DNA of 64,000 bases from Monosiga brevicollis MX1 (taxonomy: Eukaryota), in the NCBI RefSeq assembly GCF_000002865.3, contig NW_001865083.1:142852-206851 (forward strand). Reading direction: 5' to 3'. The notes beneath the pieces were generated by a model. The model was not told where the DNA came from and ran no database searches. It saw only the letters and a program-made list of their open reading frames with translations. Positions 1 through 64,000 of the stretch are shown here, in pieces; positions within the stretch are counted from its first letter, which is position 1, and every line of letters starts with the position of its first letter. Position numbers and translations under genes: made by a program.

Positions 1-1000
1 ATTATAACTGGCGTTGGACTCGTTGGTCGCCGGCAACAGGTCGGGCAACACCCCACCCTCGCGGGGGATAGCCAGTAGATGATAACCGTGGTCAAGGTCA
101 GTGGGAGCGACCGCAACAGCATCTGATGCGTTCGCACTATTATAACTGGCGTTGGACTCGTTGGTCGCCGGCAACAGGTCGGGCAACACCCCACCCTCGC
201 GGGGGATAGCCAGTAGATGATAACCGTGGTCAAGGTCAGTGGGAGCGACCGCAACAGCATCTGATGCGTTCGCACTATTATAACTGGCGTTGGACTCGTT
301 GGTCGCCGGCAACAGGTCGGGCAACACCCCACCCTCGCGGGGGATAGCCAGTAGATGATAACCGTGGTCAAGGTCAGTGGGAGCGACTGCAACAGCATCT
401 AATGCGTTCGCACTATTATAACTGGCGTTGGACTCGTTGGTCGCCGGCAACAGGTCGGGCAACACCCCACCCTCGCGGGGGATAGCCAGTAGATGATAAC
501 CGTGGTCAAGGTCAGTGGGAGCGACCGCAACAGCATCTGATGCGTTCGCACTATTATAACTGGCGTTGGACTCGTTGGTCGCCGGCAACAGGTCGGGCAA
601 CACCCCACCCTCGCGGGGGATAGCCAGTAGATGATAACCGTGGTCAAGGTCAGTGGGAGCGACCGCAACAGCATCTGATGCGTTCGCACTATTATAACTG
701 GCGTTGGACTCGTTGGTCGCCGGCAACAGGTCGGGCAACACCCCACCCTCGCGGGGGATAGCCAGTAGATGATAACCGTGGTCAAGGTCAGTGGGAGCGA
801 CCGCAACAGCATCTGATGCGTTCGCACTATTATAACTGGCGTTGGACTCGTTGGTCGCCGGCAACAGGTCGGGCAACACCCCACCCTCGCGGGGGATAGC
901 AAGTAGATGATAACCGTGGTCAAGGTCAGTGGGAGCGACCGCAGCAGCATCTGATGCGTTCGCACTATTATAACTGGCGTTGGACTCGTTGGTCGCCGGC
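1..1000. repeat. 138-bp tandem repeat (~7.2 copies, continues off the window edge), coding on the minus strand
   Basis: The unit start ATTATAACTGGCG recurs at 1, 139, 277, 415, 553, 691, 829 and 967, with only about 4 substitutions across the copies. Confidence 0.97.
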
Positions 1001-1668
1001 TCCAAGGCGTAGGCTCCAATATCATCAGTATCATCAGCGCCTACACATGAGCTCATGGCACAATGAAGTTCCAAGCAAGCAATTAAGGCGGTACGCCCAT
1101 GTGGATAAATGTTTTTGACGCTGGCGCTCATGTGCCTGCGACCAACAGTCCTCCCCAGCAACGGTCTCGTAATTCCCGTGCCAGTGGCATCAGCGCTGCC
1201 GGCGCCAATGACATGCGCACCTTTCGGCGGGGCGAGACTCATGTGGGAGGGCAGCAAGCGATCATTGAGCCCATGGACAAGGCGTGGATCGGCGTCTTCG
1301 GCGTCGGCGTGCATGCATCCAGCATCAACAGGCTTTTCTCCTGAAACACCCAGCCTCAGAAGCTCGCCACTACCAGATATGTTGGCACCCGCGTCAGCAT
1401 CATCGCCATTGGCATCCCTGTCGAGCTTGGCAGCCATATTGAGCTTGACAGTCATGTTGCCATTGGCATCCCTGTCGAGCTTGGCAGTCATGTTGAGCTT
1501 GGCAGCCATGTTGAGCTTGACAGTCATGTTGCCATTGGCATCCCTGTCGAGCTTGGCAGTCATGTTGAGCTTGGCAGTCATGTTGCCATTGGCAGTCATG
1601 TTGCCGTTGGCAGCCATGTTGAGCTTGGGCAGCGCCTCCCGAGCGCGAGAGGTGTGGCTCGAGTCAAA
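1..1668 (-). CDS. Large exon of a repetitive, N-glycosylation-sequon-rich protein (3' end outside the window; small upstream exons likely to ~2.8 kb)
   Basis: Manual translation from the acceptor cttcag|TTTGAC at ~1668 is stop-free to position 1: FDSSHTSR...(NMTAKL/DRDANG)n...ADDTDDIGAYALEPAT then (NESNASYNSANASDAVAVAPTDLDHGYHLLAIPREGGVLPDLLPAT)n. Repeat variants at ~388 and ~901 are synonymous in this frame. Confidence 0.7.
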
Positions 1669-1903
1669 CTGAAGAGGACAAGACGAGGAAGAAAAATGAG
1701 CCATGATGAGCTTGGGCCGCACCTTGCGATCGCCGAGCCAAACTGAGAGGGACGGGGGGGGGGGCGGGGGGAGGGGGGAAACATAAATAATGTAATGATG
1801 ATATTATTATAATCAATTGCGTCCAGTAAACGCAGGAGCAGGCCGCTCTTGCTGAGTGCGCACATGGGCTTCCAACGTTCAAAACTAGAGACTAAAATAA
1901 CGG

Positions 1904-1990
<87 letters not shown>

Positions 1991-2067
1991 AACCGTCGAA
2001 AAGTAACGGTCACTTATTGACAATGACCTTGTAAATAACGGCCGCACAAAACTCTGAATGTGCGAGT

Positions 2068-2485
2068 GGGAGAGCTCGCAAGCTTTGAAGCGTGCGCTTT
2101 TGAATGTGGTGGGAGAGCTCGCAAGCTTTGAAGCGTGTGCTTTTGAATGTGGTGGGAGAGCTCGCAAGCTTTGAAGCGTGTGCTTTTGAATGTGGTGGGA
2201 GAGCTCGCAAGCTTTGAAGCGTGTGCTTTTGAATGTGGTGGGAGAGCTCGCAAGCTTTGAAGCGTGTGCTTTTGAATGTGGTGGGAGAGCTCGCAAGCTT
2301 TGAAGCGTGTGCTTTTGAATGTGGTGGGAGAGCTCGCAAGCTTTGAAGCGTGTGCTTTTGAATGTGGTGGGAGAGCTCGCAAGCTTTGAAGCGTGTGCTT
2401 TTGAATGTGGTGGGAGAGCTCGCAAGCTTTGAAGCGTGTGCTTTTGAATGTGGTGGGAGAGCTCGCAAGCTTTGAGGCGTGCGCT
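2068..2485. repeat. 43-bp minisatellite, ~9.5 near-identical copies, probably intronic
   Basis: Unit GGGAGAGCTCGCAAGCTTTGAAGCGTGTGCTTTTGAATGTGGT, period 43 (2111, 2154, ...). There are no spacers and the unit length is not a multiple of 3. Confidence 0.95.
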
Positions 2486-3871
2486 TGCACGTGTGACACG
2501 CCAACACGACCCCAACCGTCGCACTGTGCGCCCCAAACCGTCCACAACCAAATGTAACTCATCCCACCATGACCGTTGAGATCCCAACCACAACCACCCA
2601 TGTTCCGTTACTCAGACGGTAAGCTCAATCTCGACCTTCTGCCGACCCACAAACAAGCGCTCGACCCGAATCGATCGGCATGGCATTGCCCTACTCCCCG
2701 GAAGAGAGATCGTGCAGGAACGAGTACGTGCTTTGGCGCACACGACGATGCTTGTGACGGTCTTACACAAATGGGACAGTCACCAGCACTTTCTATGGAA
2801 CCATGAGTGATGTCAGCGATCTGGGAAAGTATTTTACATAACATGTATTCGTTAGAATTTGAGAAGGAAGGGAAATGAATTGTTTAAGAGGGGTTTTTAG
2901 GCTTCAAAAGTATTCAAAAAGTTGGCAGAGCGGTTTGCCTCGCTTTCTCTCTCATTTTCGCTCTCTCTCTCTCCTCTTGTTGCTGTGAACGATTTGAAGC
3001 ACACAACCTCTAAAATGGTACGGTTACACGCCCTCTCTCTCTGATTCGATGACTTGTTCGGCAATACTCTCTGCTTTTGGTTGCTGTTCTACTCGTCTCT
3101 CTGCTATGCCTTTATTCTACCGTTATGCTTCCCTCTCCTTGAACCATCTCTCTTCAACGCCCAACCATCCGCTTCACCTCTCTCGGCTGGCTTCGGCCCT
3201 CTCTCTGTCTCTGCTTCCTTGCTCTTGATCGCTCTCTCTCTCTCTCTTTGTCGTACGAGGTGTTCCAGTGGCGCAAACGGCAGCGCCACTGGCTAGACTG
3301 CCCATTGCATTTGCTTCACCATCGCAGCACATCCTCTCTCCCCGCACGTGTGCCTGCCCGCGTACACCGAGGTTCAGGACGTCAATCAATGCATTGATTC
3401 ACCTTCATCGCACCCACACACACACTCACACACGCACACACTCACATACATATGGCAGCCTTGTCTTCGTCGGCCTTGNNNNNNNNNNNNNNNNNNNNNN
3501 NNNNNNNNNNNNNNNNNNNNNNNNNNNNNNNNNNNNNNNNNNNNNNNNNNNNNNNNNNNNNNNNNNNNNNNNNNNNNNNNNNNNNNNNNNNNNNNNNNNN
3601 NNNNNNNNNNNNNNNNNNNNNNNNNNNNNNNNNNNNNNNNNNNNNNNNNNNNNNNNNNNNNNNNNNNNNNNNNNNNNNNNNNNNNNNNNNNNNNNNNNNN
3701 NNNNNNNNNNNNNNNNNNNNNNNNNNNNNNNNNNNNNNNNNNNNNNNNNNNNNNNNNNNNNNNNNNNNNNNNNNNNNNNNNNNNNNNNNNNNNNNNNNNN
3801 NNNNNNNNNNNNNNNNNNNNNNNNNNNNNNNNNNNNNNNNNNNTTCCTTTGTTTTGCTCTTGCGCACTCAG

Positions 3872-3981
3872 ACGCCAGTGGCGTGCCCATGAGCATGGCC
3901 CGTGCCGTGCCCACCATTGCCAGCACCAAGTTGCTCGTGTCCAACCTCGCCTTTGACGTCCTGGAGGAGGACCTGCGCGTA

Positions 3982-4017
<36 letters not shown>

Positions 4018-4669
4018 CCCAAGTCTTAACAACCAACGATCCGTCCCTTCCCTCGCCCTTTCTCATCCTCCCGCCCCCACCAACCTGGATCATGTGGCTT
4101 AGGAGCTCTTCGGTAAGCACGGGGCTCTCCGCGCCTGCAACATGAACTACGATCGCTCCGGTCGCTCCCAGGGCACGGCCGAGGTCATCTTCCAGAGTGC
4201 CGCCTCGGCGCGCGCCGCCTATGAGGCCTACAACCAGGTGCTCCTCGACGGCAAGCCCCTCCAGATTGAGCTTGTCGCCGATGACAATGCCCTCGCCTCC
4301 GCTGCCGTCATGTCCACCATGATGGCCCAGCCCGCCGCCGGTGGTCGCTTCATTGACGGTGGTCGCCGCGATCGCGACTCTGGTCGTCCTCGCCGTGATG
4401 GTGACCGTGACCGCCGTGATGGCCGCGATAACGATCGCTCCCGTGGCAACACCCGTGGTGGCCGCGGTGCCGGTCGTGGCGGTCGCGGTGGCCGTGGCGG
4501 TCGTGGCGGTCGTGGTGGCCGCGCCCAAGCGGCCAAGCCCGCCGATCCCTCGGACCTGGATGCCCAGCTTTCCCAGTACCGTGGTACCATGGCCACTGAC
4601 CTCAACGCCGAGCTCGACGCATACCGCACCAAGAGCGACGCGGCCGAGGCCCCTGCTGATGCCGAGTAA
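3872..4669 (+). CDS. ALYREF: ALYREF/THOC4/Yra1-like mRNA export adaptor (RRM, RGG region, C-terminal UAP56-binding motifs); 5' part in the gap at 3479-3843
   Basis: STKLLVSNLAFDVLEEDLR|ELFGKHG...MNYDRSGRSQGTAEVIF...YNQVLLDGKPLQIELV, then an RGG run and DLDAQLSQY/DLNAELDAY. GT-AG intron 3979-4102 joins the exons in frame. Confidence 0.88.
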
Positions 4670-6196
4670 ACAAGCCCGCCCTGCCACCGCGCTTCCTGCA
4701 GTTGCTCTCGAGATTTTTGCTTGCAGCAGATGTACCCGGGTGCAACTGCCTTTTTCCAATGGAAAAGGCGTGTGCTCATGCTTTTGCTCGTGTGAGGTGC
4801 CGCCTCAATCTTTCCTTTTATCTTTCTCACTTGGAACAAGAAAGAGGCGGCCTTTCCACGCGCCGAGCTTTCTCGAGGGCCTGCCATGGATGGCGCGGTG
4901 GCTTGGCCTCCTGCCTATGGCTGCCCAGGTACTCTCCCAATTCTTGCAGACTCGTTCCTTGCTGTCCCCTGTTGTGCCAGATCGAGCCATGGGTCTCTGG
5001 CGCATTGTCTGCCCATGGCTTGCTCCGCCCCCGTGTCTGTTGTGCTGTCGTCGTGCTTGTGCCATGGCTCCCTGCTTCATGCCATCAGGGTGTATCCATG
5101 CGCTGTGTCGTCCTGTGCTGCGTCAGGCCTTGGCAGAAGAAAAGGAAGAAGGCGATTGGATCGTTGATCCTCCCCCTTCGCTATCTATCTGTCAGGCCTG
5201 GTTTTGCTCGTTCTTTTTCCGTGACTCGTTTCTTGTCTTGTCTGTGTGTCGGGTTGCAAGGGGTGGGGTTTTACGCGCTCGTGCTGCAAAATGGGCGTCA
5301 GAGACGCTGGCACAGCCAACCCAACCTCTTCTCCCGACTTTTGTCGTGTGATGTTTGCCGTTACCTCCTTTGTCTTTTTGCCTGATCGCTGTGTTTCATT
5401 GTTAGCTTGCATATTTTCATGATCTTAAATAAACCGTCATCCGCCTGCCTGATGCTTATTTGGCTCTCCTCGCTCTTCCTCCTCGTGCCCGTCCCTCCTT
5501 TTATGTCATATTTTGCCCCAGAGTGCTCATCTTTGACAATCACCAACCTGAATGTTTTTCCCTCTTTTATCCGTCCCATGTGTTTTTGCGCGTCCCGATG
5601 CCGTGGTCCCTTTGTTTGTAGTTGCCTCTTCCTTTCCTTGTTTCAGGGTTGAAGCGAAAAATGTGTTTCGTGTGGTTTTGCAGTGCCTTCCATCCATAAA
5701 TCAAGAATTGACCGCGTGACTTTGGCCACACTCTTATCTTTCTTTGAATCGCTGACTTGACACCAATGCACGAGCCGTGCTTTATAAAGTGAATTGCTCG
5801 GCAGACCACGGACCCAACAAGGGGGAAAGGGGGCGGCTCAAGGGGAGCAAACGGCACAGCAAAACAAAAAAAATAAAAGACCCCACAACGACATGGCACA
5901 ACAATCTCTCCGTCAACTGCGGAACGCTGTGAGAACCGGGGATAACCACGGGCGCGCCGACAGCAGCCATAGGGCAAGAAAATGACCACAGAACAACCAA
6001 CAAAAACAATACGGAAAAACAGAAAAGGAGAGACGGTGGGGTGGAGGGAGAATGGACCTAACCAGTGAATGAGAGACAAAAAAAAAAAAAAAAAAACATC
6101 GAGAGCAACAGCAACACTCGGCAGCGACCAAACTGGATGACATTACATCACAAACGAGTCGCGGCCGGACACATCCACGGCATGGAGAAAAGAAGT

Positions 6197-8552
6197 TTAC
6201 TTGGGAACAGCAGCAACAACAATGATGGCAATGATCAGAAGCAGGATGCAGCAAAACATGCCACCGGCCTTGGCCTTTTCAGATACATAAACGACGTGCT
6301 CGGTTTCTCGCTTCAGGCGACGATCCGTAATGTCCATGCCCTGGCCAAGCTCATCCAGCATCTCTATTGTGTTTTTGTACGCAGGCAGCAAACGATGCAT
6401 CGAATGAGTGGGTGCAGATCAGCGTGCATGTGCGCCATGTCGATGCAAAACGACAACAAGATACTCACCGTTTTGATCATCCAGCTCGTCGCCAATGGCC
6501 ATGCCCACTTGTTTTAACCGTTGCGCCGAGGCGGAGATGGTGGACAAGCCGCGGTCCTGCTCGTCCATGATCCGATCCTGCTCTTGCAGAAGGGCCTGTG
6601 TATCCTGACCGCGAGTGTATTCGTCCTCGACCGGCGCACGGCCGCCGGCAGATCCGTAGAGGGCATTGCGGTGGTAATCGCTGCTCATGGCGCTGTTGCT
6701 GTTGCCTTGACCAAACTGACCCTCGAGGGTTTTGAATCTGCCGAGGCAAGAGCGCATTGATGACGATGAGAAAAATAATAGGGGGTGCACGGCCATTGTA
6801 CCGGACACGAATAGGGGAGGGAAAGTGGAGCGGAGACGTGTGGCAAATCAAAAAGGACAAGCGGGTAGGATCAGCAAATGAATCTAGCAGGGTGTTGTCC
6901 AGCAAGTCGTGCCATCTCTGACACGCGTAGGAAAACCGCAGCCCGGATTCTCATCACATCCAAACCCCTTTCTTTTCAGCCATTGAGTATACGAGGGTGT
7001 TGTTGCGTGTGGTCTGAACGGTGTCGTGCGGGGGGTTGATGAATCAAAGAGAACAGCCAAGTCACAACGATAGTACACCACGGGAAGCAAAAGAAAAGGA
7101 AAGCAAGTGGGATCAGCAAATGAATCTAGCAGGGTGTTGTCCAGCAAGTCGTGCCATCTCTGACACGCGTAGGAAAACCGCAGCCCGGATTCTCATCACG
7201 CCCAACGTTTCGGTATTTTAAAAAAAAAATGTGTTTGGTATAAAAAGCGAACACTGACAATGTCAACAAGAGGAGAAATGGGATCAGCAAATGAATCTAG
7301 CAGGGTGTTGTCCAGCAGGTCGTGCCATCTCTGACACGCGTAGGAAAACCGCAGCCCGGATTCTCATCACGCCCAGCAAAAATGTGTTCCACCCAAAACA
7401 AAAAGAAACACAATGTTCAGCCAAAAGTGACAACGCCAATGTCAACAAGAGGAGAAATGGGATCAGCAAATGAATCTAGCAGGGTGTTGTCCAGCAAGTC
7501 GTGCCATCTCTGACACGCGTAGGAAAACCGCAGCCCGGATTCTCATCATGTCCACTTTAGCCAGAATTGAACCAATATGTAATAACAAGGTAAAAAGAGA
7601 ATCTAATCAAGATCAGTTTCAGCTGTGTTCCCGAGGGCGGATGTGCGTGTGGGTGGGGAGGACGTGAAGGTCAGCAAATGAATCTAGCAGGGTGTTGTCC
7701 AGCAGATCACGCCATCTCTGACGCGTAGGAAAACCGCAGCCCGGATTCTCATCATTCCCTCAAGAAAGTGGTTGAGAAAACAACAACGTATGAATCGTGT
7801 CATGAAGAGGCGTCCGCGTAGGGATGGATGGATGGATGGATGGATGGGTAGGAAAACATCGGGATGTAACCAGAAAACAAGAGATGTAGCTGTGAAAGAC
7901 AAACCATCCCCTCTGCTGCCATGAGGTGGCGACTACGCACCGAGAATTCAGCTGGCGAAGCTGATTCTGACGACGATCGGCTTCCTTGGCGGTGCTACAA
8001 GTGATTCAAATGCCAAGAGTGTGAGATGGCGAACCAAAGGGAAATGAAAGAAGAGCATCGGGGAAACAAGCAGGGTTGGCTGAGCTGAGCGTACACGGCG
8101 TAGGAGCTGGCGTCGTTCTCGAGTTGCTTTTGAAGTTTGTCAAGCAAGGGAGCCAGTCGCTTCAGGCCGTTGCTGGCAGCGTTGGTGGCCTGCCGGTGGA
8201 GCAGGGCAAAAAAAAAAAAAAGGGGGGGGGGGGGGTCCCGGAAATGAGGTGAAAAGGGATACCCCTCCAAACACCCTGGGGGGGGGGGAACCTACCCCCA
8301 TTGCGTTTTGGCCCTTGTTACCCANNNNNNNNNNNNNNNNNNNNNNNNNNNNNNNNNNNNNNNNNNNNNNNNNNAAAAGGGGGGGGGGGGGCTCCAGGAA
8401 GTGAGGTGAGAGGGGATACCCGTCGAAGCACCATGGGGTGTGGGGAACGTACGCCAGTTGCGTTTTGGCCCTTGTTACGCAGGCGAGTGCGCTCGGTGCA
8501 AGCCGCCTGGATATCGTTTGCCAACGCTTGGGCCGCGTCAAAGTCGTCCAGC
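6197..8552 (-). CDS. STX8: Syntaxin-8 (Qc-SNARE), multi-exon; first exon(s) unresolved, upstream of 8552
   Basis: Exons give LDDFDAAQALANDIQ..., TAKEADRRQNQLRQLNSR|FKTLEG..., a SNARE motif QDRIMDEQDRGLSTISASAQRLKQVGMAIGDELDDQN|EMLDEL..., and a C-terminal TM GMFCCILLLIIAIIVVAAVPK. This closely parallels metazoan STX8. Confidence 0.88.
6871..6957 (-). ncRNA. Box C/D snoRNA-like unit, copy 1 (STX8 intron)
   Basis: Minus strand reads GTGATGA (box C) GAATCCGGGCTGCGGTTTTCCTACGCGTGT CAGA (D') ...TAGATTCATTTG CTGA (box D), with a GGA/TCC terminal stem. Confidence 0.75.
7113..7199 (-). ncRNA. Box C/D snoRNA-like unit, copy 2
   Basis: Identical 87-nt core from box C to box D; TGGG/CCCA terminal stem. 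Confidence 0.75.
7284..7370 (-). ncRNA. Box C/D snoRNA-like unit, copy 3
   Basis: 87-nt core with one substitution; TGGG/CCCA terminal stem. Confidence 0.75.
7463..7549 (-). ncRNA. Box C/D snoRNA-like unit, copy 4
   Basis: Box C variant ATGATGA (still RTGATGA); otherwise the same core; box D CTGA. Confidence 0.75.
7671..7755 (-). ncRNA. Box C/D snoRNA-like unit, copy 5 (most diverged, 85 nt)
   Basis: ATGATGA...CTGA are retained. There is a 2-nt deletion before D' and substitutions after it; GAGGG/CCTTC terminal stem. Confidence 0.7.
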
Positions 8553-8904
8553 CTAGCAGCAGAGAGATTCCAAGAGGTGAGGGCCGATGTCGTACTTTGG
8601 TTCTTCCGTCGCGACAGCGGTACAGCGCAAATCAAAAAAAAAAAAAAAAAAAAAAAAAAGGGAGAGAGATCGAGAGAAGACTTGGAGAGATAGGGTGTGT
8701 AGACTCAGAGAGACAGAAGGAAAGACAGAAGGAGAGACAGAAGGAGAGACAGAAGGAGAGACAGAAGGAGTCAGCAGTGGAGGCGGTCAGTGAGACAAAT
8801 GGAGCCAGAGATCAAGACAGAGAACAGGGAGCGAGAAAGCAACGAGGAGACAGACTGAGAGACAGCGCCAAAGATGAACAAACGAAAAGAGATGAGAAGA
8901 AGAG

Positions 8905-9102
8905 ATAAACACAAGGCGAGAGAGAGCGAGAGAGAGAGAGAGAAAGCGAGAGCGAGAGAGAGAGAGAGAGAGAAAGCGAGAGAGAGAGAGAGCGAGAGCG
9001 AGAGAGCGAGAGAGAGCGAGAGGGAGCGAGAGAGAGCGAGAGGGAGCGAGAGGGAGAGAGAGCGAGAGAGAGCGAGGGACCAAGGGGTCTGCTCATGTAT
9101 CG

Positions 9103-9160
<58 letters not shown>

Positions 9161-9356
9161 ACGCACGCCACGCGAGAGAGAAATGCAACGACGACGATGA
9201 TGACGATGACCGGACAGGGACAACAAGTCAAGTCGAGCATTCAAACAACAAGAAAAAGAGGCAACAGCTCATCATCAACTCGAGAGCACGGGGGATGTAC
9301 ATGCAAAGGGAGCAAGTGTGGTGTGCGTGCACTGCCGTTGACACGCAGCCGGCTGA

Positions 9357-9398
<42 letters not shown>

Positions 9399-9444
9399 AG
9401 ACTCCTCCACCAACGCCAACGCCAGCAAGAGCTCACGATTCAGT

Positions 9445-9519
<75 letters not shown>

Positions 9520-9562
9520 ACTGACTAGGGTTCGGGTTGGCGGACGGCTCGCTGCCGTTTGA

Positions 9563-9610
<48 letters not shown>
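8905..9610. repeat. (GA)n/(GAGC) and (CA)n microsatellite cluster
   Basis: Dinucleotide tracts are directly visible. Confidence 0.9.
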
Positions 9611-9613
<3 letters not shown>

Positions 9614-11431
9614 ATTTTTTTTCTCTCAAAAACATTCAAAAAAACCGTAAAAAACACCTTTTTGAGATGAGGCAGAGAGAGGGACGGGCTTTGGTGTGTT
9701 GGGGAGAGAGACGACGCGCCGCCGCGGCAAGCGCAGAGAGACGAGCACAAACGTCGAAACAAGCAATAAAACTAAAGCTAAAAACAGTGCAAACCCAGAG
9801 ATACAGAGCAAACGAGCAACAAAACCAGAGACATTGACCTCACCCCAACACGAACAAAGAGACTTTCCCCCACACAAAAAAAAAAACCAGAGAAAGCCAC
9901 TAGTACATGTAGTAAGCTTAAGCGACGTACCAACGACTGCTCATGCTAGCCGTCCGAAGAACTTGTAAACTGTGACTCCCTTCCGCACTGTGCTACTATA
10001 TAGTGTACTCCTATTACACTTTTACACGCTTCAAGTGTGATAAGTGTTATACTTTACACTTTGTTATCGTGTGATAATGTTACACTTTAGTGTGTGTGTG
10101 TGTGTGCGAAGGGGTTGACTGCGATGGGAAGATTTGTATTACTGGAGCAGGCATTTATACCGATGAAACCGATTGTGAAAATATCAGGGGCTGTGTCAGT
10201 ATGCGAAGACAGTGAAAGCTGTGTATACGTATCGCAGAAACGGTAATCGCCAAATCTGTATGTTCAGAGAAGCGTGCGAGGGCTAAAGAATCTCTTGTGT
10301 AAAAGTGAACAGTAATCCAGAGATGTGTGTTCTGATCCATGCTTCCTCAGAGAAAGAGCGTACATATGAGAATACCCAGTGCTCTTATGGAAGACGACGA
10401 CGCGACGGCTGAGAAGGGAAGGCGAGACGCAAGGTAAAGACGTGAGGCGACGTGCGCGGTGGGGCGCACGGCAAGACAAAGTCCAACGCGAGGGAGACGA
10501 AGCTGCAACTGTAGGGACAAAGAGATCCTTCAAGGCATCGGGTTCGTCGTCATTGGTGCATTGAAACCTCGAGTGTCACAGATCCGAGACCGGTAGTCAT
10601 GATATCGACTCAGCCCCGAGCGTTCCAACGCGATGTATCTCAAGGCTTTTGGAGCCCGGCTTTCGAGCTGCCATTCGTCATAAAACTGCAACTGCAAGTT
10701 GTTGAAAGGAGCCTGATCTTTCGAATACGAGCCAAGAGCTTGTGCTTTCCTGTGGTACATTGGGGCAGTGCCTGTTGACTCGGATCAACCTTACCCTAAT
10801 GCACAGAAATTTTTAGTCCTTTAACCGCCCTTCCCCGCCTATGCCACGCCTGCCCTGCCTACCCCACCACGCCCCGCCTCCCTCTCTCCCTCTCTCTCCC
10901 TCTCTCTCTCTCCCTCTCTCTGTGATAAAAGATAGAAAAAAAAACACAAAAATTCGAGCAAAATTCGAGCAAAATTCGACGAAAACTCACACACACACAC
11001 ACACACACACGTGAGTCGTTTCTCTGACATTTTACAGTCAAGACGACGGCATCTCTACCAGTACACACCAAACCAAAGCTTTCTCTTGTCCTCAATCCAA
11101 TCCTAGATGCATCTCTTATTATACCTTTAAATCATCAAAAAGAACATTTCACCACGAGTCCAATCTCTGAAATTCAATGCTGATAACACGTTCTCTCTGA
11201 CTAATATCACATGGTCACCTCCCATCTCTCACTTGCTCGCTGCCGCGACCCACGACCACGACCACGACGCGGATCCGGGCTTTGGACTTGCTCGCCATCT
11301 GCGGCTCGAGCCCTGCTCTGCTGCGTCGTGCTGTGACGCGCTCTGCACGAGCCCACGGCAAGCATACCACCCGTGCTCTCTCCACAGCTGTGCCCCTCTT
11401 TTTATCAACTCACCACGCTCATACCGCCGCC

Positions 11432-12332
11432 ATGACCGAGAAAGGTACTTGCCCGTCTGCTCGTTCCAGCTGCTCGACCCGACTCATCAACACTTCTCCT
11501 CCGCCTCCTTCTTCTCCGCCTCCTCCGCCCCTCAATCGGACCTTCCTCTTTTCATTCCTTTGCCAAATCAACAGAAAGCCCGGCTGGGTTTGTCAAGGTC
11601 GTCGAGGGCAAGGCCGCCATCCTCTTCCCAGAAGATGAGGGCGTCTTTTACAACCCCGTCCAGGTATCCTCGCCAACCTTGACCTTGACCTTGCACCACC
11701 ACGCCAGGTCTTCCCCTCCCCTTGGATTCCATTGTTCACCGCCCCTGATCTGCAAAACCCATCTTTTCCTCTTTAGGAGTTTAACCGCGATCTGAGTACC
11801 TGCGTTATTCTCAACTTTGCCAACCGCTTCATGCCCGATACCAGCGATCCTTGGGGCAAGAAACACGCCCGCCGAACCTCGCACGCACTCGGCGATCCCC
11901 TCTTTGAAGGCTCCCATCGCAAAGAAGCCGAAGAACAAATCAAAGCCCAGGTGCCTAGCACTACTCCTCTCTCCCTTTTCGCTTCTCGTCCCAAAGCTCA
12001 TCCACACTCTTCTCGACTTTCTTCTGCCTGCCGTGCTCAGTCCCCCGCTGTGGAATCAACTCCTGCGCCTGGTGAGCGGACCATGTACAATCCAAGCGAT
12101 GCCTCCTTTGATCGCGAAACCCAGGGCATTCGTATCCTCGAAGCCCTGGCCGCCTCGGGCCTCCGTTCCATTCGGTAGGCGGCCTCTCCTGCTCTGACGC
12201 TACGCGCGCCCCCGCTTGTGCTAGCGTCCAATGCAGTCGAATCGATGTCCCGCGTCATATTGTTGACCCTACCATCATCGTCGTCGTCCTCGCTCACCCA
12301 AACCGCTCTGCTTGCGCTGCTACCGCTCGCCT

Positions 12333-12364
<32 letters not shown>

Positions 12365-14546
12365 TGGTGCCACAGCTATTACCGGGAAATTCCCGCCATC
12401 CGCTCCATCGTGTGCAACGACTTTAGCCAAGCCGCCGTGGAGAACATTCGTCGCAACCTGGCTTACAATGACATTGCAGAAAGCGGCATCATTCCCAACT
12501 TTGGTGATGCCAAGTACGCCCGACAAGCCTCGCCATCCCGCGTCCCAAACCATTCCAATACAGCTTTCCTCACTTTCTTTTACTCTGCCTTTGCTACTAC
12601 CCGCCCTTGGCTGCTTGCACCTATAGCGTTGTCATGCACGACGCGTCGACGCGGCCCGGCGCTCGTTTTGACGTCGTCGATCTGGATCCTTACGGCACCG
12701 CCTCCCCGTTTCTGGACGCCGCCGTCAAATCCATCACCGACGGAGGTGCGACCACTCACCCAACTCGCGCCGCTCCTCTCTCCCCACCTTTGCTCTCATA
12801 CGACAGCAAGCTCTTCGTTTCGCCGTCTTATCCGTTGCTTGCCACGGTCACCATCTCGTCCCTGTCAGGTCTCCTGTGTGTCACTTGCACAGACATGGCC
12901 GTGCTGGCGGGTGCCCACCCCGATGCCTGCTACGCCAAGTATGGCTCGGTGTCTCTCAAGGGTCCATTTTGCCACGAATCGGTGCGATTTGGCGTTCACG
13001 CACCAGCTGATTCAGCCACCCGTTCTCCAACATTCAAATCTCATGCTGGTCCTTCCATCCCCTGCAGGGCGTTCGCATCCTCCTCAACTCCATCTCTACC
13101 GCAGCCGCTCGCTACGGGAGCTATATCCAGCCGGTACTCCCTTTCTTTGCTTGAGATCAAATCACGCCTATGCTTGCTCCCGCCTGTCAAGTTGACCTTC
13201 TGCTCACCCACGACATACCGATGCTTTTGCTGCCAGCTCATGTCGTGTTCAATCGACTTTTACTGCCGAGTCTTTGTGCGCGTCTTCAAGGGCCCTGCCA
13301 AGGCCAAGCTCTCGGCTCAGTACGCACCCTTTCTCTCGTACCGGGCACTTTGTGCTTTGGCCCCTACCGACAGCATGCGAAATTCTCCCTCGCCTTCTTG
13401 CGCGTATCACTCAAGCGTGTTGCCTTTTTCCATGTGTTTGTACAGACACAACGGCGTTGTGTACATGTGCCCGCGGTGCCACAGCTTTGCCTCGGCGTCC
13501 TTTGGCCGCTTCGGGGACAAGTAAGCTTGTGTGTAGCTTTACCCGCTCTTTATCTCTGGGCACTATGCAGCTGTCTGCTTATTCACAGTGCACCGAATCC
13601 ACTCGTTCCGGTCTCTAGAAACAAGTTCCGACATGGCCATGCACCCTCCGTGGGTGATCATTGCCAGCACTGTGGAGGACCTTTTCAGGTGAGCGCTGGG
13701 CTTGGTGCATGCAGCCGCTGCCTTGGCTCGACTCAATCAGACGCGCCCTTTTTCTTGCGTGGGCATAGATTGGCGGTCCGCTCTGGCTGGGACCGATGCA
13801 CGATCCCGACTTTGTGGGACAATGTGCCGACTATCTCAAAGCACATCGCGACGACTTTGGAACGGCTGACCGCATGGAGGGCATGTTTGCCATCTGCAAA
13901 GAGGTACGGTGCCCGCCTCACCGCTCTTTTATTTATTCATTTTTTCTTTATGTTTTGCCTTGATCAAGCTTGTGCTCCGACTGGCATTCACGCGATCATG
14001 CGCCGCAGGAACTGCCCGATGCTCCATTCCACTACAATGTGAGCGATCTAGCGCACACGGCGCATTGCCAGTCCATCCCCCATGACACATTCCGCTCCGC
14101 TCTGGTCAATGCGGGCTACCGCGTCTCTCCCACCCACACCAACCCGCAAGGCATGAAGACGGATGCTCCCTCCACTTTTATCTGGGATTTGCTGCGGGAA
14201 TGGGTGAAAACTAACCCTGTCAAGAAGGAGCACTACGAAGGCGAAAGTCCCGGTGCTCTCATTCTTAAAGCCCCCATGACGTGCGTGACACATAACCTTG
14301 TCATGCTTCGCTAGCCTTAAGGCTCAGGCCACCCCCCCTCCCTTTCTTCTTTTTCTTTCCTGCGATATCGTCGACTCAGGCCTTGCGACTCGGTGCAATC
14401 GCTTTTGTTGACATAGGCATACGGTGGATATGACTTTTAACAAGGCATCGCGGCCCAAGAGCGTCGATGCCAAAATTGTGCGCTTCCAGGAGAACCCCAC
14501 TGCCAACTGGGGTCCCAAAGCGCGCGCCGGGAGCAAGAAACGGTAA
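11432..14546 (+). CDS. TRMT1: tRNA (guanine26-N2)-dimethyltransferase, multi-exon
   Basis: EGKAAILFPEDEGVFYNPVQ|EFNRDLS, ILEALAASGLRSIR|YYREIP, FDVVDLDPYGTASPFLDAAV, LLCVTCTDMAVLAG, RSALVNAGYRVSPTH...KTDAP, RFQENPTANWGPKARA. Confidence 0.96.
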
Positions 14547-14945
14547 GCTTGCTTAAGCACGCTCCTGCCTGGCTGGCGCGCCGCCTCATCTTCCTGGTCG
14601 GGTGGTAGAACGGACAGCGATGGCAAGAAGACGCAGCCAAAGAAAGCCAAGGCTGACGAAGAGTAATTTGGTCATGCGCGATGGCCTTTGTTTCTGGCAT
14701 TTTTGGGTGACCTGTCTGCCTTGCTGCTTTTGTTGCGGGACGCTTCGGGGGCCAACGTGGTGACACATGGCCCCTGCGGCAAACATCGGTTGACAAAATT
14801 ACACAAGAAGATTAATCATTATTGTTGTATTGTTCTTGTATGTTGATTCACATGTTAAATGCGGGCTGGGTTCTGGACTAGAGGGGAAAAGACACACGCA
14901 CAACGCGATTCAAGTCAGACGACTCGTGCAACCATTGGCACTGCT

Positions 14946-17558
14946 TTAAAGTTCGCCACTCGAGTCGGACTGGGAATCCATGTCTGCAAGCAAGTACACG
15001 GCCAAGGCTACAAGGAGAATAATGAGCATGGCCAACATGCGGAGCCACGGGCGGCGCAGGCCATGCAACACTGTGGCACGTAAATGACGATCTGCCGAGA
15101 CGCTGAGGAGACGCGTTTGCACACGGTTGTCCGTTCCCTCAGGCGTGGGTACTTCGGCAAATGCCAAACTGGTCACAAACAGTGGGTGTGGTTGACATTG
15201 TTGCAATCGCTGCGGGCAAGGTACGTGAGCCGGCTGGTGGGTGAGCAGGGTGGCTCGGCTAACATGCTCAAACGGATTGGAAGATTTGGGGCAAGAATAA
15301 CGTACCATCAAAGAGCGGGTTTCAAGAACATAAACGTGGCCTTCCATGTCACCAAGGCCGAGGAATTGATCATCAGCACTGGCGCACACGGCGCTCAAGG
15401 CGTCGTAGGCCAGCAGCCGCTTGCGTTGCAGAATACCCTTGTTATCAAACACGGCCTGTGGCGGGAGTGGTGGGAGGAGGCCCGGTTCAGGTCAGAAGGA
15501 AAGCAGTTGCAAAAGTGCCAAAAAGCATCAAGGGGGCCTACGTACCACAATGCTACGCAGCTTGGATGAGTGCTTGGGCAAGGGGACAAAACCCACAACC
15601 ACCTCTCCGTTTTTCAAGCAGCTAGCATAGGCGGGCGTACACAGCGTGTGAGGACAGCACAGTCGGAGGTCACAGAGACGTGGCGTGGGCGTGGCATGCG
15701 GGGGTGAGTGACTGCACTGAGCCTGGTGTGACGGTGCTCACCAGCAGCAGCGCGCGCAATACCGTTCGTCGGACCTATGAGGCAGCAGGGGTCGTGGAGT
15801 GAGCAAAACACAGGCAAGGTTCACACTACAGAGGGAAGGGGGTGGATGGGCGCCGGAAAGACTGACAGTTGCAGATTGACGCGTTTGTCAAAGTTGACGG
15901 AGTAGCGCAGAGGCGTGTCCGCATCATCAACATCATCATCATGTTCGTTGTCGTCATTGGAAGGGGAGATGGCGATGGGGAGCAGCTGAGCTGCGCGCTC
16001 TCGGCTCGCCACCACCACAAACTGCCCTTCCATATCCAGCGCCACGCTGTCAATCTGTTGGGGTATGTATCGGCAGCGGCAGCGGCAGCCGCACACCAGG
16101 GGGTTGAGATGGGCAAGTGGGCGGGAAGTGCGTGACGGTGAGTAAAGGTTACCTGGCGTTTGGTGATGGATAGGGCATTAAAGTGGAGAGGCCGCATGGG
16201 TTCGCCATCTTCAAGCAGACTGGCAGTGTCGGCCAGGGCAAGCTCGCCGGTGGAGAGGGCAGCTACGAGGATGTGGCCACTAGCCGAGGCCCCAAGTGTG
16301 GTTACAAAGGCGTCGGCCTTTTCGGATTGGGTGGCCGAGCAAGACACCTGGGGGTGCAGTGATTCAACCCTACGGGTGGGCCAGACACCGTTGAACCAAT
16401 GGTGAACCAATGATGAGCCCTTGTTGTACCGCGGAAGAACGGTTGCAAAGGCAAGCCGGGAAAAACGCGTGGCGCTTGTGTTTGGTGGATAAGCATCCGT
16501 GTGCGCAAGGCACCGCCAGAACATACCCCTATGGAACGGGAGGACAGAACGGAAAAGGGGAGGGTGTCATGATTGCGTGAGGATGGAAGAAACAAGCAAG
16601 CAACATACAAAACAGCGTGAAGCAGAGGTGGGACTGGAGTGCCCAGAGCAAAGCGGCAATCTTACTTCATCATCTGCTTTCAGTCGGTAAATCGTGACTC
16701 GATCGTCAATGGCGGCAGCAAGCGTCGTGGCCGACTAGGGGGAGGAATGAACAAATATGAGCGGCGACGGCGACTGCGAGGGGAAGGGAGGATAAAGTAG
16801 AAAAAGAACAGAGGGAGAGACACGAGGGGCGTGTCGTCCCACCAGAGAGGCCATGGCACTGATGGCGCCGGTTTTGTCTTCAAAGTTGGCTGTAATATTG
16901 GCACCCGTGGCGCCTATGTTCATGAGTTCCTAGTATGTAGGTGTCCAAAGGGGGGAGGAATGAAGGGTGAGGTCAAAAAAAGCGAGTTTCAAAGGGGGCA
17001 CGAGAGGTGTGGTCGACACTGGGCGTACAATCATGTTGGGGACGCCATAATTGCCAGCGCCGCCACCTCCAGCAATGGCGACCCGCAGGCCAGCCTGCGT
17101 GGACTAAGGAAGGGTACAGAGACGAAGATGTGAGACCCAGGGCATTGGAGGTCGGGTAGATTGTGGCTTGTGAGGACGTGGCCAGAGAAAATTATATTAA
17201 AAAAAAAAAGCAAAAATAGGAGGAAAGCGACGAGTCAGGTCACATCCTACCTGAGCGTCTGCACGACGAGTACGTCGGGGCAGGAGGTGCATCATTGGCA
17301 AACATCGATGAGGAAAGGGTGGCCAAAGACCTAGTCCTTGTTGTCGGGCGCGTGTAGGGACGAGGACGCACCTTGGGGTAGGGTGAGAGCGTAGATGGGG
17401 TAGTTGGCCTCGTAGCAGAGCATGCTGCTCGCATCCGAACCTGTTTCGTGTCAAAAGTTGAGGTCACGGCGTGAGCAGCGGGCCAAGACGCAGGGCGCGG
17501 AGTGCAGGTGCCTGAAAAAGGACTAAACAGCTTCATACTTACTGGCTGAGCTCGCCAT
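14946..17558 (-). CDS. PREB: Sec12/PREB, Sar1 guanine-nucleotide exchange factor (WD40 propeller plus C-terminal TM), multi-exon
   Basis: N-terminal YPIYAL, K-loop IAGGGGAGNYGVPN (17030-17094), WD segments SADDQFLGLGDMEGHVYV, HPLFVTSLAF and LLSVSADRH, and TM MLAMLIILLVALAVYLL. Confidence 0.85.
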
Positions 17559-17812
17559 GCTGCCCTTTGCGTCTGCCAGGCACCAAAGCTATCCGTCCCA
17601 ACTCGTGCGCTGTTTGCCAGGGGAAGATCAAAACCAGAACCGCATCAACCTTGTGAGCCAATACACACGCGATCGGAAATGCATTTCGCAGGGGACTCAA
17701 GCACACCACCACATTCAATCACCCGGCCCGCCCGCCAAATTACAGCGGCAGCGGCAGTGCCAGTGACGGTACCACTTGGTGCAACGTCATTGCCGCGCTG
17801 CCGTTTGTCGAC

Positions 17813-17844
<32 letters not shown>

Positions 17845-18248
17845 GTCAACGCAAGAGACGTGATCCACAAGTTCAAACACACCTCTTTAAAATAAATACC
17901 CTTAAAATGAAATACAACCTCGTAAAGTCGAAATCCTGACAAAGGTGATATTGTCAGAAAGAACACGTGTTGAAAACTACTGTTGACCGCGTCAAAAAAA
18001 TCTTTCGCCCACAAACAAAAGGCCTTTGTTGCCGATGTTCACGCTCGTCTCTGGCGCAACAACCTTTGTCAGCGGCATCTCTGCTTTACCATGATGAAGG
18101 TTTGTAATCTCTGCTATCACCTGTATATCTCACAGTGATAAACTCATGTTGAGCCACTATCTCTGAAAAATACTCTGCTTCACATCATTCCTCTGCACTG
18201 CGGCTTCACTCTCTCTCTTTCTCTCTCTCTGGTTTTTGCGCGCAAGTG

Positions 18249-18296
<48 letters not shown>

Positions 18297-19033
18297 CGCG
18301 CGCGGTTGTGTGTCTGGTACGGTCGGCTCGGCTCGGCTCGGCTCGGCTCAGCTCTGTGGGTGTGCCGCCTTCCCTGCTGTATCTGAGGGGGGATTGAAAC
18401 GCTGCACACCACTCGTACCCACACACGGGCGAGTTGACGTGGTGTTATTCAAATGCAATTGTCGCCTGTTGTTGGTGTTGTTGTGGCTCCGTCACTGTCC
18501 GCCCTCGCCCTCGCGCTGTTTTTTTTTTTCTTTTTTTCGTCAATGGCATGCCAATGTGGCAGCGGGGATCTTGCTGCTCGTTGGACCGTGTTTGGTCGTG
18601 TGCACTGCCTTTTTTTGTGTCTTCTTTGGGAGCGAAGTGCATGGCCTAGGTTGCTGGTCTCGAGGCTTGCCTTTTTTTTTTTTTCATTTCTCTCACGACG
18701 TGTTCATCGTTGCAGAGCGCCGAATCGTCGAAGAAGCGAGAGCACGTTCATTAGCCGCGATCTTCAGCGTGCCTGTGCAGCACTTGTGGATTGGCCGCGT
18801 GACCAGCTTACAAGTGGAAGATCATACCTTGATAGCCGTTCGTTGACATGCCTTTTCCTTTTTTTCATCATCTGCACCCTGCATTCCAATCCCCGTCCCC
18901 GCTCAGCCTCTGCTGCCCCTCGTGCCGTCTCACGTTGATCCTTCCCCATGGCCTGTTTGTGTGGTCCTGCGTTAGATTCGCCCTTTTGCCTGCTTCTGCC
19001 CAAAGCCTCCCCTTGTTGACGGGCACTGGCATC

Positions 19034-21517
19034 ATGGAAGCCTCCTGCTTGACCCTCTCCATCGAGGTTCGTCCCACCAGTCACGGGCCAAGCGGCACCC
19101 ACGCTCCTCGGCTCCCGCTGCCAGTACCCCAACCCCCCCTTGCTGCCCCTCAACCGCCGCCATCCTGCCTATGCTCGTGTTTTGCTTAGGGCGAGCGCTT
19201 GCTCAAGGCCCATGATTATGAGGGTGCCATCAAATTCTTTGAGGCTGGCCTTCGACAAGGCACCGATGACCTCGAAGTTCTCAGGTAAGAAGGGCTATTA
19301 CTGACACGCTTCTCAAGCGTGCCCTTTTCGAAAGAAGTTGCTCGCAACGAGAGTTTGCCACCGCCCGGTCAAGCTTGCGCTCACCTTGGCTGCATCTGTA
19401 CGTGTGCCTCCGTCACGCCTGTCTGGTCCGGGCAAATCTAGTGCCGTGTACAACCAACTGGGCAATGCCTGCTATTACCTCAAACGGTACGAGAAGGCGC
19501 TTGAGTATCATAAGAAGGATCTCGAAATTGCAGAGCGTCAAGGTGACAAGCAGGGCATGGCCAAGGCCTATGGTAACCTCGGCAACACCTTCAAATCCCT
19601 GAAGAACCACGAATCCGCTCTCAAGTACGATGCCTGCTGGCGGCGGCCCCTGTCCCTTCCTGCCCCATGGTCCACTTCTCCTGGCCGATCGCTCACATTC
19701 CAACACCATGGTTTGCTTGGTCGGTAGGTGCTGTGAACAACATCTCGAACTGACGCGTCAGTTGCGGGATCGCGTCGGTGAGAGCCGTGCCTGCTACAAC
19801 CTTGGCAACGTGCATCATGACATTGGCAAGCGGGATCTGGCTGCCGGTCAACATCGCCTCAACGAGGCCAATCGCCAAGCGAAAAACCACAGCGCGCAAC
19901 AGCAGCTTAATCGCGAAGGCCAGCAGCTCACCCAACAGGGACGTGTCTCTGTGGAAAAGGCCATCGACTACTACAAGACAGCCCTCGAAATTACCGTCAG
20001 CCAAAAGGACAAGGCCGGTGAAGGGCGCGCCGTCGGTAACCTTGGTAACGCCTACACCGCCATTGGCAAGTATCAAGAGGCCATCACTTACCATAACCGT
20101 CGCCTCAAACTGGCGGAGGAAGCCAATGATCTGCCCGCCCGCGCGCGTGCCTGCGGTAACTTGGGCAACGCCTTCAGTGCCTTGGCCGACTACACACAGG
20201 CGCTGCAATATTACAACGAATCTCTGGCCGTCGCTCGCGAAGCCGGTAACGAGGCCGGCGAAGGTCAGGCCTACTACTGCCTGGGCAGCACCTATTACCT
20301 TCAGAAAAACTATGAAAAGGCCATCGAAAACCACAAAAAACATCTTGAAGTCGTCACCAAGCTCAACGACAAGCAAGGCCAGGGTAAGGTCTTTGTCCAA
20401 TTTCCTCACGTGTTCACGTTGCTGTGCTAGCTTGCCTTGACTCAATGAATTCACATCGCTGTGCGGCCGGGCGTTAGTGCGAGCGTGGCACAACCTGCGC
20501 AATGCCTATGCGCAACGCGGCGACAAGGCTGAAGAGCGCCGGTACGACGAACTGATCAAGCAGCAAAACCCCCGGCAGCCACGCCCCGTCGTCCAAGCCG
20601 CCCAGCCGGAACAGCGCACGGCTTCGGGCATCTCGGGTACGAGCTCGGGGAGCGGCGCCAGCGGCAAGAAAGGTGCCGCCAAAACCAAAAAGGGCGCCGG
20701 CCTCTTCAAAAAGTCTGCCGCCAAGGGCAACACGGTTGAGGTCAGTCCTGACTTTGCCACCTACCCCCGCCTGCCTTTGATTTATATCCTTTCCCCCAAA
20801 CAATCCCTGTCGGAGAATTCGTTTTTCATTGACTGTTCCCTCGTATGCGCCGGTATTGGTAGGCATTTTCCGTAGAAGACTCCTCCGATGAAGAGGACGT
20901 GGTGACGACTCGTGCCGAGCCTGGTGCCGCGGGTGGAGCCAACAAGTCAGACTTTGCCTCGGAGTGGCTGGCCAGTGCAGTCAAGGAAAGCCAGCAAGAG
21001 ATGCGTGAGCGCCAGTCGACGCAGCAGGCGACAGCCCACGAGACCTCCACATCAGGTCAAGACGCCAGCGAGCTGCCCATGGACTTTTTCGATATGCTGG
21101 TGGAAAAGCAACGGCAGTTGGATGATCAGCGAGCGCCGGCTCCGTCCAACGGCATGGCCCACTTTGATGAACCGGGCTCTGGCCCCGCACAAGACGAGGA
21201 CGCCTTTTTTGACATGATTCTGGAAACTCAAGCCAACCGCTACGATACCCAGCGCTCTGCCGCCGCCGAGCCCTCTGCAGTGGAACGCAACGTGGATCCC
21301 GTCAATAAGGGTAAGTGCACCGACGTAGATCTGTAGCTCGGAAGATAAGGGGGGGCGTGCAGAAGAAGGCGTTTATCCATGATGCGTTCATTTGATGTGT
21401 GTGGTGTGTTCTTGCGCCACAGGTACGGCCTCTCCGAGCAAGACGGTCGGCGACGAACTGGACGACAACATGAGCTTTTTTGAGATGCTGGCAGTGGCCA
21501 AGAAGAACAAAGCGTAG
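19034..21517 (+). CDS. GPSM2: LGN/Pins/AGS3-family G-protein signalling modulator (TPR array plus GoLoco motifs)
   Basis: MEASCLTLSIE|GERLLKAHDYEGAIKFFEAGLRQGTDDLEVL|SAVYNQLGNA matches the LGN N-terminus. Repeated GNLGN TPRs; GoLoco motifs DFFDMLVEKQRQLDDQR and AFFDMILETQANRYDTQR. Confidence 0.93.
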
Positions 21518-22118
21518 GCGCGCGAGCGCGTCACCCCCTTTGTTTTTTTCTCTTTCATGGATGTTTACTGCTTGTGTGCTGTTCTCTTCTTTTTCATCCA
21601 TCGACTTTCCAACACACTCTCAGCCTTCTTTTGTCCGTTGCTCTGGTAGCTTGTTGACTGGTCTGTCCATCTGGCTCGTGCTCCCACTTATTGTTCTGTA
21701 CCCCTTGTGTGTGGAAAGAGCTTCTCTGCAGCGACCTGTCCATTGCAAGGAAACACGGTTGCGTGGAATTGGAAAAACGCGATGGCTAACAAGCAGTATT
21801 GTCAATGGAATGTACAAATGTTAGGGCAACTGAGGTTGAATTGTTGCTTGGTGGTGCATATTCTCGTTCTTGCTGTCGCAAACAACCGCTTGATCTTGAC
21901 ACATACAAAGGAGCCAAGCGGGGGAGAAGAAGGAAAAATGTACAAGTCGCGAGGTGCCGAGGCAGGCGGCCAACAGAATACGAGCACAAAACCCAACAAC
22001 ACATGAGATGAAAACGAAAAAAAAAGAGATGATGATCAAGGCAAGATGCGATCAGAACAAAACACGGATGGAGCGTTTTGAGCCAGGAATTAGTTGATCT
22101 GTGAGTGAGGGGCGCGCT

Positions 22119-24237
22119 TTAGTCCTTCTTAACGGGCACCTTTGAAATGGTAGCACGCAAGCGTTCAAGAAGGAGGGCCTTCTTCTGTTCGTGCGTCATC
22201 TTGTCCTCGAGGTCAACAAAGTGCTCGGCGAGAACGTCCCATTGTTTGCTGAGAAGCCAGTGGAGCAGCTCGCCTTCCTCGCAGTCACGGAAGATGGTGG
22301 CCTTTGAAGCGGCATAGTTGGCTTTGTTGCGCTCGTAATGAGCCGGGTACTCGGTCCAATGGCAAGTGCTGACGTGATGAACGACCTGCACGGGACGCAA
22401 GGGGCAAGCGCAAACAGCCGAGATAGATGACAGACAAATGAGCCGAGAAAAAAAAAGAAAGAAAAAAAAAAAAAAAAAAAAAAAGAGGAGGCGGCAGAAG
22501 GAAGAAGCGTTTTTTTTAAGGCAAAAGCGCTTGGCTGTGAATGAGATCGTACGTGGTAGTCTTCATTCCAAATGTTATCCTTGCCGTTAAGGATGGTCAC
22601 TGAGTTGACATAGGCGTTGGAGGGATCTGCATTGGAAATTTTGAAAAGAAGAAGAAAAAAAAAAAAAAAAGAATAAAAAGCACGCAGGAGAGGGTAGCTT
22701 GATCGTGATAGTTGGGGTAGAAGAAGGGTGGGGGTTCAGAAAGTCAGGGACGGCAATGGAAGAGACAAGAGGACGCACCATTGGGATCCATCCAGGCATG
22801 CCAGAGGTAGGAAATCAGAGCTAAGGGGAGGAACAAGATATGGATGAGTAAGGATGGTGCAGGGTGGTGTGGGGAAAAGGGGAGGAGGAGGAGGGGCTTA
22901 CCAAAGAAGATGACGGATTCGATAAAGGGATACACGACATAGAAGAGGCCGAATTTCCAATCGAAGAAGAGGGAGGCGATCATGATGCCTTGGTGGACCA
23001 CAACGCCCGAGAGGGAGCGCCAGCCGAGCTCCACANNNNNNNNNNNNNNNNNNNNNNNNNNNNNNNNNNNNNNNNNNNNNNNNNNNNNNNNNNNNNNNNN
23101 NNNNNNNNNNNNNNNNNNNNNNNNNNNNNNNNNNNNNNNNNNNNNNNNNNNNNNNNNNNNNNNNNNNNNNNNNNNNNNNNNNNNNNNNNNNNNNNNNNNN
23201 NNNNNNNNNNNNNNNNNNNNNNNNNNNNNNNNNNNNNNNNNNNNNNNNNNNNNNNNNNNNNNNNNNNNNNNNNNNNNNNNNNNNNNNNNNNNNNNNNNNN
23301 NNNNNNNNNNNNNNNNNNNNNNNNNNNNNNNNNNNNNNNNNNNNNNNNNNNNNNNNNNNNNNNNNNNNNNNNNNNNNNNNNNNNNNNNNNNNNNNNNNNN
23401 NNNNNNNNNNNNNNNNNNNNNNNNNNNNNNNNNNNNNNNNNNNNNNNNNNNNNNNNNNNNNNNNNNNNNNNNNNNNNNNNNNNNNNNNNNNNNNNNNNNN
23501 NNNNNNNNNNNNNNNNNNNNNNNNNNNNNNNNNNNNNNNNNNNNNNNNNNNNNNNNNNNNNNNNNNNNNNNNNNNNNNNNNNNNNNNNNNNNNNNNNNNN
23601 NNNNNNNNNNNNNNNNNNNNNNNNNNNNNNNNNNNNNNNNNNNNNNNNNNNNNNNNNNNNNNNNNNNNNNNNNNNNNNNNNNNNNNNNNNNNNNNNNNNN
23701 NNNNNNNNNNNNNNNNNNNNNNNNNNNNNNNNNNNNNNNNNNNNNNNNNNNNNNNNNNNNNNNNNNNNNNNNNNNNNNNNNNNNNNNNNNNNNNNNNNNN
23801 NNNNNNNNNNNNNNNNNNNNNNNNNNNNNNNNNNNNNNNNNNNNNNNNNNNNNNNNNNNNNNNNNNNNNNNNNNNNNNNNNNNNNNNNNNNNNNNNNNNN
23901 NNNNNNNNNNNNNNNNNNNNNNNNNNNNNNNNNNNNNNNNNNNNNNNNNNNNNNNNNNNNNNNNNNNNNNNNNNNNNNNNNNNNNNNNNNNNNNNNNNNN
24001 NNNNNNNNNNNNNNNNNNNNNNNNNGGGCGCCGGGCGGATGACCTTGCCCTCTTCAAGCCGTTGGGGTGAACGCGAATGACGGCCCCGCGCGATCGGATA
24101 CCCTCGTGGTCATCATCCCACGTCTTGAGTTGACCGGTACCAACCGTCGGCGTGCTGCTCTCATCATTGGTAGCTGCTGCATTCGCCGTCGCGGCAGCGC
24201 CACGGTTCGTGGCTGCCATTTGCACGTTGGGTGCCAT
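22119..24237 (-). CDS. Membrane fatty-acid-desaturase-like protein (centre hidden by the gap at 23036-24025)
   Basis: Start MAPNVQMAAT; hydrophobic exon KFGLFYVVYPFIESVIFFG|ISYLWHAWMDP; His-box-like NIWNEDYH|VVHHVSTCHW. Earlier His boxes would lie in the gap. Confidence 0.6.
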
Positions 24238-25997
24238 TTTTTTTTTTTGACGCCCTCGTGTGTGTGTGTGTGTGTGTGTTTGAATGCCGACAGATTCTAT
24301 AGATAAAAAAAGCAAGATAGGGGGAGGCGGGTGAGTAAGTTGATGGAGACGGGGTGATGTGATGGAAAGAATGAATGCAGGTGAGGCGGAGACGGGGAGG
24401 AGAGGGCGCGGAGGGGGAGGGCGCGCACACCTCGTCGTCGGCGCCGGCGACAGGAAAAAGTGAGAGAGTGCGCGCGTGAGAGAGAATGAGAGAGAGAGGG
24501 AGCGGGTTGGGAAGCACCTTTTCAGAGAGAGCGGGAGGTGTTGACGTCTGAGGTAGAGAGATGTATTCCAGCGTGATGGGTTTACGGGTGCAAGTGTATG
24601 CAAAAGCAGAGATTGGGAGCGGGGATAGATAAATGTCAGAGAAACGTATCATGTCATCATGCTCAGCAGAGAGAGGAAGCCCTTGGAGCGACGTGTCAGA
24701 GATTGTGCCCCAGCAGACAAGTAGGGGGACAGTTGGCAGAGAGAGGGAGTGAACGGGTCAAGAACATCTGTTGAACACCTTTGGTTTTCCTTTAGTTTCA
24801 GAGAGTGCGCATGAACGAGGGCGTGATGGGGGGCATGATGCCAAAACGACTGACATGTGACTTTGAAACGAGAGAGAGGGAGAGACCGTGACGCGGTCAG
24901 GGGTCAGGGTCAGAGAGCCGTTGAGATAACGGAGCTGCATCAGGTTGAATACCTTTGAATTCACTTGGTGTTCAGAGAATGGGTGGAATTGGGATTGCGC
25001 GTTCAGAGGATCGAGTCGAGCTCGTGGGTGACGGGATGCAAGCGCGTGAGGGTGTGTTGCATGTGTCCACGCGTGGGATGACGCTACATGTGTGCTGAAA
25101 ACGGTTCCTTCCCTTCTCTGATGTTTACCCGACCATGGTCTGTTTCTCTGGATTTCAGAGGGAATTCGGAATAATCTCTGGTTTAGCCTTTGATAACAGC
25201 TTGTATGAATACAAGGTTTGATACTTTTCTCTGGGATACGTTGATGCTTCAGTTATATCTCTGGAAGAGGCGTGACGGTTTTGTCGAATCTCTACTCGAA
25301 GTTCTGCGGAAGACTCATCAACGAAACGGCAGCGCGTATCATGTGATTTTTAAAGTGCGCGCTGCCGTGCGTGCCTTGGCAGCCGTGTACCGCCACGAGA
25401 AAGCCCCGCACACCAGCCCGGCTCATATGCCAGCTGGTCAATTCAAGCGTGTGTGTGTGTGTGTGTACCGCAGAATAATCACACCATCTGTGCAGTCTGC
25501 GTATGTCTAAGGAACGGACACACGTGTGTGTGTGTGGGGTGATATGGGCATGTCATGTGTTTGTTTTTTTTCCGTTTGTTTAAAAGGGCGGCGGTCACCG
25601 ACACGACGGCGACGACGGCAGTGGTGGTGGTACATGTAGTGGTCGTGAGCGGGTGTAAGCGCGCCCTTGTCACGTCTTTTGCACATGTGCTTACATGGAT
25701 CTGGCGTCGACTTGACCGTGTTGTATGTGTGTGTGTGGGCGATTGCAAATCATCAGGTTGTGACGAGTCACTGCACGACCTTGCTATGGATCCTTCCCAG
25801 GAAGAGAGGGAATGGTGGCGTTTGCCAAGTCAGGTGGTGGTGGTGGTGGTGGCACAGGGTCAGGTGGTGTACAGCTGCTCTCGCGCGCGTGTGTGCACGT
25901 TGCGCATCTTATGCCCCCCCATGCCCCCACCATGGCTGCCTTGATGACCCAGTCCCTCTTGGGTGTGGTGGTCAGCCAACTCGGAGAATCTTCAAGT

Positions 25998-26440
<443 letters not shown>

Positions 26441-26887
26441 ATGATGTAAGTTTTTTTCTTAAAAGAAAAGAGATCACGCGACTTTGCTTGCTATGGGGAG
26501 AGACGAGCGTGCATCTTTGACACGCAGCTGCGCGACGGTCCTGTGGGGCGGACGCGATCATGATACATCAACCATTCTTGGTACAACAATGGAAGTTGGC
26601 TGGAAAGACCCTGACGCCTCGACCATCTCATCTGCCACAACCCCCCCACCTGCCGACCCCCTTTCAAACATTCGCCTTCTGAACCCTTGCAAAGGCATTC
26701 GCTTGTCTGTCTGCCCCTCTGGTGGTTGCTTGAAGATGGCACTGTGGCGCAGTGAGACGCATGTCAAGGCGCAGTGCTATGGAGCGCGCAATGTGTCGCG
26801 CCAGGCGGCAAAAGTTGATTAACATAAAATGGTCAATTGGCCTCAGGGACCAGGTGATCGATTAGCTAGCCTTGATTCATAATACCA

Positions 26888-34567
<7,680 letters not shown>

Positions 34568-35411
34568 GGCCAAGCAAGGCCCATGCCCCAGCACTGCCGC
34601 CTCGCCTACGATCGGGCCCAGTCTCCTTGAAGCCGCCATGATCGCCGTCGTGATCGTCACCGCACGCCGCCCCCAAATCAACGCGGCACGAACAGAGGCC
34701 AACGCCCCTTTCTCGGTGCGTTTTCACAATCAGCACTGGAGCGCAAGCCTTGTTTGCAGTTGTGGGTACGGCTGCAGTCCCACGCACACTGATCGTCGTG
34801 TAAGCTGACGCCAAGGAAGACGAATCACAGGCGGCGTCGGCGTCCAGATCTGGAAATTGCTCACTGATCGATCGGATTCCCTTTTTTTTTTTGCATTCGT
34901 CGCAGAATTAAAAAAATGAGATCGTGACGGTTCGGTGTGTAAAGGTTTACTAAAGATTCTTTTACATGTGGTAAAACTGGATCATATTTTTTTTTTTTCC
35001 TACAGTTCACCTGTAATGTTTCTGTGAAAATTGAAATTCCTGCAAAAACAAATTGACTGAACTGTTTCATGTTCTGTGGAATGGCATCCGGGAAATCGAA
35101 TTTTTCGCAGAGTACTATTCAGATCAAATACTCGGTTGATGCTGCGTGCACTCAACTTTTCATTGCGCGTCGAATGGTATGAAGTTTGTTGCTATTTTGG
35201 CAGACATTCACGTGCTACGATTGTGCACCTGGCTTTGCCTACGCACCAGGCATGGGTGTCTTTTGAAGCCAGAGACCGGGACGCCGCAAAGTGTGGTCGC
35301 TCCTGCCATGCAGTGCAGTGTGCCTCAAGCATCAATCGGGATACGAAGAGATTTTTTTCTATGTCGATTGGTGCGGCGACCAAGTGGGCCGCTGGCATCG
35401 GTCAAAAGAGA

Positions 35412-36686
35412 CTACAGGTTTAGCAGTGCTTGCCCCATCTGATTGCGGTACCACACAATCTTGTCGCCGTAGTGGCTGGCGCCGAGGACGTCAATATGGC
35501 CGTCGTTGTCCAAGTCTGCCGCATGCACCGCGATCGCACCATCATCATCCGTGGCGATGACAATCTGTGTGGAAAAGGTACCGTCACCCTTGTTGCAATA
35601 CCAGGCAATCTTGTTGTCACTGCTGCTGGCGCTCAAGACGTCGAGATCGCCGTCCTTGTCCAGGTCCGCTGCAAACACCGAGTAGGCTCCAGCAGCCTCT
35701 GTGGTAATGACAATCTGAGATGAAAAGGTGCCAATGCCATTGTTGCGGTACCACGCAATCTTGTCGTCATCGTAACTGGCGCTGAGTACGTCAAGGTTGC
35801 CGTCATTGTCGAGGTCCGCCGCATGTACCGAGGTCGCACCAACGGCATTTGTGGTGATGTTACTTTGGGTGGAAAAGGTACCATTGCCATCGTTGCGGTA
35901 CCAAGTAATCTCGTTGTCACGATAGTTGGCGCTCAGGACGTCGACGTGGCCGTCGTTGTCAAGGTCCGCTGCGTACACCGAGCGCGCACCATCAGCTCTT
36001 CCAGAGATGATGATTTGGTTGGAAAAGTTGCCAACACCATTGTTACGGTACCACGCAATCTTGTTGTCATCGGGGCTGGCACTCAAGACGTCGATGTCAC
36101 CGTCATCATCTAGATCGGCCGCGTACACCGAACGCACAGCATCGGCGTTCGTGGTGATGATGATTTGAGTGGAAAAGGTGCCGTCGCCATTGTTGCGGTA
36201 CCACGCAATCTTATTGTCGTTGGAACTGGCGCTCAGGACATCAGCATAACCGTCCTTGTCCAGGTCCGCTGCATACACCGAGCGTGCTTCATCCACTTCC
36301 GTGCTGATGTCAATCTGTGCAGAAAAGGTGCCATCGCCATTGTTGCGGTGCCATTCAACTCTGTCGTTGTGGCGGCTAACGCTGAGGACGTCGAGGGCGC
36401 CATCATTGTCTAGGTCGACCGCATACACCGACATCGCGCCATTGGCGTTCGTGGAGAGAACATGCGCCTCCAATGGTGCCATCACACGCCGCGGGTTCAA
36501 GTCCACGGCCATCGACGTTAACACGGCCAACACATCCACACCGTTGATAACCACGTGATTGGTCGAATTGATGAACAGCGTGCCATCTGCATCAGTGGTA
36601 ATCGTCGGCTCATCCTCACTGGCAGCCACGATCCAGATCACCAGGGCACTGCTCACCCACACCCAAAACGACTCCGTCTGTATCAT
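35412..36686 (-). CDS. Secreted FG-GAP/VCBS 7-repeat beta-propeller protein, intronless
   Basis: 424-aa ORF with a hydrophobic N-terminus, EPTITTDADGTLFINSTNHVVINGVDVL, and seven SVxAADLDxDGxxDVLSASxxDxKIAWYRN repeats. Confidence 0.9.
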   Translation of the reverse strand: MIQTESFWVWVSSALVIWIVAASEDEPTITTDADGTLFINSTNHVVINGVDVLAVLTSMAVDLNPRRVMAPLEAHVLSTNANGAMSVYAVDLDNDGALDVLSVSRHNDRVEWHRNNGDGTFSAQIDISTEVDEARSVYAADLDKDGYADVLSASSNDNKIAWYRNNGDGTFSTQIIITTNADAVRSVYAADLDDDGDIDVLSASPDDNKIAWYRNNGVGNFSNQIIISGRADGARSVYAADLDNDGHVDVLSANYRDNEITWYRNDGNGTFSTQSNITTNAVGATSVHAADLDNDGNLDVLSASYDDDKIAWYRNNGIGTFSSQIVITTEAAGAYSVFAADLDKDGDLDVLSASSSDNKIAWYCNKGDGTFSTQIVIATDDDGAIAVHAADLDNDGHIDVLGASHYGDKIVWYRNQMGQALLNL

Positions 36687-37159
36687 GATGTCTCGGTTTG
36701 CATCGAGAGTACTGAAAAAAAAAGTAAAAAACTTTGGGTACGAAACGAAAAGTGGAACTGCTGTTGTGAACTTTTTTTGTTTTGCTATGGCAAGTCGCTA
36801 TGGTTGTTGGACCCCAGGCATCGGCTGCGGCGCTTGTCTCCTTCATGTCCCCCCCCGCTCCAGTCTCCAGTCACCGCTGGATCAAAACCCTAACACTTCC
36901 AACCCTCAACGGAATAGAGCTGGGAGGAAAGAGGCGTGGCGACTTGCTCGTTGTAGTTGTGGTTGTCGCCAATCGGACAAACTTGACCTGGTGTGAGCTG
37001 TTTGCCGTGCGCCGTGGGGGGAATTTTTAAAGTCGGAGACAAGGGTTTTGGCCAATTCCAACCCCGCATTCTGAGTCTATCCATGCTGGCCGGCAAGTAT
37101 AATGAAATATTGATCCAATTTGACAAATCTGGTGCGTAACTGACGTTGATCCGAGCAGG

Positions 37160-38447
37160 TTACAAGTTTGATAGGATTTGCCCCATCTGATTGCGGTACC
37201 ATGCAATCTTATCATCTGCTTCACTGGCGCTGAGGACGTCCATATGGCCGTCGTTGTCCAAATCTGCTGCATATACCGAGTGGGCCCCATTGGCTCCCGT
37301 GGTGATGCCAATCTGCATAGAGAAAGTCCCGTCGCCGTTGTTGCAATACCACGCAATCTTGTCGTCGCGGTAGCTGGCACTAAGCACGTCGAGGTCGCCA
37401 TCGTTGTCCAGGTCCGCCGCATACACCGAATGCACCCAGTCGGCGTCTGTGGTCATGATGATCTGCGTGGAAAAGGTGCTATTGCCCTGGTTGCGGTACC
37501 ATGCAATTTTGTCATCATCTGCGCTGGCACTGAGAACGTCCAGATGACCATCGTTGTCCAGGTCTGCCGCAAACACCGAGCGCGCACCTTTCGCATCCGT
37601 ACTTATGATGTTTTGTGCAGAAAACGCGCCGTTGCCATTGTTGCGATACCACGCAATCTTGTCGTCGTGGACACTGGCGCTGAGAACATCGACATGACCG
37701 TCGTTGTCAAGGTCCGCCGCATGCACGGAGAAAGCGCCCTTGGCGTCTGAGGTGATGATAATCTGTGAAGAAAAGGTGCCATCGCCATTGTTGCGGTACC
37801 ATGCAACCTTGTCGTCCCCCAGGCTGGCACTCAAGATGTCGATGTCACCGTCATTATCTAGATCAGCCGCGTACACGGATCGCGCCACATCGGCGTTTGT
37901 GGTGATGATGATTTGAGTGGAGAAGGTGCCGCGCCATTGTTGCGGTACCACGCAATCTTGTCGTCTTTGGAGCTGGCACTCAGGACGTCGAGGTCGCCAT
38001 CATTGTCCAGGTCCGCTGCATATACCTCGCGCGCTTCATCGGCGTTTGTGCTGATGTTAATCTGTGCAGAAAAGGTGCCATTGCCATTGTTTCGGTACCA
38101 TGCAATCTTGTCGTCAACACCACTGGCGCTGAGGACGTCGACATGACCATCGTTGTCTAGGTCGGCCGCATACACCGAGAGCGCGCCCTTGACGTCTATG
38201 GAGATCTTGTGACTCTCGAGAGGATGCATGATGCGCTGTGGCTTCAAACTAGCGACCACCGCCTGTAGCACGGCTGCACATCCACGCCGTTGACGACGAT
38301 ATTCGCACCATTGATGGCCACTTGATTGCTGGCATTGATCGAGAACGTCCCATCTGCATGTGCAGCAATTGTCGGCTTGCGGACATCGGCCGCCATGGCC
38401 CAGGCCACCAGGCCACTGACCACCACCATCACCCAGAGCCTCACCAT
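37160..38447 (-). pseudogene. Third FG-GAP paralogue with two apparent single-base frameshifts (pseudogene or sequencing errors)
   Basis: MVRLWVMVVVSGLVAWAMAA-DVRKPTIAAHADGTF. The frame breaks at ~38275 (VDV-QPC instead of VDVLAVL) and ~37932 (NNG-AAP instead of NNGDGTF). Seven repeats in total. Confidence 0.72.
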
Positions 38448-38993
38448 GGCGTCGTTTTTCTCTTGACGAGCGCAGTCCAAATTGACATCCGATGTGAAAA
38501 TGAAATTGACGTGTGAGTCCGACACTGTGACTTTTTCTCACACTTTTCAAGGTAAAACTTCTTCTGCTCCATAGCAGAGTGTGCCAGAGCACGTTTGAAA
38601 GGAGACGAGGGTGTGCTGGGCATGGTTAGCATGCCCCCCCCCCTGCCCACGCCAAGCGCCTCGACTCAATGTGACAGAACGTAGCGTGCTCCATTTGGCT
38701 CGACAGTTGTGCACCGCAGTCTGTGTGACTCCTTTGATGCCCTTGCTATGATTTTTGAAGAGAACCTTGGGGCTGATAATGGGAGAAGAACAACTGTGCA
38801 GGTGAGTAGGTGGGCGAAGAAAAAAAATTAAAGCACAACTTCTGGGTTGGATCGAATTTGAAGCATCGCCTGCACCCTGTTGACCAGCCTGTTGATGATC
38901 AGGTGTCACGCCTGCCTCCCAGGCCTCGCCCAGCTGGTTTACAATCATTTTATCTTCTCCACGTGTGCAACTCTCATGCTCAATATGACATTG

Positions 38994-40670
38994 TTACCAA
39001 GGTTTTTCGTCCGAGTCCGAGTCAAAGTCTTCAATCTTGCCAAACGGATCAAAGGGCCGTCGCTGCTCGGGGTCGCGCAGCAAGAGGCCACATCGACTTG
39101 CAGCCAGCAGCAGGGCCATGAAATCCGATGCCACATTGGATTGCATGCTCCATGAATGGTTACTCAGGCTCAAAGGCGGGCCGCACATGGACTTCAACGT
39201 CGCGAGGGATGAAGCACACCATTGTTCTGGTAGCAGACGGTGTAGGTTAGAGTGCAATTGACCAGCAAAGCCAATGCCGATCAGTGGGTCCTTGATGTAC
39301 GGCGACATGAGAAAGTGTGAAATATTAGATGTCGTGCTTGCCGTCACCAAGTTTTCCAAGCCACCCTGCGCAATCTGGGATGTGACGGCCAGGGCATAGC
39401 AGCCGAGAAGAAGGTTGGCCATGCGGCTCTTGTCGCATGCCATGCCATTGGGGTGTTCTAGAAAGCAACAGGTAAAGTCCTTTTCCGTGGGGAACAGTTT
39501 GGATGTCACGTCCCCAAATTCAAACCCGTAGACGCTGTTGCCCGAGGCCTCGACCATGCCGCCGCCCACCACTTCAAAATCGTCGCCCGTCTGCGTGCAA
39601 TTGGCATGCTGGCCCACGCAGGCGCGGGCCAGGCATTCCACCGTGCACCATCCGCGCTGCAGGTAGGTATCACGCGACAGCCGCGTCTGCCCCGTAGCAG
39701 CCCGGCGCGCCTCGAAATGATCTTCCACGTCTGGCGTCACGGCCACAAAGTCGTCCGCTTGCCGCACGTATGCGCACAGACTGTCAATGGCCTTTTGCTG
39801 TTCGGCTCGTGCCTCACTGGTGTCGGCCTGTGGAAAGCAGCAATAATCCACCCAAATCAGCACCTTCCGCTGCTTGACGCGTTTTTTTCGCTGCTCGCAA
39901 GAGGCCTGGACAGCCCGCTTCATGATGGCGAGCTGCGAGCCGTCCACATCTGGGTGCGTGCCTCCGGTCCATTGGTGGGAGAGGAAGATGAGGTAGTGTT
40001 TTTTGCGGTCCTCGGGCGTCATGTCGCTGATGTTAATGAGCTGGTCTTGCATCTCCTCATAAGCAGAAAGCTTGTCCAGGCCCATAAAGGTATCTGTTGT
40101 CAGGGCCAGGAGCGGGAATTTGGCGACGAGAATGTCGTCCCGCAACCGGACTAGGCCATCATAGTAGCGTTGCAACATGGTGTATTTTTCCAGCGGGTAT
40201 TGTTTCGGATCGGGCTTGGGCGCGGCAAAAAAGGAATCCGTCTCGCTTTTTTGATTCTACAGCAGAGGGAGAGAGAGGAGGAGGGCGCAGGGAATGGGAG
40301 CAAGGAATGAGAGTGGGGGATGTAAGCGCAAGGTCTACATGTGGGTTGTCCTATTCAGCAGCGCTATCTGGCCGTGGAGGCAGCGGCGAGGCAGAAGCGG
40401 GGCATTGGGTGGTGGACAGACCTTGGTGAGCGCTTTCCAAAAGGCGTTGCATTGTGCTACGCGAGCTTCCTCGGATGCGGGCAAGGGCACGACAGCTTGC
40501 TTGTTTGCTCGAGCCAGTTTTGCAGCGGCCGAGCCTTTGGCTGCAGCATCCCGCTCCTTTGCGCCGAGTTTGGTGTTTGTGACCTGAGCTATGGTAGTGG
40601 GCGTGGCGTCATCTTGAGGATCCTCACCCCTGACATCCGCATTGCGAGCCGAGCTGCATTGGGCACCCAT
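38994..40670 (-). CDS. HET-like (heterokaryon-incompatibility, TIR-related) domain protein with an N-terminal myristoylation motif
   Basis: Exon 1 MGAQCSS...FWKALTK (40670-40422) and GT-AG intron 40421-40257 join in frame to NQKSET...MLQRYY. Motifs IFLSHQW..HPD...Q, IWVDYCCFPQ, AIDSLCAYV and YLQRGWCTVE. Confidence 0.72.
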
Positions 40671-41099
40671 GTTTGCCGAGCCTAATTCAAGCAACGCGCC
40701 AGTGAAGCGTGAGCCCAAACACGTGGTGGGGGGGGGGCATCAGATTGCCAATCCATCGATCAAGGTGGCGGTGATTTGCTCAAGCCAAGCGCAGAGCAAC
40801 GACAGGAGCGAGTCGCTGAAGGCGGCCACGAGCACGGGCAGCCGGAGCAAGTATTCGCACACAAGAAGAGCTGTACAGCTATATCGAGAAAGAAGATGCA
40901 CAGGGCATCCACACACAAGCGGTATCGGGGCAGTTCATGGACGGGGTACAGGCACACAAGGACCCGTACAAGGCCAGAGCACAACCAGGAGGAGGTCGAG
41001 AACAAATTATGATATGACAACAGGGCAGTGCCCTGGCACCTGTCGAGGCCGGCCGGACCCAGCACAAGGTCGAGTACCAGCCATGCCAACAAGGCAAGA

Positions 41100-41345
41100 C
41101 CGGGAAAGAGGAGGAGAGGAGAAGGAGGAAGAGGGGAGAGAGAGGGAGAGGGGAGGGAGAGGGAAGAAGGAGGATGGGGAGGAGAAGGAGGAGGAGGAGG
41201 AGAGAGGAGGGAGAGGGAAGAAGGAGGATGGGGAGGAGAAGGAGGAGGAGGAGGAGGAGAGGGGAGGCGTCAGGGATCACAGGCAGCAGGAGATCGGGGC
41301 GTACACGTCTTTCAAGCACAAGAGAGATGGCCTGGTAGACTTTGT

Positions 41346-41381
<36 letters not shown>

Positions 41382-41747
41382 AGAGAGAGAGCTTGAAAGA
41401 GAGAGCTTGAGAGAGAGAGCTTGAGAGAGAGAGCTTGAGAGAGCTTGAGAGAGAGCTTGAGAGAGAGAGCTTGAGAGAGAGAGCTTGAGAGAGAGAGCTT
41501 GAGAGAGCTTGAGAGAGCTTGAGAGAGCTTGAGAGAGAGAGAGAGAGCTTGTAGAGGAGAGAGTTTTGAGAGAGCTTGAGAGAGTCGAGTGAGCGCTTGA
41601 GAGTTTAAAGCTTCGTTTCCAGGATACTAGGACGTCCTAAAAATAGCCAACGTGGCGGGGTTTCTGGGGGGGCCGATGTCAGCAAAAATGCCGAGAATGT
41701 GTTTATAACAGCAGTTGTTGACGAATGGTGCTGCCGACAACCCAGAG

Positions 41748-41830
<83 letters not shown>
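41100..41830. repeat. Purine-rich low-complexity block with GAGAGAGCTT and (GA)n satellites
   Basis: Directly visible. Confidence 0.9.
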
Positions 41831-41832
<2 letters not shown>

Positions 41833-42202
41833 CGCAAACGAGCGGACGGTCGGAACGGCAGCGCCGGCGCGGAAAAATAACCCTGGCAGGGGGGCTGTGT
41901 GGCTTGTACAGAGGATCATCAACAAGGAGAGATAGAGCAGGGAGGGAGAATGGGGGTTGGAGAGCGTGAGCAAGGGTGGGAACAAGCGTGCAGGTGTTTG
42001 AGGGCGCGGGCGCGGTCTGAAGCTCCAGGCGTGAGCAAGATCGGGAGCGTCAGTGTGTTGAGCTGGCAGCTACCTGTTGGGGGTGGATGCGTGTCGGATC
42101 GCGCGCCTTCTCGCGCCACTTTTGCTGGTCTGGATGTGGGCTCACGCACGCTTTTCTCTCACTGTGCACTCGCGCCGGGCAGGGGCGTGCTGAACCGTCG
42201 TG

Positions 42203-45200
42203 ATGGATACAATCCGCCGTACCATGTCCCTTCGTTCGCATGTAGGTGCCACCTTGTAGCCCCAGGCCACCTCCTCGTGCTTGCCCGTCCTCCTCTTTCC
42301 TCTTTCCTCTTCCCTCTTCCCTCTTCCCTCTCTTGTGAACCACTTGCCCCCATCCAAAGGCAGCACCCACTCCCATCTTGAAATACGCCATTCTTGATAT
42401 GATACCCCTGCCGCTCCTCACGGTTGAAACAATGGTGCGCGCCGCAGCTGGGGATGCTGAACAAGGCCACCAGCGACAAGAACGAGCCGACACCCGGCTA
42501 CATGTATGACGAGATTTGCCGGTTGACCTTTGAATCGGTGCAAATCTGCGATGATCTTCAAGAGTATCTCCTCTCACGACTCAAAAAGAAGGGCGTCCAC
42601 ACAAAGGTCAAGGTCCTCAAGGTCCTCAAGCACCTCGTCGAAAAGGGCCACGAATCCTTCTACCGCAGCCTGCAACACCGCAATGAGGACATTAAAGCCG
42701 AACTTTGTACGCTCCATCACCATCCTCCTCACTGCCTCCCCACCCCGTTCTTCCATTCTACACCCTGTCCTCATACCTACCATACCCTGTTCTGGGCGAC
42801 GCAGATTTCAAGGGGCCGGTGGACCCTTTGCACGGAGACACCTTCAACAAAGCTGTTCGCGATAATGCCAAGGTCAGCCGCCTGTTCTCTTGCATCCAAC
42901 GTCATCAGGCACGCCCCCCTCACCCTTTTCCTCCATCCCACGCGGATGCTTGCACAGGCCGTGATGGAGGCACTTTTCAATGGCGCTCAGGGTGGCCAGC
43001 GCCGGCCGCCCGAGGCCCGCACCTCAGCCGTAGCCCGCGATGGCTTTGGCAATACCTCCCATGGTGCCGGAACCAGCATCGGCCAAAGCCATTCCGGTCA
43101 AGCCGCCATGGCCGCCAAGTTTGGGGGCAGCTCCGCCCCCGCCAGTACGCCCACAAGTCTGGGCAACAATGCCTCTGCCGAAGGCCGCATGTGGGGCATG
43201 GGAAACCCCGACTCCCCCCCCCCCCCCCCCTTCCCCCCACCTTCCGCCTGCTTGATTTCTGCCTATTAAACTCTGAGGTCCACGGCCTTCGCCTCGTCAA
43301 GTGGCTGCTGATAGCATGGTTCATCCTGCCTGTGCACAGGCAACAGCCAGCAGCCTTCAGGCTTTGTCAACAAGATCAAGGCCAAAATCAATGACATTGC
43401 TGAGAACATTCCCGACTCCCTGGTCGGTGGTGCCACCGTTGCCAAGCGCCAAGGTTATCACCAGCCCGCTTACAATGCTCACAGGTAATCATCACCCGAC
43501 CAACGCCCATTCCATTCCCGCCGCGTGTTGAATCCCCCGCCCCCGTCGTCTCGAACCTTCTTTTCAAATGTCCAGGCATGCTGTCATGCCTTACCTCCCC
43601 TTTCCTTGGTCTCACCCGTTGTCCACATGCCATGCCCTATGACACCGTGTCAGCGAAATGGAGGCCTCCTTCAACCGCAACGCCGACGGCGGTTTCACCA
43701 GCGATGCCCCGCAACATCGGTCGGGTTTGCTAGCAACTGGAAATTCCAGCACTGCCATTCTTGGCACCAGTCCCAACGCCAACAACTCGCCCATCACCCG
43801 TGATACAGGCCACGAAAAACGTTTGGTGGCTGAGATTACTGCGGCCGGCGGTGTTCGTGTACGTGCCCTCGCCCACTTTTTTGGTTCAAGTGTAAAACTG
43901 GTCTCACCCCAGCCATCGATTCCCGCTTTGCCCCGCAGTCACAACCCCCTGCCGAAGACTTGGCCAAATTTGTTCAGCGCTGCCACAGTCTTGATTGTCA
44001 TCGTGTGGCCGAGGAACTTTTGGAAATCATCGATGGTGCTGACAACGACAAGCACGTTCAGGTGCGTGCGCCTGCAGCGGCTGGTCCTTTCTCCCATCAC
44101 CTTTTGTTGCTGCCTTGAAACCGGCACCCTCTTAAATCCATCGGTGGTTCTGCTGGCTCCTCACAACACAGCGCGCTCTTCATGTTGGGCTGGCACTTTC
44201 CACTTCGGGCATTGTCGGCATTCGCTCGTGCCTCGAGTGCATGCGTGCAACATTGGTGGTACGTTTGGGGTCGTATCTGCCCAGGGCTTGGAACGCTCAG
44301 CCATTCACGCTTGTTTTTATTTCTTCTCCTTGCAATGTCTTCATATGTTACATCGTCTTGCAGGAGCTGCAACAAGACGAGAGCCGCGCTATTCGAGCTA
44401 AATCGCAAAAGCTTCTCAAGGCAATCGAGGGCACGGCCACCGCCGGGAGCACCCCTGCGGCCACTGTTTCTGATGCTGCAGTCCCTGTCGGCGGAGGGGC
44501 CGACCTCTTGGATCTCGACCTGGTGGGTCTTGCCATCACGCGCAGTTTCTTTCGTGCACACTGCAGGTCTTGCTGAGTCTTGTGGTCGCGGGTCGATGCA
44601 TAATTTTAGGGGGGTGCACCTGCTCCGGTTGCCGCCGGTCAGGAAGGCGGATTTGACCCACTGTCAGACTTTTTGGGTGGTGCGACTCCAGCCACCGAGG
44701 TGGCTGCTGCGGCTCCTACTGCCTCTTCCACAGGTGGTGGCATGTTTGCTGGAATGGGCATGGCGGATCAGGGGGCACAGTCGTCGCCTGCAACTTCAAC
44801 CGGAGGCATGAGCTCCATGTTTTCCAACATGAATTTGGCCGGCAATTCGTCGGCGGCGCCATCCGTGGCGCCTGCGTCTAGCAGTGACGGCGATCTGCTG
44901 GCGGGTTTTGGTGGCGATGTTGCGACGGCCACACCTGCCGCAGCCCCCGCCAGCGGCGGCTCCATGTTTAGCGGTATGAACCTGGGTGGCAGCAGCAGCG
45001 GCGGCGGCAGTGATGCCGTCCCTTCGAGCACTACCCCCACCTCCAATTCCATGTGCGTGCCTTGCCAAACCAGTGCATCACCCAAGCCTGATTTGGGTGC
45101 TCTTTGAAGCCTGTTCCCCCTTTTGCTTGCATTTTGTGCGTTCAGGCTTGGTTCTCATGAAAGCATGTATGTCGCATGTGTAGGCAAGGCGATCTGATGT

Positions 45201-45694
45201 CCTTGGGCATGGGTTCCACAACCACCACGAGTACAGCGGGTGCGGCAAACCAAGACAGTCTGCTCGGCGACCTTCTCGGTGGCAGCTCTGCTGGGCCCGT
45301 GGTCCCGCAGGCAGGTTCGGCCACGGGTAGTTTGTTGGACCCCATGGGCGGGCTCATGGCCCCGCAGCAGTCGACAGCCCCGCAAAATATGGGCATGGGC
45401 ATGGGCATGGGCATGGGTATGGGCAACATGGGTATGGGCATGGGCATGCAACAGCAAGCCGGCATGGGCTATGGCTACATGGCTCAGCAACCTCAACAGC
45501 CCATGCAGCAGGGTTACGGCAATGGCATGTCCATGATGTACGGTGGGGGCATGATGGGTGCACCCAACTCGGGTGGTATGGCCAATGGGGCTTCCTTCAG
45601 CTTTGTCAACAACAACCCGAGTCGCACGGCCGCGCCAGCGCCCAAGAAGGATGCTTTTGACTTTGTAGCCGACACCATCGGCACACGCAAGTAA
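42203..45694 (+). CDS. TEPSIN: Tepsin, AP-4 accessory protein (ENTH plus second VHS/ENTH-like domain), multi-exon
   Basis: MDTIRRTMSLRSH|LGMLNKATSDKNEPTPGYMYDEI...LQEYLLSRL...KVKVLKVLKHL, FKGPVDPLHGDTFNKAVR, EKRLVAEITAAGGVR, and tail motifs MFAGM, MFSGMNL and ASFSFVN. Confidence 0.92.
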
Positions 45695-46220
45695 AGCCTT
45701 TCTGAGACAACTTTTTGGATGCATATGCCCACCTCCTGTTTTTGATGTGACGTTGCCAGCCGCGGATCACATGTTTTCTCCTCTCAGTGTGACTCGTGAT
45801 TGCAGCTCAATTTTGATAACGGTGCTCGGTCCTTGACCAGGCCCCGAGCACGGGGGGGGGGGNNNNNNNNNNNNNNNNNNNNNNNNNNNNNNNNNNNNNN
45901 NNNNNNNNNNNNNNNNNNNNNNNNNNNNNNNNNNNNNNNNNNNNNNNNNNNNNNNNNNNNNNNNNNNNNNNNNNNNNNNNNNNNNNNNNNNNNNNNNNNN
46001 NNNNNNNNNNNNNNNTTTTTTTTTCCCCACTTTGAACACTAAAATTGACATGTGAACAATATGGTATCAACGTTGCTGATGAGCTTTAGCTTTTTCAATG
46101 CCCCTGGAAAGCAGGTTCTCTACTTTGGGAGAATCAGAAAAGCGCCGAGACAGGACAACACCATGTCCTGACCTTGAGAACACCATGTCATGTCCTGACC
46201 TTGAACTGAGGCAGCGGCGT

Positions 46221-48851
46221 TCAAAAGGCGTGATCGGAATGAAAGTCGTTGACGTAAGAGGCTGCTGCACGGCTCACTTCGCCGGCATGTTGTTGGAGGC
46301 CCACGGAAATGGCGGTAAGACCTTGCGCCAGCGCGGGTTCTGGAACCGAGGCCAATTCCTCATTTGCTTGGATCAGACGGCTGCGGCATTCATCCAGAAG
46401 ATCGGACAAAACGTTGTATTGGATCACCAGGCGACAGATGAGGCTGGGCTGAGCCCCCATCCACGATTCCCCAGGAACGATAGTCATGAGATCATGGCGC
46501 TCTTGGCGGCTGCATTCAGTGAAGAGCTTGCTGACCACACACGATAATCGCCCTTCCTCAAGGTTGCGCATGGGGCTGCGCCCCGACGAGCCGGGCTCGG
46601 CCACAAACTCGTTGACATCTGCCAAAATCTACCAAACCCAGAGAAGTGGCACCGAGATGAGCACTCGAGCATCAGGACTGCACACCAAGTCAAAATGAAT
46701 GTGTGTGTGTGTGCGTGTGTGTGAAGCATGTGTCGAGTCGTGGAGGGGTGACGGCAAGGCTGGTGGGGATCACAAATCTGACATTGAATCGCACGTGCGA
46801 CGCTTGCGACACAATACTTACAAAAGCAACAAAAGCAACAAAAGCAACAAAAACAACAAAAACAACAAAAGAGAGAGAGGAAAAAAAAAAAAAAAAAAAA
46901 AAAAAGAGCAAAACAACACGAGAAAGGAGTCACAGGGCAGGTCAGGCTTCTGGGATTCGGGGCTGGGTGGTGTTTGTGCGCTTGTGCATCGGACAGCTGG
47001 AGAGCGTCGCTTGTGTGGAGCTGGGATGAGATGTGAGAGAACGTGGCGCTGGACTGCAGCTCGTTCGGGGGTCTCTACAGACCTTGAAAACGGCTCCAAA
47101 TTGTTGGGCGGCTGCAATGACCTGAGGGTGGGGCGTGCCTTGGGATGTCAGGGCGGCACCGACAGAGAGGGGAAGTACAAAGCGCAGCTGCGCTGTCAAG
47201 TGGAGAATAGACTCGACAGCTTCCACGACGGCTGCATCTGATTCCCACGCATGCATGCGCCAGCCCAACATGTCCTCAAATTGGTACGAGGCGGCGGTGA
47301 GGGCAACGTCTTCGATGACCTGGCTCAAGGCGGCAGCGCTTGTGGTTGGCAATTCACGAGCCACCTCCATGAAGAGTCGGTTGGCACTGGCATGCAAGCA
47401 GTCGGACAAGACAACGGCGTAGCTCTTGGAGAGCTCTTTGGAAGAGTACATGGAGGGACCGCGCAACACTTTGGTGCGAACGTGCTCCAGGGCCACGTTG
47501 ACGGTCGGGCAATTGCGCCGGCGCACCGATGCATCCATCACATCGTCCTAAGGAGCCCAGTAAAAAAAAAAAAACAAACATGGCGCAATTGCAATGTCCA
47601 GGGATCCAGTAAAACCATGAGCCGGCGTCGGAGACTCCTGGCAGGGGATGACACACGCACAAGCAGAGAAACTGCACAACGGAGCGCACTGACTTGGATG
47701 AGCATAAAGAGGTGCAGCAGTTCAACAGCTGCAGCCGTAGTAATGACAGCGTCCCGGTCGACAAGAGCTAGAGGTGTCTCAACGTCGGGTTGCGCTTGCA
47801 GAAGCACGAGCTGAGCACTGAGGTTGTGACGCTGGCGCGAGCGAGCAATGTTGAGAATGCTGGCGACACCTCGTTTCCACAACAGGTGATCGTGGCGGCG
47901 GTGTAGCGTAGCCAGGGTCTCATTGATGATGGCATCGACCACGTTGAGCTGTTCACCGACCAGTGCGTTGCAAACGGGAGTCGTCCGCGGCTCAAAGGAG
48001 CTGGCCGCTTGCAGGTTGTGTGTGATTGTGCGTTGTTGGCCCCGCTGGACACTGCTGGCGCGGTTGCGGTCCGACAACGCGGTTGCCGCGACCCAGCTGC
48101 TGGCATGCGCAAACCGAGGCAAACGGCGGGCACGCAAGGGATTCCGGATCCCTCGATTAGCCGCACCGCACCACACGGCCCGATCGGCAAGTGGCGCTGC
48201 CCTCAACACCCAGCCTCGCGTCCGCAGGCTCAACATCATATCGTTGACCCTGCCCAAATCTTACCCGACGCAACCAGCTACCCCAGGTGGGATAAGAGTG
48301 AAAATAGCANNNNNNNNNNNNNNNNNNNNNNNNNNNNNNNNNNNNNNNNNNNNNNNNNNNNNNNNNNNNNNNNNNNNNNNNNNNNNNNNNNNNNNNNNNN
48401 NNNNNNNNNNNNNNNNNNNNNNNNNNNNNNNNNNNNNNNNNNNNNNNNNNNNNNNNNNNNNNNNNNNNNNNNNNNNNNNNNNNNNNNNNNNNNNNNNNNN
48501 NNNNNNNNNNNNNNNNNNNNNNNNNNNNNNNNNNNNNNNNNNNNNNNNNNNNNNNNNNNNNNNNNNNNNNNNNNNNNNNNNNNNNNNNNNNNNNNNNNNN
48601 NNNNNNNNNNNNNNNNNNNNNNNNNNNNNNNNNNNNNNNNNNNNNNNNNNNNNNNNNNNNNNNNNNNNNNNNNNNNNNNNNNNNNNNNNNNNNNNNNNNN
48701 NNNNNNNNNNNNNNNNNNNNNNNNNNNNNNNNNNNNNNNNNNNNNNNNNNNNNNNNNNNNNNNNNNNNNNNNNNNNNNNNNNNNNNNNNNNNNNNNNNNN
48801 NNNNNNNNNNNNNNNNNNNNNNNNNNNNNNNNNNNNNNNNNNNNNNNNNNN

Positions 48852-48923
<72 letters not shown>

Positions 48924-49650
48924 AACTTTTAAGGCCAATCAGGCAGCCAGCCTCACAAGACAGGCAAGCAGCGGGATACGTTACAAGGCAACAGGGAAAG
49001 AGAGGCATTGGGCGTTGGCTCATTCGCACATTAGATAAAAGAAAGCGGGCACGGGAGAAGGTGCTGACCATCAATTGCAGGTTGCAGAGAAGGGCCGCGG
49101 TCGATCAAGCAGTAAGGCTTGATGACTTGGGGATAATAATGGCGACGAGAACAATCACACGAAAGAGAGGGAGAGAAAAGACGTCTACAGCTCAGTCAAA
49201 GAAAAGCGCAAAGAGAGTACTATCTACGCAGGACCATGGGGCAGAGCAGCACCGCACGTATCTCGGTCCTGATTCCAGCACTCAGGGTGCCACGTAAAAA
49301 AAAAAAAAAAAGACAACAACAAAACAAATCGAACAAGCAAACCAAAGCAAACCAAAACTCGAAAGGATGCTGTTACAAGATGCCCCTTGGCGAACACACA
49401 CACGCGCACACACACGCACACACACTTTGCCAGTTGCTTAGCGTGCTCCACTCGCCTGGAGGGTAGGACCCAGAAGCATGGCCAATCTCCGCAACTTCAT
49501 GTCCCACGTCAAGTCGGCGCATGAGACCAGCGCAGCGAGCGAAACCACACCGTCACAATGGGAAATGAACACCTGTGGGCCATCTGCTGCTAACAAAACA
49601 AAACGAGTTCGTGAACGGATGGAGCAGAGCCAAGCTGCTGATAGCATGGC
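46221..49650 (-). CDS. Multi-exon hypothetical protein spanning the gap at 48310-48851; boundaries approximate
   Basis: Consecutive GC-rich minus-strand ORFs (46221-46625, 46942-47541, 47538-48257, ~49450-49575) are separated by pyrimidine-rich introns. No family recognised. Confidence 0.5.
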
Positions 49651-49784
49651 TTCTGTCTTGCCCACTGCAAGAAAAAAAGAAAGAAGAAAAGAAAAAAGAA
49701 GGGGGGGGGGTTGGCTCTTGGTCAAGGGGGCAACACAAGCCCCGACAGACGGAACAAGGGTGATACACCCCAACCATCCTTCAT

Positions 49785-52700
49785 TTACGAAGATTCGGCA
49801 CCCAGATCGAGGGGCAAGGCAGCATTGGTCAGGCCGGGACGCATGGTGCTCGTCAATTGATCCGAAGCTGGACCAGCACTTCCGGCGTGTTCTGATCGCG
49901 GCGGCGACGCGCTGACTGATCGCTCCATCTGCACCTTGGCACCCAAATCCGCCAGACGGCGGCTCACATTGTGCATGGAGCGCTCCTGCATGGTGGTTTG
50001 CTCACCGCGCTGGAATGCACGCATGGTGGTATTGCGCAGCTGGAGCTGCGAGTGCATGTCGTCCAGCATACGCGTCTGCTCACGGCGCAAACGGTCCTCC
50101 AATGTTCGGCGATGGGTGCTCAAGCGCGCATTCTCCGCCTCCACGGCCTGTGCCCGCTGCTCGGCAGACATTAGGCGTCGTTCGCGGTCGTGGAGCGTGG
50201 CCACCATCTCCTGCTGAGCCGCTTGATCAACGCGCTGTTGCTGCTGCAGCCGATCATGGTCCGCCTTCAAATGCATCAACTGCTCGCGCAGTTGCTTGTT
50301 ATTGCCCGTCAGCGATGCACTGTTAACCTTTTCTCGATTGGCTACCGCCCGCTGTGCATCCAGCTGCCGCTCTAGCTCTCGAGCCAGCGCCGCGTGATTG
50401 GCTGCCTCGCGACGGCTAGCCTGCCGCAACTGCGCCACCTCCCGTTGCAACTCTTCGTTGGCCAAACGCAAACGCACAGCCTCGTCCTTCAAACTCTGCA
50501 CGTCCGCCTGTGCGTGACGTGCTGTCTCCTGCGCCAGTGCCAGTGCCTTGAGCTGCTCCTCCGCAGTCGCCATTTGCTCAGATAGCGCTCGGGTCTGTGC
50601 CTCAAAAGCGGCGCCATCATCCTGCGCCGTCGCCAAGTCCTGCCGCGCTGCTTCCAATGCCGCCGTGCACTGTTGCAGCTCTCGGCTGACCGGCTCCAAG
50701 CTGGCCACGGTCGCCGAGAGCTCAGATTGCAGTTGTGCAGCTCGCTCTTCGAGCTCAGCCACGCGCGAGCCCGCTGCTGTCGCCTCACGGCGCGCCGTCG
50801 CTAGCGCTGCCGTCGTAGACGCCAGTTCCTCCTCTCGCTGTCGAACCAAACCCCGAGCTTCCTCCGTACGACGTTCAGCCTCGCGCACTTTGTTTCGCGC
50901 CGCTTGCGTTGCTTCGCGAGCGTCTGCCAGCTCAGCGCGCAACGCGCCCATCTGCTCGTCAAATGTTGCTCTTTCCGCCTCAAACCCGTGGCGCACCGTC
51001 TCTAGCATGGCCTGGGCTTCCCCTGCTTCGTCGCGGGCATGCGTTAGGTGCTGCTGCAGCTCATTCTGAACCGACTGAAGGCGAGCTGCCAAGGCGGCGT
51101 TTTCCTCTCGGCTTTCCATCAACTGTCTCTCCAGTGCCACCCGCTCGCGCTGCTGAGCCTGTTGCTCCTGCTGCTGCGCCACGATGGCACTCTCGTCCAA
51201 AACTGGTGGTGCGTGAAGGCGATCACGCAACTCGCTGACCTCGGCCATAGCCGCATCTCGCTTGGCCTGAGCGGTTGTTGCTTGCTGCTCGGCCCGTTGC
51301 AGCTGCGCAGTCATCTTGGTGGTCGCCAAGGCCAATTGGCGCAGCTTCTGGGCTGGCTGTGTCAGCGTTGCAAAAGCAGACATCTCATCCTTTGGCAGGC
51401 CTCGCCATGCGCGATCAATCAGGCGCTCATGCTCAGCCAATGCCTCGCGATGGGCACCGTCCTCACTGCGCGCAGCTCGCAATTGCTGTTGAAGCTCGAC
51501 CACCTCCTTTTCGTATTGCTCCTGTTGGGTGGTGCGGTCACGATTCAGAGCGTCTAACATGCCCGCGCGCTCGGCCGCCGTGGTAGCCAAGCGATTCTCG
51601 GTGGAGCGCAGCTGACGAGCCAGCTGGTCACGCTCTTCGGTCAAGCGGTTGATTTGCTCCTGTTGTGCCGCATCATTCACACGGCGCTGATCGCGCTCTC
51701 GCGTCACGTCCGCTAGGAGTGTGCGGTTGGCGTCGTCCTGGTCCGCGCGATGACGCAGATAATCAAGTTCTTGCGTTCGGTTCTCCAGCAAGATTGCTTT
51801 GGTCCGAGCTTCTTCAGCAAGCGCCCGGTTTTGCTCTTGCAAGCGCGCACGCTCATTGCCCATGTCTCGGAACTCTTCGGTGCGCTGCAGGCGCAAACGA
51901 TTGAGCTCTTCCTCCAACTCGTTGACCTGGTCCTCAAAGCGCTGCACCCCCGATGTAAAGGTACTGCGCTCTTGCTCAAAGCTGTCGCGAATGGCCTCAA
52001 GCTCTTGGTCCTTGGCGGCGAGCGCCAGGCGCAGTGCCATGGCGTTGTGCTCGGCCGCTTCGATATCTTGCAGGTACTGGGCGTGGTCTGCCTCAGCTTG
52101 AATACGGTCCATGTTGCGGGCTTCACGTAACTTGGCCAATTCACCCTCTAGTCGTAGCTGCAAAAAGCAAGAAGAAACATGAGAGCAGAGCCCAACACCA
52201 ACATCGAATCGGTGAATTTTTTTCTCTTTTTCTTTTCCATACAAGGCAGCGATTTCCCTTTGTCCCGTGGCAGTCACCGCAAGACCACTGTTCCCAAACT
52301 GACCTGCTCTTTTTGATGACGTTCTGTAAGCGCGGCCCGCTCTTGAGCAAACCGTTGTCGCTCAGTCTCCAAGTCCAACTCGAAGCGGCGCAAGCGTTCC
52401 AAGGCCTCGCGTTCGCGTTCCTTGTACTCCTCCGTCGCTTGTTGCTCGACAGCCGACTTGTCGTAGATCTCACGCAGCTCACGCAACGTGCGCTCCAGCT
52501 CGGCCTCGTGGTTCTCGTGAATTTCAGCGATGACAAGGCTATGCTCCTGCTGCAAACGGGCAAGGTTTTCCTCGTGATGCGCGTGAGCCTGGCGTAGCTC
52601 TGCCTGTAACCGGTCGACTTGCTGCTGGTTGTTATTGAGCTCAATTTCATACTGGCGCAGCTGCTCCAGGATGCGTTCAATTCGGTCCTGATGTGACGCA

Positions 52701-55700
52701 TCGTTGTCCGTGGCAAAGCGCTGAGCACCGGCCAGATCTGATTCGTGCCGGCGTTGCTCCACCAGCAATGCTTCCTTCAAAGTTTGCATCTCCGCCTAGG
52801 GGATGCGCAAGAGGTAAGCAGGTCAGCATCAGCATAGAATAGCAACCACGCAAGTCCAAGGTGTGAAAGTTAGAAAGGCAACGGCAAAAGAAACAAAAAC
52901 TTGACAATGCGAAAAGGAAAATTTCAAAGCTACCGACCTCAAATTCGGCCTCCATTTCCAGCACGCGGGCATGGTTGTCCTCGGCAGCTTCCTGCAGGCG
53001 CACAATGTTGTTTTCAGCGAGGACGAGGTCCTCTTGAAGCGCATCGCGCTCTGCGGCGAGGCGCTCCATCTCCAGTTGCTGCTGTTCTCGCTCCGCCTGC
53101 AACCGTTGGGTGTCAGTCAGTTCCGTTTCCTTATTGAGGGACCGTGCCGCACGGAGTTGCTGCTCCAAGTTTTGCACTTCTTGTTGATGGCGCGAGCGCT
53201 CATTTCGCAACTGTTCCCTCAAGGCACCGACGTCAGCGGCGCTGCGCTGAATGATATCCTCCATCTGCCGAGCGACGAGGTGGGAGGAGGCAAGATGCCC
53301 GCTTGCTACATTCCCCGGAGCCGCAAAGGATCGCTCGCGCGCCTCCCCACTAGTTGGTGCGTTAGTGCCATGCATGGCAGAAGTGGCATTAGGTGAGAGA
53401 TTGAGAAGCTAGGATTCTTTTGGAGAGGAAAGAAGGCGGACTCTTTAGGGCGAGTCCAGCTCAGAGAATTGAGAATTGTGGGGGTGAGAAGCAAATGAAG
53501 GTACCTCATTTTGGAGCGGTTCAAGCTTGAGTCGAGGCCATGTGCAGCTTCCAGTTGCATCAGGCTACGCGCATGTTCAAATGAGCATCAAATCACATTA
53601 GACGAACGGGTGTGTTTTTTTTGTGCGGCAGAGATGGGCCTTGATCGTACCGAGCAGAAAGTTGACGATTCTCATCGCGCAAGGATCGAATGGTATCTTG
53701 GGCTTCCGACTCGCTGCGCTGGAGTTTTTTGCGTTGGGCTGACAGGGCGGCATGATCGCGGTGCAAGTCTCCCTGGTGGCGCGAATAGGCGTCGTCTTGT
53801 TGGCGTTGGTGTTGAGCGCGGAGTTGATCGACTTCAAACAAACGGTCTTGGGTGCCTTGCTCGGCATTTTCGAGCTGAGTTTGAAGACGACGAATAGCAG
53901 GGGCAATCTGATCTTGGCGATGAAGACGCAGAAGCGAGCGAGATTGCTCCAAATCGGGACGCATGCGATCGAGTTCCCGGCCCTGCTGGTCGACGCGTTG
54001 TTCAAACTCTGTGCACAAGGCAAAGAGCGTGTTCACCTGTTTCCAGGTGGAGGCGTTGGGGGAGCAGTCGTGAGCTTGCAGGTAATCAATGACTTTCTGC
54101 ATGTTCTGCTCCGTTTTGCGGTCTTGGGCGCGGCGGGCAGTGGCCAGGACGGGGGCGCCGGTGCGACGGGCCTTCTTGTCTGTGTTGGGTCGATGTGGGT
54201 GTTGGGCTCGTGAGCGTGCCTGGCATTCGTGGAGCCAAGCGTTCTCTTCCTCCAAAGCCTGCATGCGCTCGGCAACGACTGCACTTGGGGCTGCGCTCGG
54301 GGCAGCAGAAGCGGTATGGCCCTCGGCTGCAGCTGGGCCAGCACCAGAGGGTGTAATGACAGACAAGGCGCTGCCTCGTCGCTCGAGGGGAGGCCCAACA
54401 TCGCCGCTGGCCATGAAAGAGCCGCGACGAGAAAGAGGGGCACCAGCTGGGCGGAAGGGCGGGCGTTGGCTGTTTGGCACTGAGGGAGCACCACTTGACG
54501 AGGCAGTGCCCGAGCCACGCCGACTGCCCGGCCTATGTGCATCACCTTCTCCAGATGACGTGGGGCGGTGATTCATCTGCTGGGCCTGTTCAAGTTCGGC
54601 CTGGAATCGCTCCTCCGCTTCCTCCAGAAGCGCATGAAGCTCATTTACTTCTTGGCCAAGTGCAATGTTTTCGTCGCGTGCACGCTCAAGTTGTCGTTCC
54701 AGCTCGGCCATGTCAGCAGCACTGGCATTGGTGGTGGCGTGAGTTGCGGCAATGTCGGCTTCCAGAGCGAGCAGCTCATCTCGAAGGTCAACGTTTTCAG
54801 CCTGCAGGGCAGCCTCACGATTGACCAAGGACGCTCGACGTTTAGCTTCAGACAGTTGGGCCTCTAAGCGCGCGACTTGCTCTTGTAATTGGATGACTTG
54901 TGCAGACTGGCCCTCTACCGAGCGATTTAAAAACGGAGGGGAGGTGGGAGGCATGACGTGAGCTTGCCGGTGCAGGTGGGCTACAGGAGGCAAAGGCCTC
55001 GACAACAGCGCGCAAGGGGTTAGAAGAGGCCACATGCTCTCACCTGCGGTGGAGGGACGCGAGGTCTGTTGCTGAGCTTCACGGAGAGGGACATTGACAG
55101 GTTGCTCCACTGGTGCTTGCTCAAGCTCAGCAATGCGTGCCAACAAGGCATCGTTGTCTTGTTGGGCGTGGTGCAGTTCGCGTTGATGCTCACGGGTTAC
55201 GAGCTCGAGCTGTTCGCGCAGCTCATTAATGGCTGCAGGATCGACGGTCTCGTTTGCTAATTGCTCGTTGAGCGTGCGTAGTTCCGCGTTTTCGCGTTTG
55301 GTGCTTTCGAGCTCTAGCCGCATGTCTTCAATCATCTCGGTCATTCCCGCAACGCTCGAGAGGGAGTACCGAGAGCCGGTTTCCGAGTTTTCACCCAGAG
55401 CATCATTAAGAGCGTCAATCTCCCGCTCGTGCTCCTCCTGCATTTTCTCAAGCTCTTGCTGCAGTCTCAAAACCTACAAAGGAAGTCAGTTGAGAGGGTA
55501 CAGTGTTTGAGGGTTGATCGATAAAAAAAAGATAGACAGGTAAATGTGCGAGTGTGTGTGTGAGTGTGTGTGAGGAGAGGGAAGAGAGGCGAGACGGAGA
55601 AGCAGAAGAAGCAAGAGAAGGGAGAGAGAGAGAGAGAGCTCAGTGTTCTCCAAATGGAGTACAAAAAGGAAGGGGAGACGGAACGGTTGGGGGCAAAAGG

Positions 55701-56543
55701 GGACAAGAGGTACCTGTTTGTAGAGATTATCAGCTGGATGAGGGCCGGAGTAATGTTTTGTGGCATCTTCAAGTTGATCAATCAGGCGCTCTTGCTCGAC
55801 CTGTAATTCTTTAATCCTAGATTCAGGGGTTTGATGACGCCGTGAATGACAGATTGGGAAGCAGAAGCGTGGGAGGCTGAGCCAAAAGGCAAGAGGGAAG
55901 GGGGCGGATGGGAAAGGGAAAGGGAGAGGGAGAGGGAAGAGAAAGGGGAGGGGGGCACGGCAAAAATGAAAAAAGGACGAAAAGCATATGGGCACAGGCT
56001 TACCGGTCAGCTAGAGCAAGATTCTCCTCGCTCGATTCGGCAACCTCCGTGCGCAAGCGCATGCACTCGGCGTTGAGATTCTCATTTTCTTGTTCCAGCT
56101 GCAAGCAGGGAGGCGAGCAATGAGGGTGCCGAGCAATGAGGAGGGAGTGACGGCAGAGATTGTGGAGTTGCTGCGGGGAGTGCGAGTCTTCGTTTTACCT
56201 GTTCATATTTGTCATGAAGCTCGCGGTACTGTTCAAAGGCGACGGCTCGAATGTTCTGCTCGTGGTCTTGGCTGTGATCCAAGGAATGCCGGCGCAAGGG
56301 CTGTGGGGGCGAGAGAGTAGGGTTTACTTGGAGGTGAAGGGGTTTGGGCAAAGGGCGAAGCAGCGCTGCGAGCAAGAAGAGCGTACCACGTGAATGTGTC
56401 CTTCAATATTATTATGGGTGCCAGGGTGAGCTCCATTGGATTTGCCGGCCGAGGCTGAGGCCGATGCAAAGTGCGGGGTCTAATGTGGCGGATGTCATCA
56501 AGCCGCAAACGCGTGAGAGCGTGCATGTCACTTGTGTGTGTGC

Positions 56544-56574
<31 letters not shown>

Positions 56575-56841
56575 GTTGAAGACGGGCAAGGAGGGAGGGT
56601 TGCGAGCAACGCGTGTCAGTGGAGCGAGGGGCAAGCGGTTGGGGGCTGGTACCTGGGTGGGTTGATCTTCAAAATCAAAGTCGTCGTCGTCGTTTTCGTA
56701 ATCCTGGCCAGCGCTACCGTTTCCCGGGTAGCCGTTGTGGGGGACGGAGTGACGGGGAAAGGCAGGGGCCTCGGCAAAATCAGCCTGATCAAAAGTGTCG
56801 TCAACCAGACCGGCGGCCTGATCGGCGAAGCGTTGCGCCAT
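49785..56841 (-). CDS. Very long coiled-coil protein (centrosomal/cytoskeletal scaffold-like), multi-exon
   Basis: Start MAQRFADQ at 56841. E/Q/R/A/L-rich heptad ORFs at 53593-55470, 52677-53375, 52274-52789 and 49785-52277. No globular domain recognised. Confidence 0.8.
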
Positions 56842-57261
56842 GGCGAGCTATTGGGCTGGATTAGGTGCCAAGCTGAGGTTGAGGTCTCCGTGTAGTGGAA
56901 AGGAGGTCAGAAAGGTGGGTCGAGCCTGTTAGCCTAGGGGAAGAGGAGGGGAAGGACGAGGACGGAGAACGGGTCGAAAAAAAAAAAAAAAGTCGGATAA
57001 GCGCTTAGGCAAGCTGTGGGCGCGGTGGAGAGGCGTGAATGCAGGCAGAGGAGGAGGGAGGAAGAGGAGGAGGGAGGAAGAGGAGGAGCAGGAGGTGGTG
57101 GAGGTGGAGAGAGGGAGAAAGAGGAGGAAGAGGAGGAAGAGGAGGAAGAGGAGGACGAGGTTGAGGTGGGTTAATGTGATGTGCAGGTCGAGCGCGATGG
57201 CCAGCGGATAGTGTAGCAAGGCGTGTGTGCGAGCGCGAAAGAGTGAGAAGTTTTGATTCAG

Positions 57262-57372
57262 TCGTGAGTCGTGAGGCGTGCGTCGCGAGGCGTGAGGCGT
57301 GAGTCGTGAGGCGTGAGGTGTGAGGCGCGAGGCGCGAGTCGTGAGGCGTGAGGCGTGAGGCGTGAGGCGTGA
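57262..57372. repeat. 7-bp minisatellite (GTGAGGC/GTGAGTC)n
   Basis: About 15 degenerate heptamers upstream of the coiled-coil gene. Confidence 0.85.
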
Positions 57373-57654
57373 GAGTATCCATCTATCTGGACGACCATCG
57401 CATCGGTGTGTGTAACGTAACGGATCCGGTGGCACTGGAGCACGAGGTCTGATTCAAACCCACCTCAACGAATGCAGCAACTGCTCACGGCTGCCCAACC
57501 CCAACCAGCTCCAACACTAGCAAACCTCTGTCGAGATCAAAGCCAGAAACGCGCCACACAGAGAAAAGCGGCAGCACAGGTCTGGCCACTGAACGGGTCG
57601 GACACTGCCGCTGCCGCCCGACCAACCGCGCTCGGAAACTAGAGAGAGAGATAG

Positions 57655-57710
<56 letters not shown>

Positions 57711-58108
57711 AGAGAGAGAGAGAGCTTGAGAGAGAGCTTGAGAGAGAGAGAGACAGAGACAGAGAGAGAGAGAGAGAGAGACAGAGCACACACAAAAAAA
57801 AAAAAAACGGTAAGCAGCAAAAACTGGTGTTTTGAACATAATCCGATAAAAGAAACAGTTCATGCTTCTAATTCAAGAGAAGATGCAGATACTATAAAGA
57901 AACCAATTTTACGACGGGTAGTATAAAGCTGAATTTGAGTAGACGCGATCCGTTAAAAAAAAGTATACGCTCGAGTTTCGATTTGCATGGTTGTCCTTTA
58001 GGGCCAGAGCCGAGCTACCTATGGGGGTGCCTGGGTCATTTGGGGAGTGTCCCGTCTCATGCAGCCTCCCAAGTCAATTGGCGCAACGGTCGCCGAGTTA
58101 TTGTGGCC

Positions 58109-58949
58109 TCAAATAGGCTGCTGGGTCGTGCCATCGCTGAGAAACTCTGTCAAAAACTCTCCTTCGGAACCCTTGTACTTGTTCGCAATGTGGGCCGCCA
58201 GATAGCCATCCCTCATGTCATTGTGGATGAACGGCACCTCGGACAGAGCCTTTGCTTCCAGCAAGAGGCCGTCCATGTTGAGATCGGCACCCAAGTTGGG
58301 CGCGGGGTCATCGTCATTGCATCGCAGGTTGATGTCGACCGGGTCGCTGCTGCTTGTGGCGTTCAGACGGACCACGCCCGGGCGCGCCGCGCTAAACTCA
58401 AAGTGGAACACACCAGAGATGTTCTTGACAGCCTTGTCCATGCTCTTGGCCACATCAACATCTCCCAATTGATCCATCGCACAGCTGAACCAGGCTTGCA
58501 GGTCGAAGATGCGGTGCTGTCCTCCACTGCGGCCATCATGTCACGCGGGGTCCAGACATCTCGTTGTTTGATGCGGCATTTGATCAAGCCAAAGTAGGCG
58601 TCGCAAATGTTCTTCGTGTGGCCAGAGACCATAAAGTGCAGCTTGATGGTGTCGTTCAAGCCCACCATGACCCGCCATGCCAAATAGGCCATGACAAACC
58701 TGTTCTTGTTCTGGTCCGTGGCCAGTCCAGGGTTCGCAGGTGGAGGCAGCTCCTGCTCATCATCGTTGTCCATGGGCCCCAGGACGGGCTCCAGGGGTTG
58801 CTCCGGAATAATGCCCAACATCTCCTCGGGATTTGCGTCGTCCAGGTCGTCCAGGTCGTGCGTGAGAAGGGGGGGCGGGGGGCGGGGGGGGCTCCGAGTC
58901 CATCACGCTGACACTTCTGTCTGACTCCTCTCACTGGAATGTCAGACAA
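58109..58949 (-). mobile_element. Degenerate DNA-transposase fragment, Sola-like
   Basis: QNKNRFVMAYLAWRV...LHFMVSGHTKNICDAYFGLIK...VWTPRDM...VRWINW, then a frameshift near 58450 into KNISGVFHFEFSAARPGVVR. The usual DNCxG before QNKN is missing. No TIRs found by eye. Confidence 0.7.
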
Positions 58950-59929
58950 AATACTGACGTCGACGATGGATCGCCGACAAATGTCAGAAATAATGAACAG
59001 TTGGGCTCGAGTTTACACGGGGGCCGTTGTACAATCCCCCTCCAATTTCAACATTCAGATAGTGTTATTATACACATACCTCTCTTATGTATAAACATCT
59101 GACATTGGTATTCTCTGACAAATGGTGCGTGCGCTGAACTGGAAGCAGAAACACACACACACACACACACACCTCTTGCCCGCCCCCACACACAGGAGTT
59201 CCTTTCCCACACGTACGTGTCCTTTTGCCACACGCATCTGTAGTTTGGTATGAGTAATAACATTAAAACTATCACACGTGTAGGTATGGCCTGTCACACA
59301 CACACCACACACACATTTTTTTTTTTTTGAACGGTAACTGCGCGCTGCTGCTCGCTGCTCGCTGCGCGCTGCTCGCTGGTGGTGCTGGTGATGCTGGTGG
59401 TAGTAGTGGTGGTGAGGGTGGCTAGGGTGCTCCTTCTACCTCTTGTTCCCTCTTCCTCCTCCCTCTTCTCTGCCTCCCACTTCCCGTCCTCCTGTTCCAC
59501 CTTCGTCTTCTGGGTGGTCCTTTTCCGTGTTCGTGTTGGCGTTGGCTGCTCCCTTCCCTCACCTCACCTCACCTCACCTTCCCTCACCTCACCTCACCCC
59601 GGTCTTTTCGTCTCTTCTGACGGATCAATTGGCGTCGTGTGTAGGGCGCGCATGCGCAGTACCAAACGGCAAATGTTCCAAGCGGACCCGAGCACCGGCG
59701 TGTAGGCCACGCGAGCCGTGCGCGCATACAACATACCATACACACAGTGGGGCGCCCCACTGGGGTCCACCGCTGACCCGGACATCCCGACAACGGCGTC
59801 CTGATCAGATTGGCAATCTCGCAACACGGACAATAATAAGAAGCAGCGCATTGCTCTACGAAGCAGCGCATTGCTATATCATTATCCTGATTGTCGTCAG
59901 CCCAGTCGTTCCTCTTAAAAACGTTGATC

Positions 59930-62900
59930 ATGTCCGGGTCATCAGCCGTTGAAGATCTGGCGCTGGCCCTCGCCGTTGCTTTTTCCATCATCATCCTAGG
60001 CTACGCCCTTCGCTTCTTCAAGGTGCTGTCCCCTCTGCATTCCCAATCCTCAAACGCCTCCAGCCCCAACGCCCGACCTTACAACCCCATCTACGTCCAC
60101 GTGCCACCTCATCCTCCCACTGCACGCTTCACACAGATTCTCACGGCCGCCCATTCCACGGGCATTGGTCGCTTCTGCACCTGGGTGGCCCTGCCTGCCT
60201 TTGTCTTCAATGCCCTCATCAACTTGGACTTTTCTGGCCTTGACCTCAACTTTTTCTACGCCTTTCTCATCGCCAAAGGTCGGCCTTTGACCCGATTCAG
60301 GGCTCAGTGGCAGACTCCTTCCCATTTCTCACCCCAGCATATTACACTGTCACTCAGGAGCCGTCGCCATCATTGTCATTGCTGCCTCCCTGCTCTTTGA
60401 TCGCAACCAACCCGCCCCCCTGGCTGCTGCTTGCATGCGAGCCGTCATGTGTACCTTTTCTAATGACTATGCCCTCGGCGTCCCCGTCATCGACGCCATC
60501 TATCCCAACCCCAAAGTATGCCCCTGCTGCTCATCCACCCCTTTCTTCTCCGCCGCCGTAGTGGCGAATGCAGTTCCAACCCTACCAGGTCTCACTTACT
60601 CTCTTGATTCCGCGTCTCACTACGCTTTTAGACGCAATCATACCTCATGCTGGTGGCCCCCGTGTCGCTCCTCATCATCAACCCGATTTGCTTTGTGCGT
60701 CTCTGCTGCTTCCATCCATCCATACATCTATCCATCCATCCATCCATCCATCCATGCGTTCATACAGACAAGCAGACAAACGGGCAGGCAGACCGAGACG
60801 AACACACAAACATACCCTCTCTCTTTTATTTCGTTGCCGCAACCCAAAACCAGTCACGCATCTCACAGGTGACACGCCGTCTGCCTTGTTTCTCATCCAA
60901 TGTCAACGCCCGCACGTCAGGTACTGATGGAAATCAGCGCCATTCGGAATGGGTTGCGAGACCCTCCGCGCAAAAGATCCCCTCGGAAAAAGAAGTCCCG
61001 AACCAGATCGAGTTCCGTCGCCGGCGAGGCCGTCGAGCTGGAGGATCGCACCCCGTCAACCGTCCTCTCCCCTGCCGACTCGGCATCTGCTCTATCATTC
61101 GCCGAAGCATCTCGTCCTCACGCCATCAGCCAAACTTCCGCCGACGTCGAACTCGATGCCAGCGGTCTACCCTCCCCCGTGCCTGTGGATGCTTACCCAC
61201 TCGACCCTGGATCTGAGCCTGAATTGGAAAGTGATGTTGAAGACAATTTAAATGACAGCGGCGAGCAGGGCCGTCCCACCTTTAGCCTGGGACGCACGAT
61301 TATCAAGGTCCTGCTTAAACCCGTCATCAGTAGCGTCATCATCGGCTTGGCCCTCAACTATAGCCTTCTGGGCTACAGCAGTGTCCCTCTCTATGTCGAC
61401 AAGGTCACAAGCAAACTCGGCATAGTATGTCCAACCTGCCCCGGTCACATCGCACCGTCTTTGCTGCAATCTTGCGGTCCGCCACCTTTTCTTCTCATCT
61501 GCACGATTTCCCACCACCCACTTCCTTTTTCTCCGTTTTCTTTTCCCCGCAGGCTTTTGGTGGGCCAGCCCTTTTAAACCTCGGCGGCAACATGCAGGGC
61601 AAACTCCGCTCCATCGGAGGCAAGGGCCTTCTCACAACCGCTCTTCTAATTTGCGCCAAGCTGTTTCTCTTGCCTATTTTGGCCGCCACCCTCCTCCAGT
61701 CTTTTCACTCGGCCTCCATCACGCAGTCCGATGGCACCGAGGTGTCCCTCTCTGTTTTCGCCTACATCATGGGTACTCTGCCCACCGCAACCGCCGTCTT
61801 CATGCTGGCCTCGGACTTTGGCATCCTCGTCCAAGAAGCTACCGCCACTGTCCTCCTATGCACCATTGCCTCAGCACCCGTCATGCTGGTCTCGACAGCC
61901 ATTGCTAGCATCTCCATTCAAGGTCCTGAAAATTATCAGGACTTGCTCGAAAGAGTTTCTGAGGACGTGGGTCTCATATCCACCCTTGGTGCCCTTTACC
62001 TTCTCATCATTCACGTGGTCGCCCCCAAGGTCAACGCGGGCCATCGCCTCCACATTCCAGCTCTAACTGTCAGCGCCATCGGCCTTGGCATCAGCCTTCA
62101 AACGTGCAAGCTCTCCACTGGCGACTTTCGCGTACGTTTGGGAAGAACTTGACGCAAAGAGAGGCAGATCAGAAAAGCAGAATGCGGTCAGAAAACAGGA
62201 AGGAAAAAAAAAAAAAAATAAAACACTTCAGCGCTGGCATCGCATATTCTTACAGCCCTTTTTGTGTCGTCTGGCGTCCTCATTTATTTTCATCTTCAGC
62301 TGCGATATGTTATTATTTGGCTCTTTGCTTCTGGTTTGCGAGCAGCCGTGCTCACCTCAACCTTGACCATGTCCCTTGGCCTCACTCTCAAAGAGCGCTA
62401 CACTCGCGGGTACGCCTACTGCTGGACCGACCCTGTTTTGCATTAGACACACCATGGTGCCCGTGGACCATTCTCGCACACCAGACTCGTCGCCTGTTGT
62501 CGGTGTGATGACCCCCGTTCCCCTGCTTTTTTCTCTTCCTTTTTCATTTTGTCTACAGGCAACAGCGAGCAGTTGCCGTTCTTGGCGTGCTCATGGCTTG
62601 CGCCATGACGGCACTAGCCTGGTGGAGAATGGAGGAACATGAATTTACTTACCAAGATGACCTGCGGGGTGCCAACTGTTGGATTATCAACCGCATGTCG
62701 CATAGCCATAACACGGCGCTCATCTTGGACATTGGTGTACAGGCCAGCGTTCTTGCCGTTCTCTCCGTTTCACTGGTTATCATGATTCGGGCCCGCAAAG
62801 CTCGACAAGAGCTTGCCCAGAGCGACCTGAGTCATGATCTCTTGGCCTACGATCGGTTGGCCTCCAACTACAGCGTGGCATCCCAGATGGTTGACTATGA

Positions 62901-64000
62901 TGACCAGGAAGCTCTCATGGCCGCGCGAGAAAAGCACGAAGACTATTTGAGCTACCGCGACTTGGTCTTTGTGGCTGTTGAGATTGTTTTTTACTTTATC
63001 GAGCTCATGACCCTGCTCTGGATTCTGGCGGGTGGTGTCGAACAAAAAGAGTTTGCACAGGTATGGCCCCGCCATCACCTTAGCTGGATAGGGTTGCAAT
63101 CTGAGGTTTGACAGTCTCATACAACCCATCCATTGTGTCAACTAGGTTCGCGTCCTGGACGTCTTTTTACTATCGGCTCAAGGTGTGTCTGCAGAAGCAA
63201 AGTACTTGCCATCAGGACGACTCGAGGCCGGGTGTCTCGCGCAGCGGCGCTGTTTTTTATGGGTTTGCCCTGACCTTTCTTTTTTGCGGGATTCGCCTTC
63301 TTGTAAATCCTTGTATTTAGGCGTCATCTTGTTTGCGGTGTTTGCCACCAAGCATCGCTATACGCTTCCGATGCGCAACCTGTTTCGCCGCATCGGACGG
63401 GCCATGGGTCTACAGAAAGAAAGCTACGGCGGCTTCAACTTTGATCGACTTGACCCCACCATCCGTCGTCGCGTCGACAAGTTTTTGGGGCTCCGCGCCG
63501 AGTTTGAGCGGGCTTATCCCCTTAAAAGCAGCATCTCCCGCAAGCTGGGCCCCTATGTACGTGGTGCACCATTTGTCAGACAGCGAATAACATCAATCCT
63601 CATCCCTTCGCCTTTTCTTTGGTCCAGATGTATTTTACAGCTGCGGATTTGATTTCGTTTTTGGTGCACACCAAATTGGCCGAGAGTCGCGATGAAGCAT
63701 TGGCGCATGCCATTGAGCTCATCCGCGTCGGCGAATTCGAGGTTGTCACCGGTCGCATCGTGCGCGACGACCCGTCGTTGCGCTGCCGCTTCTTGGACGA
63801 CGGCAACGAGGTATCCCTGCTCTGCGATGCTTGATCTCCCTATGCCTTTGCTCTTATCTGTTGGTGCCCGAGAGTTTTTTCTTTTTCTTGCTTTCTTTCT
63901 TTCTTTCTTTTTTGTTAATGAAGGTACACGCTCCTCTTGCTTGTAGGTGGAAATGACCACGCGGACCGCGACGCTGCGTGAGGCAGCCCGGTAGCAGGAT
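59930..64000 (+). CDS. GPR155: GPR155/LYCHOS (PIN-like transporter domain, GPCR-like TM region, DEP domain); runs off the window
   Basis: LAVAFSIIILGY..GIGRFCTWVALPAFVFNAL..FLIAK, CTFSNDYALGVPVIDAIY, LVAPVSLLIINPICF, AKLFLLPIL, GTLPTATAVF, and DEP FTAADLISFLVHTKLAESRDEALAHAIELIRVG. Confidence 0.92.

Follow-up and report, generated by a model that had tools for sequence, protein, structure and literature searches.

Five near-identical units of 85 to 87 nt, very likely box C/D snoRNA paralogues by their sequence features, are arrayed in a single intron of a syntaxin-8-like gene in the window (the whole 64,000-nucleotide stretch of DNA analyzed here). In our best explanation, locally duplicated C/D genes reside in an intron of a housekeeping SNARE gene, would be released by cutting in the spacers between them, and have 5.8S rRNA A42 as a candidate target; taken as a whole, this explanation has a probability of roughly 0.8 in our judgment. 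The units probably represent a new box C/D family in an already known arrangement.

The host gene, encoding a syntaxin-8-like Qc-SNARE of 232 aa, was delineated at 6197-9944 on the minus strand using spliced contigs and protein matches. Its exons lie at 9931-9944 (inferred from a database protein), 8453-8552, 8095-8189, 7941-7994, 6469-6737, and 6197-6363. The unit-bearing intron (6738-7940; GT-AG, 1,203 nt, phase 2) is bounded on its 5′ side by the exon at 7941-7994, seen in spliced contigs, and on its 3′ side by the exon at 6469-6737, seen in spliced contigs and protein matches, which carries the first half of the SNARE motif. The RNA data were assembled contigs, which do not show RNA ends. 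Contigs from three of the four runs (X6, X7, and X9, from three studies) skipped exactly 1,203 nt, and run X12 yielded unspliced pieces only at the host locus. The exons join in frame across 6738-7940 (...LNSR/FKT...), and with the GT..AG ends and splicing in three runs this confirmed the single intron and in-frame exons described in the earlier note. The three neighbouring host introns measure 100-263 nt. As for the host protein, the downstream exon matched a Monosiga brevicollis protein, named syntaxin-8 in UniRef, at 100% identity and two relatives at about 70%; the top PDB match was syntaxin 8 (E 2e-4), and one of the four exons scanned, the last of the gene, gave a Pfam SNARE match (E 1e-8). 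These matches confirm the syntaxin-8-like, choanoflagellate host proposed earlier. The description of a SNARE gene as an unusual host fared less well: if what a snoRNA host gene chiefly needs is a broad expression profile, as stated in PMC3511168, this host is unremarkable, and non-ribosomal snoRNA hosts are already known. At the same gene, the marine metatranscriptome run X9 contained a host mRNA variant (window 6145-6702) with seven substitutions and a 6-nt in-frame insertion, whose splice joints were the same as in the other runs. In another host intron, an 85%-identical duplicate (8218-8324 and 8375-8481) flanks a gap of 50 N and is likely an assembly artefact repeating an exon end.

The units, numbered in transcript order, are u1 (7671-7755, 85 nt), u2 (7463-7549), u3 (7284-7370), u4 (7113-7199, the reference copy), and u5 (6871-6957, identical to u4), the last four being 87 nt each. 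All lie on the minus strand, sense to the host gene, and the 3′ end of u5 is 133 nt from the 3′ splice site. Thus, all five near-identical units reported before, running from RTGATGA to CTGA, were found. Copies u2 to u5 differed pairwise at 0-2 positions, and the most divergent copy, u1, had 4-5 mismatches to each of the others as well as a 2-nt gap. Each unit half occurred five times in the window versus not once in 100 shuffles (with up to three mismatches), and no further full copy was found by BLAST in the 64 kb beyond the five intronic ones. Splicing of the units as exons, which the earlier note had named as evidence against its own reading, appeared in no contig. A three-part pattern search for homologues in metagenome contigs gave no match; 120 look-alikes matching a looser pattern in viral contigs were set aside as chance, the best BLAST E value being 0.098 over 268 loci. 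Read depth was likewise dropped as a sign of unit enrichment, since repeat contigs collapse copies and holes in coverage prove nothing.

Boxes C (RTGATGA) and D (CTGA) were exact in all five copies, and in u4 they occupy 7193-7199 and 7113-7116, respectively. In a K-turn, the base at position -2 of box C pairs with the base at position +1 of box D. Terminal stems in this register were found in every unit, with 6, 3, 3, 3, and 3 bp in u1 to u5, and the first pair varied among them (G-C, A-U, G-U, G-U, and A-U, respectively). The stem of u2 reads A-U, G-C, G-C, and that of both u3 and u4 reads G-U, G-C, G-C. The earlier note was therefore right that each copy has a terminal stem, but the TGGG/CCCA pairing it gave for u3 and u4 is shifted by one base from the K-turn register. 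Internally, a 7-bp hairpin with a GAGA tetraloop (7150-7167 in u4, minus strand) is present in all five copies with pair probabilities of 0.89-1.0. The variant in u1 (CGCGUCA-GAGA-UGGCGUG) retains the helix through a U-A to C-G and a G-C to G-U change; as all the compensations come from this one divergent copy, they count as few events. On either side of the hairpin in u4, CUAC (7169-7172) and UUGCUGG (7141-7147), both on the minus strand, are candidate degenerate D′ and C′ boxes; such degeneracy is usual in box C/D snoRNAs according to PMC2780460. CAGA, another possible D′ box, falls within the conserved hairpin and was dropped for that reason. The interval separating the putative D′ box from the putative C′ box contains all five differences of u1 other than at R, with a rough chance probability of 0.001 for a region that was picked from the structure. 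A scan for C and D boxes with a stem gave 0.5 matches per shuffled window, and all five units passed it. It also returned a single-copy 61-nt ATGATGA...CTGA element with a 3-bp stem at 1795-1855 on the plus strand, which is within shuffle expectation.

Beyond the C and D boxes, similarity between most copies drops within a few bases, with flank identities of 5-14 of 30 positions in 19 of the 20 comparisons; the sole exception was the pair of flanks downstream of u2 and u3 (25/30 identical). The box C/D identity claimed for the units is thus backed by exact boxes, register-correct stems that vary between copies, a compensated hairpin, and conservation bounded by the boxes. Whole-unit folding was no better than that of shuffles (z -1.1 to 0.1). 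Three scans with the Rfam 15 covariance models covered the units: the one over the 64 kb gave no match at gathering score, and the other two gave best E values of 6.5 and 8.6, far under gathering.

The spacers and flanks also bear on the history of the array. The spacer similarity noticed before is real, in that the first 26 nt of the spacers downstream of u2 and u3 are alike, and this likeness is due to recent duplication. The description of the spacers as U-rich held for two of the four (46% and 42% U) but not for the other two (31%); the unit itself has 26%. In the u4-u5 spacer, we found a stretch that the earlier note had overlooked (6976-7003, minus strand), which matches the 3′ part of the unit at 22 of 28 positions and ends in CTGA. 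With six spacers tested, 1 of 1,000 shuffles scored as well. The stretch keeps the ACAACACCCT start and the GCTGA end, its mismatches are concentrated in the guide region, and neither a matching C box nor a register-correct stem was seen with it. We read it as the decayed remnant of a sixth copy, which would mean that copies turn over. The array copies may have arisen by unequal recombination, with one of them decaying afterward, and their likeness may have been kept by recent duplication or gene conversion together with selection on boxes and stems. Selection for dosage is possible; drift via unequal recombination accounts for the array equally well. Five copies, one of them divergent, and a sixth that has decayed form a small natural series for the study of birth-and-death evolution of guide RNAs.

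Vertebrates mostly carry one snoRNA per intron. In the syntaxin-8-like gene, five units lie in one spliced intron and all are sense to the host, which is the arrangement of an intronic snoRNA cluster. According to PMC2780460, rice and Drosophila provided the first descriptions of such clusters; Chlamydomonas and Ostreococcus have them as well, the algal ones often holding isoforms, according to PMC7671301. As in these four organisms, several sense snoRNA genes share an intron from which they need to be released (PMC2780460, PMC7671301, and PMC11028025). Unlike the clusters of these organisms (those of rice, Drosophila, and Chlamydomonas being compared on features other than copy number per intron), the Monosiga array consists of five near-identical paralogues and a remnant in a SNARE gene. 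It resembles the mammalian SNORD115/116 and SNORD113/114 arrays in that a single C/D gene was amplified locally in tandem and the copies are homogenised. Those arrays, as described in PMC11028025, have one gene per repeated intron, non-coding hosts, and up to hundreds of copies, whereas the Monosiga units lie in a single intron of a coding gene. A literature search, with subscription papers mostly outside its reach, returned no choanoflagellate snoRNA cluster and no description of this locus, and snoRNA annotation in protists is sparse according to PMC11028025. The array places the several-per-intron arrangement in the sister group of animals.

A C/D guide is a 10-21-nt antisense element directly upstream of box D or D′. 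The candidate D′ guide (unit positions 15-27; 7173-7185 in u4, minus strand) is antisense to positions 38-50 of the 5.8S rRNA of other eukaryotes. Targets were sought in 7 LSU, 5 SSU, and 6 5.8S rRNAs, all from eukaryotes other than the host. For unit positions 8-31, the best 12-mer match was to 5.8S positions 38-49 in five of the six 5.8S rRNAs, which were unselected (shuffle p 0-0.09), and one of the six paired with the D′ guide at 13 of 13 positions. A motif scan of metagenomes gave 119 loci, 17 of them real 5.8S genes (profile score >35), and included fully matching variants; this set was chosen for matching the motif and thus shows only that such variants exist. Among these variants, 10 of the 17 having been examined further, no choanoflagellate 5.8S was recognised. 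If CUAC is the D′ box, the base at D′+5 is A42 of 5.8S, in a register that was partly chosen because CUAC and UUGCUGG are degenerate as D′ and C′ boxes, respectively. In the common form of 5.8S, the guide has a mismatch adjoining the target base, and its score of 9-9.5 against this form is the same as that reached by the best matches expected by chance in whole LSU rRNAs. We hold it a little short of an even chance that the 5′ element guides 2′-O-methylation of A42 through a degenerate D′ box.

This modification has precedents. In PMC2780460, PMC11542601, and PMC8583080, Am42 of 5.8S is given, as a mapped or predicted site, for Neurospora crassa (guided by CD29 from its D′ box) and Ostreococcus, and Am47 for Arabidopsis (snoR9); these sources list no human or yeast counterpart of Am42. 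By eye, the N. crassa CD29 layout in PMC2780460 is like that of the Monosiga unit, with a C box, about 10 nt, a GCUGCG element, six bases, a D′ box, and a hairpin. The two differ by three changes inside the element and in the D′ box (CUAC in Monosiga versus AUGA in CD29), and the D guide of CD29 matches U2 whereas that of the Monosiga unit does not. Unlike the Monosiga candidate, which would act through its 5′ element, snoR9 guides through its 3′ element, according to PMC8583080. U14 was also considered, since it is about as long and its 5′ element (N. crassa CD37) bears a loose resemblance, and was rejected, as the 3′ element is unrelated to that of CD37, no Rfam U14 match was found, and no SSU match exceeded chance. 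If A42 is the true target, a methylation of plants, algae, and Neurospora that is unlisted in yeast and human would extend to choanoflagellates.

The reading that best competes with A42 overlaps our explanation: the array would be a true C/D cluster acting on something else, be it an LSU site, a tRNA, an mRNA, or a role as a chaperone that needs no methylation. We consider it a serious option, though one that falls clearly below even odds. The 5′ element pairs with two conserved LSU stretches, forming 10 bp in one LSU and 11 of 12 pairs with a C-A mismatch elsewhere, but the second of these sites, in the H73 region, has the mismatching A in all 29 anchored loci. Upstream of box D, the 3′ element does not vary among the five copies and forms short paired blocks with LSU sites that are conserved; these pairings, however, are of 7-9 bp and are bulged or outside the D+5 register, and no LSU match of either element beats shuffled guides. 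Across the 7 LSU and 5 SSU rRNAs of other eukaryotes, the D-box guide gave no match above shuffles (p 0.08-0.95). Nor was any match to M. brevicollis U1, U2, U4, and U6, in the sequences of PMC2396436, convincing by eye; the 5′ stem of U6 was discarded as a target, its 11-bp match including three G-U pairs. In that same source, the predicted M. brevicollis U2 deviates from the usual sequence beside the branch-site recognition region.

For the release of the units, splicing of the host pre-mRNA, the step seen in the contigs, would free the intron. By analogy with known snoRNA biology, the excised intron would then be debranched and cut by an endonuclease in the unstructured spacers, and trimming to ends shielded by Snu13, Nop56, Nop58, and fibrillarin at the C/D kink-turn would leave RNAs of about 90 nt. 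Spacer folding was no better than that of shuffles (z -0.8 to +1.3). The AGNN tetraloop is the signal for Rnt1, and of the intron's nine tetraloop stems of at least 5 bp, none carries it. According to PMC3563456, neither Dicer nor Drosha turned up in Monosiga in a search for tandem RNase III domains, a kind of search that single-domain enzymes would escape.

A departure from this route, either release other than by RNase III or a stable sno-lncRNA of five RNPs, combined with a non-ribosomal target of the D-box element, seems improbable to us. Also improbable, as a separate reading, is that the intron stays uncut between units and exonucleases trim it to u1 and u5, leaving a sno-lncRNA of about 0.9 kb or a ladder of 2- to 5-mers. 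The unstructured spacers, the lack of an AGNN loop on any intron stem of at least 5 bp, and the reported lack of Dicer and Drosha make the uncut form a real minority option, but the last of these comes from a search blind to single-domain enzymes (PMC3563456). Mammalian introns with two snoRNAs yield sno-lncRNAs (PMC11028025), and Ostreococcus accumulates stable forms containing several snoRNAs; on the other hand, plant and algal clusters are processed to monomers (both from PMC7671301). One X6 contig extends from u4 across the spacer into u5, though its status as RNA is a guess and it is equally explicable as pre-mRNA or DNA. Each inner copy has its own register-correct terminal stem, which fits individual RNPs and thus favours monomers. 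Our preferred reading remains cutting in the spacers. The locus is a compact test case for the separation of intronic clusters that show no visible RNase III signal. Either release reading, if true, would mean that snoRNAs are made in a new way in the sister group of animals.

That the units are a non-functional local repeat, a SINE or a MITE, with C and D boxes by chance is very unlikely: they have no Rfam match and the Monosiga genome is rich in repeats, but the hallmarks of MITEs (terminal inverted repeats) and SINEs (a poly(A) tail with a target-site duplication) do not occur in them, there being no inverted repeat of at least 15 nt in 6000-9000, neither a poly(A) tail nor a target-site duplication to be seen at the units, and no copy outside the intron in 64 kb; they also begin and end at the C and D boxes, and compensating changes occur in two helices.

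Other features were recorded in the DNA compared. A stretch of about 85 nt resembling eukaryotic LSU rRNA is embedded in an AT-rich part of a viral contig of 104.7 kb (locus L001, 7995-8085, minus strand) and scored under the Rfam gathering threshold; at least 28 eukaryotic rDNA stretches (L002-L029), some of them full operons with group I introns, occur in bacterial assemblies and are probably contamination, none of them being recognised as choanoflagellate. The window itself contains a 138-bp tandem repeat of 7.2 copies at 1-1000 and a 43-bp one of 9.8 copies at 2066-2486 (99% each), and three coding arrays of 150-bp repeats at 26919-27757, 35443-36454, and 37191-38197 (about 72-76% identity), which are probably repeat-protein genes.
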